NCBI GenBank assembly: GCA_965224085.1
Contig: CBDCYI010000005.1
Coordinates: forward strand, 992,001-1,056,000
Length of the DNA stretch: 64,000 nucleotides
Reading direction: 5' to 3'
From: Candidatus Marinacidobacterales bacterium
GTDB taxonomy: Bacteria > Acidobacteriota > Vicinamibacteria > Marinacidobacterales > SMYC01
Below, one piece after another: positions 1 to 64,000 of this stretch (its first letter is position 1; every line of letters begins with the position of its first letter). The notes below the pieces were generated by a model. The model saw nothing but the letters and a program-made list of their open reading frames with translations. It did not search any database and was not told where the DNA came from. The position numbers were made by a program, and so were the translations under genes.

Positions 1-14
1 GGGAGGCACTTTCA

Positions 15-1286
15 ATGAAGAGGAAGCCAGTGGTGTATTTCGCTCTGTCGACCATGATCGCACTCGTTGCGAGCACGGCCGCCGCCAGCGACGGCAAATT
101 CGAATGGACGACGGAATCCGCGGAAGCGAAAAAGCTCATCCATGAACTGCAGGGCCGCGTCGAGAATTTTCAGCTCGGAGCGGGCTCGGCAGAGATCGCA
201 CGCAAACTCGTCGCCGCGGATCCCAGTTTCGCCATGGGAGTCTACTACTTGTCGGCCGTCGTTCCTCCGCCGGAAGCGAATGAAGTTCTCGAAAAAGCGG
301 CGAAGCTCGCCGAGAGCGCCTCGGAAGGCGAGCGGCGGTTCATCGACGCGATGGTTCTCGCGCGCGCCCCAGGCGGCTCGGGTTTCGCGGAAGCGCTTCC
401 GAAGCTCGAAGCTCTGGGCACGGACTTCCCGAACGAGCGGCTCGTCCAGATGCTCTTGGGACAGCTTTATCAAGCTACGGGCGACGCCGAGAAAGCGCGC
501 GGCGCGTTCGAGCGCTCGCTCGAGATCGGCCCTTCAAGCAACCGCGCACGTTCGTTCATTGCCAACGACGACCTGCTCAAGGGCAAATACTCGCAGGCGC
601 GCGCGAGCTTCGAAGCCATTGAGAAGCAGCTCCCCAAAGACGCGGCGCCCGCTCCTATCGGCTACGGTCTCGCTTTCAGCTATCTATATGAAGGCAAAGA
701 CGAGGCGGCCCTCGAAGCGCTCGACACCTTCTTGATGCAGTACCGGGCGAGCGGCCGGACGCAGACCTTTCCCGAGGTTTTCATCTGGAACTCCATCGCC
801 CGTATCCACTTGGAGAATGGCCGCGCGGAAGAAGCCATGAAGGCTTATGCCAAAGGCTACGAGAGCGTGCCCGAAAGCGGTATTCCCGAAGATCAGAAGC
901 AAGTGTGGTACGGAAGACTCAAGCACGGACGCGCCCGCACTTTCGCCAAGCTCGGGCGCTTCGACGAAGCCCGCGCGGAGGCGGAAGCCATCCACAAAAT
1001 GATCGAAGACGGCGGCGAGACCGCCCAGCAATATGTGCCCGCCTACCACTACCTCGTCGGCTACTTGGAGCTCGAGGCCGGGAATGACAAAAAGGCCGTG
1101 GAGCATTTGAGGCAATCCAACCCGAACGATCCGTTTCACAAGCTTTTGCTCGCGCGTGCTCTGGATCGGGTCGGTGAACGCGAAAGCGCGCTGAAGGCCT
1201 ATCAGGAGATCGTCGACTCGGGCGCCAATGGGATCGAACGAGCGCTTGCTTATCCGGAAGCGAAGAAGCAACTCAAGAAAGGCTGA
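15..1286 (+). CDS. Secreted tetratricopeptide-repeat protein
   Basis: 423-aa ORF with GGAGG RBS, N-terminal signal peptide (..ASTAAAS) and repeated TPR-like helices (LGQLYQATGDAEKARGAFERSLEI; ARIHLENGRAEEAMKAYAKG). Confidence 0.8.
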   Translation: MKRKPVVYFALSTMIALVASTAAASDGKFEWTTESAEAKKLIHELQGRVENFQLGAGSAEIARKLVAADPSFAMGVYYLSAVVPPPEANEVLEKAAKLAESASEGERRFIDAMVLARAPGGSGFAEALPKLEALGTDFPNERLVQMLLGQLYQATGDAEKARGAFERSLEIGPSSNRARSFIANDDLLKGKYSQARASFEAIEKQLPKDAAPAPIGYGLAFSYLYEGKDEAALEALDTFLMQYRASGRTQTFPEVFIWNSIARIHLENGRAEEAMKAYAKGYESVPESGIPEDQKQVWYGRLKHGRARTFAKLGRFDEARAEAEAIHKMIEDGGETAQQYVPAYHYLVGYLELEAGNDKKAVEHLRQSNPNDPFHKLLLARALDRVGERESALKAYQEIVDSGANGIERALAYPEAKKQLKKG

Positions 1287-1291
1287 AGCTT

Positions 1292-1338
1292 AAGGCCGGA
1301 CAGGGCTCAAGGCCGGACAGGGCTCAAGGCCGGACAGG
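1292..1338. repeat. 17-bp tandem repeat (AAGGCCGGACAGGGCTC, two full copies plus a 13-bp partial)
   Basis: Read directly: units at 1292-1308, 1309-1325 and partial 1326-1338. Confidence 0.9.
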
Positions 1339-1362
1339 CCTCCCTGGCGACGGGGAGGTCTG
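1335..1362. terminator. GC-rich hairpin between convergent genes, possible terminator
   Basis: CAGGCCTCCC-N8-GGGAGGTCTG stem with one G-U pair; no clear U-tract. Confidence 0.4.
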
Positions 1363-1370
1363 CTTCACCG

Positions 1371-2715
1371 CTATTCAGTCTTTAGCGATCGCCTGCGCAT
1401 GTTCTGGACTATCTTCACCGCGGCGATCTCGTAAAAGCCGAGGAGCAGAAAATAGGCCGTCCCCATGAACAAGATCTGATGGGGTGAAGCGTCGAAGGTC
1501 CAGTCCACGCTGACGCCCGTCGACCAGCCAAAAAGCGGCAGCGGTAAAAGTGCACCCGCAAAAGTGATGAAGACGTAGATGGCCGTGCCAACCGCCGCGC
1601 GCGCCAATACCTCCTGGCGAGCATGCTCCTTGGCATTGCTCACGAAGAGCGGGACGAACTTGGTCGCAGTGAGCGTCCAGAAGAAAACGAGCGGCCAGTA
1701 CGTCCCTTGCGAGACCGAGAAAAACTCCGGCGCGCTTGGGCGGCGACATCTTGATCATCGACATAGCCGCCATGAAGGCCGAGGCATGGATCACGATGAA
1801 CTCGATGATCCACAACATGCCGAGCTCAGAAAGGAGCTCCCGGCCGAAGGTGTAAGGCCAGATCCAGAGCGTGAGAAACAAACCGGCGAGCGCGAAGTCG
1901 GAGCTCGCCGCGACCATAGCGCGGATGCCGAAGGCGAGCGAACCGATGAGAAACGGCACCCCGATGAAGATCGCCTGGTTCCGGCGCGATTCTCGGAACC
2001 AGAAATACCACGGCGCGATGATTCCAGCTTCGACGCGCGCCCGATAAAGCACGTTCTCGGACGGGGCAAGAAGCTCCAGCTTCTTGTAACCCGCCATGAG
2101 ATACGGTTTTTCGGACTCGATAAAGAGCTCAGTCTCGCTGTAGCCGAACACCTTACCGTCGACCAAGACCGGAAGGTGCACCGTGACGAGATCGTCGGTC
2201 CAGGAGACGACCTCGAGCTCCATACGTTCGCGACGGTTCGAATAAAGAAGGATGGGCTTGCGATCGAAACGCAGACCCCACTCTCCCGAGAGCTCCAGAT
2301 TCTCGCCGAGCCGCACGGAGGAAGCGCTCAGCGTGTAGTCGAAGCTCGGATTGGGTTGGCGCACCGTAATGCTCTTGAACGGCGAGATGCCTCGCAACTG
2401 CGGGCCGCAGAAAACGCTCAAGTTGTAACCGCCGGGAAAAACGTGCTGGCCGACGCGCACGCGGATCCGGTCCGCGGTCCATTCGAGCACCTCGAGGCGG
2501 CCATATCCCCCGCCCATCGCGCCGCCGCTTGCGAGATCGGGCGCGCGGTCGAGCTGCTCCGGGCCCCAGTTCCCGAAAAGCTCGAACGTCTTTCCGGGGT
2601 TCGTTTCCTCGGTGCTCACCTCGTAATCGAAGCCGACGGGGCAGGGCTCCGGCTGCGCGGGGCTCGGGGGCGCCACGAACAGCAGGAACGCGAACACGAA
2701 GCCAAGGCAACGCAT
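1371..2715 (-). pseudogene. Membrane protein with two Ig-like (IPT/TIG-like) repeats and a multi-TM C-terminus, frameshifted near 1708
   Basis: Start MRCLGFVFAFLLF (signal peptide); repeats FDYEVS..GNWG..LEVLEWTADRIRV and FDYTLS..GEWG..LEVVSWTDDLVTV; hydrophobic frame continues in another frame as GTYWPLVFFWTLTATKF..LKTE*. Confidence 0.65.
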
Positions 2716-2902
2716 AGGGATCGGCAATTGGTTGTACTGGAATGGTCTATCAACTACTGTACAACAATTTTCAAGACGAACCCCGTTGCGAAAGGGTGGG
2801 CATTCGACGCATGAAAAGCGGCGCGCTCTAAGTTCATGAGTGCGCTCGACCGAGCATCGCAAAACTCATGCGCCTCGTCCCGAAACGGGTCGTACGCCGC
2901 TC

Positions 2903-3475
2903 TCAGTCTACGAGACGCACCATCTTGATTACGACGGGAACGGAAGGCACGTGCGGCATACCGTTTCGCTTCGTGGTCTTGACGTTCTCGATGAGCTCGA
3001 CAACATCCATGCCTTCGATGACTTTACCGAAAACCGCATAGCCGAACGAGCGCGAGCTCATGCCTTTGTGATCGAACTCCCGATTGTCCCGTGTATTGAC
3101 GAAGAACTGCGCTGTCGCCGTGTTGATGCCGCGCGTCCGGGCCATCGCGACCGTCCCCTTTTCATTCTTGACACGATTCCTGGCCTCGTTCTTGATGGGC
3201 TCCCTTGCTTTCTTCTGCTGAAGTCCAGGCGAAAAGGCGCCGCCTTGGATCATCGTACCCTTCTTGACGCGATGGAAGATCGTTCCTTCATAGAAGCCGT
3301 CATCGACATATTCGAGGAAGTTCGCGACAGCAATGGGCGAGGAAGAAGGAAAAAGCTCGACCCGGAAGTTGCCAAAGTTCGTCTCGACGACGACGACAGG
3401 GTTATCGTCGGCGGCGACGATCGCGGCAGCGAGCGTCAGAGCGACAAGCCAGAAAGATGTCTTCCGAAGCGACAC
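2903..3475 (-). CDS. ppiA: Periplasmic cyclophilin-type peptidyl-prolyl cis-trans isomerase
   Basis: Signal peptide; motifs FYEGTIFHRV, MIQGG, GTVAMART, ATAQFFVN, GYAVFGKVIEGMDVV. Confidence 0.93.
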   Translation of the reverse strand: MSLRKTSFWLVALTLAAAIVAADDNPVVVVETNFGNFRVELFPSSSPIAVANFLEYVDDGFYEGTIFHRVKKGTMIQGGAFSPGLQQKKAREPIKNEARNRVKNEKGTVAMARTRGINTATAQFFVNTRDNREFDHKGMSSRSFGYAVFGKVIEGMDVVELIENVKTTKRNGMPHVPSVPVVIKMVRLVD

Positions 3476-3532
3476 TTGAACCTCCCGTGGAATCTAGCAG
3501 GCTCCTAGTCTGGTCCGAAACCGGGCTCGGCT

Positions 3533-3895
3533 TCAACTCTCGTCGCTCGCGCCGCTCCGTTCGCCAGCAGGCGGTGTATCTTCGCTCGTCGCGGCGTCTA
3601 TCATCTCGGACAGCTGAGCTATTCGCTCGCTGAGAAGAGATCTCGCGTTTTCGGCAGCGCCGTCCCCGCCGAGGGTGAGCTCCAAATCCACACCCTCCAT
3701 CACCCGACGGTCTTCTTCGAGCTCGACCCGACGTGAGCGATCGTCTCGTCGGCTCGTTTGGTTGGAATCCCACGAATCCCTGAGTGCAGCGCAGACTTCG
3801 GCAATGGCGTCGAGAAGCACAGTCTCCGACAAAGTCAGATCCTTGCGCTCCTCGAGCGTCCAGCCTTCCAGTTCGCTGAGACGTTCCTCGTCCAT
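3533..3895 (-). CDS. Hypothetical acidic protein
   Basis: ATG at 3895 preceded by GAGG; about 120-aa helical, acidic ORF between two genes on the same strand. Confidence 0.55.
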   Translation of the reverse strand: MDEERLSELEGWTLEERKDLTLSETVLLDAIAEVCAALRDSWDSNQTSRRDDRSRRVELEEDRRVMEGVDLELTLGGDGAAENARSLLSERIAQLSEMIDAATSEDTPPAGERSGASDES

Positions 3896-4012
3896 TTGAC
3901 CTCGAAACGTTGGGGGGAAGGAGTAGAGTGTATCTCGAATTGGACGAAATAGAGCAGAGAAAAAAAATATTCCGTCACGCGAAGCCAAAATTGCATTATG
4001 GAAAAGTGGCTG

Positions 4013-4624
4013 TTACCGGCTCGTCGCTCCTCGCAGGCGATTTAGAGCAGTGCCGGCTGCGTCGGGGATGTCCTCGCCCCACGGGTTGTCCGCTGCCTCC
4101 CGGAGGATCGGGAGGAACGCTGCCGCCGAGGCCTTCTCGTCACCCATGGCGCGAAGCGCGGCGACGTTCAGCCAGACTTCGAGATGGGGAAAGATTCTCT
4201 TCTCGGTCGCATCGAAGGCTTTTCGCTGGATCTCCTCGCGGGTCGCGTCGGCGCTGAAACGGCCAAAGAGCACATCGTCGAGCCGGACCTCCGCCTCGCG
4301 CTCGTAGATCACGCGGCGATTGCGTAAGTTCTTCACCGACAAACGTACGTTCACCCCACCAGGATCGTAGTCCCCGCTCGACTTGCCGGTGACCTCACGT
4401 TCCATCTCGAGGTTGAAATCGATGAGAGGCCCGGCCGTGGTCTTTGCCATCTCGTCGAAGTAGGCCTGCCAAAACTCGGAGGCGTTGACGCATCGAGCGA
4501 CGGTCGGCTGATATTCAGGCGGCGATGTGATGGTGCAACGTGGGTCGACTTCGGAGCTGATGCAACCGAAGCCCACAACGAAGAGAGTCGCGGCCAGAAA
4601 CGGCCGACGAGGAAGGAAGGACAT
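4013..4624 (-). CDS. Hypothetical lipoprotein
   Basis: GAGG RBS; signal peptide ending in lipobox-like VVGFGC. Confidence 0.7.
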   Translation of the reverse strand: MSFLPRRPFLAATLFVVGFGCISSEVDPRCTITSPPEYQPTVARCVNASEFWQAYFDEMAKTTAGPLIDFNLEMEREVTGKSSGDYDPGGVNVRLSVKNLRNRRVIYEREAEVRLDDVLFGRFSADATREEIQRKAFDATEKRIFPHLEVWLNVAALRAMGDEKASAAAFLPILREAADNPWGEDIPDAAGTALNRLRGATSR

Positions 4625-4703
4625 AGGCTACCTCGCGAAGTTCTGTTGTAGTGTTATGTTTCGAGCGTAGCATCCGCAGGATGGCGATTCAATCGCTCTT
4701 CAA

Positions 4704-4747
4704 TTGACCGGCGCTTCGAATCTAGCTATAACTTCTACATAAGTAGA
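4704..4747 (+). promoter_or_regulatory. Sigma70-type promoter plus palindromic putative PadR operator
   Basis: TTGACC (4704-4709), 17 nt, TATAAC (4727-4732); then TCTAC-ATAA-GTAGA (4734-4747) abutting the GAGGAG RBS. Confidence 0.65.
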
Positions 4748-4756
4748 GGAGCTACC

Positions 4757-5065
4757 GTGAGGCGATTGGGCCAAGCGCAGATAAGAGTCCTGGAAGCCGT
4801 AGTCGGCGGAACGGGCTACGGTTTCGACATCATGGACACGACCGGACTTCCGAGCGGAAGCGTTTACCCGGCGCTTTCAAAGCTCAAAAAAAGCGGACTT
4901 TTGCGCTCGCGCTGGGAGAACGCTTCGGTGGCCCGTCGGGAAAAACGCCCGCCGCGACGCTATTACGAGATCACACCCTCCGGGCGGACCGCTCTGTCCG
5001 GCGCTCTCGCTCAGGCGCGCGACCTCGCGCGCTCGCTCGCGAAAGCCGTGAAGGCGTCAGGCTAG
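4757..5065 (+). CDS. PadR-family transcriptional regulator
   Basis: YGFDIM..TGLPSGSVYPALSKL..GLLRSRWE..PPRRYYEIT..G winged-helix pattern. Confidence 0.9.
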   Translation: MRRLGQAQIRVLEAVVGGTGYGFDIMDTTGLPSGSVYPALSKLKKSGLLRSRWENASVARREKRPPRRYYEITPSGRTALSGALAQARDLARSLAKAVKASG

Positions 5066-5067
5066 GG

Positions 5068-5693
5068 ATGGCCGGCACTCTCGCGAAACTTAGCCGCCGA
5101 ATCGTGGCGCTCGCCGCGTTTCTGGTGCCGGCGGCGGATCGCGCGCGCTTCGAACAGGAGTGGGAAGCGGAGCTCGCCTACCGCGTCCGGCGCGAGCGGA
5201 CGTTCCTGGCGGCATTGACGCTACTGCGCCGAAGTCTCGGCGCTCTCCCGCATGCGCTTTTCGTTTTAAAGGAGTAGAGATGGTCTCGCAAGATCTGCGC
5301 TACGCCATGCGTACGCTCCTCAACCGGCCTCTATTCGTTGCCGCGGCAGCACTCGCGACGATCGGGATCTACAGCGTCGTCGCCTACAGCGTAAGCCAGC
5401 GCCAGCGAGAGCTCGGCCTTCGCCTCGCGCTCGGCGCTCGCTCGGCCGACATCACCCGCCTCGTCCTCGGAAGCGGATTCCGTATCGCCGCCGCCGGTGC
5501 CCTCGTCGGCCTCGCCGGCGCGGTAATGGCAAGCCGCTACCTGGAAACCGTCCTCTTCGGCATCTCCCCAACTGGCCCCGCGACATTGATAGCCGCAGCC
5601 GCGGTCCTAATGGGAACCATCTTGCTAACATGCTACGTGCCCGCCCGCAAAGCCGGCCGCCTAGACCCAACCCTCACGCTGCGCTGTGAATAG
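5068..5693 (+). pseudogene. Collapsed ADOP/MacB-like ABC permease remnant
   Basis: Leader (RARFEQEWEAEL) ends at TAG 5275; QDLRYAMRTL start from 5280 is fused directly to the C-terminal motifs IGIYSVVAYSVSQRQRELGLRLALGA..YVPARKAGRLDPTLTLRCE; central part absent. Confidence 0.8.
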
Positions 5694-5736
5694 GCGGGGT
5701 CGAATCAAGAGAAAGGGATACGCTTCTAACCACCGG

Positions 5737-7236
5737 TTACGGTTCTGGCACTTTCTCGCTGGCGTTCATTCGCGAGAGAACCTCGGTGGCCGCTTCGCGG
5801 AGTGCGAGCTCGGTCGTGGTGTTCCGGACGCGGTGGAGCGCCTGGCGGGCGCGGTCGTACTCACCGCGCCGGGCCAGAATTTGGCCATATAGATAGAGCA
5901 AAGACGGACTGCCCGGGGTGATGTCGAGTGCGCTCTCGACGAGGTCGGTCGCTTGCTGGAGCCTTTTGCCGCGGACGAGATAGACGAAAGCAAGAAGGCG
6001 GGCGGTCTCGCTTCGCGTCGGCTCGAGTTGCCAGCTGCGGGTGAGCGCACGTTGCGCTTCGTCGGCGAGCGCGCCCGGGATGGACACAACCCCACGACCC
6101 GAGTGGTCCCACAAGAGGGCTCGTGCGTATTGGTATAGACCCGCCGCGCTCGCGCCTTCCGCGTCGACGGCGCGTTTCAGAAACGGGATCGCAGAGTCGG
6201 GGCGCCCTTCTATCAACTGCGCCACACCGAGTGTTTCCCAACCGCGAGCGAGGCCCGGGTCCAGGTGGATCGCTTCTTCGAGACATATGAGCGCTTCTTT
6301 GGACCGCCCGGTGAACAGAAAGAGCTCGCCCCAACGATGCTGAACCTCCGCCATTTTGAGCGTCCGGACCGAGATGTTTTTCTTCCAATCGGCCTCGGGC
6401 ATGGTGTAGCGAGACGTCGTGAACTTGCCGACCTCGACATAAGTCCGCAGCACGTCCTCGATCGTCTCCGAATCCGCGCCGAAGGCCGCGTGAAAAGCCT
6501 CGAGCACTTCGTCACCTCGGGAGAGTGCCCTGAGATAGTGCGCCAGAACACGATGTCCTTCTTTTCCCCGATCGCTGATCAAGTAATGGACGAGCGCCCA
6601 CGACTGCGCATAGAAGAGCGCATTCTCACTCGGGCTCGACGATAGTGGCCGATCCGCGACAGCGGTGAGGAGCTCCTCTAGAGGCAACATTGCGTTGTCG
6701 AAGAGGACCCGTCGATGTCGCAAAACCCCGCCGCCGAGGACGATGCTGTCGCCCGAAAGACGCATGCCCGCATAGAACTCCGCCATACCCTCCTGGAACC
6801 ATAGCGGATAGGTGCGCGTCGTGAGACTGAGTATGAAGTGCACGTATTCGCGAAAGACGACCCGTTCATAGACATCCGGGCCCGCGCTCAGATCGATCGC
6901 GATGATGTTCTTGTATGGGGAGCCGCGAAAATAGCCGGCCGCTTCAGTGACACCGTCCGCGGTGCGGGGCAAGAACGAAGAAAAACTCTCGAAGTCACGA
7001 AACGCATAAATCTGCGTGGCCACATCGCCAACAAGCCTTTGATTCGGCAAGACGTGCCCCAGCGCGCGACGGAACTGCTCCATGCGAGCAAGGACCTCGC
7101 GCGCGCTCTTCGCGTTCGCATTGGAGATGAGATCGAAGTGCGGTGAGTGAGCTTCGCGCCATGTCTCGCGCGCTTGGGCAGACAATGCGCACACAACGAC
7201 GAAAAGTGCGGCAAGAGGCCGCGCGAGATGTCGCAT
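5737..7236 (-). CDS. Secreted DUF1570/gluzincin-like domain plus TPR protein
   Basis: Signal peptide; W..AHSPHFDLISNA, REYVH (HExxH-like), PLWFQEGMAEFY, FYAQSWALVHYL; C-terminal TPRs. Confidence 0.8.
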   Translation of the reverse strand: MRHLARPLAALFVVVCALSAQARETWREAHSPHFDLISNANAKSAREVLARMEQFRRALGHVLPNQRLVGDVATQIYAFRDFESFSSFLPRTADGVTEAAGYFRGSPYKNIIAIDLSAGPDVYERVVFREYVHFILSLTTRTYPLWFQEGMAEFYAGMRLSGDSIVLGGGVLRHRRVLFDNAMLPLEELLTAVADRPLSSSPSENALFYAQSWALVHYLISDRGKEGHRVLAHYLRALSRGDEVLEAFHAAFGADSETIEDVLRTYVEVGKFTTSRYTMPEADWKKNISVRTLKMAEVQHRWGELFLFTGRSKEALICLEEAIHLDPGLARGWETLGVAQLIEGRPDSAIPFLKRAVDAEGASAAGLYQYARALLWDHSGRGVVSIPGALADEAQRALTRSWQLEPTRSETARLLAFVYLVRGKRLQQATDLVESALDITPGSPSLLYLYGQILARRGEYDRARQALHRVRNTTTELALREAATEVLSRMNASEKVPEP

Positions 7237-7315
7237 ACGGTCTGGTTGTTTTAGAGGTTCTGTTATAAACATAGCAAACCCAGAGGAGCTCGGTCATCTG
7301 CTAGGATCTCGAGCG

Positions 7316-8296
7316 ATGCAGTATCGATCACTAGGCCGCACCGGCCTGCAGGTGTCGCGCCTCGGCCTCGGATGCGGGAACTTCGGCGGCATCGGGTCGG
7401 ACTCGCGCTTTTTCGGTGCGGGAGAAAGCGAGCAGGATGCGTTCCGGCTCATGGACCGCGCGCTCGAGCTCGGCATCAATTTCTTCGACACGGCCGACGC
7501 CTATGGCGGCGGTGCAAGCGAGACGTTCATTGGGCGCTGGAGGAAAACAAAGGACGCGAGCGTTTGTGACCAGCTTCTGTTGAGCTCGAAAGTGTTCAAC
7601 CCCGTCGGGGATGGGCCGAATGACCGCGGTTTGTCGCGCCGCCACATTAAGCGCCAGGTCGAAGCGAGCTTGACACGGCTCGGCGCCGAGCGGCTCGACC
7701 TCTATCTCGTGCACGAGCCCGACCCCGAGACACCGCTCGAAGAGACGCTCGACGCGCTCGGCGATCTCGTCCACCAAGGCAAAGTGCACTATATCGGTGC
7801 GAGCAACTTCGAAGCGTGGAGGCTCACTCGGGCGCTATGGCTGAGCGACAAACACGGGCTCCCCCGCTTCGAGTGGATCCAGAACGACTACAGCTTGCTC
7901 TCGCGGCAACAGGAGCTCGAAATGCTTCCGCTATACGCGGACCAAGGGCTCGGGTTCACACCGTTCAGCCCGCTCGCCGGAGGGTGGCTCACGGGAAAGT
8001 ACCGCAATCCCGAAGACTATCCCGAAGGCTCGCGGATGACACTTCGACCGGAGCCCTACGAGCATCTGGTGAACGAGAAGATCTTTTCCTCTCTGCGACG
8101 CTTTCGCAAGACCGCGGAGGATCGCGGAGTGTCGATGGGCTCACTCGCCATGGCTTGGGTGCTCGAAAACCCGCTCACAACGGCCATCATCACCGGCCCA
8201 CGCCGGCCGGAGCATCTCGATATGGCAGAAGCGGCTCTCGAGGTCGAGCTCTCGGAAGACGAGCGCGCCACGCTCACGTCAACGTTCGAGCGCTAG
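7316..8296 (+). CDS. Aldo/keto reductase
   Basis: LGRTGLQVSRLGLG, GINFFDTADAYG, DLYLVH, GKVHYIGASN, PFSPLAGGWLTGKY. Confidence 0.95.
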   Translation: MQYRSLGRTGLQVSRLGLGCGNFGGIGSDSRFFGAGESEQDAFRLMDRALELGINFFDTADAYGGGASETFIGRWRKTKDASVCDQLLLSSKVFNPVGDGPNDRGLSRRHIKRQVEASLTRLGAERLDLYLVHEPDPETPLEETLDALGDLVHQGKVHYIGASNFEAWRLTRALWLSDKHGLPRFEWIQNDYSLLSRQQELEMLPLYADQGLGFTPFSPLAGGWLTGKYRNPEDYPEGSRMTLRPEPYEHLVNEKIFSSLRRFRKTAEDRGVSMGSLAMAWVLENPLTTAIITGPRRPEHLDMAEAALEVELSEDERATLTSTFER

Positions 8297-8340
8297 TGCG
8301 TGGCACGCGGGACAGCTCAACCGGTTCGCCGATGCGGCAG

Positions 8341-8545
8341 TCAGGACAACGCATCGTCGGACGGCTCGGGCCCCAGCTCGATGGACCTTCGACGACCAGA
8401 GGCTAGCCCTTCATACGCCAAGCTTCGTACAAAGCGAAACCTATAATAAGGATACCGATCACGTTCTCGACGCCCCCAAGGAATGGCGTGGCCATCGCCA
8501 CGAGGCCAATGACGGCGACGACGAGCACATAGGTGCCGACCGTCA
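8341..8545 (-). pseudogene. 3' remnant of a membrane protein gene
   Basis: Manual translation VGTYVLVVAVIGLVAMATPFLGGVENVIGILIIGFALYEAWRMKG*PLVVEGP, then frameshift to ELGPEPSDDALS*; no start codon. Confidence 0.5.
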
Positions 8546-8560
8546 GGTCCTAACGGCCCC

Positions 8561-9985
8561 TCAAGTCCGGTCGAGACGCCGCCCAATCTCCACGATCCGA
8601 TCCACCGTCTCTCGAAGGTCGTCGTCGGTCGTGCGCGGGTTGATGGTGCACATGCGGAGCACGACCTTACCGTTTAGCTCCGTCGAGCTCGTGAGGCAGA
8701 AGCTGTCGACGATGACCGCTTTCGAAAGCTCGAGGTTGAACGCATTCAAGTTATCGCTCGACTTGGCGAGGTAGCGAAAGCTGACGACTCCGAGCTCGGC
8801 CGCCGAGACCACTTCGAGCTCTTCGTGGCCACGCGCGTACGTCTCCGCCTTCTCCGCTGCGCGAAGCCCACGCTCGATGGCGGCCCGGATATGGTCGAGC
8901 CCGAAGAGTTGGATCGTCATCCACAGCTTCAGCGCACGAAACTGCCGCGTCAGCTGAAAGCCGAGGTCAGAAAAATTAACCTCTCCTTCCCCCGCTTTCA
9001 CGTCCTGGAGATATTCGGGATGAGCTTCGAGGTGCTTCGTCAGAAGCTCGCCGTCGCGTAGGAGCACGCAGCCGATCTCGTAGGGCTGGAAGAGCCACTT
9101 GTGTGGATCAAGCGAGAGCGAGTCGACGCCGCCGAGGCCTTCGAGCCGAAAGCGGTAGGTCGGTGACAGCACGGCCACGGCTCCATAGGCGCCGTCGGCG
9201 TGCAACCAGAGGTCTTCGCGACGACAGAGCTTGGAAAGCTCTGGCAGAGGATCCACGGCGCCAGTATTCGTCGTTCCCGCATTGGCGACGACGCAAAACG
9301 GTCTCTTGCCGTCGGCGCGGTCCGCGGCGATGGCTTTTTGGAGCGCTTCGAGAGACAGACGGTAGCGGCTGTCGCTCTCGATGCGACGAACTTGCCCCGC
9401 GGTGAAGCCGAGGATACGAAAGGCACGCTCCATCGACGAATGCGTCTGGTCCGAATAATAGGCGACACCTGAAGCGGGCCCATCGGAAAATTTCTCCTGA
9501 CGTGCGATCATGAGCGACGTCAAGTTGGCGGCCGAGCCTCCGCTCACGAACAAACCTCGAGCCGAGCCCGGAAAATCGCAAAGCTCCTTGAGCCAATCGA
9601 TCGTGACGATCTCGATCTGCGCCGGGCCCGCAGCTTCGAGCCACGTGCCCGCAAAAACGTTGAAGCCCGCGGCGAGGAAATCAGCGAGCGCGCCGACATA
9701 ATTGCTCGGGCCGGGGACGAAACCAAAATTTCTAGGGTGGTCGGAATGGATCATGTTCTCGAGGACGACGTCGCGGACTAGCTCGAGAACCTCCTCCGGT
9801 GCTCGCGGCCTCGCGGGCGGAGGCTCCCGGAGCGCCGCTTCGAGCTCCGCTCTCGAGCCAGTCAAGCTGACCGGACGCTCGGCGAGGGTCGCGAGGTTCT
9901 CCGCCACGATGTCCACGACCCGATAGCCCATCTCCCGCATCGACTCCGCCGAAAGCGCGAGCGTATCGTCCACGTCCCACTTCAT
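8561..9985 (-). CDS. Group II PLP-dependent (aromatic amino acid/glutamate-type) decarboxylase
   Basis: HPRNFGFVP, GLFVSGGSAAN, ANAGTTNTGAVD, WLHADGAYG, SLSLDPHKWL (PLP lysine); ATG 9985 overlaps the upstream TGA. Confidence 0.93.
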   Translation of the reverse strand: MKWDVDDTLALSAESMREMGYRVVDIVAENLATLAERPVSLTGSRAELEAALREPPPARPRAPEEVLELVRDVVLENMIHSDHPRNFGFVPGPSNYVGALADFLAAGFNVFAGTWLEAAGPAQIEIVTIDWLKELCDFPGSARGLFVSGGSAANLTSLMIARQEKFSDGPASGVAYYSDQTHSSMERAFRILGFTAGQVRRIESDSRYRLSLEALQKAIAADRADGKRPFCVVANAGTTNTGAVDPLPELSKLCRREDLWLHADGAYGAVAVLSPTYRFRLEGLGGVDSLSLDPHKWLFQPYEIGCVLLRDGELLTKHLEAHPEYLQDVKAGEGEVNFSDLGFQLTRQFRALKLWMTIQLFGLDHIRAAIERGLRAAEKAETYARGHEELEVVSAAELGVVSFRYLAKSSDNLNAFNLELSKAVIVDSFCLTSSTELNGKVVLRMCTINPRTTDDDLRETVDRIVEIGRRLDRT

Positions 9986-10476
9986 TTTTCCCCTCGTCTC
10001 GTCCAAAGAGCGGCCTCCTTCTCGTCCACCAATCCTTCGGCTCGAAGCCACGATAGCGCGTCCTCAGCGTCCTCGTCGAACCAGTTTTTTGTCGAGCCCA
10101 AGCGAAAACTGTAACCCCAGCTATCCATATCGCGAAACATTCGATCGCGACCCATCTTCGGAAGGTGATCGGACAAGAGTACCTGGAGATAACACACCGC
10201 GCTTTCTTCGACATCGTCGCCGCCCGCGTCGCGCTCGAGACAGGCGCGGCGAGATGGGCTCATGCACACGAAATGCGACGCTTCGTGCAGCACCGAGTGG
10301 ATCGGCGTGTCGGACCGCGCGTAAAGCTGATCCTCGACGAGACCCGCTTCGCTATCGCCCCAATAGCTTCCCGGAATCGCGTGCTCGGCGGGAACATGGT
10401 TCAGCTTCAACCCGTAGCGCGAGAGCAGCTGTCCGAGCTTCGCCTCGTCGACTTCTTCGAATAGCAGAACACGCAC
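9982..10476 (-). CDS. Conserved hypothetical HExxH metalloprotein
   Basis: IPGSYWGDSEAGL, SVLHEASH, EESAVCYLQ, DMDSWGYSFRLGS; ATGA overlap with the decarboxylase. Confidence 0.8.
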   Translation of the reverse strand: MRVLLFEEVDEAKLGQLLSRYGLKLNHVPAEHAIPGSYWGDSEAGLVEDQLYARSDTPIHSVLHEASHFVCMSPSRRACLERDAGGDDVEESAVCYLQVLLSDHLPKMGRDRMFRDMDSWGYSFRLGSTKNWFDEDAEDALSWLRAEGLVDEKEAALWTRRGEK

Positions 10477-10502
10477 CCAACGGTTTGTAGGATAATCCGA
10501 AT

Positions 10503-11282
10503 ATGACGGCCAGCACAGAAGACGAGCTCGATAGAGTCGTTTCTTATTTGAGAGACGCTAAGAGCGTTCTCTTCATCACTGGGGCCGGGATCTCGGCCGA
10601 TTCGGGCCTCCCTACTTATCGCGGCATCGGCGGTCTCTACGAAGACGCCGATACGCCGGAAGGCATCTCCATCGAAGAAGCGCTCTCCGGCGCGATGATG
10701 GAGACGAGACCCGCGCTCACTTGGAGGCACATCCGTCAGATCGAAGCCGCGTGTCGCGGCGCAAGCTTCAATCGAGCCCACGAAATGCTCGCGGAGGCAG
10801 AGCATCGCTACGAACGCACCTGGGTCCTGACGCAGAACGTCGACGGCTTCCACCGGAAAGCCGGCTCTCGTAACGTCATTGATATCCACGGCGACATCCA
10901 TAGCCTTTCCTGCACCGCGTGCGATTATCGGACCACCGTCGACGATTACGGTGGACTTTCGCCGCTTCCCTCCTGCCCCGAATGCAGCGCGCATCTGTGT
11001 CCCGACGTCGTGCTCTTCGGAGAGCTTCTTCCCCTTCGTAAGGTCGAGCTCATGCAAGCGGAGATCGAGAAGGGCTTCGACGTGGTCTTTTCGATCGGGA
11101 CGACGAGCGTCTTTCCCTACATCGCCCGCCCGGTCCTTCTAGCAAAGCACAATGGCAAGCCCACGGTGGAAATCAACCCGGGCGTCACACTGCTGTCTAG
11201 CGAGGTCGACGTGCGACTTCCGCTCGGCGCGGTCGAAGCCTGTGAAGCGCTCTGGACGCGTTTGACACAAAGCGATAGTTGA
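10503..11282 (+). CDS. cobB: Sirtuin NAD-dependent protein deacylase
   Basis: TGAGISADSGLPTYRG, TQNVDGFH, IHGD, CxxC..CxxC zinc site, PDVVLFGE, IGTTS, EINP. Confidence 0.93.
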   Translation: MTASTEDELDRVVSYLRDAKSVLFITGAGISADSGLPTYRGIGGLYEDADTPEGISIEEALSGAMMETRPALTWRHIRQIEAACRGASFNRAHEMLAEAEHRYERTWVLTQNVDGFHRKAGSRNVIDIHGDIHSLSCTACDYRTTVDDYGGLSPLPSCPECSAHLCPDVVLFGELLPLRKVELMQAEIEKGFDVVFSIGTTSVFPYIARPVLLAKHNGKPTVEINPGVTLLSSEVDVRLPLGAVEACEALWTRLTQSDS

Positions 11283-11349
11283 CCCTTTTTCGGCGGCACA
11301 CGTTTTTCGTGCAACGCTAGCAGGCCTAGAACCGCCTTGTTTTTGAACC

Positions 11350-11923
11350 ATGAGCATGCCCGAACTCGCTGAAGCACATGCACATGCAGACGTAAAGCTA
11401 GTCGAAAGAAAGCTTTCCGTGGACTTGTATAGCTTCGGCGAGCTTGACCGCCGTTATTACCATCGCGTCGTGCAAGTCGTTCTTGGAGTCGTCAGAGACA
11501 GGATTTTGGCAGAAGACATGGTACAGGACCTATGTAGCCGCACTGAAGGAGCTTCCCCGGCTGAGGGAGCCCGAGCGCTTTTTATCCTTGGCTTTGCCGA
11601 ATCGCGGTCAACCGCGCGATCGAGGACCGGCGCAGAGTGAGCCGGCGAGCCCGCATCGACCATGAGCAGAGGCCCATAGACATAGCACCTGCCGTAGCGG
11701 AAACGAGCTTGTTGCGAGCGGAGAGCGCCGTAGCGGTGAAAGCTGCCCTCAAGCGTCTGCCCGAAGGCCAGCGCGCGGCGGGACGATGCGATTTTTCGAC
11801 GAGCTCCCGATGCGGGCCATTGCCAAAACGCTCGGCTGCAACGAAGTCACGGCGCGCACGCAAGTATTTCGCGGTATTCGCAAGCTCGGAGTTTTCTTGA
11901 AAGCCCGAAAGGGAGTCACATGA
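11350..11923 (+). pseudogene. ECF sigma-70 factor pseudogene with three frame breaks
   Basis: Pieces in different frames: FGELDRRYYHRV..AEDMVQD / YVAALKELPRLREPERF / PWLCRIAVNRAIED..ALKRLPEGQRAA / FFDELPMRAIAKTLGCNEVTARTQVFRGIRKL..GVT*. Confidence 0.8.
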
Positions 11924-11942
11924 TGAAACCAGCACCTAGTAC

Positions 11943-12615
11943 AGCAAGAGCGAGGCAGGGAGGTACGGAGACGTCATCGCGGAGATCGACTGGAGCGTCG
12001 GGCAGATTCTCTCGAAGCTTCAGGAGCTAGATCTCGATTGACGCACGCTCGTGGTCTTCACGAGCGATATCGGTCCGTGGCTTCTCTTTCGAACGCATGG
12101 CGGCTCCGCCGGGCTTTTGAACCAAGGCAAAGGTACGACGTGGGAAGGCGGGATGCGCGTTCCGGCGATTTTCTGTTGGCCTGGCACGATCGCTCGCGGC
12201 CCGGTCGCAGCGCTCGGCACGACGATGGACGTCTTTCGGACGGCGGTGGAGCTCACCGGCGGCGACGTGCCCGCGGATCGCGCCATCGATGGTCTCGACT
12301 TGAGCGCGCTCTTGCGCGGGACCGGCGAGAGCCCGCGAGACGTCCGACCGTTTTACCGCTTCGACGAGCTCTACGCACTCCGCAAAAGGGTGGTTCAAAG
12401 CCCACTTCATCACGCAAGGTGAGTATGGGATAGGGCCCGACCGCACGGTGCACGCACCTCCATTGCTCTATCACCTAGGAGAAGATCCGGGCGAGCGATT
12501 CGATGTCGCAGAGCAATATCCGGGCGTCGTGGCGGAGCTCGTGGCCGAGGCCGAGCGGCTCGTCGGCAGCACGGAGGTGGCGCCCTCCATTTTCGACCTA
12601 CGCCCGCCGGAGTGA
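11943..12615 (+). pseudogene. Arylsulfatase C-terminal remnant
   Basis: [55 protein letters not shown]; in-frame TGA at 12039-12041, later frameshift; N-terminal CxPxR region missing. Confidence 0.85.
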
Positions 12616-12623
12616 GCTAACCA

Positions 12624-12764
12624 TTACTCTGTGCGGAGAGCGCGGACAGGGTCGATGCGGCTCGCGCGGAGTGCCGGCACGAAAGCGGCCAGCGCGGCGA
12701 CCGCAAAAAGAGTAAAGGGCATCGCGGTGAACGCTACGAAGGCTGGCTCGCTCGTAGGCAACAT
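12624..12764 (-). pseudogene. C-terminal stub of a second ADOP/ABC permease
   Basis: Manual translation ..TLFAVAALAAFVPALRASRIDPVRALRTE*, the typical permease tail. Confidence 0.65.
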
Positions 12765-12767
12765 CGA

Positions 12768-13622
12768 TTACAGCCTGTTGCCGCGCTTCGGTAGCTCCTG
12801 GCTCTTCTCGTCGCGCGGCGTGTAGGAGCCAATACCGGTCTTGGTGCGTGCATCGTAGATCATCCGCTTCACTTTGACGAACGGCAGCATACCGGCGAAG
12901 TCGAGACCTTTCGCCTTCATGAAATCGTGCAGCACTTGATCGGCGAAAGGTGAAACGAGGCCATCCACGTGAATGCGAAAGGTGCCGTCGTAATGCGGAT
13001 GCTTCTCGAAGAACTCGAGCAGCTTATCGCCCTCGACGAGCCCGTTCAGTTTGCCAACGAAGGCGGCCCGGAGGTTCTGAGGAACCACCTGAAGCGGACG
13101 CTCGAAGATGGGCGCTTGCAAATAGTGAATACCGTTCTCTTCGAAGATCGCTTTTTCTCGGAGACGCTCGTCCACCGTAGGAAGGAGTAACGTAAACGTC
13201 TTTCCTTCGTCCGAGCGGGAATAAGCATTGAGCGCCGTCTTGATGCCGTCCATCGAGCATGACTTTGCCGCGCCTGGAGGACCTAGAAGAATCCAGAGGC
13301 GTTTCGATGCCTCTAGACCGCGCGAGGCGTTGTCGATCTTCTCGACGAGGTTCGCTTTCGCCTTCTGCTGGCCGAAGACGACATACATCCCCACGAGAGC
13401 GTCGTCCTCGAAGAACTCGTATCGATGCTTGATCGGCTTTCCTGGAACGATAGTGCGCTCCACGCCGCTTGACAGCAACATGTCGTGCAGCAGCTGAAAC
13501 GTATTGCGTGTGATCCAAGGTTCAGTCTTGACGAGCTCCAGATAGTCGGAAAAGGAAAGAATTTCTTCCTCCGGAGCCGGACCACCGGAGGTTTCGAGAA
13601 TGTCTTTCAGCGCCGTCAGCAT
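12768..13622 (-). pseudogene. prkA: Truncated PrkA/YeaG-family serine kinase (N-terminal AAA half only)
   Basis: GGAGG RBS and ATG 13622; LSFSDYLELV, ILLGPPGAAKS P-loop, GIGSYTPRDEKSQE, then abrupt end. Confidence 0.75.
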
Positions 13623-13718
13623 CTTTGTCCTCCAGACCGAGGGGATTGTCGGTGGATTTCGCTTTCCTGTTTCCAGTGTAGACCACACGTCCGCAGATTC
13701 GCCGTGGAGGGCGCAAAC

Positions 13719-15667
13719 CTAACCGGCACTTCCACAGATGAACAAGCGTAAGTGTTGGCATCATTAGTCTTGTTTTTTAAGAGAGGCGTGTGTACTGCTT
13801 ACATCGTGCGGGGATTGATTCCGAGGAGGTTGAATGCTTTGTGCTGCAAGGGTGTAGGGCGAGTAACGCTGACGAAGGACAGGCCGCGGGCGTCGTTTTC
13901 GACTTGATTTTTCGTGACCGTAGCAAGATCAGAAAGAAGCGTTCTGAAACTGTGGACGGGCAACCCATCGGGAGACTTCTTGGTAGAAGCCTTTGCCTGG
14001 GCGGAGTCTGAAGACGTTGCTGGGCTGACGATGGATGAGCGTTTGGCTTGGGCACCGTCAGTGTCGTCGTCGTCAAACAAGATCGGGGCGAGGGCTTTTC
14101 GCATGTGCCATTCCACGTAGTAGGCGAGCATGCAAAGAAAGATGTGAGCTCGAACTCGCTCAGCGTTGTAGTGATAGATGGGCTGTACTTTCAAATCCAC
14201 GGTTTTGCAGCAACGAAAAGCGCGTTCAACGACTGCCAAGCCTTTGTAGGTCTTGACAGCTTCGTCTGCGGAGATGGCCTCTTCGGTGAGGCTTGTACGA
14301 ATGATATAGATACCGTCGAGGGTCGCCTCACGCTCGATGTTATCGTTGTCGCGCTCGAAGTCGAAGCTGTCGTCCGTAATGGTGTAGCGAAAGTGCTTGC
14401 CCATCTTGCTCCGAGCGAACACTCGACCCAATCGTATGCCGATGGTATCTTTGCCTCGCAAAGGACGCTGGTCTCGCTTCGTCGCTTTGCGAATCACTTC
14501 TAGCTTCGACTCCGTCGACACAAGCATCTCTTCCCGTTTCCGTGCCCGCTCGGCAGCAAGAAGAGGGTTGCGACAAGCAATGAGTCGCTCACCAGGAAAG
14601 TTAGGATGATGGATCTCCGCTAGGTCGACCTCATCGAACAGAGAAGGCTGTAGCATTCCGTCTTTTGCAAGTCGCTGAATCTGCGGGGCACGAAGTGAGC
14701 TGATCCACTCGAGACCTTCCTCTGGTCGAAGTTCCTCGCGAATCCGAGCTTCGGTGATCATCCCTCGGTCACCTACGAAGACGATATTGTCAAGCTCAAA
14801 ACGTTCTCGGACTTTGCGAATTTGGCTCCCCAGTGTTGCGGGATCTCCGGTGTTGCCTTCGAACACCTCTACCCCGACCGGCCGACCATTACGCTCACAC
14901 AGTAAGCCGAACACGATCTGCAGTTTGTTTTTCTTGCCGTCTCTCGAGTAACCGAGCTTCGCCAGAGGGCACGACCGACCTTCCACCCAAGTCGACGTCA
15001 AGTCGTAGAGAACCAAGCTGCCCTGCTGCAGATGGCGTTTCGCCAGTTTCTTCTCTATGGCAGCTTGGCGGCTCAAAAGCCAATCCAGGGCCTCATACAA
15101 CTCATCCTCGTTGGAGTCTTCAACTCCAACACACTCACCCAAAGACGAAGTCAAGGTCTGTTTCGATAGACCACGGGCCGTGGCCAACTTGGAGCCCGGC
15201 TCTACGATTCGCGCCACAATCATCGCCACCACGAGGTCACGCTCTCGGCGCTGGCGGCTATGGATGATTCGCTCGAGGCCAACTTTGCGCAGCGTTCCCA
15301 GCACGGCCGCAACATGTCCGTGAGGTTTGCTTCTGGTGATCTCGAATTGCTGAGCCTCACCCAAATCCACGTTGCCCTTCAGCAACTGGCGAAGAGCTTC
15401 AATTCGAGCGGGCTTCCACTTCGAGATGTTGGCGACGGTCCTCGTTTTGGGCTTACCGCCTTCGCGGTAGCTTTCGCGAATGAGAATCGCTGGGGGCGAG
15501 TTACGGTTCGGCACCTTGGCGATGTACATGCGCCGACTATACAGGATCTAATCAGCATTATCAACCATACCGTTATTATTACATGCGTACTGATTACACT
15601 TAGAACGGCCACATCTGCTTTAAACGTACGGGTTTACATGCGTCTAGCCGGCGGAAGCTCCGCCTAA
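13719..15667 (-). mobile_element. IS1634-family insertion sequence
   Basis: Imperfect terminal inverted repeats CTAACCGGCACTTCC (13719-13733) and GGAAGCTCCGCCTAA (15653-15667) around the transposase; no target duplication visible. Confidence 0.75.
13799..15529 (-). CDS. IS1634-family DDE transposase
   Basis: MYIAKVPNRNSPPAILIRESYREGGK, LYDLTS, GYSRDGK, VFVGDRGM, VERAFR..K, RVRAHIFLCMLAYYVEW. Confidence 0.92.
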   Translation of the reverse strand: MYIAKVPNRNSPPAILIRESYREGGKPKTRTVANISKWKPARIEALRQLLKGNVDLGEAQQFEITRSKPHGHVAAVLGTLRKVGLERIIHSRQRRERDLVVAMIVARIVEPGSKLATARGLSKQTLTSSLGECVGVEDSNEDELYEALDWLLSRQAAIEKKLAKRHLQQGSLVLYDLTSTWVEGRSCPLAKLGYSRDGKKNKLQIVFGLLCERNGRPVGVEVFEGNTGDPATLGSQIRKVRERFELDNIVFVGDRGMITEARIREELRPEEGLEWISSLRAPQIQRLAKDGMLQPSLFDEVDLAEIHHPNFPGERLIACRNPLLAAERARKREEMLVSTESKLEVIRKATKRDQRPLRGKDTIGIRLGRVFARSKMGKHFRYTITDDSFDFERDNDNIEREATLDGIYIIRTSLTEEAISADEAVKTYKGLAVVERAFRCCKTVDLKVQPIYHYNAERVRAHIFLCMLAYYVEWHMRKALAPILFDDDDTDGAQAKRSSIVSPATSSDSAQAKASTKKSPDGLPVHSFRTLLSDLATVTKNQVENDARGLSFVSVTRPTPLQHKAFNLLGINPRTM

Positions 15668-15920
15668 CGGTCGGTAGCGGCAGTTCCGGCCTACACTGGT
15701 CCGAGCCAGGCATAAGCGATCGCCTCAAAGAGTTTTGGGGTTGTCGTTAAGGTCTCTCCATATTGTAGCCTACTGATCAACCATCAGCGAGTGAGAGTTC
15801 AAGAGTCATCGCCTCTTCGCGTCGCCATTGCCATGCGATTTGAAGCAAAGGACGGCGTCGTACCCCGGATCGGTGCGTAGCAGCAGCCCCGTACGCCAGA
15901 GAGAGGGTTTTCTCGCACCG

Positions 15921-16012
15921 ATTAATAGCGGTTTGCAGGAATCGAGCGAAGCACGGCGTTACGCGAGGCACGATGCTTGTAGAGCGAGCATTCGTGCAAA
16001 CCGTAATTGAAC
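15921..16012 (-). other. attC-like imperfect inverted repeat at the 3' end of the integrase/IS91-like element
   Basis: Arms CGGTTTGCAGGAAT (15929-15942) and ATTCGTGCAAACCG (15990-16003), 13/14 paired; on the minus strand framed by GTTCAAT..ATTAATC. Confidence 0.55.
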
Positions 16013-16247
16013 TAAGCCGCCCAGCTAGCGGCAACTATGCATAAATTGGAGTGAGAAGACGGTCGGACAGGAAGTCGGAGTTGGACGTCAGGGAGTTGCG
16101 AATCGACAGAGATATGGCGGGGAAGATAGAAGAAGGGCCTACCCGGTGCGGTAACCACCACGGTAGCGTTATGAGTTCGCGACGAGACACACGAGTCCGT
16201 TTCAACGACCGGTCGGCGTTGTGAGAGGCGGAGCGAAAGCATCGTGA

Positions 16248-17406
16248 TCATGACTCATCTGGAGGGGAGCGGATCTGGAGGTTGATCCGTCGAAGCTTCG
16301 TGGAGAGAGGGCATCGGAGCATGCGACCTTTCTTGCAGCGGGGACAGATGGTGAGGTCGATGCCGGTGAGCTCCTTGAGCCGCTCGCGCCAGTCCTTGTC
16401 CTCGGTGGCACGCGAGCTGACTTGCACGTCGTCGGCGTCGGTCGTGGGTTTTGTTTTCTCATCGAGCAACTGGCGCGCGACTACGAGCTTGGTGGTCGCA
16501 TTGGAGGAGGCCATTAAGCCGAAATGACGAATCTTGACGAAACCTTTCGGCAGTACGTGCAGGAGGAAACGGCGGATAAATTCCTCTGGGGGGACGGTAA
16601 CGGTATTACCATTCTTGGTGGCGAAGCAGACGCCGTAGTGGTCGTTTGCTGTAAACGACCCAATCGATGCGGTAGAGCTTGTCTTTCAGCTCCCGGAAGC
16701 GAGGTGGGTTTCTGAGGTGGGAAGCGTTTGCGCTCAACTCAAGCTCATCTTGGTCGTAAGCGAGCCTAAGGGCATCGAGAAACTTGCTGCGAAAAAGCCG
16801 CGACATGGCCTTGACGGGAAACAGAAAGCGAGGGTTTGCGGCGTTCCACAGCTGCTGAGGGTGGTTGAGCCCGCCCCCGGAGACGATGCAATGCAGGTGT
16901 GGATGGAACAGGAGCTTCCGGGTCCAGGTGTGCAGTACGGCGGTGAAGGCAAGTTGAGCTTCGAGCCGGCTTTGGCCGAACTCCAATAGAGTTCGCGAGG
17001 CGGCGCGAAACAGGAGGTTGAACATGAACTTGGGATTGTCTCGGGCGAGAGGCTTGAGTTGCTGCGGGAGGGTGAAAACGACGTGGAAATAGTGAGTCGG
17101 AAGAATCCTCTGAGCTCGCTGCTCCATCCACTTCGCCTGGGCTAGGCTCTGACACTTGGGACAGTGCCGATTGCGGCACGAGTTAAACGAAGGCGCCGCG
17201 TATCCGCAAGCGTTACACACGTCGAGATGGCCACCTAGCACCGCCGTGCGACAGTTCTCTATAGCCCACATCACCTTGCGCTGCTCGGCTGTCAGCGCAT
17301 GGGTTTGGCGAAAGCGTGGACCATGTTCGCGGAAGATTTCCGCGATCTCGAGCAGTGGCCGTGGTGGTGACTCGACGCGGGAAGGACACAGCCCATGGGG
17401 CTGCAT
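16248..17406 (-). pseudogene. IS91-family rolling-circle transposase disrupted by a frameshifting deletion near 16640
   Basis: Zinc motif CNACG..SCRNRHCPKC, HVVFTLP, HUH motif VLHTW..HPHLH; WVVYSKRP jumps to GVCFATKNG..EFIRRFLLHVLPKGFVKIRHFG..CPRC in another frame; catalytic YxxRY segment absent. Confidence 0.85.
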
Positions 17407-17412
17407 GATGAG

Positions 17413-18273
17413 CTAGCCGAGCTTTTTGCCCTTCTTCGTTCCCAGCAAATCGAGAGGGCTCTTGATGCGCCCCAAGTGCTTTGCTGTTACCTTTGTGTAA
17501 CGGGCCGTGGTCTGGATGGAGGCATGACCGAGCAGTTGCTGCACGGTACGAATGTCTTCACCCAGTTCGAGCATATGTGTGGCAAAACCGTGGCGCAGCG
17601 AATGAGGAGTGATACGTTTGGTGAGCCCCGCCTCAGCCACGGCCTTACGAAGAGCCCAGCGAACGCCATCGTCTGAGATGTGGGCACCAGGATTACGGCC
17701 GGGAAACAAGTACTCTCCGCGAGGGCGAGTGGTTTTCCAGTAGTAGCGCAGGAAGCTCAACAAACGTTCGCTGAGCGTGACATAGCGGGCCTTGGAGTTC
17801 TTGGCGTGACGAATGTGCAAGAGCATGCGTTTGGAGTCGATGTCGGAGTGCTTCAGACAGCACACCTCGGAAACGCGCAGCCCGGCGCCGTAGGCGCTCA
17901 TGAGAATCGCGCGGTGTTTGACGGAGTTAACGGAGTGAAGCAAACAATCGACCTCCTCGCCGCTCAAGATATCGGGTAACGTGCGAGGTTTCTTGGGCCA
18001 AGGAATCTTCGCCACCTCCTCCGGGCGGTTGAGTGTGGTTGCGTAGAGAAACTTGAGAGAGGCGACGTACATGTGGTGGCTGGCCGGAGAGGCCTTCTTC
18101 TCGTTAACGAGATGAATCAGATAATCGCGGGTCTCCGGCTCGCCCATCTCGGCGGGTGAGCGCATGTAATGTGCCGCGAAATGGCGCGCTCGCAGCAGAT
18201 ACTCCTCCTGCGTGGAGCGTGCGAACCCCTTCAGTTTCATGTCGGCAAGCATTTTTTCGCTAAGGCATCCCAT
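17413..18273 (-). CDS. Tyrosine recombinase/integrase with N-terminal SAM-like domain
   Basis: GGAGGA RBS; YGAGLRVSE, HSLRHGFATH, LLGH..TTARY (R, HxxR, H and Y catalytic residues intact). Confidence 0.92.
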   Translation of the reverse strand: MGCLSEKMLADMKLKGFARSTQEEYLLRARHFAAHYMRSPAEMGEPETRDYLIHLVNEKKASPASHHMYVASLKFLYATTLNRPEEVAKIPWPKKPRTLPDILSGEEVDCLLHSVNSVKHRAILMSAYGAGLRVSEVCCLKHSDIDSKRMLLHIRHAKNSKARYVTLSERLLSFLRYYWKTTRPRGEYLFPGRNPGAHISDDGVRWALRKAVAEAGLTKRITPHSLRHGFATHMLELGEDIRTVQQLLGHASIQTTARYTKVTAKHLGRIKSPLDLLGTKKGKKLG

Positions 18274-18551
18274 GATTATTCCTCCAGTGATTTAGCAGAC
18301 GACGACCATCGCCGCCCGCGGGGGACAGGGATGATGCCATGTGTGAGAGAGCGGTTCCGAGAAACGCAGGACTCGTTGTCCGGAGCGAAGATCGAACGAA
18401 TGAAGACGACGGCGAAGCCGTCCTCCTTAATCCCTTCTGGCTCCCGTGGCCCGGAAAAACAAGGGAAACGGGTTAGAGGCGAGTGAGTTCACCGCGGCTG
18501 GCTTGCCGTGCAAAACCCGGAGTCCGGAGCCCCTGCCGGAGGCACCCGTCC

Positions 18552-18677
18552 GCCCATCGCCCATAGTGACTCGCATCACGGCGCGTAGGTTGTGTCCAGG
18601 GCGGCGCAGCCGGCGCGCGAAGCGCGCGAAACCTTGACACGACCTGCGCGCCGTGATTCCCTGGAAGGGCGATGGGC
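18552..18677. other. 126-nt nested inverted repeat (long hairpin)
   Basis: GCCCATCGCCC (18552-18562) / GGGCGATGGGC (18667-18677) enclosing a 26-bp stem ATCACGGCGCGTAGGTTGTGTCCAGG / CCTTGACACGACCTGCGCGCCGTGAT (18575-18657). Confidence 0.85.
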
Positions 18678-18779
18678 TGCGGCGAAAAAGGCGCAGGCAA
18701 AATGCCCCCAGTTTTGGCTCACCAGTTCGGGAGAGCTTGCAGGTCCCGCCGCCGCGCGAGCGGCTTAGTTCAAGAAACG

Positions 18780-19687
18780 TTACCTGGACAGCGCGCTCTG
18801 TAGGCGCGCCACGTTCTCCTCCATCACGGATAGATAGTCGCCCGAGGTGGGGCGATTCCCGCAAGGATCGAAGATCGCGATCGCGATACCCATGCCTCGC
18901 AATCTCGCGGCCGTGTCCGCGGGTGGGTCCGTTTTCCAGAGCATGAGCTCGGCGGGGTGGTCTTCGAGCAGATGTTCGAGGTTGTGCCATGCGTCGTCCT
19001 CGAAGTCGACGGACTGCACGTTCAACCCGTAGCGGCGCGCGAAGTATTGATACACGGGCTGCGAAGCGACGAGAGGGACGCTACTCCCGACCGTTTCCTC
19101 CATCCGTGCGTCGAGAGCAACCAAGTCTTTTTCGAGAGCGGCCAAGCCGTCCTCGAAGTCAGCGTTTTGCTCGGGGTGCGCGGCGGCCAGCGCGTCGCGG
19201 ATCGCACGGGCTTGAATGACGGCCTGCCTTGGATCGAGCCACGTCGTGACGGCCGTCTGGCCGTGGCTGTGCTCACCTTCGGGGCCATGACTGTGGACGA
19301 CCGCATCTTCAATAATGATGTAGTCGTCGCGAAGCTCTCGGACGTATCGACGAGCTTCGAGGCTGGAAGCGACACACGCTCCACCCACTTGGCGTAAGTC
19401 GCGCCGTTGAGAAGGATCAGATCGGCTTTTTGGTAGCGAGCGATCGTCTCTGCATCGGGACTCCAGCTCGCGGGGTCGGTCTCCGCCGGTGCGGGAAAAG
19501 TCACGTCGACAGCCGCGCCTCCGATACGCTCCGCGAAATAGGCGAGCGGGTAGCTGACGGTATGTACACGGAGAGGAGCTTTCGCGCGTTCGGCCGGTGC
19601 GACATCCGTAGTCTCTTCCGAGCTTCCGCATGCCAGCGGCAGTACCGCCATCGTTATGGTTAACGCTAAACGCAAGTTGAACCTCAC
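18780..19687 (-). pseudogene. ZnuA/TroA-type metal-binding lipoprotein, frameshifted near 19331
   Basis: Lipobox LPLAC; YPLAYFAERIGG, DPASWSP, ADLILLNGA in one frame; HSHGPEGEHSH, TTWLDP and C-terminus in another. Confidence 0.8.
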
Positions 19688-20862
19688 ATTCGAATCAGTG
19701 CTCGAACCAAAGCCGCACCGAACTGGCTCGTAAGAAAGGTGAGCCCCGCGGCCAGCACGATACTCATCACGAGCACCACCACCATTTCCGACGCCATGAG
19801 CGCTCCCACATTAGAGCGCGAGCCGCCGATTTTGAACAGCGTCTCCATCTCGCGCCGCCGCAGCCTCAGCGACAACATGAAGACGAGCGACGCCGAGGCG
19901 AGCGTCGCGATCCCGACGATGGCCGCGCCTGCGAGCACGAAGCTCTCGACCGTGAGAATCGTATCCAGGAGCTCCCCCATGACTTCGGTGGGCCGCGCAA
20001 TCTGAGCACCCTTCGCGGTTTCGTAGCGACCTTGAAGGAGCGCTGACGATTTTTGATTCGGCGGAAAGACCACGACCGCCGTTATCGGATAGTCGGAGAG
20101 ATCGCCATGAAAGTGAAACTCGCCGAGGTTGTCTTCTGTGATCTCGTTGTACTGCACAATCGAGGCGTTCGCGACGACCCGATTGCCTTCGCGCGACAAC
20201 ACCGCGCCCGCCGCATCGCGATTCGCCACATCCTGGTGACCGTGGCCGATCCCTTCAATGATCCACGTCGTTTTAATGTCCACGAAGATCGCGTCGTCAT
20301 CCGGGCTGTCCTCAAGCGCCAAAATCCCTACGATCGTCATCTTCAGGGGATATTCGCCCGCTAGATCGAAGAGGTTCTCAGGCGAAGAGATGACCGCGTC
20401 TCCGAGATGCGCCCCCAACGCTTCGGCGACGCGCGCCCCGACAACGCACTCACCCACAAATGTGAACACGCGCCCCGCCTGCACTTTGAGCTCGCGACGG
20501 TCGAAATATTCAACGCTCGTCCCCACGATCGGATGACCTCGAGAGTGGTAGCGAACATACATCGGCACGATCGGCGCTAGCCCTGAATCCTGGACTTTCT
20601 GGGCCTCGCTATAGCGCATCGGCTCCGGGAAGTTCGAGCGGAAGTAGAGGGTGTTGAGCACGAGCTCGAGTGGGCTCCCTTTGGAGCCGACCACGAGTGG
20701 GGTCGCGACGGCGCGTCGCGTCAGCTGCTCCGAGCTCTGGTTCACGAGGACCCGCAAGCCTACGGGGAGATAGAGAATCAACGTGATCGACGTGAGAAGG
20801 ATGAACGTCTTCAGACGGTGAAACGCCAGATAACGCCAAGCCAGATAGAGAGTCTGCTTCAC
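19684..20862 (-). CDS. FtsX/MacB-like ABC transporter permease with His-rich periplasmic motifs
   Basis: LAWRYL N-terminus, PLVVGSKGSPLELVLNTLY, IGHGH, HFHGD, LSLRLRRREM..KIGG. Confidence 0.85.
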   Translation of the reverse strand: MKQTLYLAWRYLAFHRLKTFILLTSITLILYLPVGLRVLVNQSSEQLTRRAVATPLVVGSKGSPLELVLNTLYFRSNFPEPMRYSEAQKVQDSGLAPIVPMYVRYHSRGHPIVGTSVEYFDRRELKVQAGRVFTFVGECVVGARVAEALGAHLGDAVISSPENLFDLAGEYPLKMTIVGILALEDSPDDDAIFVDIKTTWIIEGIGHGHQDVANRDAAGAVLSREGNRVVANASIVQYNEITEDNLGEFHFHGDLSDYPITAVVVFPPNQKSSALLQGRYETAKGAQIARPTEVMGELLDTILTVESFVLAGAAIVGIATLASASLVFMLSLRLRRREMETLFKIGGSRSNVGALMASEMVVVLVMSIVLAAGLTFLTSQFGAALVRALIRM

Positions 20863-21554
20863 GACAAGAGCTTTTTGAAATCGACGACGCGCTCGAAACG
20901 GTTAAGCAGACCGTGATCGTGCGTCACCGTGAGAAGCGTCGTGCCGCTCGCCTCCGCATAATCGAACAGGATGTCGAGCACGCGTTCTTTGTTGAGCGGG
21001 TCGAGATTGCCCGTCGGCTCGTCCGCCATCAGCACGGCCGGCTCGGTCACGACCGCGCGGCAAACCGCCACACGTTGCCGCTCGCCTTGCGACAGCTGTC
21101 TCGGATAGCGCGAGAGCTCGTCTCCGATACCCACCTTCTCCGCCACGGCGGCCGCCCTCGCGCGCACGGCTTCGGTGAGCTGGAGCGCCGGGTTGATGCA
21201 GTAGGGCAATAGCACGTTGTCGAGCACCGTCAAATATTCCAGAAGCTCGAACTCCTGAAAGACGAGACCGATATTCTTGATACGGAAAGCGCGACGAGCG
21301 TGCTCGGAAAGACCGGTGAGATCGACTCCGTTCGTTTCGATCCTGCCCGACTGCGGCAACGCGATTCCCGCGATGAGATGCAGAAGCGTCGTTTTACCCG
21401 ATCCGCTCGGACCGATGAACGCCGCCGAGGACGCCCGGCCGACTTCGAGCTCTGCTATCCGTAGCTCGAAGTCCCCTTCTCCGTAGCCAAAGGCCAGCTC
21501 CTGGATGCGGATCACGGGAGAGGACATCCGTTCGGGAGGCCGTTGCGCCTTCAT
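20859..21554 (-). CDS. LolD/MacB-like ABC ATP-binding protein
   Basis: GPSGSGKT, IGLVFQ, LSQGERQRV, ADEPTGNLD, VTHD; start could be 21527. Confidence 0.93.
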   Translation of the reverse strand: MKAQRPPERMSSPVIRIQELAFGYGEGDFELRIAELEVGRASSAAFIGPSGSGKTTLLHLIAGIALPQSGRIETNGVDLTGLSEHARRAFRIKNIGLVFQEFELLEYLTVLDNVLLPYCINPALQLTEAVRARAAAVAEKVGIGDELSRYPRQLSQGERQRVAVCRAVVTEPAVLMADEPTGNLDPLNKERVLDILFDYAEASGTTLLTVTHDHGLLNRFERVVDFKKLLS

Positions 21555-21719
21555 GAAGATTCCAAAAACGACGCTGATTATACCTTCCTAGTCAGCCAGA
21601 ATCGCCGACAAGAATTTTTCTCAAAGCTACGCCATTCACGGGAATTCATGTATCGATTAGGGCTATTCATGGTAGTGTTGTGGCATCGCGCGTACAATTC
21701 TTGGAGACCGTTTTAGCGG

Positions 21720-22931
21720 ATGCGAATCGGGCTGAGCTTCACTCTGCTGGGAGCCGTTCTGGCAACGTTTCTCGCTTCCCCGGCACGCGCCGAGAAGCTC
21801 AGGAGCGCCGAATACAAGGCTGCGAGCCTCCAGGGGCACACCTACCTCTACCGGCTCGAGCACGACAAGAGCATTGCGTTCTTCACCGAGCTTGAAAAGG
21901 AATACACCCACCACCCGGGGCCACCGTTAGCCCGATCGATCGCCATCTGGTTTCGTGAGCTCGTCGCTCGCGAAGATCTCGACCTCGAGCGCTTCATCTC
22001 GCCGGGATATTTTACCCGTCCGGCCGAAGAGGACATGCCCGAGGACGACAAACGAGCTTTTTTCGACGGCATCCGGCAGAGCCAGGAGAACGCGACGCGC
22101 TATCTAGAGCAACACTCGGGAGACATCGAGGCGCGCTACTACCTCGGCGCATGCCAGAGCGCTCTCGGCGTTTTCGCTTTCACGATCGAAAGGAGCTTTC
22201 GCAGGGCGCTCAAGCACGGCAAGACGTCCTATCGCATACAGCGTGAGATCGTGGACGAGAATCCCGACTTCAATGACGCTTACATGACAGTCGGGAGCTA
22301 CGAATATGTCGTCGGCAATCTTCCCTGGTACATCAAATGGTTCGCGAATCTCGCAGGCTATCACGGCAGTGAAGTCCGGGGCTTCGAATATCTCACCCGC
22401 GCCGCGACGAAGGGCGATTTCGTCCAAAATGACGCCCGCCTGCTGCTGATGGTCCTGTACGTCCGCGAGGACGAGAACGCCTACGCCCTGGAGATGGCCG
22501 GGCAGCTGCACCGCAAATATCCAGAAAACTACTTGCTGCATATCAACAAAGCGCAGATAATGGAGCGGATGGGAAAGCCCGCCGAGGCGGCGAAAATGTA
22601 CGCGGCGGTTGCACGGCACGCTCTCGACAAAATCCCGAACTATCAGAACCTTCCTCTCGACAAAATCCGCTATCCTCTCGCACAACGACTGCTTGCGCTC
22701 GGAAGCCAAGATGAAGCGCTCGACCAGTTCCAGGGCGCCGCGGAAGACCCGGGGACACCCGACCGTGAGAGGGCGCTTTCACATCTGCGCGCGGGCGAGA
22801 TCCTCGACAAGATGGGCCGCCGAGAGGAGGCCACGGCGCACTATCGCCGCGTCCAAGAGCTTCCGGATTACAACGGCACGCACACGACGGCGGCAAGCTA
22901 TCTTCGCCACCCGTACGATCGCGAACAGTAG
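21720..22931 (+). CDS. Secreted TPR-containing protein
   Basis: Signal peptide (..SPARA); PDFNDAYMTVGSYEYVVGNLPW; C-terminal TPR helices. Confidence 0.8.
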   Translation: MRIGLSFTLLGAVLATFLASPARAEKLRSAEYKAASLQGHTYLYRLEHDKSIAFFTELEKEYTHHPGPPLARSIAIWFRELVAREDLDLERFISPGYFTRPAEEDMPEDDKRAFFDGIRQSQENATRYLEQHSGDIEARYYLGACQSALGVFAFTIERSFRRALKHGKTSYRIQREIVDENPDFNDAYMTVGSYEYVVGNLPWYIKWFANLAGYHGSEVRGFEYLTRAATKGDFVQNDARLLLMVLYVREDENAYALEMAGQLHRKYPENYLLHINKAQIMERMGKPAEAAKMYAAVARHALDKIPNYQNLPLDKIRYPLAQRLLALGSQDEALDQFQGAAEDPGTPDRERALSHLRAGEILDKMGRREEATAHYRRVQELPDYNGTHTTAASYLRHPYDREQ

Positions 22932-22933
22932 TC

Positions 22934-23633
22934 TTGGCTAGCCCGCACCGTCTGTTCGCCCTCTTGGTCGTCGTGATGTCCGGCGCCTGCAGCAACGACG
23001 ATCCCCAGACCATCCGAATCGATTTCGCTGCAGGGACTGCGGGCTGGAACGCGGGTTTCGCCGACTATCCGGTTGGCCAGGATGCGTTCTTCGAGCTCGA
23101 CGCGGACTACCGTCCTCTCATGCTTCCACTAAACGTCGGGCAAAACGCGCATTACATCACCGGCAACAACCATAGCGACGACTTGTGGATGTATTACAAA
23201 GGCCAGGTCGCCGGGTTGGATGGTAATCGGCGTTACAGTGTGCGTTTCGATATCGAGATCGCCACGAACGTCCCCATGGGATGCGTCGGCGTGGGCGGCG
23301 CACCAGGCGAAGGCGTCACCGTGAAAGCTGGTGCGTCGGAGATCGAGCCAGAAGCCGTGGTCGTCGGCGCCGATTGGCGTATGAACGTCGACAAAGGTAA
23401 CCAAACCGGAGGCGGCGTGAACGCGGTCGTTCTTGGCGATGTCGCGAGCTCCATTCCCTGCGGCGAGACACCTCAGTGGGAGTTGAAGCAGCTATCGAGC
23501 GGACTCGATGCGGTGGCGGTCACGACCGATTCGCGCGGCAGCACGTGGCTTTTCCGTCGGCACCGATTCAGGTTTCGAAGCGACGACGAGCGTTTACCAC
23601 ACCTGGGTGGTCGCGACGTTCGAGCCCTTGTAA
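22934..23633 (+). pseudogene. Conserved hypothetical lipoprotein, +1 frameshift near 23554
   Basis: Lipobox MSGAC; GWNAGFADYP, NHSDDLWM, CVGVGGAPGE, MNVDKGNQ; after WLF one extra C, then VGTDSGFEATTSVY..EPL* (TAA 23631-23633). Confidence 0.75.
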
Positions 23634-23646
23634 ATCCTGTAAAGCG

Positions 23647-25155
23647 TCACGAAAGCCGTCGCAATATCCCGTTCGGCTCAGATAGCGCCTGCTCGACGAT
23701 CGCGTCCGCACGGGCTTGTGTGTTGGCAACCGCGTAAATACGCAGCTGCGGCGCGTTTCCCGAAGGCCGGATATGCGCGATGTCGCCGTTCGCGAAATAG
23801 AGCCTGAGGCCGTCGGTAGTGTCGATGTTCAAGATATCGTCGAAGCCCAGCTCGCCCGTAAAGTAGCCGGAGAGCTCTTTTCGGATCGCGCAGAAGTCGC
23901 CGGGCGTATAGCGGCGGATGATCTCGAGACTCTTCTCTCGGGCGAAATCATCGAGGAGGCCGGCCTTGCTGTAGCGAGGTGGAAGCTCCGAGAAGAGCTC
24001 GACGAGCGAACGGCTGCGTTCGGCCGAGGCGTAGAGCGCGCACAGGATCGGCAAAACCGCGTCGCGCGTCGGGAGCGGGCTCAGATGACGCCCATCCTTT
24101 TCTATCTCCGAGCCCGTCAGGAATCCGCCATTGGCCTCCCAGCCCACGACGTTCTGGCCATGAGCTTCGAGCATGGCTTTCACCACGTAAGGCGAGCCGA
24201 TGCGGGTTTTCATGACGTTTTTGAGCTCGAGGTCAACAGCATCGTTCGTGCTTACCGGCACACAAACCGTATCGGCGCCCAGATATTTCGCAACGATGAT
24301 GCCGAGAAGGTCGCCGCCGCAAAAGCGCACGCGTCCCTCGGGGTCGATCCCGGCGACGAGCGGCCGATCGCTGTCGCCATCGGTGGAGACGATGGCATCG
24401 GCGCCGCGCTCGTCATCCGCCATCTCTTGTAGCTCGGCGAGCCGTTCCGCGGTGATGTCTTCCGTGTCTATCGGGATGAACGCGTCGCTGCGGCGCGTCG
24501 ATACGACCGCGGCTCCCAGCCGGGTGAGGATCTCTGCGAGCAGCGCCCGACCGACAGCCGAGTGCTCGAACACGACAACACGCTTTCCCGAAAGCCCACT
24601 CGCGGGGAAAAAATTCACGTAGCGCTCCACATAGGCGGCGGCACCACGCTCGCTCACGGCAGGTAGCGCCATCGGCTCTTTCAGCATGCCGTCATTGGCG
24701 AAGGGAGAGGCGGCAGCACTTCGTCCATATTCCAGCTCTCGTACCTTTGCGACCGCCGCCAGAATCCCGGCTTCGTCCTCTTTGAGAACCTCCCCCGCCG
24801 GCTTTCCGAACTTGATGCCGTTGCGGTCGAAAGGGATATGGCTTCCTGTGACCATGACGTGCGGTCTTCGGTTCTCGATGCCGTGAAAGGCCAATGCCGG
24901 CGTCGGGATCTTGCCAATATTCTCCACGACGCATCCCGCGTCCTCGATCGCCTTCGCGACAGCGCATAGGATACGGTCCGTGCTCGGCCGAAGGTCTCCC
25001 GCCACAGAAACTTTGCCGTCGCGCGCGACGACATAGTCGAGAAACCCTCGCGTATTGATGTAGGCTTCGAGGTCGGTGATGTCGGTGACGAGACCTCTCA
25101 GACCGCTCGTGCCAAAGGCGAGCGCCGCAGGAATACGGCCGCGAAACATCGTCAT
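23647..25155 (-). CDS. manB: Phosphomannomutase/phosphoglucomutase
   Basis: FGTSGLRG, VTGSHIP phosphoserine loop, DGDSDR metal loop, GWEANGG, HIRPSGNAPQLR. Confidence 0.92.
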   Translation of the reverse strand: MTMFRGRIPAALAFGTSGLRGLVTDITDLEAYINTRGFLDYVVARDGKVSVAGDLRPSTDRILCAVAKAIEDAGCVVENIGKIPTPALAFHGIENRRPHVMVTGSHIPFDRNGIKFGKPAGEVLKEDEAGILAAVAKVRELEYGRSAAASPFANDGMLKEPMALPAVSERGAAAYVERYVNFFPASGLSGKRVVVFEHSAVGRALLAEILTRLGAAVVSTRRSDAFIPIDTEDITAERLAELQEMADDERGADAIVSTDGDSDRPLVAGIDPEGRVRFCGGDLLGIIVAKYLGADTVCVPVSTNDAVDLELKNVMKTRIGSPYVVKAMLEAHGQNVVGWEANGGFLTGSEIEKDGRHLSPLPTRDAVLPILCALYASAERSRSLVELFSELPPRYSKAGLLDDFAREKSLEIIRRYTPGDFCAIRKELSGYFTGELGFDDILNIDTTDGLRLYFANGDIAHIRPSGNAPQLRIYAVANTQARADAIVEQALSEPNGILRRLS

Positions 25156-26222
25156 CGCGGCACCGTCGCTTTGTAGAGTGAAAGCGATCCTTGCACGTGA
25201 TACGTCTCTCCTTCCGGCACGAAGAGCGCTTGACCTCTCGAAACAAGATGCTCCTCCACAGTCCCTTCGCCCTCGGTGACAAAAAGGATCTCGGGACCAT
25301 GGTCGCTGGTATTAACGTGACCGCCTTCGATGCGGCGGAGCTCGAACTCCTTCGCCGGAGCACGATAGGCCCACTCGCTCGGGCCGAGCTTCGACGTCTT
25401 CAAAATCTGCGCCGCCTCTCCGCGAAAGACAACATTGTTCAGAAGCTCGGGGATGTCGACGTGCTTTTTCGTCAGCCCGCCGCGCAGAACGTTGTTCGAG
25501 TTAGCCATCATCTCGACGCCCGATCCCTCGAGATAGCTGTGGAGTGTGCCCGCATCGAGGTAGATGGCCTCGCCAGGTCGAAGGTAGATCAAATTCAAGA
25601 GGTAGATCGAAAAAAGACCTCGATCATAGTGACCTTTCTCAGAATATTCTTCGTGACAGCGAAGGACCCAATATTCCCGATCCTGCTTCCCGTAGTTACC
25701 GTCGCGGAGCCTCTCAACGATCGGGCCGAGCTCCGCATCGACCTCGTCTCGAGACATCGTCATCAGCTTCCGGTAGAGCTCTTTCAGGGGCTCGTTACCG
25801 AACGGCGTCGGGTCGGGACGAAAGCCCCGGAGCGCGTAGAAATCGGTGAGGGCGCAGAGAAGCTCGGGTTTGTGATGAGCGTCGCGATAATTTCGATGGA
25901 GCGCGTCGATCGGGATCCTGGCCGCATTCTCCTTCGCGAATCCTTCGCGAGCCCGGGATTCGCTCGGGTGCGTTTGTATCGAGAGAGGCTTGGCCGCTGA
26001 AAGGATCTTCATGAGGTAGGGAAGCTCGCCAGAAATCATCTCGCCGAGCGGGCGCTTCTCGTCTTGAAGCAAAACTTGTGACGGCAAGTCGGGATGCGCG
26101 CCGAGCCATAGCTCCGCGTAGGGTCGCCTCTCGGTGTTGTCGACGCCCAATAGCTCGGGGATGAACTCCGTGCCGCCCCAAGCGTAGTGTTGGATCCCGG
26201 CCTCGAGCCGGTAGATGCTCAT
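25152..26222 (-). CDS. manA: Mannose-6-phosphate isomerase, class I
   Basis: QHYAWG, AELWLGAHP, LPYLMKIL..PLSIQTHP, NYRDAHHKPE, LHSYLEG, MANSNNVLRGGLT.KHVD. Confidence 0.93.
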   Translation of the reverse strand: MSIYRLEAGIQHYAWGGTEFIPELLGVDNTERRPYAELWLGAHPDLPSQVLLQDEKRPLGEMISGELPYLMKILSAAKPLSIQTHPSESRAREGFAKENAARIPIDALHRNYRDAHHKPELLCALTDFYALRGFRPDPTPFGNEPLKELYRKLMTMSRDEVDAELGPIVERLRDGNYGKQDREYWVLRCHEEYSEKGHYDRGLFSIYLLNLIYLRPGEAIYLDAGTLHSYLEGSGVEMMANSNNVLRGGLTKKHVDIPELLNNVVFRGEAAQILKTSKLGPSEWAYRAPAKEFELRRIEGGHVNTSDHGPEILFVTEGEGTVEEHLVSRGQALFVPEGETYHVQGSLSLYKATVPR

Positions 26223-26635
26223 GGGTCGCTCGGGACGAGACGTTCGAGCGCCTCTATCCAGTTCAGGACAACGTGGATCTCGGTCCGGCGGAGCTCTTCG
26301 TCACTTTCTTGGATCGTGAGAAAACGGTGACCGTCCGGAGAGAACATCGCCGCCGATTCGTTGAGCTCGGTCGCGAGGAAGGGCCGGGGCTCGCTTCGCT
26401 CGCTTCCCAGCTCCAGCACAAAGATATCGAAACTCGTCTTGGGGTGCTCGTGGTTGAAGGCTAGCGTCTTGCCCGTGTCGTTGAACTGGGAATCGAGAAG
26501 CGCTACCGGCGTGCTGTCAGCTCCGACGCTCGTCAGTACGATGTCCTTGTCGCCGTCCTGGCGAATAATCCCCCCTGTACCGATCGGCGAAACGATCGCG
26601 TAGGGGCCGAGACGAGTTCCGGAAGTGAGCGCCAT
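26219..26635 (-). pseudogene. Internally collapsed Ser/Thr kinase-TolB propeller gene (138 aa, in frame)
   Basis: GTRLGPYAIVSPIGTGG kinase start joined to propeller pieces (DIFVL..PRPFLAT..NES..FSPDG) and the C-terminal IHVVLNW tail. Confidence 0.8.
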
Positions 26636-26925
26636 TTGTAGCCTTTGGTAATAGGGAATCTAGCGGCCCGGGAGACCGAAATCAAACAGAGAGGAAGATC
26701 GAAGAACCTTGCAGCTCGGCGTCAACGATCTACGGTCTCGCGAGTACAGCTTGGAAGAGGGTGCTCCACTAGGAGGAGCACACAAGCTTAGAGGAGTCGA
26801 CCCATGAGGACACTACATCTCACCATAATAACTTGAATGCTGGCGGCTGCTGTCCTGGCGGTACTTTCGAGTGAACGAACGATTTCGGTCACTCTCCGAT
26901 GACCTCCGCCCACGCGGGCGGTGCC

Positions 26926-27731
26926 ATTGCTGTCAAATTGAGCTGGTGACTGACAGAATGGTCCAATGAAGACCGATGCGCCAAGCTACCACGGCTATCG
27001 ATTTCCACCGGAAATCATCAGCCACGCCGTCTGGCTCTACCACCGATTCTGCGTGAGCTTTCGAAACGTCGAAGAGCTGCTTGCTCAGCGAGGCATCACG
27101 GTTTCCTACGAAGCGATCCGACTTTGGTGCATCAAGTTCGGGCCGGAATACGCTCGGCGACTGAAGCGTCGGCAGGGTCGCCTTGGTGACACGTGGCTCC
27201 TGGACGAGGTCTTCATAAAGATACAAGGCGAACGCCAATACCTCTGGCGCGCGGTAGACCAAGATGGTGATGTGATTGATATCCTCGTCCAGCCTCGCCG
27301 TGATCAGAAAGCCGCCAAACGATTCTTCCGCAAGCTGTTGAAAGGGCAAGGCCGTCCGCCCTGGCAGCTGGTCACCGACAAACTGAGAAGCTACAGTGCC
27401 GCTCACCGCGAGGTCATGCCGTCCGTCGTCCACGACACTGACCAGTACAGAAACAACCTAGCCGAAGTCTCGCACGAACCGACGCGACAACGGGAACGAC
27501 AGATGCGGAAGTCTAAAGCTCCTGGGCAGGCGCAACGATTCTTGACCGTGCATGGACTCGTGCAAAACCTCTTTCGCGTCGGACGGCATTTGTTGCAAGC
27601 GCATCATCATCGGGAGCTACGAGACCGCGCTTTCATCGTCTGGCAGGAGGTAACCTGTGCCGTCCGATGAGAGCAAAGGAAATCAGCTCGACGCAATAGG
27701 TTCGCTCGCTCAACGTCAACTTGACAATACC
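26926..27731 (+). mobile_element. IS6-family insertion sequence
   Basis: Ends ATTGCTGTCAAATTGA (26926-26941) and TCAACTTGACAATACC (27716-27731) are imperfect inverted repeats. Confidence 0.8.
26966..27670 (+). CDS. IS6-family DDE transposase
   Basis: YHGYRFPPEII..AVWLY.RF, WLLDEVF, YLWRAVDQDG, LVTDKLRSY, NNLAE.SH. Confidence 0.93.
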   Translation: MKTDAPSYHGYRFPPEIISHAVWLYHRFCVSFRNVEELLAQRGITVSYEAIRLWCIKFGPEYARRLKRRQGRLGDTWLLDEVFIKIQGERQYLWRAVDQDGDVIDILVQPRRDQKAAKRFFRKLLKGQGRPPWQLVTDKLRSYSAAHREVMPSVVHDTDQYRNNLAEVSHEPTRQRERQMRKSKAPGQAQRFLTVHGLVQNLFRVGRHLLQAHHHRELRDRAFIVWQEVTCAVR

Positions 27732-28126
27732 GTCGCCCCGGTTTCGTGATGGGTGCGCGCAAGGTTCTCGACGTCGAAATCGACGAGCGTGTCGGCGTTC
27801 ACGAGCAGAAACGCGGCCTCATCCTCGAAGTGATGCGAGGCGTGCTTCAGTCCACCCGCCGTTCCCAAAAGCTCGGACTCCGGGGATAACTCTATCGCGA
27901 TCTCCGCGCGGCTGCGCTCGAGCGCAGCCTCCACCATCTTCGCGCAGTGGTGAAGGTTCACGACGGCTTCCCGCACCCCGGCCCGAGCGAGCCTTCTCAG
28001 GACATACTCGATCATCGGTGTGCCGAGAAGCGGCAGCGCCGGTTTCGCTCGATGCACCGTCAACGGCCTCAGCCGTTTGCCAGAGCCCGCCGCCAAGACC
28101 ATGGCTTTTCGAACCAGAGGCGTCAT
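27732..28126 (-). pseudogene. Sugar-1-phosphate nucleotidyltransferase (mannose-1-P guanylyltransferase-like), truncated by IS6
   Basis: KAMVLAAGSGKRLRPLT..KP, LLGTAGGL, FLLVNAD; frame enters the IS6 end right after HHETGAT. Confidence 0.85.
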
Positions 28127-28698
28127 AACGGTGTCGACGGATGGTCTGGGAACACCATGAACTCGGGCGCTCCGGGCGTCGTGTCACGGTGCAGCTCGTA
28201 GAGGCGGGGATAGCTGAGATTGATCGCATCCTCCATGTCGAAGCCGAGCCGGCCTGCCATCTCCGTGATGATCGCGGGCGTCGCTTCGATCTCTAGAAAA
28301 ACACCCAGCGGAGTCTCGTCGATCGTCAGGATGGCCGACTCGGTGCGGTAGATCGCCCGGTATTTCTCGTAGCGGAAGCATTCGACCAGTCCGAGAGCTT
28401 CGAGAATCCCTGCCACCGCGTCGGCGTCGTCGAGAAACGTCTCGAACTCGCGTCGCTGCTTGATCCACCCGCGCCCGTGATGAGGCCCCTTCCACGTGAG
28501 CCAGGACTGGTCCCCGACGCGGCGGAGCCGGAGCGCTTCGTCTCGCTTGGTGAGCCGCCTGTCGGCGTAGTCGTAGAGCACGTTCAGCTCGAAGTGGCGC
28601 GGTTTCTCGACATGGGCCCCGACCGCCTTGAGCTCGGCCGAACTACTTTTAGCCGCTGGCAGGCGAAACTTGACTTCTTGTTCGAGCAGTATGGTCAA
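28123..28698 (-). CDS. CYTH-domain (class IV adenylate cyclase-like) protein
   Basis: EQEVKF, ALRLR, LTWKG, RREFE, YEKYR, IDETPLGVFLEIE; TTG start after GAGGAG. Confidence 0.88.
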   Translation of the reverse strand: MTILLEQEVKFRLPAAKSSSAELKAVGAHVEKPRHFELNVLYDYADRRLTKRDEALRLRRVGDQSWLTWKGPHHGRGWIKQRREFETFLDDADAVAGILEALGLVECFRYEKYRAIYRTESAILTIDETPLGVFLEIEATPAIITEMAGRLGFDMEDAINLSYPRLYELHRDTTPGAPEFMVFPDHPSTPL

Positions 28699-28793
28699 TA
28701 GGGCTCCTCAACTAGAGACGCCCAGTGTAAGTCGCGCCTCCAGGACGACGCAATCGTGGCACCGCCGATGCTCGAAAGATCAATATTAGGAAA

Positions 28794-28918
28794 AGCGTAA
28801 GGCAAAGGCGCGAAGAAAAAAAAGAGAGGGGAGCAGATTCGAGGGTTTGTCTGGATCGGCCTACGTAATCTCAGGGTTGCGAAACGAGTCTTTGCGCCTT
28901 GCGCCTTTGCGTTACGCT
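28794..28918. repeat. Intergenic element with 18-bp inverted arms
   Basis: AGCGTAAGGCAAAGGCGC (28794-28811) versus GCGCCTTTGCGTTACGCT (28901-28918), 17/18 complementary. Confidence 0.7.
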
Positions 28919-28951
28919 CTTTTTATTGTTGATCTTTTCAGCCTCCAGTGT

Positions 28952-31900
28952 CTAAGGGGCCGAGGCCATCGCTTCGGCCGGCGCCTCGTCTCCTTCGACG
29001 AAGTTGACCGAAACGAGCTTCGAGATTCCTGGCTCTTCCATCGTGATACCGAAGAGGTGGTCCGCCGTCTCCATCGTCTTGCGGTGATGGGTGATGATGA
29101 TAAATTGCGTCGTATCCCGAAGCTCGCCCACCATATTGATGAAGCGGCCGACATTGGCGTCGTCGAGCGGTGCATCCACCTCGTCGAGAAGACAGAAAGG
29201 AGACGGCCGATAGCGGAAGATCGCGAACAAAAGCGCAATGGCGGTCATCGCTTTCTCGCCGCCCGACAATAGCAGCACGTTTTGGAGTGTCTTGCCGGGT
29301 GGCTGAGCGATGATGTCGATGCCGCTCTCGACAGCATTCTGCTCGTCCACGAGCCGCAAGCCGGCGCTGCCACCACCGAAGAGCTGGCGAAACGTTACGG
29401 CAAATTCTCGATTGATGATCTCGAAGGCTTCTTGAAAACGCTGGCGGGACGTGCGGTCGATGCGGCTAATCGCCGTCTCGGTGCTCTCGATGGAGTCGAG
29501 GAGATCCTGTCGCTGCTTCGTGACGAAATCGTGGCGGGTCGCGAGCTCGCGATATTCTTCGTCCGCCATCGGATTGACGGGACCGATGGCATCGATCTTC
29601 GTCTTGAGCTCCTTGAGCTCCACATGAATCTCGTCATCGTCGCGCAGAAGCTCGACGGGGGTGAGCAGACCGGCCGCGTCCTGAAACGACATGGCAAAAG
29701 CACTCTCGAAGCTCTCCTTCAAATGTTTAAGCTCCGACTCTTCCTTCGCGAGGTCGACGGCTTCGCGCGAGCGCCACTCGCGCACTTCCTCGAGCTCGCT
29801 CCGCCGCGCCTTGAGAGCGGCTTCCGTCGTCTCGAGCCGCTCGCGCAAATCCAAAACAAGGGTCTCGAGCTTGCGCACGAAGCCTTCTTTGACGCCGCGC
29901 GAGGCGACCGAGGACTTCAGATGCTGTTCCGCCGTCACGACGGCTTCGCCGAGTTGCTCTTTGCGGTTCGTCAAGCTTTCTCGCTCTCGGCCGTTTCTTT
30001 CGACGCGCACCCCGAGCTCCGCGGCACCTTCCCTGAGGCGCTCCACATCGACGCGCACCGCGTCAAGGCGTTCCTTCAACGCGGCGAGCCTCGAGGCTTC
30101 TTCGGCGGCACGGACTTGGAGCTCTTCCACGCTCGAGCGCCGCTCGGCGAGCTCGCCGCGCAACGCGTCGAGATTGTCTTCCTCTTCCGCTTTCTGCTTC
30201 TCTTCGACGTCGAGAGTGGATTCCATCTCGGTGCGTTTGGCCGCAAGCGTCGCGCGTTCGGATTCCGCGCGGGCGCGCTCCCCGGCGAGAACGTCCTGCT
30301 TACGCTCGAGCTGCTCGTTCTCCTCCACGAGCTGATCTCTTTTGTGCTCGAGGCCGACCAGTTTTTTTTCAAGATCGTGCTGCTGATCGCCTACGCTCAG
30401 AAGCCGGCTCGACACACGTTCGAGCTCGATCTTTCGCCCCCCGCGGCGACCGGTGGCCACGTCGAGTCGACCCTTGGCCTCCGCGACCGCCTCGTGCAGC
30501 TCGCGAATCTCGCGTTTGGTTTGAAGCAGACCTTCGCTCGCTCCACCGGGACCGATGCCGACGACCCCGAAAGGAGTCACGACTTCGCCACCCAACGTGA
30601 CGTAAGACGCTTGCTTCTCCCGATAACAGCTGAGCGCGTGTTCGAAATCCTCAACGACGATCGCGTCGGGAAGAGGCGCCGTTTGCGACGTCCAACTCAC
30701 GAACTCGCTCAAGCGCCCAACGATCCCGGAGAGTCCTCGCGCTCGAAGTGTGGAAATCACCTTCGCTAGATCGGGCAGAGGCGAGTAGGGTAGGGATTCG
30801 ACGAGAAGCTCGGAACGTTCTGCATCCTGTTCTTCTCGAAGCAGCTCTCGGGCGCGACGGACGTCGTCTTCGCTTTCGACCCGGATTCTTTGGAGCGCCG
30901 TGTCGAAAAACGCTTCCGCGGCACGCTCGAAACGCTCTTCGACCTCGAGGGCATCGGCGACGGAGCCTTTCACCCGCACACCGTGCGCCGCCCCGCGAGA
31001 CAGAAGCAGCCTAGCGCCGCTTCCGAAACGGGCCCGCGCCGAAACGAGCTCCTGGAGCGACGTCAGCCGCGCCGAAAGCCCGGAGAGCGCTTCCTTTTCA
31101 GAAACCATGCGCGCGTCGAGCGCTTCGAGCTGCTCTCGCGCGGCAGACGCCTGTGCTTCGAGTTCGCTGCGCTCATCGGCGAGCGTCGCCCCTGCTTTTT
31201 CTTGCGCATCGAGCTCGCCTTTGGTCTCGCCGAGCATCGATTCGAGACGGGACCGCTCGGCTTCGACCTCACGCGCCTCCTCAGAGAACTTCAGGAGCTC
31301 CGCCGAGACTTTGTCTGCATTCGCGAGCACGCCTTGAAGAAAATTGTGTAAGGCGGCGATCTTGCTGATGCGATGCACGATTTCGGAGCGGCGCTCTTCG
31401 ATTTTCGACTCGATGTCCGCGAGGGACAAGCTCGCCTCTTTCAGAAGGCCTTGTTGCTTTTGAGTCCGCTCTTCCCGCCCTTCGAGCTCCCCGCTCAGCG
31501 CCGTTTCCGCTTGTTGGCGCGTTTGAAGCTGCTCGAGCACCGGTCCTCGACGGGCGTCGAGCTCTCTCCTTTCCGTCTCGAGCTGGCCGCGTCGCTCGTC
31601 GAGCTCAACGAGCTGGCCTTTGTGGCGCACGATGGATTGGTCGAGACGCTCGATGGTGAGCTCGAGTTGATGCAAAGCCTCACGCGCATCGGTCAAAGCA
31701 ACTTCACCATCCGCTTGGGCGAGACGGGTACGTTCGAGGTAGCCCTCGGCGATGGTGAGACTCGTCGAGCGGCGCAGCTCCTCGTCGGAAATTTTGGCGA
31801 GGCGCGCGCGGAAGCGTTTGAGCGTTGTCTTCTGCAGCTCCGCGCGCTTGACGGAAAAGATTTTCTCGAGACGATCCATCGCCTCTCGAAGACGATTGTA

Positions 31901-32578
31901 ACGGCGTGCTTTGCCAGCTTGGCGCTTCAAAGAGCTCATCTGGCGCGTGATCTCGTACACGATGTCGTTTACACGCAAAAGATTCTGCTGGGCCGCCGAG
32001 AGCTTGAGCTCGGCCGCACGGCGCCGCGATTTGTACTTCGTGATGCCGGCCGCTTCCTCGATGATGGTGCGGCGGTCGCTCGGCTTGCTGGAGAGAATGA
32101 GCCCTATCTTTCCTTGCTCGATGATGGCGTAGGCTTTGGAGCCGACGCCAGTCCCCATGAAGAGATCCTGCACGTCCCGGAGGCGGCTGGGTGCACCGTC
32201 GAGAAGATATTCGCTCTCGCCCGAGCGATGGAGGCGCCGGGTGACGAGCACTTCACCCCGTTGCGCGCTCTTCTTGTTAATCTCCGTCTCGCCCTTTTTC
32301 GTGCGCACGGGCACGTTCACGTTCGAGACCCGAAGATTCACCTCGGCGAGCGACAGCGGCGGCCGCGACTCGCTACCGTTGAAGATGAGCTCCTCCATCC
32401 TCTGGCCACGCAAGCTCTTGGCGCTCTGCTCGCCCAGGACCCAGCCGATAGCGTCAGCGATATTGCTCTTGCCACAGCCGTTCGGTCCAACGATGGCCGT
32501 GACGCCCTTGTGAAACGTCAGCTCGGCCCGTTCGCCAAAACTCTTGAAACCCGTGATGTCGACCCGCTCAAGCTTCAT
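28952..32578 (-). CDS. smc: Chromosome segregation protein SMC
   Basis: GFKSF, VGPNGCGKSN, IIEQG, EEAAGI, long coiled coils with hinge, LLSGGEK, LLDEVDAPLD. Confidence 0.97.
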   Translation of the reverse strand: MKLERVDITGFKSFGERAELTFHKGVTAIVGPNGCGKSNIADAIGWVLGEQSAKSLRGQRMEELIFNGSESRPPLSLAEVNLRVSNVNVPVRTKKGETEINKKSAQRGEVLVTRRLHRSGESEYLLDGAPSRLRDVQDLFMGTGVGSKAYAIIEQGKIGLILSSKPSDRRTIIEEAAGITKYKSRRRAAELKLSAAQQNLLRVNDIVYEITRQMSSLKRQAGKARRYNRLREAMDRLEKIFSVKRAELQKTTLKRFRARLAKISDEELRRSTSLTIAEGYLERTRLAQADGEVALTDAREALHQLELTIERLDQSIVRHKGQLVELDERRGQLETERRELDARRGPVLEQLQTRQQAETALSGELEGREERTQKQQGLLKEASLSLADIESKIEERRSEIVHRISKIAALHNFLQGVLANADKVSAELLKFSEEAREVEAERSRLESMLGETKGELDAQEKAGATLADERSELEAQASAAREQLEALDARMVSEKEALSGLSARLTSLQELVSARARFGSGARLLLSRGAAHGVRVKGSVADALEVEERFERAAEAFFDTALQRIRVESEDDVRRARELLREEQDAERSELLVESLPYSPLPDLAKVISTLRARGLSGIVGRLSEFVSWTSQTAPLPDAIVVEDFEHALSCYREKQASYVTLGGEVVTPFGVVGIGPGGASEGLLQTKREIRELHEAVAEAKGRLDVATGRRGGRKIELERVSSRLLSVGDQQHDLEKKLVGLEHKRDQLVEENEQLERKQDVLAGERARAESERATLAAKRTEMESTLDVEEKQKAEEEDNLDALRGELAERRSSVEELQVRAAEEASRLAALKERLDAVRVDVERLREGAAELGVRVERNGRERESLTNRKEQLGEAVVTAEQHLKSSVASRGVKEGFVRKLETLVLDLRERLETTEAALKARRSELEEVREWRSREAVDLAKEESELKHLKESFESAFAMSFQDAAGLLTPVELLRDDDEIHVELKELKTKIDAIGPVNPMADEEYRELATRHDFVTKQRQDLLDSIESTETAISRIDRTSRQRFQEAFEIINREFAVTFRQLFGGGSAGLRLVDEQNAVESGIDIIAQPPGKTLQNVLLLSGGEKAMTAIALLFAIFRYRPSPFCLLDEVDAPLDDANVGRFINMVGELRDTTQFIIITHHRKTMETADHLFGITMEEPGISKLVSVNFVEGDEAPAEAMASAP

Positions 32579-32635
32579 TTTGACCCCGGAAGGTGCAAAG
32601 TTTAGCACAGGCTCTGCACCGAGCCCAAGGCAAAA

Positions 32636-32683
32636 CAACAAGATATAGTAGACAGATCAATGATTTACCCCAAGATGCTGAAG
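32636..32683. promoter_or_regulatory. Tandem NrdR-box-like sites upstream of smc
   Basis: CAACAAGATATAGTAG (32636-32651) and weaker CCCCAAGATGCTGAAG (32668-32683), 32 bp apart; compare consensus acaCwAtATaTwGtg. Confidence 0.5.
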
Positions 32684-32759
32684 CAGTGGTAGAAGGCTAC
32701 CCGCGTATGCTACTTTGTCGAAAGATGAGTTCCCCGCCGACATCCGGCCAGTCTTGAAC

Positions 32760-35075
32760 ATGCTGCGGATCCTCGACCGCTACGTCTTGCGTGAAGTGTT
32801 CCCGAGCTTCATTTTGGGGATCGGCGTCTTTACGTTCGTCATCCTGCTGAACGAGATCATGCGCTTCGCCCAGAGGATCGTTAGCCAATCGGCGTCCTTG
32901 GCGGACACGCTCAGCATCTTATTGCATCTGCTCCCGAGCGTCCTCTGTTTGACCATCCCCATGGGCTTTTTGCTCGGGGTACTCATAGCACTCGGGCGAC
33001 TCGCCGCGGATAGCGAGATCGTCGCGATGCGGGCGAGCGGCGTAAGTCTGTACCGGCTTCTCACCCCGATATTGGTGGCGGCCACGATCGCCTGGGGAGC
33101 GTCGTCCTACCTCATTATTAAAGTGCTTCCGGACTCGAATCAGCAAGTCCGCCAGCTCTTTTTCAAGATCCTGACGTCCCAAGTGGGCACCGAAATCCGG
33201 CCGCGCGTGTTCTACGACCGGCTCTTCCCCAACCTCATGTTTCTCGTGCTCGACACGCCGACGGGCGCGGGCTACTGGGAGAACGTGATCCTCGCCGACT
33301 TGTCGGAGCCCCAATCACCACGCGTGACTTTCGCCAGCCAGGGACGGCTCCTCATCGACGCCGAGGAGCGGACGGCGACGTTTTACCTGCAAGACGCTGA
33401 GCTGCATCAGGTCTCGCATCGCAAGCCGGCGGAATATCAGCGACAGGTTTCGAAGGAGATATTTCTGCCGCTACCCACGCACACCTTCTTCCCACCGGAA
33501 GACATCAACGTGCCGCGGGGAGCTCGCGAGCTCAGCTTGAGCCAGCTGCGTCAGTCTTACGCCGAAACGGAGCTTCCGATCTATCTGACCGAGATCCACA
33601 AGAAATTCGCGATTCCCTTTGCCTGTTTCGTTTTCGGGATACTCGGCCTCGCGCTCGGCATCAGCAACCGGCGGGACGGTCGTTCATGGGGCTTCATCGT
33701 GAGCCTGGCCGTCATCTTCGCGTACTACATCATCATCGATGTTGGCGAGAACATGGCGACTACGGGGCGCCTGTCGCCTTTTCTCGGGATGTGGACGCCC
33801 AACATCTTACTCGGCGGGGCGGCGATAGCGCTTCTGATCCGCGCGGCGCGAGAATCTCGAGGCGGATTTTTTGGGATCGCCGCCACCCTTTGGCCGAGCC
33901 TCGCGGTGAAGCTCCACTCTCTGCGCAAGAAACGAGCGAGGACGCCCGACCGCAACATCGTCGTGGTCCGCATCCCGCGGATGGGCTTGCGCTTCCCGAA
34001 CACGCTCGACCGCTATGTCGCCCGCGAGTTCGCGCGCTTTTTTCTGCTGATCCTCGTAGCACTCGTGAGCGTCTACATCCTCGGTTTGCTCATCGATGTG
34101 ATCGCCGATGCATTCGAGTACAACGTGCGTGGAACAGTCGTCCTTCAATATCTCGCTTTTGCACAGCCACAGATTCTCTTTCACATGTTGCCTCTCTCCA
34201 CTCTCATGGCGACCCTCGTCTGTTTCGCCATCTTGACGAAGACGAGCGAGATCACGGCGGCGAAAGCCGGGGGGGTGAGCCTCTACCGGATCTCCGTGCC
34301 CGTTATGTTTATAGGGATTTCCGTGAGCGTGGGCTGTTTCGCGCTTCAAGAATATTGGCTCCCCTACGCCAATCGCCGCGCGGCGGAGCTCCGGGACGAG
34401 ATCAAGAACCGCCCCGTTCAGACCCACAATATCTTGAACCGACAATGGATGATGGGCGAGCACCAAGAGCTCTACAACTACGCCTATTACGACTCGAATC
34501 TACGGAAATTCAGCGGCCTCGCGGTCTACAAGTTTCAGACCGACTCATTCACCATGACCGAGCGTCTCTATACGCAAGAAGCGAAATGGGAGCCGGAGCG
34601 GGGCGCATGGATTTTCACTCGGGGATGGAGGCGCAACTTCGCCGCAGAGGGTAAACAAGAGCGCTTCGAGACACGCCGCATCCACGACATGGCGCCGCCG
34701 TCTTACTTCGTCAAGGAAGTCAAGCGCTCCGATCAGATGACCTACCTGGAACTCACCCGCTACGTCGACGATTTGCAGCAGGCAGGCTATGACGTCGTCC
34801 CGCTTCGCGTAGCCCAACAGGCAAAGTTCTCATTCCCCCTAGCCGCGATGGTCACGGTGCTGATCGCGATACCCTTCTCGTTTACCCCAGGGAAAAAAGG
34901 CGCACTCTACGGCATCGGCATCGCAATCGCGATCGGGTTGTCCTACTACGTAACAACCCGCGTCTTCGCTTTCATGGGCGAAATGGCGATGCTCCCGCCC
35001 GTCTTAGCCGCCTGGGCTCCAAACGTCCTCTTTAGCATAGCCGCGCTGTACGGACTCTTCAACATCCGCACATAG
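32760..35075 (+). CDS. Fused LptF/LptG LPS export permease
   Basis: Two YjgP/YjgQ halves: ILDRYVLRE..RLAADSEIVAMRASGVS and LDRYVARE..KTSEITAAKAGGVS..AAWAPN. Confidence 0.92.
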   Translation: MLRILDRYVLREVFPSFILGIGVFTFVILLNEIMRFAQRIVSQSASLADTLSILLHLLPSVLCLTIPMGFLLGVLIALGRLAADSEIVAMRASGVSLYRLLTPILVAATIAWGASSYLIIKVLPDSNQQVRQLFFKILTSQVGTEIRPRVFYDRLFPNLMFLVLDTPTGAGYWENVILADLSEPQSPRVTFASQGRLLIDAEERTATFYLQDAELHQVSHRKPAEYQRQVSKEIFLPLPTHTFFPPEDINVPRGARELSLSQLRQSYAETELPIYLTEIHKKFAIPFACFVFGILGLALGISNRRDGRSWGFIVSLAVIFAYYIIIDVGENMATTGRLSPFLGMWTPNILLGGAAIALLIRAARESRGGFFGIAATLWPSLAVKLHSLRKKRARTPDRNIVVVRIPRMGLRFPNTLDRYVAREFARFFLLILVALVSVYILGLLIDVIADAFEYNVRGTVVLQYLAFAQPQILFHMLPLSTLMATLVCFAILTKTSEITAAKAGGVSLYRISVPVMFIGISVSVGCFALQEYWLPYANRRAAELRDEIKNRPVQTHNILNRQWMMGEHQELYNYAYYDSNLRKFSGLAVYKFQTDSFTMTERLYTQEAKWEPERGAWIFTRGWRRNFAAEGKQERFETRRIHDMAPPSYFVKEVKRSDQMTYLELTRYVDDLQQAGYDVVPLRVAQQAKFSFPLAAMVTVLIAIPFSFTPGKKGALYGIGIAIAIGLSYYVTTRVFAFMGEMAMLPPVLAAWAPNVLFSIAALYGLFNIRT

Positions 35076-35175
35076 ATCTCGTTGGAGCGCAACGTAAATG
35101 CGCGAGGAAATCCCGTATTTCCGACTGCGCGTCAAACCCGACTAGTATTATTAAGCGCTCAAGATGATCGCTGGC

Positions 35176-36330
<1,155 letters not shown>

Positions 36331-36609
36331 CCATTTCCTCCTGTCGAGTCTTCTCAAGGGCGACAAAAGCGGCATTTTACGCACAACGCTCTGAAGACGC
36401 AATGGTTGCGAAAAAGCGACAGAAAACTTGCTTCTGCCTTCCCTTTTACGATTGAATCGCCTATGCTCCAAAAATCTCGCAAAGGTGGCCTGCCGCAGGC
36501 GTCGCTTCTGAAGGGTGCGCGCCTCCCAAAGCCGAAACCTCGGCTCTAGCCTCGAGACGGTTCAGGACCTACTGGGCGCGAGGTCGCCTGGGCCGCGCTC
36601 GTCTTCGCC

Positions 36610-38628
36610 GTGGCCACCTTGCTCCTTAGCTACCCGCTTGCGTTTCACCCGGCCACACTCTCGCGGCTCGACAACGGCGACGCCCGGCTGAACGCATGGG
36701 CCATCTCCTGGGTGGCGCACCAGCTTCTCGAGCATCCTCTCGCGCTTTTCGAAGCCAACACCTTTTACCCGCTCCCGCATGCGCTTGCCTATTCCGAACA
36801 TCTAACATTACAAGGGATACTCGCGATCCCGCTTCTCGCGCTGACGGACGATCTCGTGCTGACGAACAATTTTATCCTTCTCTTCTCGATGTTCGCTTCG
36901 GGCCTCGGGATGTATTTTTTGGCCTATGCGCTCACGCGCGACCATCTCGCCGCGATTCTCGCGGGCATCTTCTTTTCGTTCGCTCCTTTCCGCTTCAATC
37001 GCCTCCCTCACATCCAAATGCAGCTCTATGCGTTCATCCATCTATTTCTCGCCGGGCTGCACCGATTTGCCGAGACGCATCGGCCTCGCTGGCTCGTCCT
37101 CGTCGCCGCCGCGTTCGTGTTGCAAGTGCTTTCCGGCACGTATCTCGGGGCCATCGCTGCAGTCGCTCTCGGCGTGGCGTTCATAACACTCTTTCCCTAC
37201 GCTGGCTTATCTCGGCGCGAATGGGGCTACGTGTTCGTGGCGCTCATCGCCATGGCAACCGTGCTCGTGCCGTTCGCGCTACCCTATCTCTGGGTGAACC
37301 GCGAGCTCGGCGTCGAGTGGGACCTGTCAGGTCTCGGCTCTCTCTCCGCCACGCCCCAAGCCTATCTAGCCTCTTCGAGCCATCTCTACCGCACGATCAC
37401 ACAAGCCTGGACGAGCCCGGATGGACGCACCGATTTTCTCTTCCCTGGCTTCACCTTGATCGTCCTGGGCGGCACGGGCCTGTGGACACTCGTCAAGAAA
37501 GAGGGGCGGCGCGCCATCGGCGTGTGCTACGCCACCATCTTTCTCACGGGTGTCATTTTGTCGCTCGGGCCTGCCACTCCCATCCAACCGTTTCTCTATG
37601 AGCAAGTCGTCTTTTTTCGAGGGCTGCGCGCACTCACGCGCTTCAGCCTTCTGCCGTTATTGAGCTTGTCCGTACTCTCCGCCTACGGCCTCGCGTGGCT
37701 TCTCGAAGGCTTTGGCCGTCGCAAAACCGTATTCGGGGCCATCCTCATCTTCTTCGTTGTCGAATCCACGGCGCTTCCCTACCGGTTCGAGCCTCATCGC
37801 GACGCGCCGCCGGAAGTCTATAGATGGCTGCGCGATGCCGAGCCGGGCCCGATCGTCGAACTTCCGTTCAAAGTAGTGGACACGCGTTATATGTTCTGGG
37901 CACGGCATCACAACTTTCGGCCGATGCTGAACGGAGATAGCGGCTTCATCCCGATGTCCCATCAATGGCTGAAAGTAGCGCTCGGGCGATTCCCCTCCCC
38001 CGACGCCATCGCCGCACTGAGGCACCTCGAAGTGCGCTACGTCGTGCTGCATCTGGGCGCGTTTCGCAAACCGGCGCTCCTGAGACTTCTAAGCGGTATC
38101 GCGGCGCAACGGGGAACTCTGCTCCCCGTCCGCGATTTCGGAGCCGATATCGTTCTCGAAGTCCTTCCGGATCCCGCTCGATCGAAGCCAAGCGGGGAGG
38201 CGCTACCCGCCCTCGAGAGCGTTCCGGCCTCGGGGAGTATCGACGCGCTCTTCGACCACGTCACAACCGAGCCCTTCGAAGCCAACGAGATGATCCTCGA
38301 CCTCGAGGTGGAGCTCGACAAGCTCACAGAAGTCGCAGGACTCCGCTTTCACTACGGGCCGGTGCCGCGCACGCCCGTCGTCGCGTTCGAAGTATTCTTT
38401 GATGCCGATGCCGCTAATACCGCTAATGAACGACCGGGTACACGCGGCGCCGAACCACCAGATTGGCCCGCGGTGGCCGCGCTCATCGAGGGCTTGCTCG
38501 AGACGCCACTGAACGGAACCCAGACGATCTTTCTAGCACCCTTCGACACGAAGCGGCTGAGACTTCGACTTCGTGGGATGGACGGGAGACCGCCCGCGCT
38601 CTCGGAAATCGAAGTGCTCGCCCGGTGA
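36610..38628 (+). CDS. Multi-TM membrane protein, YfhO/GT-C glycosyltransferase-like
   Basis: GDARLNAWAISW, FEANTFYP..LAYSEH, many TM helices, PIVELP, MLNGDSGF, YVVLH; 5' end uncertain. Confidence 0.7.
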   Translation: MATLLLSYPLAFHPATLSRLDNGDARLNAWAISWVAHQLLEHPLALFEANTFYPLPHALAYSEHLTLQGILAIPLLALTDDLVLTNNFILLFSMFASGLGMYFLAYALTRDHLAAILAGIFFSFAPFRFNRLPHIQMQLYAFIHLFLAGLHRFAETHRPRWLVLVAAAFVLQVLSGTYLGAIAAVALGVAFITLFPYAGLSRREWGYVFVALIAMATVLVPFALPYLWVNRELGVEWDLSGLGSLSATPQAYLASSSHLYRTITQAWTSPDGRTDFLFPGFTLIVLGGTGLWTLVKKEGRRAIGVCYATIFLTGVILSLGPATPIQPFLYEQVVFFRGLRALTRFSLLPLLSLSVLSAYGLAWLLEGFGRRKTVFGAILIFFVVESTALPYRFEPHRDAPPEVYRWLRDAEPGPIVELPFKVVDTRYMFWARHHNFRPMLNGDSGFIPMSHQWLKVALGRFPSPDAIAALRHLEVRYVVLHLGAFRKPALLRLLSGIAAQRGTLLPVRDFGADIVLEVLPDPARSKPSGEALPALESVPASGSIDALFDHVTTEPFEANEMILDLEVELDKLTEVAGLRFHYGPVPRTPVVAFEVFFDADAANTANERPGTRGAEPPDWPAVAALIEGLLETPLNGTQTIFLAPFDTKRLRLRLRGMDGRPPALSEIEVLAR

Positions 38629-38646
38629 GCGGGCGCCGGGCTTCTA

Positions 38647-39612
38647 TCAGCGCTCCAGGCTGAAGACCGGGAATCGATGCGTCGATTCGAAACCCAAAGT
38701 ACGGTAGAGGCGCAGGGCGCGATCGTTGTCACGACTGACCATGAGGGACAAAGTTCGGATCCCGAGGGCCACAAGTCGATCGATGGTATTCTCGAGAAGC
38801 AAACGCCCGACGCCTTGCCGCTGAAAGGTCGGGTCCACGGCCACTTGAGCGAGATGGCCATGCCCCTTGGCGATCTCGGTGACGATAGCGAAGCCCGCGG
38901 CCGCATCGGTCGACGGCTCGCGCGCCACGGTGGATACTTCCGCTAGAGCCTTCCCGCAGCCGCGCTGGCGCACGATATTGTTGAGCAGAAGGCGGCAACC
39001 GGAGCTAGAACGATAGAGTTCGTTCATCTCTGCGTCGGCGCCACCTCTATGCGCTCGCTCCATCAACACCGCCATCTCGGACAAGTTCCAAGCCGTCCAG
39101 GACAGTAGCACCACGCGGCTCGAGGAGCCTGCATTGGTGTTTCCGCGCGACACTGTCCTTCGAAGGAAATCGCGCCAAAAGGTTTGAAAGCCTTCGGCTT
39201 CGAAGCATTCTGCGAGCCACTGGGCATCGAAGCAAACGAATTGGGTCTCGATGCGACGCACTCCGCGGCGGTACAAGTCTTCGAGAATCGCATGGAGCAT
39301 CATGCGTCCGATCTCGGAGTCCCGAAAGGCCGGAGAGACGACGAGCCCGGAGATCACGCCGCGATCTCCTTCGACGACGTAGTAAGCATAGGCAGCTGTC
39401 ACGCCGCCGCATCGGATAGCTTTCCCGACGAGCCCGCCGCGCTCGACCGCTCGCTCGAGGGCGGACATAGCGGTCGTAACGTCCCAGTCGAAACGCTCGC
39501 GCCAGAGCCGCGCCTCTCGATCCCACAAGCTACGAAGCTCGAAAGGCCAAACGCGACACAAATCCACGACTTGCAGATTCGCTGCAGCGCGCTCGGCGAT
39601 CAGGCTACTCAT
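38647..39612 (-). CDS. Tandem-domain GNAT N-acetyltransferase
   Basis: Two acetyl-CoA motif A copies: LVVSPAFRDSEIGRMML and VAVDPTFQRQGVGRLLL..NDRALRLYRTLGF. Confidence 0.88.
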   Translation of the reverse strand: MSSLIAERAAANLQVVDLCRVWPFELRSLWDREARLWRERFDWDVTTAMSALERAVERGGLVGKAIRCGGVTAAYAYYVVEGDRGVISGLVVSPAFRDSEIGRMMLHAILEDLYRRGVRRIETQFVCFDAQWLAECFEAEGFQTFWRDFLRRTVSRGNTNAGSSSRVVLLSWTAWNLSEMAVLMERAHRGGADAEMNELYRSSSGCRLLLNNIVRQRGCGKALAEVSTVAREPSTDAAAGFAIVTEIAKGHGHLAQVAVDPTFQRQGVGRLLLENTIDRLVALGIRTLSLMVSRDNDRALRLYRTLGFESTHRFPVFSLER

Positions 39613-39718
39613 GCTGGTCTCGATCTCACGTTTAGTGTACCGCGATCCGAGTTGTCTTATCTATTAATCAAGGTGACCAAGGTGAGAAGGGCGAACGTGG
39701 TACGATCGTTTCCAGCTT

Positions 39719-40867
39719 ATGCAAGCCGTGATCCTCGCTGCGGGCCGATCGACTCGAACTTACCCGCTAACACGCACACGCCCGAAACCACTGATCCCCA
39801 TTTGGGACAAACCGCTTCTCGAGCATCAGCTCGGTCAGCTGGCCGGTCTGGTCGACGAAGCCATCCTCGTGGTGGGTTACCGGCGTGAGCAAATCGAGTC
39901 CCATTTCGGACGCGAGCATCACGGTATCCGTTTGCGCTACGCTGAGCAACGCACCCAACGCGGCACCGCCGATGCGATGCTCTCCGCCCGTCCTTACATC
40001 TCTGAGAGAAGCCTCGTGCTCAACGGAGACGATTTTTACCATCACGTCGATCTCAAAGCGCTTCTCGACGGTGGGCGCGGGCTCCTCGTGACCCAAGCTC
40101 CGGACCCTCAAAACCGCGCGGTGGTCCGTTGCGAGCTCGACGCCGTCATCGACATCGTGGAAAAGCCGCAAAACCCTGAGCCGGGCGCGCTCTGCAGCGT
40201 CGGGGGCTATTGCATCGAGCACGCCGACTTGAAGCTACTGGACGATCTTCCGTTGAGCCCGCGCGGCGAGCTCGAGCTTCCCGATTTCATCCTGAGACTC
40301 GTACGCGAATCCAAGGTTCGGCGGCAGTCCATTACCCGGTGGTGGTTGCCCTTGACCTTTGGATGGGACGTCCTCAAGGCCGTGCGTCACATCTGGGCAG
40401 ATCCAAAGCGCGCGAAGGATCTCCGTATCGCGGAGACCGGACACGAAGCCCAAAGAGCGCGCGCCGATTTGAGCTTCGGAAAAAACGTACGACTCGAAGG
40501 TCCTATCAAGCTCGGAGACGGCGTACGGCTCGGCGACGGCGCTCGCCTCGTGGGCCCAACCACGATTGGGGCATTGTGCTCGATCGGTGAAGGTGCCCTC
40601 GTCGAAGCCAGCGCTCTTTTCGACAACGTACGTATCGGCGCGGGCGCGACGGTGCTCGACTCCGTGCTCGGCGAGGGCGTCGAAGTCGGCGAGAGGGCCA
40701 AGCTTTCGAGCGCCTCGGGGCGCGAGCTTACGATCGACGTCAAAGGAGTGCGCGTGCGTCCGGAGCTCGACCGACTCGGCGCGGTCGTGGGCGATGGAGC
40801 GCGGGTTCCGGAAGGAAGCGTCGTTGAGGCAGGAAGCTTGATCGACGCTACGTCTGGGCTAACGTAA
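39719..40867 (+). CDS. Sugar-phosphate nucleotidyltransferase with left-handed beta-helix (GlmU-like bifunctional)
   Basis: AVILAAGRSTRTYPLT..PKP, GTADA, VLNGD, IVEKP, SPRGELE; C-terminal hexapeptide repeats. Confidence 0.85.
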   Translation: MQAVILAAGRSTRTYPLTRTRPKPLIPIWDKPLLEHQLGQLAGLVDEAILVVGYRREQIESHFGREHHGIRLRYAEQRTQRGTADAMLSARPYISERSLVLNGDDFYHHVDLKALLDGGRGLLVTQAPDPQNRAVVRCELDAVIDIVEKPQNPEPGALCSVGGYCIEHADLKLLDDLPLSPRGELELPDFILRLVRESKVRRQSITRWWLPLTFGWDVLKAVRHIWADPKRAKDLRIAETGHEAQRARADLSFGKNVRLEGPIKLGDGVRLGDGARLVGPTTIGALCSIGEGALVEASALFDNVRIGAGATVLDSVLGEGVEVGERAKLSSASGRELTIDVKGVRVRPELDRLGAVVGDGARVPEGSVVEAGSLIDATSGLT

Positions 40868-41470
40868 CCACCCCTTCGGATAGCTCTGCCGATGCGCCTC
40901 TTCTTCGAGCGCCTTCACCGCCAGGGCGGCGGCCTGTCGCTCCTGGTCGGCCTCCTGAATGAGGCGGCGCAAGTGATCGAGAGATTCGATGACCGTATTG
41001 CCGTTCTCGTCGACATATTGGAGCCCCTCGATGACGTGAATACCATCGAGGGTCTGCTTGCGCTTTTGTGCGGCAGCCATACGTTGTTTCGCGGCCTGAT
41101 AGCGCCCTCGGAAATCGGCTTCGCGTCGCTTGCGGTCGCGGCTCTCGTCTACCGGGGTGACGGATTCGGGATCGTCCAGGGCGGAATCGAGGCCTAACGA
41201 GCTGCGGCTCACAGCGCTCGGATCGCCTTCGGTGTCGTTGTCGTTCTCACTGGTGACATTTTCACCTTCCGCGGCATCGGTGTCCTCTTCTTCTTCGAAG
41301 ATCTCCCCCTCGGCGAACTCCCGCGCGGCGACACTTTGGGCTTTGTTCTGGTCACGGCGCTCACGCTCCTTGCGCGCAAGCTCGCCGAGCGACTGCCCAG
41401 CAGGAGAGGCGGGGGCAGACCAGACAAAAAAGAGCGCAGCGGCGAGCAGAACCGACACGATTCTCGGCAT
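40859..41470 (-). CDS. Secreted coiled-coil hypothetical protein
   Basis: Signal peptide; QSLGELARKERERR; C-terminal LEEEAHRQSYPKGWLR. Confidence 0.75.
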   Translation of the reverse strand: MPRIVSVLLAAALFFVWSAPASPAGQSLGELARKERERRDQNKAQSVAAREFAEGEIFEEEEDTDAAEGENVTSENDNDTEGDPSAVSRSSLGLDSALDDPESVTPVDESRDRKRREADFRGRYQAAKQRMAAAQKRKQTLDGIHVIEGLQYVDENGNTVIESLDHLRRLIQEADQERQAAALAVKALEEEAHRQSYPKGWLR

Positions 41471-41543
41471 AGGGACCCCCAATTTTCTTATAGAAGATAC
41501 TTGGAATTAGCGTAGCATCTCGGCCCGGTTCCCGCTACGTGGC

Positions 41544-44500
41544 TTACGGTTCTCGGGAAAGCGCCCTAAAATACTCCTCGACGAGATTCCGGTACCCCGC
41601 TGGAACCTGGTCCGAACCGGCGACGTAGAGCTCGCCTTCCACGAGGCCTTCGAGCTCGCGTCGTAGCCAGTACTCGAACTGCTTGAGCTCCGTCAGCACC
41701 TCTTCTTCGAGCTGTTCGAGACCGAGGGGGTTCAAGTAGATCTGCTTTTGATCGAACTCTTCCATCCGGCGGATGATCTCACCAAGGTCGGGCACGTCGA
41801 GGTCCTGCCTCGCGAGTTCTTGCCGCAGGCCCTCGGCATCCGAGACGCGCTCGCGGAACTCACGGCGCAGCTGCCGGAGCTCCTCCGTCGAGAATTGTCC
41901 GGGCTGGTAGCTGCCGCCACCGGTCTGGGAGCCTGGCCCGATCGAGGTCGGCCCGGAAGCGCCGCTCTGATTTCCTTGACCCTCTTGTCCCTGTTGACCC
42001 TCTTCTCCCTGCTGCCCCTCTTGCCCCTGTTGTCCCTCGTGTCCTTGTTGCTGACCCTGCTGTCCGGGCTGTTCTCCCAGGCCGCGCTGACCATCCTGAT
42101 CTTGCTGGCCTTGCTGGTCTCGTTCGCCCTGCTCGGCCTCGCGGCGCTCCCGTATGCGCTCGGAAAGCGATTCGAGGTTACGCACGAGCTCGCGCGTCTG
42201 GTTGATCGCTTCGGCGACTTTGTCTTCCTCGGACTTGCCGATCGCACTCTGCGCTTCACCGAGACGATCGCGAAGCGATTCGATATCCTCGCCGATGACA
42301 GTCTCGAAGTTATCGGCATATTGTCCCGAGCGTCCCTGGACGACACCTTTGCTGTAACGGATCTTCTCCTTGAGCTTCGTATCGCGAATCGAGTTGGCCG
42401 CCTCTTGGATTTTGCGCGACGCCTCTTTTTGCTCGCTCCGCGAGTCCCGCGCCATGCGATCGAGCTGCGACTCCAGATTTGCGACTTGTTCGGCGAGCTC
42501 GTCTTTGCGCTCGAAGATGCGCTGGAGTCGCTCACCACTTCCCTGGCCTTCCGCACCGAGCTTGCTCACCTCGGACTGGATGCGCTCTTGCTGCGCCTTC
42601 AGGCGCTCCACTTGTTCCGCCGCATCGTCCATATCGCGCTTAAGCCGCACCGACCGGTTCTTGTCGAGTAAACGGCGAGCGTCTTTGAGCTTGTCGAGCG
42701 CCGCGAGCCCTTCGGCGAGCGCGCCGTCGTCGCCGCGCGCGCCTGCGCGCCTCATGTCGTTGGCCGCTTGCTCGAGGCGGCGCGCCGTGTCCTTTAGATC
42801 GGGCGAAGAATGCTCGCGGGCGAGGCGCTCGAGCTCGCGCGCGAGCTCTTCGGTCTGCTCAGCGAGCTCACGCTGGCTCATGCCCCCGCCGCCGCCCATT
42901 TGGTTGCGAAGGCGGCTCGCCTGGCGGCGCATCCGCTCGTTCTCTTGCTGCTGGCGGCGCGCAAGCTCTTGCAACCGCTGGAGCGCTTCATCAACTTCGT
43001 TGTCGACACTCTGCTGCTGTCCGCGCTGCACCGTCTCGTACTGATTCCGCAGCTTGTCGAGCTCGAGCTCGAAGAGATCCGCGAGATCCTCGGCGCTTGC
43101 GGCCTGACCGCCGCCACCGCCGCCACCCTGTTGGAAGGAGACCTGCACTTCGCGAAAGAAGGCGTCGGCCCGCTGCAGGTGTTGTAGCGCCCGCTGCTCG
43201 AACGGCATCGCCTTGTTCGGGTCCTTGGCCGTCAAGCTCTCCTCGGCCTCGCCCATCTCATCGATAGCCTTTTTCAACGACTCGCTGATGGCCGCGAAAT
43301 CTTCATCCACACCGGTAATACCGCGATTGCCCATGCGGCGCAGCAAGTTGGCAACCTGATCGCGCAGCCGGCCCTGCATGAGCGCTATCGTCGTGAGGTT
43401 TTCTTCCCAGTCGCGCTTCTTGTACTCGTCCTTGTCGCGAATGAGCTTGAACGTCGCCGCCACGATCTCGCGCTGTCGCAGGGACAACGTGCCTTCCATG
43501 CCACCGCCTCCGCCTCCGCCCTGCATCCCGCCCTGCGCCTGACGGTATTGGCGATCGAAAGGCCGCGCTTCGATGAAATAGATGTCCGTCGTCGCCACTT
43601 GGGGGCCGCCGGCATCTTTGGCGCGCGCGTAGTAGGAAATGAAATCTCCTGGTTGGAGCTCGTAATCTTCGAGAAAGAATGTGTAGCCCGCGATCATTTC
43701 TTTCTTCGCGCAGCCGTCGTAGAGTGCTTTGATCTGTTCGTCACCGCCGTTCACCGAAAAGACGAGCTCGAGGCGGCGCAGGCCGTAATCGTCTTCGCCT
43801 TTGATCTCGGTGAACACTTCCTCGATCGGATTCACTTTCGAATCCCTGCCGGGCTTCACGATCGTCACCGAAGGCGGCTGGTCCGACAAAAGCTCGATGG
43901 CGTAGTCGGGAGATGCCGGCTGCAGCGTTTGGTCGAAGGCTTCTAGATCGATGCGATAGAAGCCGTCCTCGACGAGCTCGAGCGTCACCGACAAATTGCC
44001 GTCCTCGCCAAGCTCGAGAGGCACGGAATCCTTCTCTTCGACCGCGAGCACACCGCCAGCGACGCGAACGGTCGGCACGATGCTGAAATGGACTTTGGTT
44101 CCACGAAGCGCCGCGATGTCGCCCCCGTCCTCGACGCGCTTCGGAGAGAGCCCGGTATAGCTCGGAAACTCGTATTCGAAATCGAGACGCCGCACGTAAG
44201 GCAGATCCGACACATCCACGCGAAACAAATCTGAGCGGACGCCATGGGCCTCGACGTAATATTCCGTTGGATCCTCGAGATCGAAGAGCATGAATGAATA
44301 GCGTCTCGTCTCGTCGTCGAAGCTCATTGGGAGACGCCGCCACTCGTCCTCTCCTTCGCTCTTGACGGCGATATCCGATTCTGCAGCATCAAACCCTCGA
44401 GGCTCCGCGGTCACGAGCTGATCCGCACCGCGCGCGACGCCGATGTCGCCTGGCTCGACGGCGATCATGTAAGGGCTCGCCGCTTGGGCGCTTCTCATCG

Positions 44501-45083
44501 GGTTGAGAAGAAGCCCCGCGCCGTAGCGCAGGAAGCTCGGGCTGAGCAGAACTGCGATCATTCCGCCGACCGCGATGGAAAGGAACACGGCCGAGCTTCT
44601 CTTTAGACCATCTTGATCGATCGCGTGCCCGTAGTCGATAGACTCGCAGCGCTCCACCGTTTGCTCGACGAGCTTCTCGATGAGAGCCGGCGACACGCTC
44701 GCGTCGACCCTCTTCTTCCCGATCCGGCCATCATTGGACCCGCCCACCTCGAGCGCACTCGAAAGGGCCTCTTTCAAAGACGGATCGTGTTCTTCGATAT
44801 AGAGTGCGACTTGTTCGTGGGTGACCCGCTTCGCGAGAGGGCGTACGAGGAACCGCAAAGCGAGACCGACGAGCGCCAGATAATTGAAGACGCGGAAAAG
44901 CCGGACGGACCACGCGCTGTAGCGGAAATATTCCATCCCGTAAGCGGAGATGGCGAAGGCCACGAGCCCGAAAAGCAGAAGAAAGGCGATGCCTTTGACC
45001 GTGTTCCGGATACGCCAACGGCTTCTTACATAGCGGATGACTCGAAGTAACTGCGGGTAGCCCGACGTCTCGAAAATTTCCAT
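41544..45083 (-). CDS. DUF4175-like membrane-anchored protein with Ig-like and long coiled-coil regions
   Basis: TTG start; three N-terminal TM segments, beta-rich region (YEFPSYTGL, DQPPSV, EDDYGL), coiled coils, Q/G-rich linker, VPAGYRNLVEEYFRALS tail. Confidence 0.8.
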   Translation of the reverse strand: MEIFETSGYPQLLRVIRYVRSRWRIRNTVKGIAFLLLFGLVAFAISAYGMEYFRYSAWSVRLFRVFNYLALVGLALRFLVRPLAKRVTHEQVALYIEEHDPSLKEALSSALEVGGSNDGRIGKKRVDASVSPALIEKLVEQTVERCESIDYGHAIDQDGLKRSSAVFLSIAVGGMIAVLLSPSFLRYGAGLLLNPMRSAQAASPYMIAVEPGDIGVARGADQLVTAEPRGFDAAESDIAVKSEGEDEWRRLPMSFDDETRRYSFMLFDLEDPTEYYVEAHGVRSDLFRVDVSDLPYVRRLDFEYEFPSYTGLSPKRVEDGGDIAALRGTKVHFSIVPTVRVAGGVLAVEEKDSVPLELGEDGNLSVTLELVEDGFYRIDLEAFDQTLQPASPDYAIELLSDQPPSVTIVKPGRDSKVNPIEEVFTEIKGEDDYGLRRLELVFSVNGGDEQIKALYDGCAKKEMIAGYTFFLEDYELQPGDFISYYARAKDAGGPQVATTDIYFIEARPFDRQYRQAQGGMQGGGGGGGMEGTLSLRQREIVAATFKLIRDKDEYKKRDWEENLTTIALMQGRLRDQVANLLRRMGNRGITGVDEDFAAISESLKKAIDEMGEAEESLTAKDPNKAMPFEQRALQHLQRADAFFREVQVSFQQGGGGGGGQAASAEDLADLFELELDKLRNQYETVQRGQQQSVDNEVDEALQRLQELARRQQQENERMRRQASRLRNQMGGGGGMSQRELAEQTEELARELERLAREHSSPDLKDTARRLEQAANDMRRAGARGDDGALAEGLAALDKLKDARRLLDKNRSVRLKRDMDDAAEQVERLKAQQERIQSEVSKLGAEGQGSGERLQRIFERKDELAEQVANLESQLDRMARDSRSEQKEASRKIQEAANSIRDTKLKEKIRYSKGVVQGRSGQYADNFETVIGEDIESLRDRLGEAQSAIGKSEEDKVAEAINQTRELVRNLESLSERIRERREAEQGERDQQGQQDQDGQRGLGEQPGQQGQQQGHEGQQGQEGQQGEEGQQGQEGQGNQSGASGPTSIGPGSQTGGGSYQPGQFSTEELRQLRREFRERVSDAEGLRQELARQDLDVPDLGEIIRRMEEFDQKQIYLNPLGLEQLEEEVLTELKQFEYWLRRELEGLVEGELYVAGSDQVPAGYRNLVEEYFRALSREP
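41980..42051 (-). repeat. Four degenerate 18-bp coding repeats (QQG[Q/E/H]EG)
   Basis: Units begin at 41980, 41998, 42016 and 42034 (CCCTCTTGTCCCTGTTGA-like). Confidence 0.8.
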
Positions 45084-45180
45084 TGCCTAAGCTCCGAAAA
45101 ATCATCTAGCTGTTAGTGCCCAATGTCCGCCCTCAGGCTGATCACAGGCGCTTCGCGCTTACTTAATAGTATAGCTCGGC

Positions 45181-47304
45181 TTAGCCGACAGCCGACACCA
45201 CGGTCCGAGTCCGCGACAAGCGATTCGAAAGGATCGTCTCCGTCACGAGCAGAATAAAAGCCGCGACGAGCAAATACCACCAATAGCCCTGCCGTCCTTC
45301 TTGGTCGGCCACTGTCTCGCCCGCGCCGGGAGCAGCGTTGTCGCTCAGCTCTCGAAACGTCACCGAAGCCACGAGCTCCTCCGGATCGAGCTTGGCGAGA
45401 TCCGACTCGGTCAAATCCAAGTTCGACGCGAGCGCCATGGCCTCTGCCGTCCCAGAGCCGCGGCCTGCCTGGCGAAGCTCGTAGAATCCTTGCTCCGAAA
45501 GCGACAGGAGCGCGCGTTCTTCGCTCGGCGGGATAATCGTGCGCGTTCCGGACGGCGCCGAGACGACGAGATCGACTTTCCGTTCTCCATCGGGTGCTAT
45601 GTCCTCACCCGTCCTCGCAAAAAATTGATCGAGGTCCGCGACTTCGCCGACCGTGTGCCACTCGTTGACCTCCGCGTAGCCTGCGGCATATTTCACGAGC
45701 TGGTGAAGAAAAGGCAGAAACACGGGCTGCAGCGCCAAGTCGTTCCAGAACGTGTCGAGCGTCGACGTCCACACGAGCACCCGCCCGTCGCCGATGGTCT
45801 TCTCGGCAAGTGCTACGGCCCCATCATCGAAGCGTGCGTGTGCGCCGCTTGCGATCGGCTCTTCGAAGGTACGGTAGCGAAAAAATTTAGTCGCGGAGAA
45901 ATCGCCACTATGCGGTGCTCCAAAGATGCCGAAGACCGGCGATCCGTAATCCAAATAAGACAGTGTCCCACCCCAGTCACGAGCGCGATCGGTCGACTCT
46001 CCGGGCGGGGCCGGCAGGAGGCGGGCGGCGTCTCCCGTGAAACTGTTCCGCCCGCTCGCTTCCCCGAGCGCTACGATGAGACCGCCCCCTTCGGAGACGA
46101 AGCGCTCGAGAAGACGCGCTCTAGCAGCCCCGATCGAGGCGACATCGTTCAAGAGCACCACATGGCGGCCCTCTAGATCGGCCGCGCCCAATTGGCTCAT
46201 CCGTTTGCTCTCGAGGCGAAATGACGGCCGATCGCCTATCGCCAGGGCGCGATCCACGTACAGGCTTCTGTGACGATTTCCGTCGAGAGAAAGCACGTTC
46301 AACGATTGCCCTGGCCAGAGCACGAAGTGATAAGCGTTGTCGATCTCGAGTTTGTCGGCATCCAGCTGAATCGTGCCACGCGAGACGCCGCCGGGAAGCG
46401 TCAGGGGATCGAAGCTCACCGTGGTCGAGCTGTTCGCGGCGAGCTGGAGTTTTTTCGATTGGAGCGAGCGGCCGTTGAGCTCCAGTTTGATATTGGTCTC
46501 GAGCGGCGGATCGCCGTCCGGCGCCTTGTTGGTGACACGTGCGGTAGCGATGAGCCGCTCGCGCACCGAGGCCTTATTGGTCTTGTCGGTCTTGTTGCGC
46601 TCGAGAATCACACCTGTCACCGCGAGATTCTCCGACGTCGAGCTCCCGACATCAATGGGCGTGAAACTCGTATCCGCGGGGAACCAAACGTCCTCATCGC
46701 CTTCCCAGCCGAGACGCTGGAAATCGGACAGCAGGACAACTTCCTTTCGCGTCAGCGACGATTCGTCGACGATCTTCTTCGCGAGCTTCAATGCGGAACC
46801 GTAGCGCGTCGTTCTTGCCGAGAGCGTGACGCCGTTCACGATCGCGTTCAGCTGATCCTTGTCCGAGGTCGGTTGATTCAAGATCTCCGCGCGATCCGAG
46901 AAGACGACCAACGATGCGCGCTCGTCGGGCGAAAGCGTTCCGATCTGCCCGCGTATGTCGTGTTTGGCCCGCTCGAGCCGGTCCTCGTAGCCCATGCTGT
47001 AGGAGTGATCGAGCACGAAAACCACCTCACGAGGTCCCAAAGGCAATGCACTCGCCGCCGTCGGCGATTCGAGGAACGGGCGCGCGAAGGCCAAGATCAA
47101 AAGGAGCAGCGCGAGACAGCGCAGCGCAAAGAGAAACAGATGGCGGAGCCGTTGGCGGCGCACCGAGCGATACGGGATGCGCCGGAGAAACATGAGCGAG
47201 GGAAAGTCGACGACTTCCTTCTTTTCACGGTTTGTGAGATGGATGATGACCGGGATCGCGAGAGCGAGCGCGCCGAGAAAAAAAGCCGGTGTCAGAAAGC
47301 TCAT
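45181..47304 (-). CDS. BatA-domain plus vWA membrane protein
   Basis: MSFLTP.F..ALAIPVIIHL..FPSLMFL (BatA N-terminus); MIDAS VLDHSYSM, LLSDFQ; C-terminal TM. Confidence 0.88.
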   Translation of the reverse strand: MSFLTPAFFLGALALAIPVIIHLTNREKKEVVDFPSLMFLRRIPYRSVRRQRLRHLFLFALRCLALLLLILAFARPFLESPTAASALPLGPREVVFVLDHSYSMGYEDRLERAKHDIRGQIGTLSPDERASLVVFSDRAEILNQPTSDKDQLNAIVNGVTLSARTTRYGSALKLAKKIVDESSLTRKEVVLLSDFQRLGWEGDEDVWFPADTSFTPIDVGSSTSENLAVTGVILERNKTDKTNKASVRERLIATARVTNKAPDGDPPLETNIKLELNGRSLQSKKLQLAANSSTTVSFDPLTLPGGVSRGTIQLDADKLEIDNAYHFVLWPGQSLNVLSLDGNRHRSLYVDRALAIGDRPSFRLESKRMSQLGAADLEGRHVVLLNDVASIGAARARLLERFVSEGGGLIVALGEASGRNSFTGDAARLLPAPPGESTDRARDWGGTLSYLDYGSPVFGIFGAPHSGDFSATKFFRYRTFEEPIASGAHARFDDGAVALAEKTIGDGRVLVWTSTLDTFWNDLALQPVFLPFLHQLVKYAAGYAEVNEWHTVGEVADLDQFFARTGEDIAPDGERKVDLVVSAPSGTRTIIPPSEERALLSLSEQGFYELRQAGRGSGTAEAMALASNLDLTESDLAKLDPEELVASVTFRELSDNAAPGAGETVADQEGRQGYWWYLLVAAFILLVTETILSNRLSRTRTVVSAVG

Positions 47305-47308
47305 GGGC

Positions 47309-48226
47309 TCACCTCGTCCGCGTCAGCCGTTCACGGCTCGAGAGGAAATGAAAGAGTGCGTAGTCGAGCGGCGTGGACGTGTCCATGAGCACATAATCGA
47401 TCCGATTATCGCCGAGCGTGTGGGTCAAGCGCGAGATGTGCTCTTGCACGAGTTTCCGATACTCGTCCCGCAAATATTCGGGAATGATCGGCTGAGCCTC
47501 ACCCGATTCGAGGTCCCGATAGTTCGCGGCCTCGTCATAGGGAAAACTGAGCTCGGCGGGGTCGAGAACGTGGAAGACGATAAGGTCGTTCCCTTTGTAC
47601 CGCAACCCCTTCACGGCATCGAGGATAGCGTCCGGCTCGTCATAGAGATCCGAAATGAGAACAACAACGCTCCGCCGCTGGATCGCCCCGGCGATTTTTT
47701 GCAAAGGCTTTCGGTAGTCGCCCGCCTTGGTGGACTCCAGACGATCGATAGAGTGAAGCACGATCTCGAGATGTTTCGCCGAAGGGGGCACAAAATCCAC
47801 GATGTCCTCGTCGAAGGTGACGAGGCCGATGCGATCGCGCTGTTGTTGCGAGAACACCGCGAGCGACGCCGCGAGGTAGCGTGCATAGTCGAGCTTCGTG
47901 ATGCCAACACTTCCGAAGTTCATCGAGCGCGAGATGTCGAGGAGCACCGTCAGGCTCGTATTCGTATCCGCCTCGAACTGTTTCACGTAGAAGCGGTCGG
48001 TCCGCGCAAAGAGCCTCCAATCAATCTGACGGATGTCGTCACCCGGCATATAGGCCCGATGTTCGGCGAAGTCGACCGAGCGCCCGAGATAAGTCGAGCG
48101 ATGAAGCCCGCTAATAAATCCCTGCACCACACTACGCGCCAGCAACTTCAAATTCGAGATGCGCCCAAGCACACGAGGGTCAACAAACTGCCCAAGCCGT
48201 TCCCCTTCTCGCTGAAGTTCCACCAT
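47309..48226 (-). CDS. DUF58 (vWA-like) protein
   Basis: GLHRS..G.SVDFAEHRAYMPGDDIRQIDW, YVKQFE, LDISRSM, LISDL. Confidence 0.92.
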   Translation of the reverse strand: MVELQREGERLGQFVDPRVLGRISNLKLLARSVVQGFISGLHRSTYLGRSVDFAEHRAYMPGDDIRQIDWRLFARTDRFYVKQFEADTNTSLTVLLDISRSMNFGSVGITKLDYARYLAASLAVFSQQQRDRIGLVTFDEDIVDFVPPSAKHLEIVLHSIDRLESTKAGDYRKPLQKIAGAIQRRSVVVLISDLYDEPDAILDAVKGLRYKGNDLIVFHVLDPAELSFPYDEAANYRDLESGEAQPIIPEYLRDEYRKLVQEHISRLTHTLGDNRIDYVLMDTSTPLDYALFHFLSSRERLTRTR

Positions 48227-48264
48227 AACCTACGAATTCCGGAAGTCCTGAAACCTGACCAAAA

Positions 48265-49296
48265 TCACATTCTCGATTTCGGAGCATCGACCGTCTCGAG
48301 AAGCTGGTCGAGGATCTTCTCCGAAGAAATCTTCTCCGACTGCGCGTGGAAATTAGTCAGGATGCGGTGGCGAAAGACCGGCGGCGCGAGGGCGCGAATG
48401 TCCTCGTAGCTTACGTGATAGCGCCCATCCATGATCGCCCGGGCCTTGCTGCCGAGGATGATGTATTGCGCCGCCCGGACGCTCGCACCGTACTCGACCC
48501 ACTTCTCGACGAACTCGGGAGCGCCCTCTTCCCCTGGCCGCGACGTCCGTGCGAGGCGCACCGCGTAGCGCATGATCGACTCCGCCACGGGCACGCGCCG
48601 CACGAGCGTCTGGAAGGCGAGGATGTCGTCCCCGGTAATGACGTTGTCGAAGCTAATGTCCTGCACCGCGGTCGTGTTCCGCACCACCTCAATCTCGTCC
48701 TCTTCCGGCATGTAATCAATGATGATGTTGAACATGAAGCGGTCGAGCTGTGCTTCGGGAAGCGGATAGGTGCCTTCGAGCTCGATCGGGTTCTGGGTCG
48801 CGAAGACGAAAAAAGGCTCTTCGAGCGTATAGGTGCGCCCTTGAATCGTGACCTGGTGCTCCTGCATGGCTTCGAGAAGCGCCGATTGCGTCTTGGGCGG
48901 TGTCCGGTTGATCTCGTCGGCGAGCACGATGTTGTTGAAGATGGGCCCGGGCATGAAGACGAGCTCGCGCTTACCCGTTTGCGGATCTTCCTGCACGAGG
49001 TCGGTGCCCGTGATGTCGGACGGCATCAGATCCGGCGTGAACTGGATCCGAGCGAATTTGAGATCCAAGACCTGGGCGACGGTGTGTACGATCATCGTCT
49101 TCGCAAGGCCGGGAACGCCTGTGATGATGGAATTGCCGCCGACGAACAGCGACAAGAGCACCTGCTCGATCGGGCCTTCTTGACCCACGATGAGCTTCTT
49201 GATCTCGCCCGTCACATTCGCATAGGCGTCTTTCAGCTTGTCCGCGAGTGCTATGTCATCTTCGGATTCGAGAGCGACTTTTTCTTCTGCAGCCAA
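48265..49296 (-). CDS. moxR: MoxR-family AAA+ ATPase
   Basis: GVPGLAKT, RIQFTPDLMPSDITG, LADEINRTPPKTQSALLEAMQE, ATQNPIELEGTYPLPEAQLDRF. Confidence 0.96.
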   Translation of the reverse strand: MAAEEKVALESEDDIALADKLKDAYANVTGEIKKLIVGQEGPIEQVLLSLFVGGNSIITGVPGLAKTMIVHTVAQVLDLKFARIQFTPDLMPSDITGTDLVQEDPQTGKRELVFMPGPIFNNIVLADEINRTPPKTQSALLEAMQEHQVTIQGRTYTLEEPFFVFATQNPIELEGTYPLPEAQLDRFMFNIIIDYMPEEDEIEVVRNTTAVQDISFDNVITGDDILAFQTLVRRVPVAESIMRYAVRLARTSRPGEEGAPEFVEKWVEYGASVRAAQYIILGSKARAIMDGRYHVSYEDIRALAPPVFRHRILTNFHAQSEKISSEKILDQLLETVDAPKSRM

Positions 49297-49356
49297 GACT
49301 AGATTTCCTTTCCTTAAGTTTGGATTCTATTCATCCCGTCATCAATACGCAGGCCA

Positions 49357-50130
49357 TTAGTGCGTCATCCCGTAAACGACGTAGTTGACGCCGAGCTTGA
49401 AAGCCTCGTTCGAGATATCGATGGGTACCCAGCCACTTCCTGACCATTCCCAATAGTCGCCGATATCGTGGTTGTAGTTCGCAATCACCATGAGCCGCTT
49501 TTTAGGATCGTTGTCTTCAAAGATGCCGTAGTAAACGGGCTGGTATCCGGGAAAGGTGGGGTGCTCGAAATCGAGCGTTTCGATGTAGAAGAACGAATTG
49601 AAAATCGGATGCGAGACGTCCAGCTCCACGAGCTGGTAGTCGGGCATCACTTTGCGCATCTGCTCGACGTAGTTGTACCACTGCCATTCCGTGATGAAAT
49701 CGTCGACGACGAGAAACCCGCCTTTGAGTAAATAAGTGCGCAGGCTTTCGGCTTCGGCCTCCGTCGGGTTCCAGAACCCGACCTCGCAGAGATAAGCCCA
49801 GGGATAGCGAAACAGCTCGGGATCGTCGAGCGCGTAAATGTTGCTCTTCCCCATATTAGGCGCGATCGACGTGTGATGCTTCAGGATCGTCATCAGATTT
49901 CGCTCGGCCTTGGGGTAGTCGTGATTCCATTTGAGATCCAGCCCCCATTGATACGGACCTCGCCCCCATCGCGTCGGTTCGAACTTTACCCGGACGAACG
50001 TGAACTTCCCGTTATAGGGGTGGTTGTCATAGGGAACGTCGAACCCTTGCAGTAGGCTCGCGGCGATCGGGACGGCGAGGCTCGTGACGACCACAGCTGC
50101 GCTCGCGAGAAACAATTTCTTTTTCTTCAC
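49357..50130 (-). CDS. Secreted DUF4159 protein
   Basis: Signal peptide; W.HDYPKAE, LF.YPWAY, LR.YLLKGGFLVVDDF, HPIF, DIGDYWE, KLGVNYVVYGMTH. Confidence 0.88.
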   Translation of the reverse strand: MKKKKLFLASAAVVVTSLAVPIAASLLQGFDVPYDNHPYNGKFTFVRVKFEPTRWGRGPYQWGLDLKWNHDYPKAERNLMTILKHHTSIAPNMGKSNIYALDDPELFRYPWAYLCEVGFWNPTEAEAESLRTYLLKGGFLVVDDFITEWQWYNYVEQMRKVMPDYQLVELDVSHPIFNSFFYIETLDFEHPTFPGYQPVYYGIFEDNDPKKRLMVIANYNHDIGDYWEWSGSGWVPIDISNEAFKLGVNYVVYGMTH

Positions 50131-52784
50131 GCTCCATCGCCTTTGTCGGAACGTGAGAGCTGCAGCAAGAGCGCGAGACCGTCTTTGAAGGCCGGGGCGA
50201 GCTCAAGGGCTCTCAGAAGCTCCTTGCGCGCACTCCGATCGTCCCCCGCCTCGTGGTAGGCGAGCGCGAGGTCATAGAGTCCCTGCGCGCGGTCCGTCGT
50301 GAGTGCTAAGAGCGCGCGGCGCTCGACGATGACCTCGTCCTTCCGCCCCATTTCACGATAGAGCTCCGCGAGCCGTTGATGGTCCTCGAGCTCGAACGGG
50401 TAGATATAGACTGCGCGCTTCAGGATCTCCGCGGCCTTCGCTTTCTCATCCAGATCCGCGTACAGCCCGGCGAGCGTAACGTGCGCATCGTAATGGTTCT
50501 CATTGATGTCGACGAAGGTCGCGAGCTCTTGGGCGGCACGGTCGATGTCGCCTCGATTCTCGTGGATCTTCGCGAGTGCTAAATAGGCATTGCCTTCGCC
50601 GGCATATTGAGGGAATAGCTTCTTGGCGCGCTCGAGAAGTTTCTCGGCCTTTTCGACGTCACCCTCTTCGAGGGCGCGCCGTCCGGTCTCGAGCTGGGCG
50701 ATAAAATCGAACTCGTCTTCTTCGGCGCGAGTCGCGAGCTCCTCTACTGAGTCGGGAGTCGCATCGTCTTCGGGCGGGAGCCGAAGGGTCGCGGCAATCG
50801 CGTCGAAGCGATCGGCCAAGTATTCGCCGAAGCGGGTGTCGAACGCGTCGAGCGTCAGGCCGAGCACTTTCTCGAATACTTCAGGCGTCGAGAGACTTTC
50901 ACGATAGGCCGCCAACATGTCGCGGATCGCTTGAAACTCGAAGTCGCGCTCGATGAGCTCCGCGACGAGCGACGCCTGATAGTAAGAAATCCCGATCTGT
51001 TGCGGGTAGGTGGGACGCATAAAACCATTATTGAGCTCCGCAACCTTCAGTAGCCGCTCGCGCTGATAGGCCGCGAGAAAGCCGAGATTCACGTCGTCAC
51101 CCCAACCCGGGTGCGCGCGCCGCTCTTCGAGCACGGAAAGACCCTCCGAGAACCAACGCGGCACTTTGTGATCGGTCATGCCGAGCGTTACCGTGTGGGC
51201 GAGCTCGTGCCAGAGCGTCGACGCCCAATTGAACTGACCCTTCGGGCGAGCGGAAGGTGAATCGACCGCAATCACGGGGCCGAAGCAAACGCCGAGCGCG
51301 CCGAGCCCGGGAAGCCCGAGCGTGCGCACCGAGAAGTCGCCGTGCGAGCGGAACACCTCGATCCGGATCGGCGTGGGCGGTTCGTATTGGTAGAGCTCAG
51401 ACAGTTTCTTGTAGGCCTCTTCCGCGACGCTTGCGTAGTGTACTGAGAGCAGATCGGATTCTTGACCTTCGATGAAGATCTCGAACCGCTTGGTCGGCGT
51501 CGTTTCGTAGTCGACGAAGGTGTCGAGAAGATCGAGCGTGTTCTTGTTCCAGATGTGGTAGGGGTCGCCTTTGAAGGAGAGTTCGAGATTCTTGGTCCCT
51601 TCTTCGATATCGCCGAGCCGGAGCTGGTTGACGCCGAGAAGCCCGTAGCCCCACCACGAGCGTTCGTCGAGATTCACTGCCTTGGCGGCGAAATCCACGG
51701 CGCGCTCGTAAAGACGATTGTTGACGGCGATCTCGGAGAGTTTGTTGTAGAAATCCGCGTGGCGCGGGTTCCGCTCGAGGGCGCGCGCCTCGACCGCGCG
51801 GAAGCCGGCTTCGTCGCCGCTCAAAAGCTCGGCCGCGGCCAAAATCGGAAGCGCATCGGGCGACAGCGGGTTCACGTCGAGCGCTTTTTGAGCTTCCTCT
51901 CGCGCGCGACCGTAATCCTCGAGCCCGAGATGCTGCTCGGCGACAAACGCACGAGCCGCGACGTGATTCGAATTCACTTCGAGCACTTTCTCGGCCAAAG
52001 TGAGCGCTTCGGGCGAGCCGTCGAAGGCCTTCACTTGGGCCATACCGAAAAGAGCTTCGGGATGGTTCGCGTTCATGGAGAGCGCTTCCTCGAAGCTCGA
52101 GCTGGCGTCGGGGCTGTTATATTTCTCGAGAAACAAGGAGCCCGCGAAAATCGTCGGCGCAATCGACGAGGGGTCGGCTGCTTTCGCTTCGTCGAGGGCT
52201 TTCAAGGCGTCCTTGAAGAGCTGCGGGTTCGTCGCGCCGAGATACCAGCAAGCGACGCCTACCGCGACGAGTTGGTCGGCGCGCAGCGACGAGCTGCGGT
52301 TGTAGACGTCGATGAACGCATCGAACCGGCGGAGCGCTTCGTCTACGTCACCCTGCTCCCGATAAAGGATCGCGAGGTTGAGCTCGGCCGACAGATGATT
52401 GCGCGCGCCCCCCGCAATCGCTTTCTCGAAGGCTACACGGGCCTCATCAATACGTCCCGTCTCGTAAAGAACCTCGCCACGCACGTTCTCGAGCTCTACC
52501 GACGCCGGCTCTTTCGTGACAAAGGCGTCAACGCGGTCGAGCGCCTCATCGTTGTGACCCGTAAGCCGAAGCGCTTCGATCCAACCGTGATAGAGACGAG
52601 GGGTCGGCATGTTGACCGATGCCGCCTCGAACGCCGCGATGGCGTCGGGGTAACGCCCCTCAAAAAGCGCCAACTCCGCATCCTCGAGACTAGCCCCCGC
52701 CGCATGTACAAAACCCCCAACTAGCAGGAGAACAACATTAAAAAACCGCAGATAGCCGGAACCAATTGGCAGGTAGCTGGTCAC
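50127..52784 (-). CDS. Secreted TPR protein with central gluzincin (peptidase MA-like) domain
   Basis: TPR arrays on both sides of TLWHELAHTVT..VPRWFSEGLS..SYYQAS. Confidence 0.85.
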   Translation of the reverse strand: MTSYLPIGSGYLRFFNVVLLLVGGFVHAAGASLEDAELALFEGRYPDAIAAFEAASVNMPTPRLYHGWIEALRLTGHNDEALDRVDAFVTKEPASVELENVRGEVLYETGRIDEARVAFEKAIAGGARNHLSAELNLAILYREQGDVDEALRRFDAFIDVYNRSSSLRADQLVAVGVACWYLGATNPQLFKDALKALDEAKAADPSSIAPTIFAGSLFLEKYNSPDASSSFEEALSMNANHPEALFGMAQVKAFDGSPEALTLAEKVLEVNSNHVAARAFVAEQHLGLEDYGRAREEAQKALDVNPLSPDALPILAAAELLSGDEAGFRAVEARALERNPRHADFYNKLSEIAVNNRLYERAVDFAAKAVNLDERSWWGYGLLGVNQLRLGDIEEGTKNLELSFKGDPYHIWNKNTLDLLDTFVDYETTPTKRFEIFIEGQESDLLSVHYASVAEEAYKKLSELYQYEPPTPIRIEVFRSHGDFSVRTLGLPGLGALGVCFGPVIAVDSPSARPKGQFNWASTLWHELAHTVTLGMTDHKVPRWFSEGLSVLEERRAHPGWGDDVNLGFLAAYQRERLLKVAELNNGFMRPTYPQQIGISYYQASLVAELIERDFEFQAIRDMLAAYRESLSTPEVFEKVLGLTLDAFDTRFGEYLADRFDAIAATLRLPPEDDATPDSVEELATRAEEDEFDFIAQLETGRRALEEGDVEKAEKLLERAKKLFPQYAGEGNAYLALAKIHENRGDIDRAAQELATFVDINENHYDAHVTLAGLYADLDEKAKAAEILKRAVYIYPFELEDHQRLAELYREMGRKDEVIVERRALLALTTDRAQGLYDLALAYHEAGDDRSARKELLRALELAPAFKDGLALLLQLSRSDKGDGA

Positions 52785-53776
52785 GGCCGCCTCTCCTCAA
52801 TACTGGCCGTGACCCGCGCGAGCTCCAAAAGCACCTGCTCGAGCTCTTGCATATACAAATCTTCCGGCATCGAGTCTTTCTGTTGCCGAAGCGCTACGAC
52901 GCGCGCCTCGAGCTCACGCCGTTTCTCAACGAGCTTCGCGAGCTCTGGATCCGCCGCGATATCGGCGTCTTGGAACCCTTCGGCCACCGCGGCGTCACCC
53001 ATGAGATAAGCCGTGCCCGCCAGGTCGCCCTCGTTGTCTGAAGGCTCGTGAGTGCCCTCACCGTCCCCGTTATCGTCGAGAATCGAATGCTCGGTTTGAA
53101 GCATGTTTTCTTCGTCGTAGTAACCCTTCACGCGAATCCGGGCATAGGTGTAAGCTTCCAGCACCGACACGCGCTCGTTCTTGTCCGTGTCCGCCCCGTC
53201 TCCAGAGTAGGCCTCTACGAAATACTGTCCAAACTGCGATTCATTCCGCTCGTAGCCGCTCTTCGTCGCTGTCGCCACGATGCGATTGGGCCCCGAGAGA
53301 ATGGGAAGAAAATTCCCGCTCGCACTCGACGCATTGACGAAAACGATTTGTTGCCCGCCAAAAGGCTTCAAGATCGCGTCGAAATCCTCGGCAGTCAAAT
53401 CCGGCCCGGGCAAATTGAACCGCGATTGCTCCGAGCGGAAGCTTCCGTGACCGATGAGCAGCACATAGAGCTGGTCGCCCGGGCGCACTTTTGTCTGGAT
53501 TCTCTCGAAAATCGCGATGACGTTATCCTTGGTCGACTTGGCGTGCACGAGCTCGGGAGAAAGCTCGACTTTCTCGGCGAGGTAGAAAACGTGGTCTTCG
53601 GGGAGGGCCGCGTCCGTTAGCGCCGCGTCACGCATCGCGAGCGACCATTGGTGGAACTTCTCGCGGTACCGCTCCTCGCCGCCGAGGCCCGAAATGATGA
53701 CGAGGTAGCTTTGGTTCGCGGTCGCGCCGGCGGCCAAGCTCAGGATGAGGATGAGCGCGAACGCCCTCGCGATCAT
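52781..53776 (-). CDS. Secreted caspase/C13-like fold protein
   Basis: ATG 53776 overlaps upstream TGA; signal peptide, LVIISGLGG, VLLIGHGS, FNLPGPD, FVNASSASG, ADTDKNERVS, LDDNGDG. Confidence 0.7.
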   Translation of the reverse strand: MIARAFALILILSLAAGATANQSYLVIISGLGGEERYREKFHQWSLAMRDAALTDAALPEDHVFYLAEKVELSPELVHAKSTKDNVIAIFERIQTKVRPGDQLYVLLIGHGSFRSEQSRFNLPGPDLTAEDFDAILKPFGGQQIVFVNASSASGNFLPILSGPNRIVATATKSGYERNESQFGQYFVEAYSGDGADTDKNERVSVLEAYTYARIRVKGYYDEENMLQTEHSILDDNGDGEGTHEPSDNEGDLAGTAYLMGDAAVAEGFQDADIAADPELAKLVEKRRELEARVVALRQQKDSMPEDLYMQELEQVLLELARVTASIEERRP

Positions 53777-56082
53777 GCGAGTCCTCGGAGCTTTCGGTAG
53801 CCCCACTCCGAGCCGACGATGCCGACGAGCATCAAGAAGATGAAGGGCATGTCCCAGAGATCCCGGTACTCGCGCACGGTCATCCCGCCTTCGGCATAAG
53901 TCATATCCTCTGGAAGACGGGCGACCGTCTCCGGCGTGTAAAACTGGCCGCCGGTCTCGTCCGCGACGCGCTCCAAAAGAGGCGTGCGCATCTCGGCCTG
54001 AAAGTACTCCTCATCGAGGTCTTGGGACTCGGTGAAGCCCCGCGCGGTCCCGAACTCGACACCGTCGCGCATGGCCGAGACGTCGATTTCATAGATGCCC
54101 TTTTCCCTGGGCAAGAAATTTCCGCGATACTCGCCGTCCTTGTCGACCGTCCACTCCATCGGGACTTCGAAACGCTCGCCCGAGGGTGTCCGCACGGTGG
54201 CCGTGATTTGGGCGTTGTTGACTTTCAAGAAACGGTCGTCATCCGCTTCGGCGAGCAGCGAGACGCTCTCGCCGGGCGCGTAACGGTGTTTTTCGGCGCT
54301 TATCGCTACTTGTTGGGGAACGTAGCTCACGAGCCACCGCAGAAGTTTTCGCCAGAGCAGCTCGTGCGTCATGTCCTCGAGCGGCATGTCGTGATGCATC
54401 TGCCATTGCCACGAATCGTTGACCGTGAAGGCGATCGACTTTCCCCGACCGTATCGCTGGAAGACGAGAACAGGCTGCTCGTCCACCCCCGGTCCCGAGC
54501 CCGTGAGAAGCGTCGTGGCGCCCGGCTTCACCGCGCGCACATCGTTCAGCGTCGATAGCGGCGGCAGCGTCGCCCAACGTTCGCTGCTCGCATCGACCTC
54601 CTGGCCGAACTGCGTGACAGGATGGGTCGTTCCGAACGGCGTCGGCTTCACCGCGAGCGTGCTGAAAAAAGCCGGGCCGGCGAGCTCCTCCGCTTCGGAG
54701 CGCTCTTTGGCCGGAGAGAGCTCGACGGGAAGCACGTCCGCGACAGGTGTTCCGGCATAGCCGCCCCCGGATAGCGCGAGACGGCCGCCGAGCACGAGCA
54801 AACCGCCGCCGCGCTGGCTGACGAAGTCCGCGATCATTCGGAGCTGGTCATGCGTGAAATGGCTCGCTTCGATACTCCCTAGAATGAGGCCCCGATATTT
54901 GAAGAGCTCCTCGCGCGTTTTAGGGAAGCCGCTCGCGAGCTCTTCGGAATCGTCGATGTCGAGCCGCAGGAATTTGTTCTCCGCGGTGCGATTGAGACAG
55001 ACGACCTGCAGATTCTCGTCATCCGCTACCGCGCGGCGGATGAACCCGAGCTCGAAGCGCGGCTCGCCTTCGAAGTACAAAATCTTGGGCCGTTCATCCT
55101 CGACATAGATGAGTTGGTCGCGCTGATTGTTCTGCGAGACCATCTCACCGTCCTCGGTCGCTACGCGAAAACGGAAGATGCGCGCTCCGGGATTCGCGAC
55201 GGTGAAATGAATCCGCACCGTCGTCGCCTCGGCGGAAAGCTCGACCTCGCGCGAGTTCACGATTCGGCCGTCATCCTCGACGTCGAGGCGGACGGTTTCG
55301 CCGTTGAAGCCCCGCTGCGAGATCGTGACGTCCACGATGAGCGACGAGCCTACGAGAACGCTCCTTGGAGCTTCGACCCGAGAGACTTCGATGTCCCGAG
55401 TAAAGCGCTCACGTCCGAGGCCAACGGTATAGACCGGCACTTTCCGCGCTTGAAGCTCGAGCAAGGTGTCGCTGATCGCCGCGTTCGAGTTATCGGCGCC
55501 GTCGCTCATGACGACGAGGCCCGCGAGAGGAACGTTACTAAGCTCTTCGGCGCTCCGGGTGAGAGCGCGCGAGAGGTGCGTCCGTGCCCCTGCGAAGCCG
55601 AGCGCCGCAGGATCGTTCAAGCGTTGCGCTGTCTCCGAGAAGCGGAAAAAACGTAGCATGAACTTGTCAGAGAGCGCTTTCGCGAGCGCGCTCCCCTCGG
55701 GACCAAAGGTGCCCTGAATGAAACCGCCACGAGGCTCGTCTTCGACATCCGCGATCTGCATGCTGCGCGAGTCGTCGAGCAAGATGCCTACAAAGCTCCG
55801 CTGCGGAACGACCGTCGACAAGATGAGCGAAGGACGAAACAGGCAGAACAAGACGAGCAGCAATGCCGCCGCCCTCAAACCGGTGAGCACGAGACGATCG
55901 CGGGCGGTGCTCTTGCCGCGCACGTCCCGATAACGCAGCACCGTAGGCACCGCGAGAACGACCGCAACGAAGCCGGCCAGGATGATCGGCCAGGAGACTC
56001 CGAGGCTGAGCTCGCCTCGCTCGAAGAGCAACGGGCGGTACTTGAATAGAAACTCGAAAACGCTTTCGAACCAGGATGCCAT
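53773..56082 (-). CDS. Membrane protein with vWA, Ig-like and class-I GATase-like (DUF1355-type) domains
   Basis: TM segments, MIDAS LLDDSRSM, VMSDGADN, ILYFEGEPR, GFPKTREELFKY, FVSQRGGGLLVLGG, YGRGKS, C-terminal TM with EWGYRK. Confidence 0.85.
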   Translation of the reverse strand: MASWFESVFEFLFKYRPLLFERGELSLGVSWPIILAGFVAVVLAVPTVLRYRDVRGKSTARDRLVLTGLRAAALLLVLFCLFRPSLILSTVVPQRSFVGILLDDSRSMQIADVEDEPRGGFIQGTFGPEGSALAKALSDKFMLRFFRFSETAQRLNDPAALGFAGARTHLSRALTRSAEELSNVPLAGLVVMSDGADNSNAAISDTLLELQARKVPVYTVGLGRERFTRDIEVSRVEAPRSVLVGSSLIVDVTISQRGFNGETVRLDVEDDGRIVNSREVELSAEATTVRIHFTVANPGARIFRFRVATEDGEMVSQNNQRDQLIYVEDERPKILYFEGEPRFELGFIRRAVADDENLQVVCLNRTAENKFLRLDIDDSEELASGFPKTREELFKYRGLILGSIEASHFTHDQLRMIADFVSQRGGGLLVLGGRLALSGGGYAGTPVADVLPVELSPAKERSEAEELAGPAFFSTLAVKPTPFGTTHPVTQFGQEVDASSERWATLPPLSTLNDVRAVKPGATTLLTGSGPGVDEQPVLVFQRYGRGKSIAFTVNDSWQWQMHHDMPLEDMTHELLWRKLLRWLVSYVPQQVAISAEKHRYAPGESVSLLAEADDDRFLKVNNAQITATVRTPSGERFEVPMEWTVDKDGEYRGNFLPREKGIYEIDVSAMRDGVEFGTARGFTESQDLDEEYFQAEMRTPLLERVADETGGQFYTPETVARLPEDMTYAEGGMTVREYRDLWDMPFIFLMLVGIVGSEWGYRKLRGLA

Positions 56083-57044
56083 CAATGACTCATTGCGTAG
56101 ATAATGAAATTTACTCCCATTTGGTAAGCATAGGTCGAGAACTTGAGCGGGTAATAGGGATTTTCAGCCCACTCCCAAGCGTCTCCGAGATCTGTGTTCC
56201 AATTGATCACGACCATGAGCCGCCCCTGCTCATCGAAAACACCCTTCACAGCCGGATAATAGCCATCCGACTCCCACGTCGGACCCCCTTGCATACCTTG
56301 TCCGACATTGGGAACTTGAATGATCTCTTTTACGTCGTAAAAGCAGCTGAAAATCGGATGATCGAGCGGGAGGTCCACAATCGGATATCCGGGAAGAATG
56401 CGCTGAAACTGGTTCTGGAAGTTCTCGAACTCGAAGGTGCCCCAAAAATCATCGACGACGAGAAAGCCGCCCGCCTGGAGATAGCGCCTCAGCCCTTCGA
56501 CCTCGAGCTCGGTGAGCGCCATGTAGCCGACCTCGACCGTATATAGGAACGGAAAGCGTCCGAGGTCCGGGTCCGTGAGCCGCACCGGATTCTCGGCCTC
56601 GAACGCATCTAGATTCGTGAGCCGTCGGAGCCCGATCAAGAACTGCCGATCCGCCTTCGGAAAATCGACGCTCCAGCTGCGATAGTCCCGAAAACGGAAA
56701 TGACCGGTATAGGCAGCGCGAGAGAAATAAAACTCACGCGGAACACGTGGGTCGCTAATCTCAGGGTTCCGGTGCTGCTGAAGCGCTTGCGGCAGCGTGA
56801 AAAGGTTTTGCGGGGAACCGGATGTTTGTGGCGGTTCGTTTTTGGCTTGTGCTACTGGTTTTAGTGGTGTTGCGGGCTTTTTGAGCATTACCGAAAGGCC
56901 TAGCAGGCGCAGCGGCGGCCGGTAGTGCGCGGCCGCGCCCAAGCATGTGAGCAGCGCTACAACAATGGCAGCGCCGACCGCAAAGGTTCGGCGGCTCCGC
57001 CAACGCGTTGCTATGTACTGGCCTTCGTACGGGGGCACAGCCAT
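56082..57044 (-). CDS. DUF4159 protein with N-terminal TM/signal segment
   Basis: WSVDFPKAD, LRRYLQAGGFLVVDDFWG, HPIF, NTDLGDAWE, QMGVNFIIYAMSH. Confidence 0.88.
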   Translation of the reverse strand: MAVPPYEGQYIATRWRSRRTFAVGAAIVVALLTCLGAAAHYRPPLRLLGLSVMLKKPATPLKPVAQAKNEPPQTSGSPQNLFTLPQALQQHRNPEISDPRVPREFYFSRAAYTGHFRFRDYRSWSVDFPKADRQFLIGLRRLTNLDAFEAENPVRLTDPDLGRFPFLYTVEVGYMALTELEVEGLRRYLQAGGFLVVDDFWGTFEFENFQNQFQRILPGYPIVDLPLDHPIFSCFYDVKEIIQVPNVGQGMQGGPTWESDGYYPAVKGVFDEQGRLMVVINWNTDLGDAWEWAENPYYPLKFSTYAYQMGVNFIIYAMSH

Positions 57045-57148
57045 CCTTTTCTTACCGCCTCCGGGATCGTTCTCTTTACCCGAAGGCCCCGACTCAGCTC
57101 GATTTCGAGTGGTAGCTTCCTGAACCGGCTTGGTTGGTCTACGTCTTT

Positions 57149-57169
57149 ATTATACGTCACGACGTCACG
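57149..57169 (-). promoter_or_regulatory. Putative operon promoter: TATAAT with adjacent 8-bp tandem repeat
   Basis: Minus-strand TATAAT at 57154-57149; ACGTCACG twice at 57154-57169. Confidence 0.45.
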
Positions 57170-57254
57170 GCACGCGCTCGCTCACGAGGATTTCACCACA
57201 GTCGTGCAGCAACACTTCTAGGTTCGAGGATTGAACAAGGCGGCCGGGCGGAAT

Positions 57255-57563
57255 TCAGCCGAGCCAGCGATGGTCGACGACGAAAGAGAAATCCGGATCG
57301 AGCTTTCGAATCACGAGTTCCGAGGCGAGCGACTTCCCGCAAGCTCGAGCGAGGAGATCGCCCGATGAAACGTTTTCAGAGCTCGTACGCTCCTCCGCGA
57401 GCTTTAGAGCGTCGTCGGTGATTCGGCAGGTACCCGCGACGTTGCCGCTCGGCTGCCCAGAGACCGTGGCGCCGTAGGGGTTGAACTTGTCACCTTCGCC
57501 GCGCTCTTTCTTCTCGAGCACGATTTCATATTGCGTATCTCGTACCGTGAACTTGGCTCTCAT
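57255..57563 (-). CDS. Hypothetical protein
   Basis: About 102-aa ORF from ATG 57563, preceded by TGnTACGAT. Confidence 0.65.
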   Translation of the reverse strand: MRAKFTVRDTQYEIVLEKKERGEGDKFNPYGATVSGQPSGNVAGTCRITDDALKLAEERTSSENVSSGDLLARACGKSLASELVIRKLDPDFSFVVDHRWLG

Positions 57564-57620
57564 AGCACCCGCATCGTAGCAGCCACCGGTCGTCAATCGC
57601 CAGTCTCTCTCTAGAGTGTT

Positions 57621-57662
57621 TAGCCAGGTGAACCTGAAAGCGCTTGAACCGCAGAGACGATT
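57621..57662. repeat. Dispersed ~43-bp intergenic repeat, copy A
   Basis: 33/43 identical to 62822-62864 by manual alignment; first 22 nt 19/22. Confidence 0.7.
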
Positions 57663-57739
57663 CTGACTGGTTATAGGCTAGATCCAAAAGGTGAACGGAA
57701 TCCGCGAATCCGGGCGTTTGGATTCTTGGTTGCGGTGGG

Positions 57740-58696
57740 CTATTGGTTTGTTGGCGGGGGCTCCGGGCCGAAATAGCCGCGGCGGTGGCGTACCTTGACG
57801 TCGTCCACATCGACGTTGACTTTGATCTTCCGGTACTTCCCGTTGGTCTCTTTATTGGAGGATAGGTAGGCGATGTTGTACTGGCTGAAGAGCTCGTCGA
57901 GGATCTTGTCGAAGAGCTCGTCGATTCCCTTCAACGACTGGCCCTGCGCGTAGGAGCCCCCCGTCTCGCGCGCAAGTTGACGCAGAAACCGGCTCTCTTG
58001 GAAACGGCTGCTCGCACGCGAGTTCCCCGCGAAGTGGATAGAGTGCATCGTGACGTTGGAAAGCTTCACCATTTCGTAGATCTCGCCGATGCCCAAGGTG
58101 CTTCGCGAGTCGACGCCGTCGCTGAAAATGACGAGCGTCTTGCGGCCATCAAGGTCGTAAACGCGCTCCATAAAAGTCGCGACCGCATCGTAGAGTGCCG
58201 TCCAGCCCTCAGACTCGACCTCGTAGATACGATCGGCAATGACCCGTTGATCGTCGGACGAGTACCGAGACAGACGTATGTTCTCATCGAAATCCATGAT
58301 GAACAAGCTCTCGGTCTTGGGGATATTCATCAGGAACTTGATGGCGGCGCTTTGCAAAAGGGGCATGTCGTCTTCCATGCTGCCGCTCGCGTCCAGAATA
58401 AGTCCGATGACTTGGCGGCCCGAAAGCTCGTCCTTGACGTCCGGAGGCAGCCCCACCCAAGACTCGTCGAGTCCCGAGGCAAAGAGCTCGATCTTCTGCT
58501 CTACGCCGTCCTCGTAGACCTTGAACTGATCTTGGGTGAGGTCCCTCACGAAGTTGCCGTCGCCGTCTTGAACGGCGATCGCGACCGACACCATCTCGAC
58601 GTCGCTTATGAATGTGGGGATGCGTTGATCTTCCTCTTGCGCGAGCGCCACCACCGCGCAAAGAACGAGAACACCAACGAGATTCAGCAAACGCAC
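57740..58696 (-). CDS. Secreted VWA-domain protein (acidobacterial VWFA-related type)
   Basis: Signal peptide; V.D..GNFVRDLT..QF.VYEDGVEQKI, LDASGSM, TALYDA, FSDGVD, LARETGG, QYNIAY, VRHRRGY. Confidence 0.88.
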   Translation of the reverse strand: MRLLNLVGVLVLCAVVALAQEEDQRIPTFISDVEMVSVAIAVQDGDGNFVRDLTQDQFKVYEDGVEQKIELFASGLDESWVGLPPDVKDELSGRQVIGLILDASGSMEDDMPLLQSAAIKFLMNIPKTESLFIMDFDENIRLSRYSSDDQRVIADRIYEVESEGWTALYDAVATFMERVYDLDGRKTLVIFSDGVDSRSTLGIGEIYEMVKLSNVTMHSIHFAGNSRASSRFQESRFLRQLARETGGSYAQGQSLKGIDELFDKILDELFSQYNIAYLSSNKETNGKYRKIKVNVDVDDVKVRHRRGYFGPEPPPTNQ

Positions 58697-58858
58697 GACT
58701 CCCTTGTAACACACCGCGCGTCGAGCTTGAAGCGGTAGGGTGGCGCAAAGTGCCAAAGAAATAGAGACTGGGGGATAGGAGGGGATCATGAGAGCTTGCG
58801 GTTTCGTATTCCAACCTCTCCGTGGCCTAAACATCGACAAGCAGTTATTAACCGCGCG

Positions 58859-60712
58859 CTAGATAATGTCCTCGATGACCTTGATTGCGAGCTCGAATCG
58901 ATTGAACGGCGGCAACACATAAGCACCGTCCGCGAGATCTCGGGCGGCTCGCAAAGCATCGCGCGCGACATCCACACCGACTTGCTGGGCGGCTTCTTTC
59001 GTCGACGCGCTCCTCAGCCGATCGCGAATCTCCTGCGGGACGGCCATGCCGGGCACTTCGTTGTGGAGAAACTCGGCGTTGCGCGAGTTCACGAGCGGCA
59101 GGATGCCGACGAGCACCGGGACCCGGTAGCTCTCGATCGCTTCGAGAAACCTTTTGAGATAGCGCGCCTCGTAGACGGGCTGCGTCAAGCAATATTCCGC
59201 TCCCGCCTCCACTTTGTTCTGGAATCTCTGAATCTCGGCGTCGAAATCGGTCGCTCCAGGGTTGACCCCGACACCGATGTGGAACGGGAGCGCAAGGCCG
59301 AGAGGGTTTCCCGAAAGATCGAGGCCACGATTCAACCGTCCGAGGATCTTCGTGAGGCCCACGGAGTCGACGTCGAAGACCGCGGTGGCATATGGGTAAT
59401 CTCCGAGCTTGGGAGGATCGCCTGTTACCGCAAGGATGTTACGCAAGCCGAGGGACTGCGCCCCTAGAAGATCCGACTGGATGCCGATGAGGTTCCGGTC
59501 GCGGCATTGATAGTGAAGGATCGTCTCCAAGCCGACACGCTGCTCGAGAAGGACAGCAAAGCTCAGCGCGCTCATCCTAGCGCTCGCGCGCGGGCCGTCG
59601 CCGACATTGATGTAGTCGACCTCGTTCTCCTTCAGCCACTGCGCTTTTTCGAGAAAGAGTCCTGGATCCGCGCCTTTGGGCGGATCCATTTCGACCGAGA
59701 CGACGAATTTGCGGCCAAGGTTTCTCGCAAGACGTGATTTTTTCTCGCGCGGCACGGGCTCGCGCTCGATGCGCTCTCCGGAGGGGGCGGCCACTTCGAT
59801 TTGCGTTCGCGCCGGGCCGAGCGCGCGAACGACGCCGACCATCGCGCCGATATGGTCCGGCGTCGTGCCACAACAGCCGCCGAGAATCGTGGCACCGGCC
59901 TTCAAGAAAAGTTTCGCGTAATGGCCCATGTACTCGGGTGAGCTCAGGTAGATGACGCGTCCTTCGACAAGCTCGGGGAGACCGGCGTTCGGCTGCACGG
60001 AGATCGGAACCTTCGTCGCGGTAGAGAGCCGCTCGACGACGCGCAGCATGAGCTCGGGACCTACGCTACAATTCGCGCCGATGGCGTCGATGTCGAGCTC
60101 CGAGAGCTTGAGGGCGACGTGCTCGGGTTTGGCGCCAAGCGGTGTCGATCCGTCGTCGCCGTAAGTCATCTGCGCGACGATCGGCAGATCCGGCGCCACC
60201 TCGCGCAGCGCGCGGATGGCAAGACCGAGCTCCCGCAGATCCGAGAACGTTTCGAGAATCACGAAATCGACAGCGCCAGCGATCAATCCCTCGCTTTGCT
60301 CGCCAAAGGTCGCGAGCGCCTCCTCCTCGGAAATCGTTCCGATCGGCGCGATCGGTTTTCCGAGCGGGCCGATCGAACCGGCAACGAGAACGGGCCCATC
60401 CTTATCCCCGATGGCGCCTCTCGCCACCGCCGCGCCGGCCTCGTTGATCTCACGGACGCGGTCTTTGAACCCGTGAGGCTCGAGCTTGAAACGGTTGGCA
60501 CCGTAAGTGTTCGTCTCGAGGACGTCGACACCGACGTCGAGGTAATCACGATGAACCGACCGGACGAGCTCGCGATTCGAGAGGTTCAGCTCGTCGAAAC
60601 AGCGGTTGACCATCACGCCCTTGCCGTAGAGCAACGTGCCCATGGCGCCGTCACAAACGAGCGGCGCGGATAAGAGCCGCTTTCGGAAGGCGTCTCGTCC
60701 AAACGACGTCAT
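58859..60712 (-). CDS. yitJ: Bifunctional homocysteine S-methyltransferase/5,10-methylenetetrahydrofolate reductase
   Basis: DGAMGT, ETNTYGAN, GANC, GGCCGTTP, then MTHFR half (VEMDPP, CRDRNL, VTGDPP, TQPVY, FLHNEVPG). Confidence 0.93.
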   Translation of the reverse strand: MTSFGRDAFRKRLLSAPLVCDGAMGTLLYGKGVMVNRCFDELNLSNRELVRSVHRDYLDVGVDVLETNTYGANRFKLEPHGFKDRVREINEAGAAVARGAIGDKDGPVLVAGSIGPLGKPIAPIGTISEEEALATFGEQSEGLIAGAVDFVILETFSDLRELGLAIRALREVAPDLPIVAQMTYGDDGSTPLGAKPEHVALKLSELDIDAIGANCSVGPELMLRVVERLSTATKVPISVQPNAGLPELVEGRVIYLSSPEYMGHYAKLFLKAGATILGGCCGTTPDHIGAMVGVVRALGPARTQIEVAAPSGERIEREPVPREKKSRLARNLGRKFVVSVEMDPPKGADPGLFLEKAQWLKENEVDYINVGDGPRASARMSALSFAVLLEQRVGLETILHYQCRDRNLIGIQSDLLGAQSLGLRNILAVTGDPPKLGDYPYATAVFDVDSVGLTKILGRLNRGLDLSGNPLGLALPFHIGVGVNPGATDFDAEIQRFQNKVEAGAEYCLTQPVYEARYLKRFLEAIESYRVPVLVGILPLVNSRNAEFLHNEVPGMAVPQEIRDRLRSASTKEAAQQVGVDVARDALRAARDLADGAYVLPPFNRFELAIKVIEDII

Positions 60713-61302
60713 TCGCGCTCCTGCGCGGGCATGTCGATGTCGGCGAGCCCTAGAGTTTCCTCGGCGAGCCCCAGAATTCCCGTTTCGACGCTGAGACTTT
60801 GGTCATCGATATGGCTCGCCAGAATGCGGCGCGCTTCGCCGTAGTGCTCTTTCGGAACTCGAAGCCGCGCGTAGTCCTGCTCCATCAGGCCTGTTTCCTT
60901 CGTGACGATCAGAACGATGTCCGGTTGTTCGCGCCACCCCAAACGCCGCACTTTCGTATAGGGCACGAACGAGCGGTCGAACCAAATGCCCGACTGGTAG
61001 AAACCACGTTGAATCTGAAACGAGAGAGGAAAGGCGATCGTGTAGTAGATGGCCATCAGGCCTTGGGCCACGCTCGAGAGGATCGGCCTATCCAAAACGA
61101 AGAGGCTCAACGCCGTCATGCTCACCATGAAAAAACCGATGCCGATGCACATGTTGTAAAACCACGGCCGGCTGAGCCGCCACGTGAGCTCGGCGGTGGG
61201 CATGAGGCGGCGATATCGCGCGTAGCGAGCAAGGAAAAAGACGTTCCACACGGTAAAGAGCCCCGCGAGGCCGATAAAGGTCAAATCGAGAACACTGGAC
61301 AT
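60709..61302 (-). CDS. Hypothetical membrane protein
   Basis: Three TM segments and a beta-rich tail; ATGA overlap with the downstream gene. Confidence 0.75.
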   Translation of the reverse strand: MSSVLDLTFIGLAGLFTVWNVFFLARYARYRRLMPTAELTWRLSRPWFYNMCIGIGFFMVSMTALSLFVLDRPILSSVAQGLMAIYYTIAFPLSFQIQRGFYQSGIWFDRSFVPYTKVRRLGWREQPDIVLIVTKETGLMEQDYARLRVPKEHYGEARRILASHIDDQSLSVETGILGLAEETLGLADIDMPAQERE

Positions 61303-61357
61303 AACTGGTCCCATTGTACAGCGCTGAACGATTGAACCTTCGCGTCTTTGAACCTTG

Positions 61358-61375
61358 GCGCCTTGGCGTTACGCT
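61358..61375. repeat. Copy of the 28901-28918 repeat arm
   Basis: GCGCCTTGGCGTTACGCT, 17/18 identical to GCGCCTTTGCGTTACGCT. Confidence 0.65.
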
Positions 61376-61400
61376 TTGCTCTGGACTCGCAGCTACTCAG

Positions 61401-62777
61401 CTAAAGCTCGCGAGGCCCCGCTTGCGGAACCTTCATCGAGCTCCGGTTATGCTCCGCAGCATCGTCACTAAGCACGGGCTCTACGAACAGCCGCAGCGCG
61501 TCGCGGTGTCCATGCGCGATCAGCGCGTTCAAGTCGAGCCGCTCGTTTCCAATCTGGGCGCGCCCAGTCACTTCGAAGGCGTTCAGTCGTTGCTTGTCAG
61601 GGCGGATCAGGAAAACGGGGAGGTCGTTTTGTCTCGTCGCCTCGACGAGATCGTCGCTCAAGACTCTCCGCACCGAAGCCTCGATGAGCCGCTCGATCGC
61701 ATTGCCGCCCGGACGTTCGCTGGGAGCGCAGCCGGCGACATAGATGATTTGTTCCGCACCGGCGGCCACGGCGTCCTGAACCGCGCTCGAGCCAGAGAGG
61801 AGGCTCCCGGCGAAGCGATGAACTTCGCCCCCGAAGTCGGTATCGAGCGGAAGCTTGATCGGCACGTTCGGCACGAGCCCAACAGGGCTCAACGCCGCCA
61901 TCAAAGCATCGAATAATAGCGGGCCACCGTCTTTGGCGAGATCGATCGTCTCCCGGTGTCGCGCTCGCCCCGCGCCATTCGATGAAAACTTTTTGAGAAA
62001 ACGATCCTTCAAGAGCGCAAAAGTAACTTCGCGACCGCTATCGGTGTCGAGAGCGTAGAAGACGAGCTCGCGAAAACCGAGCTGCCCGAGGCTTCCAGAC
62101 AGAAGTTCTTGATAGGCGCCGCCGATGTCCCTTCGCTCCCGTGGCCGATCGCCGGTCGATGCGCCCCGCACGGCTTGCCATAGCTTGGTCTCGACGAGCG
62201 CCGCGAGCGGCTCAAGGTCGTATAACTCTGGAAGCGAGGGCGCGCCACGTTGCCGCGTGAAACTCGACAGCCACCACGTGACCCAAATCGTGCACAGTGC
62301 CACGAGCGGGATCACCATCGCACGGAGATAGACAGGCCCGGCGGCCTCGAACAGCGCGGGCAACCACTGCGAGCCCCCCGCGAGCCCCGGCTCCAGCGCC
62401 CCCAAAAGAAGGCGGCCCAAAGCTTGAAGCGGAAGCGCCAGGACCGCCGCGAGCCCGAATAAAACCGGAGAGAGAAATGCCGCCAGTGCAACCAGAAGAC
62501 AGGCCAGCGTCATCTTGTATAGAGGGCGCAAGCGCCATGGGCGTTTCCCACTGGCCTGGGCCAGAAGTCCCGCGTCTCCATGAAGCCGCCCTTCGGCATC
62601 GATTGAGCTGAAAACCGCGACGAGCGCCCCGGCTCCTTTGCCGATAACCATGTCGACACGCACACCAGCGGTCTTGAGCGCGCTCATGACACCCGCGAGA
62701 TAGGCAGCCGACGTGCCTTCGCCGATAAGGATCGCAGCTGTGCGTCGATGGGTGCTGAACTCGGAGAAGGTCGTCAT
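61401..62777 (-). CDS. Patatin-like protein with degenerate catalytic motifs and a hydrophobic insert
   Basis: AILIGEGTSAAYLAGV.. and VIGKGAGALVA correspond to the GGGxR/G and GxSxG positions; ATG 62777. Confidence 0.7.
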   Translation of the reverse strand: MTTFSEFSTHRRTAAILIGEGTSAAYLAGVMSALKTAGVRVDMVIGKGAGALVAVFSSIDAEGRLHGDAGLLAQASGKRPWRLRPLYKMTLACLLVALAAFLSPVLFGLAAVLALPLQALGRLLLGALEPGLAGGSQWLPALFEAAGPVYLRAMVIPLVALCTIWVTWWLSSFTRQRGAPSLPELYDLEPLAALVETKLWQAVRGASTGDRPRERRDIGGAYQELLSGSLGQLGFRELVFYALDTDSGREVTFALLKDRFLKKFSSNGAGRARHRETIDLAKDGGPLLFDALMAALSPVGLVPNVPIKLPLDTDFGGEVHRFAGSLLSGSSAVQDAVAAGAEQIIYVAGCAPSERPGGNAIERLIEASVRRVLSDDLVEATRQNDLPVFLIRPDKQRLNAFEVTGRAQIGNERLDLNALIAHGHRDALRLFVEPVLSDDAAEHNRSSMKVPQAGPREL

Positions 62778-62821
62778 GCGCGCCCATGATAAATCAGCGC
62801 GGCGCACCGTACTACTAATGC

Positions 62822-62864
62822 TATCCAGGTAAACTTGAAAGCGTTTTGCTCTGCAGGGGCGATT
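62822..62864. repeat. Dispersed ~43-bp intergenic repeat, copy B
   Basis: TATCCAGGTAAACTTGAAAGCG..GCAGGGGCGATT; see copy A. Confidence 0.7.
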
Positions 62865-62906
62865 ACCAATGGCATCTGCCGTTGTGCGCATGTGTATAAT
62901 CCGCTG

Positions 62907-64000
62907 ATGAGCGAAGGAGGAGTTCATCGAAAGCTGCAGCGAGCGCTCCGCGACGCGGTCCAAGCGAATTATGGCGTCGCGATCGACGACGTCGTGCTGG
63001 AGCGACCGCCGAAATCGAGATTGGGAGATGCAGCTTTTCCAGTAGCTTTCGATCTCGCTCGGATCGCGAAAATGGCTCCGCGAAAGATCGCCGAGGTCTT
63101 GGCCCCCGCTCTAGAAAGCGTCCAAGGTGTGGAGCGTGTCGTCGTCGCAGGCGCGGGCTATCTCAACGTTTTCGTCGACCGAGCTAGCTATGTCGCGGAC
63201 TTCCTCGCGCCGAGAGCGCCGATAGCAGACGACGAGCCCAAAACGCGCTCAAAAACGATTGTCGAGCACACGAACATCAATCCAAACAAAGCCGCTCATA
63301 TCGGCCATCTCAGAAACGCGGCGCTCGGCGATAGCTTCGTGCGCGTATTGCGGTACTGCGGTCGTGACGTCGAAGTGCAGAACTACATTGACGATACCGG
63401 CGTGCAGGTCGCGGACGTCGTGGTCGGCTTTCTCCATATCGAGAAGAAAACGCTCGACGAGGTGCGCGCCATCGTCGATGAAGGGCGCTTCGACTACGTT
63501 TGCTGGGATCTGTACGCGCGCGTCTCCGGGTTTTACGAGGAGGATCGTGAGCGTCTGAAGCTTCGCGAGAAAACGCTCAAGGCCATCGAAGAAGGCGCTG
63601 GCCCGGAAGGACCCCTCGGCGAGCTGATCGCCGAGACGATCGTGCGCCACCACCTCGCGACGATGGAGCGTATCGATGTCCGCTACGATCTCCTGCCTTG
63701 GGAGAGCGATATTCTTCGATTGCATTTCTGGGAACGCGCCTACGAGCTCCTCAAGCAAAAAAAAGCCATCCGGCTCGCGACGATAGGCAAGAACGAAGGC
63801 TGTTGGATCATGGACCTCGGCACGGAAAGCGAGGAGCCGAGCGAACAAGACGAAAAAGTCATCGTGCGCTCGAACGGAACCGTGACTTACGTCGGCAAGG
63901 ACATCGCCTATCAAATGTGGAAGTTGGGGCTTCTCGACCGCCACTTCCAATACGAGACCTTTCACCGATATCACGACGGGCACACGGTGTGGTCGACGAC
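62907..64000 (+). CDS. argS: Arginine--tRNA ligase (runs off the window; absent from the ORF track)
   Basis: Manual translation from ATG 62907: GDAAFPVAF, GYLNVF, VEHTNINPNKAAHIGHLRN (HIGH), NYIDDTGVQ, VRSNGTVTYVGKDIAY. Confidence 0.95.
   Translation, partial: MSEGGVHRKLQRALRDAVQANYGVAIDDVVLERPPKSRLGDAAFPVAFDLARIAKMAPRKIAEVLAPALESVQGVERVVVAGAGYLNVFVDRASYVADFLAPRAPIADDEPKTRSKTIVEHTNINPNKAAHIGHLRNAALGDSFVRVLRYCGRDVEVQNYIDDTGVQVADVVVGFLHIEKKTLDEVRAIVDEGRFDYVCWDLYARVSGFYEEDRERLKLREKTLKAIEEGAGPEGPLGELIAETIVRHHLATMERIDVRYDLLPWESDILRLHFWERAYELLKQKKAIRLATIGKNEGCWIMDLGTESEEPSEQDEKVIVRSNGTVTYVGKDIAYQMWKLGLLDRHFQYETFHRYHDGHTVWST

Follow-up and report, generated by a model that had tools for sequence, protein, structure and literature searches.

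An IS91-family element with an Xer/integron-integrase-like recombinase gene and a cassette-like arrangement of its ends

Introduction

According to excerpts of the published accounts of IS91, only single-stranded circles are competent for insertion, and the ends are of two kinds: terIS carries a palindrome beside the cleavage tetranucleotide, and oriIS carries one or two palindromes. Excerpts of the integron literature report that attC sites fold better as the bottom strand, G-T pairs included, and that their extrahelical bases are located on the arm other than the crossover arm. Integron integrases are reported there to cleave double-stranded, dif-like genomic sites ("attG", consensus G|WT) on one strand. 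Work on rolling-circle transposition usually proceeds apart from that on integron attC recombination and on Xer/dif-type sites; the element described here connects the three.

We analyzed a window of 64,000 nucleotides from a Candidatus Marinacidobacterales genome, denoted G000; other G labels denote the genomes of relatives. To our knowledge, an IS91 subgroup with an upstream phage-integrase-type gene is recorded in ISfinder/TnPedia, where the role of this gene is listed as unknown. No description of the ends, the targets or a cassette-like plan of the recombinase-bearing IS91 subgroup was found in full text of the literature.

Results and discussion

Recombinase and transposase genes

The upstream gene of the element, at 17413..18273 (-), encodes an intact tyrosine recombinase of 286 aa, which profile matches and alignment place in the Xer/integron-integrase clade. 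Phage_integrase (9.2e-42) and SAM_4 domains were detected by profile search. The best NCBIfam matches were XerA (199 bits), integron integrase (194), XerC (173) and XerD (163), and the recombinase scored under every NCBIfam cut-off (for TIGR02249, 193.6 vs a cut-off of 265). The IntI-specific additional domain is missing, as 22 residues are present vs 63 in IntI4 (2a3v), and the alignment falls into two blocks.

The transposase gene of the window copy is broken. Its N-terminal ORF, at 16606..17406 (-) and of 266 aa, contains Zn_Tnp_IS91 and the first half of Y2_Tnp, and profile matches were obtained only with Zn_Tnp_IS91 and with positions 2-100 of the 183 positions of Y2_Tnp. The C-terminal remainder, recognized at 16248..16640 (-) by translation and by alignment with six intact copies, is out of frame. 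Alignment of the copies revealed a deletion scar at 16640..16644, where 89 bp were lost between two GGTCG repeats; the deletion takes out transposase residues about 256-285, including YLGRY. The intact transposase of other copies (415 aa) scored 407.8 bits with NCBIfam transpos_IS91 NF033538, for which the cut-off is 125. HPHLH at residue 168 and YLGRY at residue 266 are found in six of the seven full-length copies and, by analogy, should be the HUH motif and the catalytic tyrosine pair (Y2); the window copy has lost both tyrosines.

In G000, 6 nt separate the two genes. The recombinase gene lies upstream of tnpA in each of seven related families; it is intact in six of them and N-terminally shortened in G179. 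The unit in the window is an IS91-family element encoding an Xer/integron-integrase-like recombinase and a Y2 HUH transposase. It shares with the IS91 family (IS91, IS801, IS1294) the Y2 HUH transposase with a zinc-binding N-terminus, the absence of target duplication and two distinct ends, but differs in encoding a second enzyme. Plasmid relatives, in which an "IS91 family transposase" stands beside a tyrosine recombinase, occur in Paraburkholderia, Sinorhizobium, Rhizobium, Mesorhizobium and Clostridium, and such relatives are frequent on plasmids of rhizobia, Burkholderiaceae and clostridia. Annotation pipelines describe the element as two unrelated genes; knowledge of the true ends and of the target rule enables correct annotation.

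Extent of the mobile unit and empty sites

The whole mobile unit, as defined by its termini and by empty alleles, occupies 15922..18773 (-). It is a deletion-bearing copy of 2852 bp of an element whose intact form is 2941 bp. About 13 near-identical copies, a few SNPs apart in the alignment, are present in G000, and reads cover the element roughly 8-15 times as deeply as its flanks. Seven copies are full-length, and both genes are intact in six, the window copy being the exception. All A termini in the genome (13/13) start at the equivalent of 15921/15922. Likewise, each of the 13 B termini falls at the position corresponding to 18773 (..GGCTTAGTTCAA), and the boundary 18773|18774 reads GTTCAA|G.

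Contigs from four of the eight sequencing runs (X2, X3, X9 and X5) carry the window site in its empty form. These contigs join 15921 to 18775 with a single letter between them, and thereby place the break on the A side between 15921 and 15922. Base 18774, which precedes the crossover, is G in the occupied allele and A in the empty allele, and it is exactly here that the alleles differ. Empty sites were sought for six copies, and clean ones were obtained only for C5:390790 (L006), in three relatives (G001, G004 and G003). The flanks of the window copy have diverged too far around the site in G001 to serve as an empty site. L005 adjoins a conserved 70-nt stretch within variable DNA, the flanks of L002 are other repeats, and the relatives carry other insertions or deletions at the sites of L008 and L004; none of these four yielded a clean empty site. 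Target duplication was absent from the empty sites in G001, G004 and G003 and from the empty alleles in X2, X3, X9 and X5, and the unit has no flanking direct repeat. A boundary of the IS1294 type at GTTC|, 2 nt further in, was ruled out, as it misfits the empty allele. Apparent short, internally deleted copies in G351 proved to be 100-N scaffold gaps.

The first-pass annotation had described the integrase and the HUH transposase as one module, packaged like a gene cassette between TTAAT direct repeats. The module itself is borne out: the two genes belong to a single mobile unit. The two pentamers are also present on the + strand, at 15922-15926 and 18427-18431, the second being 154 nt upstream of the integrase when measured from its start at 18273 (about 155 nt had been given). 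TTAAT is indeed uncommon, with 16 matches on both strands of the 64 kb, six of them on the + strand, vs 35.1 +/- 6.3 in shuffles. At six per 64 kb, it is expected in about 5% of arbitrary 500-nt zones; since about 5% of zones hold one and the pentamer was freely chosen by the reader, its rarity alone gives the pair no meaning. Mapping of the other copies and of the empty sites placed the ends at 15922, as proposed, and at 18773, hence not at 18427. The proposed boundary at A/TTAA is therefore correct for 15921|15922, which reads exactly A|TTAAT, and incorrect for 18427-18431. Because the other boundary is 18773|18774, the phrase "between TTAAT direct repeats" is wrong, and the size of 2.5 kb given for the unit is replaced by the lengths above. 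By the B termini of the other copies, the second TTAAT, at 18427..18431 (+), is internal to the element; it lies 342 bp inside every copy, and the empty alleles skip 15922-18774. The copy boundaries, together with the empty alleles, refute a 2.5-kb unit lying between the repeats at 15922 and 18427 and recombined at A/TTAA, of which the two existing pentamers and the first boundary are the correct parts; this reading has practically no chance of being right.

Anatomy of the ends in seven families

The right end, downstream of tnpA, is formed by a hairpin module at 15922..16006 that is both ori-like and attC-like. Its arms are CGGTTTGCA (15929-15937) and TGCAAACCG (15995-16003), and a 4-nt bulge adjoins the terminus. 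Taken alone, the hairpin is not unusually stable (z -1.22). It is followed by IRR at 16007..16020, an inverted internal copy of the left terminus that reads TTGAACTAAGCCGC on the + strand and gives the RYYYAAC-like box GTTCAAT in gene orientation. The GTTC at 16009-16012, which had been offered as an alternative boundary, is instead this internal inverted copy. The left terminus, IRL, at 18760..18773, reads TTGAACTAAGCCGC in gene orientation and begins with a TTRRRY-type start; in folds of the joined ends, IRR pairs with IRL (18760-18773) at 14 of 14 positions. A terIS-like subterminal palindrome, GCCGCTCGCGCGGC in gene orientation, is located at 18751..18764, with 5 nt between it and the left-end GAAC/GTTC. 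The ends depart from those of the IS91 family in that the element boundary lies 2 nt beyond GTTC and that the left terminus is inverted and repeated 85 nt inside the right end.

We compared the ends across seven related families, that of G000 included, with 45-50% transposase identity, all of which have the recombinase gene followed by the Y2 gene; as they come from a single phylum, counts over them are not independent. The left terminus is of the TTGAAC type (TTRRRY), with the variants TGAAC in G319 and TTGGAC in G298. The right end consists in 7/7 families of an inverted internal copy of the terminus (RYYYAAC-like), an imperfect hairpin of 75-85 nt and a short tail. The attC-like hairpin noticed in the window is real and recurs at the same place in all seven families. 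When joined, the ends of each family form an outer stem of 13-17 bp that is followed by a bulge and an inner stem (z -2.5 to -8.0), and the asymmetric bulge is on the crossover arm. The bottom-strand fold was at least as good as the top-strand fold in all seven constructs in one test and in six of seven in another, with G-T pairs on the bottom strand. Joining yields the boxes GTTGAAC/GTTCAAC exactly in four of the seven families; in G000 and G298 the first or last position of the boxes is an A-T pair, and the boxes of G319 are deviant.

The cassette-like packaging that had been suggested is accordingly supported by the TTRRRY-type start, by an end made up of the inverted copy (RYYYAAC-type), the hairpin and the tail, and by the lack of target duplication. 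Integron cassettes have in common with the unit the TTRRRY start, the end composed of a RYYYAAC-like box, hairpin and tail, the crossover before TT, and a bottom-strand fold with G-T pairs. The joined-ends site, of about 93 nt, falls within the length range of attC sites. The unit is unlike attC in that its bulge is on the crossover arm and its stem extends to 14-17 bp, and unlike cassettes in that it bears its own recombinase and transposase, not a promoterless cargo gene. Resemblance to the integron system extends to the recombinase, for which integron integrase is the second-best family match, and to the G|WT targets described below; it ends at the IntI-specific insert, which is lacking, and at the crossover-flanking pair of G000, which is A-T and not G-C. 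In the surroundings of the seven full-length copies, we noticed neither attI nor Pc nor a cassette array.

Insertion targets

On the A side, the target DNA is 15912..15921, whose last base, 15921 (A), is target and not element sequence. On the B side, 18774..18783 comprises the 6-nt spacer GAAACG followed by TTAC, that is, in gene orientation, a GTAA half-site and the spacer. The paralogue of a flank within the genome (C4:1712907) showed the 6 nt at the B terminus to be target DNA. Since this uninterrupted paralogue and the empty sites both contain the same 6 nt, we rejected a carried "coupling sequence" of the Tn916 kind as their source. A kinase paralogue of a flank had diverged too far for comparison at the level of single bases.

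The logo of the 13 targets in G000 is A12 T9 A12 A12 C9 at -10 to -6 and T12 T10 A8 at +1 to +3. TAA was found in 8 of the 13, vs a genome frequency of 0.0032 (P about 1e-17). The targets read ATAAC-N5|TTA and are dif-like, with a dyad, a 6-nt spacer and the junction at one spacer edge; the base before the crossover varies (A5 C4 G4 T0). Recombination at the TTAAT repeat, as previously proposed, does not fit these data, because the crossover motif shared by the element (..TAA|TTGAAC..) and the target (..N6|TTA..) is N|TT. The targets of four other families are G|TT: in G351, G is found in 23/23 and T in 19, 22 and 18 of 23; in G433, G in 9/9 and TT in 8/8; in G290, G in 4/4, T at +1 in 3/4 and T at +2 in 4/4; and G179 also has G|TT. 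No left half-site is present in G351, G433 and G179, and G319 matches neither logo.

The right flank is TT(A) across the 13 copies, and the GTTC/CTTG tetranucleotide is absent beside the hairpin end. In this respect the element, with ATAAC-N5|TTA (G|TT in relatives), is unlike the IS91 family, in which GTTC/CTTG stands at the hairpin end. In an IS1294-like control, GAAC starts the element and follows the right end, and the corresponding repeated letters of the G000 family are TT.

Xer/dif integrative elements resemble the present one in the Xer-like recombinase and, under the model proposed below, in that a folded single strand would recombine with a duplex core of the ATAA-N6-TTAT type in a single strand exchange resolved by replication. 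CTX phage, for example, integrates as single-stranded DNA at dif by Xer recombination. Differences are that the present element has its own recombinase vs host XerCD, that it occupies 13 sites vs the chromosomal dif, and that its single strand would come from an HUH enzyme. The 13 copies stand at 13 different insertion sites, which is not the pattern of integration at the chromosomal dif by host XerCD.

The reconstructed targets of G000 had fold z values of -0.9 to -4.3, with four of seven above -2, and one of them is inside a kinase coding sequence. The sites of the G433 relatives are mostly outside hairpins. Likeness to attC was thus not consistent among the targets of G000 and G433, and the insertion sites of the G000 lineage need not be attC hairpins.

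Models of transposition

The anatomy suggests separate tasks for the HUH enzyme and for the recombinase, and this can be tested directly. We propose, with roughly even confidence for and against, that the element spreads by copy-out by the HUH enzyme and insertion of a single-stranded circle by the recombinase at ATAAC-N5|TTA, within a cassette-like layout. The HUH enzyme would nick the bottom strand (the + strand of the window) at the hairpin end and peel off one strand, which would be closed into a single-stranded circle while the donor copy remains in place. In the circle, IRR would pair with IRL to form a stem with the crossover AA|TT beside the asymmetric bulge. The recombinase would then exchange one strand with a double-stranded, dif/attG-like target, producing no target duplication, and replication would resolve the product. 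Being devoid of the catalytic tyrosines of the transposase, the window copy would need intact copies for the first step.

Such an inferred two-enzyme mechanism is compatible with the anatomy and the target logos, and the few SNPs between copies and the raised read depth agree with copy-out. Several features speak against it: the recombinase has no IntI insert and stays under the NCBIfam cut-offs, the crossover arm is the one with the bulge, the base before the crossover is variable in G000, and the difference between the occupied and empty alleles at 18774 lies at this very base. The missing left half-site in G351, G433 and G179, the misfit of G319, the ordinary stability of the hairpin alone and the origin of all families in one phylum also count against it. 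A circle or tandem junction (..GGCTTAGTTCAA to TTAATAGCGG.., GTTCAA|TTAAT) was found neither in the assembly nor in the contigs of the eight runs; because contigs drop rare forms, this is silence, not absence.

A serious rival, which we consider less likely, is an IS91-type rolling circle driven by the Y2 transposase alone. The transposase would both excise and insert the element, and its bottom-strand cuts would fall after ..AA, at the hairpin end (target ..TAA|) as well as upstream (..GTTCAA|). The recombinase would be an accessory, such as a regulator, a termination or target-choice factor like IS91 Orf121, or a multimer resolvase. The transposase is a full member of the IS91 family, the palindrome near the upstream GTTC and the downstream hairpins are placed as in terIS and oriIS, and target duplication is absent. 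TT at the element start and after the right end takes the place of GAAC in the IS1294-like control, and cleavage after ..AA at both sites would, by analogy, produce identical ends without a recombinase. According to excerpts of the IS91 literature, TnpA by itself can insert single-stranded circles, and termination is modulated by a small upstream ORF. The target dyad (ATAA, 6 nt, TTA) with the junction at the spacer edge is, on the other hand, the hallmark of a tyrosine recombinase that acts as a dimer on duplex DNA, unlike the 4-nt single-strand targets of IS91, and the GTTC/CTTG expected beside the hairpin end is missing. Moreover, the G|TT of four families equals the integron-integrase consensus as given in published excerpts, and the recombinase gene is retained upstream of tnpA, intact in 6/7 families.

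The recombinase might conversely excise and integrate a double-stranded circle at N|TT, with the HUH protein acting as a plasmid-like Rep that replicates the circle. We regard this as improbable. It would agree with the dif-like targets, with the recombinase that is intact even beside the broken transposase of the window copy, and with IRL, which could plausibly serve as a binding arm and has the crossover at its outer edge, but conservative excision and integration alone are insufficient for about 13 near-identical copies with donors kept. In addition, a duplex circle would hold IRL and IRR 85 bp from each other, and they meet only in a folded single strand, and the transposase groups with IS91 transposases, not with plasmid Reps.

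Returning to the two-enzyme reading, its broader form is that an IS91 lineage joined two single-strand DNA machines, the HUH enzyme making the circle and the Xer/IntI-like recombinase pasting attC-like ends into duplex sites, to give a self-mobilising "cassette". We put this forward tentatively, as somewhat against the balance of probability. If true, it would provide a concrete model for the making of attC-type sites and cassette circles without an integron, and the elements might be related to the forerunners of integron cassettes, or be parasites of such cassettes.

Leader and replication context

GC skew near the seven full-length copies (four plus, three minus) was weakly negative in both orientations and, being similar for both, is uninformative on orientation relative to replication. 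No Rfam match at E up to 0.1 was obtained in 15500-19000. The leader upstream of the recombinase gene, at 18513..18677, contains a 126-nt self-complementary stretch. Sequences related to it are scattered over genomes of the same genus.

Boundaries of the element

The first-pass annotation had described a 2.5-kb integrase and HUH transposase unit between two TTAAT direct repeats. The pentamers lie on the plus strand at 15922–15926 and 18427–18431 as claimed, and TTAAT is rare in such DNA (60% G + C in the window), with 16 occurrences on both strands of the 64 kb, six of them on the plus strand, compared with 35.1 ± 6.3 in shuffled sequences. The window corresponds to C5:992001-1056000 of its own genome, G000. 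A search of that genome recovered seven full-length copies, which differ from one another by a handful of SNPs, together with many fragments. All 13 A termini (the hairpin end, downstream of the transposase gene) start at the equivalent of 15921/15922, and all 13 B termini (the upstream end) finish at ..GCGGCTTAGTTCAA, the equivalent of 18773. One B terminus differs by a single base (TTCGA), and in three another small element interrupts the sequence 4 nt before its end.

Empty sites were compared with occupied ones. In three genomes of the same genus, the site of the copy at C5:390790-393739 is empty and reads ..GGATAACGGAAG↓AGAGGTCGG.. (arrow, junction), and the occupied site reads ..GGATAACGGAAG↓TTGAAC...CTATTAA↓AAAGGTCGA... 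There is no target duplication, and the base after ..TTAA is target DNA. The empty allele of the window site was present in the Logan contigs of four of eight sequencing runs (X2, X3, X9, and X5), where 15921 is joined to 18775 with a single A between, and was not found in those of X1, X4, X10, and X7. The empty-allele contig of X5 (1569 nt) makes up the entire flank depth. Therefore, the unit comprises 15922–18773: the first TTAAT is a true element end, and the second, 342 bp short of the B terminus, is internal and cannot be retained as a boundary. At position 18774, adjoining the B terminus, the occupied window allele has G and all empty alleles have A; the X5 contig has only three other differences from the window in about 425 nt. 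The G/A difference reflects either polymorphism between strains or a footprint left when the ends were joined. In isolate-like runs, element depth was roughly 8–15 times the flank depth.

Structure of the element and its two genes

Intact copies are 2941 bp long. In gene orientation, they consist of the left terminus IRL (TTGAACTAAGCCGC), a palindrome, a leader of roughly 490 nt, the recombinase gene (element 501–1361), the transposase gene (element 1368–2615; 415 aa), a spacer of about 230 nt, IRR (GCGGCTTAGTTCAA), which repeats IRL perfectly in inverted orientation, and an imperfect hairpin ending ..CCGCTATTAA. In the window copy, an 89-bp deletion between two GGTCG repeats (16640–16644) takes out the YLGRY motif and causes a frameshift; the recombinase gene is undamaged. 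The ORF at 16606–17406 on the minus strand encodes the N-terminal 266 aa of this copy's IS91-type transposase (Zn_Tnp_IS91; Y2_Tnp positions 2–100 of 183). The intact transposase scored 407.8 bits against NCBIfam transpos_IS91 (cut-off 125), with HPHLH at residue 168 and YLGRY at 266.

The tyrosine recombinase (17413–18273, minus strand; 286 aa) matched Phage_integrase (9.2e-42) and Phage_int_SAM_4 (1.9e-14). Its best NCBIfam matches were archaeal XerA (199.3 bits; cut-off 220) and integron integrase (193.6; cut-off 265), followed by XerC (172.7) and XerD (162.6), and it fell below the cut-off for every one of them. The nearest solved structures were the XerC-like protein 4a8e (1.4e-40), IntI4 (2a3v), and XerA. 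The RvsE, HxLRHxfATH, and GH...Y stretches are conserved and align with the XerC-like chain. IntI4 aligned in two blocks, between which 22 residues stand opposite 63 in IntI4; therefore, the recombinase lacks the integron-specific insert.

Upstream of the recombinase gene, the leader (18513–18677) contains a 126-nt self-complementary stretch, relatives of which (75–89% identity) are dispersed in six other genomes from the genus and family (G001, G003, G002, G004, G010, and G012). The stretch resembles a REP- or MITE-like repeat taken up by the element, and it accounts for the roughly 400 bp by which the window's element family exceeds its relatives in length. The hairpin module, together with the first part of IRR, also occurs apart from the element: a 91-nt solo copy lies amid other IS fragments in G000 (C11:1389402-1389492), and two 113-nt copies (80–83% identity) occur in G029, a genome of another family (C13:332136 and C19:14734). 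A low-depth X10 contig from another organism also carries the element, with one base in place of 52 nt within the recombinase gene (17668–17721).

Related families in the phylum

With the intact transposase as the query, 41 genomes in a phylum-wide sample of 401 gave matches with E up to 1e-30, the window's own genome among them. Six multi-copy families with 44–50% identity (named here by their genomes: G319, G298, G290, G433, G351, and G179) were excised and their copies compared. The recombinase gene precedes the Y2 transposase gene in all six; the G179 recombinase ORF has a short N-terminus. Their common plan is a left terminus, its internal inverted copy, a 75–85-nt hairpin, and a tail with ..G, ..A, or ..CA as its last letters. 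The left terminus is TTGAAC.. except in G298 (TTGGAC) and G319 (TGAAC), and is preceded by an invariant G in four families. The G351 relative (L085, G351:C1, 771–5404) reaches 4.63 kb because its leader contains a nested, inverted IS21 (IstA/IstB), which all three full copies have; at least 20 more copies in the scaffold are broken by 100-N assembly gaps.

Insertion targets

The G000 target logo was built from 13 flanks on each side, of which two on the left are paralogous. In gene orientation, it shows A12 T9 A12 A12 C9 at −10 to −6, then five free positions, and T12 T10 A8 after the insertion point. TAA occupies −9 to −7 in 8 of 13 flanks, whereas its genome-wide frequency is 0.0032 (P about 1e-17, binomial). 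The conserved positions form a dyad, ATAA-N6-TTA(T), and the element enters at one margin of its 6-nt spacer. Xer/dif-type cores have this same shape. From the known polarity of tyrosine recombinases, we infer that the junction is where a recombinase on the right half-site would cut the bottom strand.

G351 targets have G at −1 (23/23) and TTT at +1 to +3 (19, 22, and 18 of 23). Those of G433 have G (9/9) and TTAG (7/8), those of G290 have AA at −8 and −7 (4/4), G at −1 (4/4), and T at +1 (3/4), and those of G179 have G↓TTT; G319 targets match neither the G000 dyad nor G↓TT. Four of the 23 G351 insertions have other right-flank bases (GC, GT, CT), which shows that the TT following the junction belongs to the target. 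The G↓TT of four of these families equals the G↓WT consensus of attG, the double-stranded genomic sites into which integron integrases are described as inserting cassettes by a one-strand cut, and which the same authors compared to dif (bioRxiv 10.1101/2022.09.11.507474).

The G000 targets are not attC hairpins: fold z was above −2 in four of seven reconstructed targets, and one lies inside a kinase coding sequence. G433 targets are mostly non-hairpin, and one resembles a true attC. This insertion, L113 (G433:C1:2420872-2423836; one of eight), lies at G↓TTAGCC, paired with GCCTAAC about 60 nt upstream, and looks like entry into a real attC-type site at its G↓TT box.

Folding of the joined ends and possible mechanism

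Joined ends fold into an outer stem of 13–17 bp, a junction-side asymmetric bulge of 4–7 nt, an inner stem, and a loop (z = −2.5 to −8.0 against mononucleotide shuffles); the hairpin on its own was unexceptional (z −1.22). In four families they read GTTCAAC...G↓TTGAAC, exactly the RYYYAAC/GTTRRRY boxes described for attC. Those of G000 and G298 differ, with T...A at the pair flanking the crossover (changed on both sides), and those of G319 deviate from the boxes. The bottom strand was at least as stable as the top in 7/7 constructs of 150 nt and 6/7 of 123 nt, partly through G-T pairs, as has been published for attC sites.

ISfinder lists an IS91 subgroup with an upstream integrase. In the literature accessible to our search, we found no paper on the ends, targets, or recombinase role of such elements. 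ISWz1 is reported as an IS91-family element forming circles with resistance genes (PMC11322121). For classical IS91 elements, bioRxiv 10.1101/2025.01.24.634351 describes two ends: terIS, where a single palindrome neighbours the cleavage tetranucleotide (GTTC in both IS801 and IS1294), and oriIS, which has one or two palindromes and is abutted by the target GTTC/CTTG. In that account, single-stranded circles alone are inserted, without duplication. The present family likewise has an upstream palindrome close to GTTC and a downstream hairpin, but its boundary falls 2 nt past GTTC and it uses another target. GTTC reads 5′–3′ on the bottom strand (the plus strand of the window); in the IS91 model, displacement of that strand would begin at the hairpin end and run to the upstream end.

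The most coherent reading, to which we give an even chance, is a division of labour in which the HUH enzyme copies out and the recombinase inserts. The HUH enzyme would copy out the bottom strand as a circle; IRR would pair with IRL to form an attC-like site with the crossover at ..AA↓TT..; the recombinase would join it to a duplex ATAA-N6↓TT site by exchange of one strand; and replication would complete insertion. This model would account for retained donors, absent duplication, the dyad target, the relatives' G↓TT rule, and the inverted terminus copy 85 nt inside the opposite end. Transposition by the HUH enzyme, with the recombinase as an accessory, is a less probable alternative that deserves weight: cutting after ..AA at both sites would give identical ends, judging from an IS1294-like control on an E. 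coli plasmid (L151), which starts with ..GAAC and a palindrome and is followed by GAAC, its ends being set by the extent of matches in other plasmids. Movement by the recombinase alone we consider improbable. No circle junction of the present element was seen in the assembly or the contigs of the eight runs.

Neighbouring and nested elements

The small element in three of 13 B termini (L004, C5:267343; L003, C5:1596405; L013, C5:1631244) is a 541-bp IS200-like element (Pfam Y1_Tnp, 3e-40) with about 41 matches in G000, absent from the window copy. It is inserted after TTAGT, 4 nt inside the terminus; beyond it come the four remaining terminal nucleotides (TCAA) and an ordinary target. This means either that the IS200-like element targets TTAGT and has a hot spot in the B terminus, or that the composite remains mobile.

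Another insertion sequence, 246 bp from the element, encodes a 576-aa DDE_Tnp_1 transposase (13799–15529, minus strand) and ends near 15667–15675; its terminal 67–76 nt recur on C4, C5, and C11. On the other side, a znuA-like gene (18780–19687, minus strand) ends 6 nt from the element, and the half-site TTA of the target serves as its stop codon. The Pfam ZnuA match is confined to residues 113–280 of this 283-aa ORF, and an overlapping ORF (19022–19687) suggests a frameshift in the gene.
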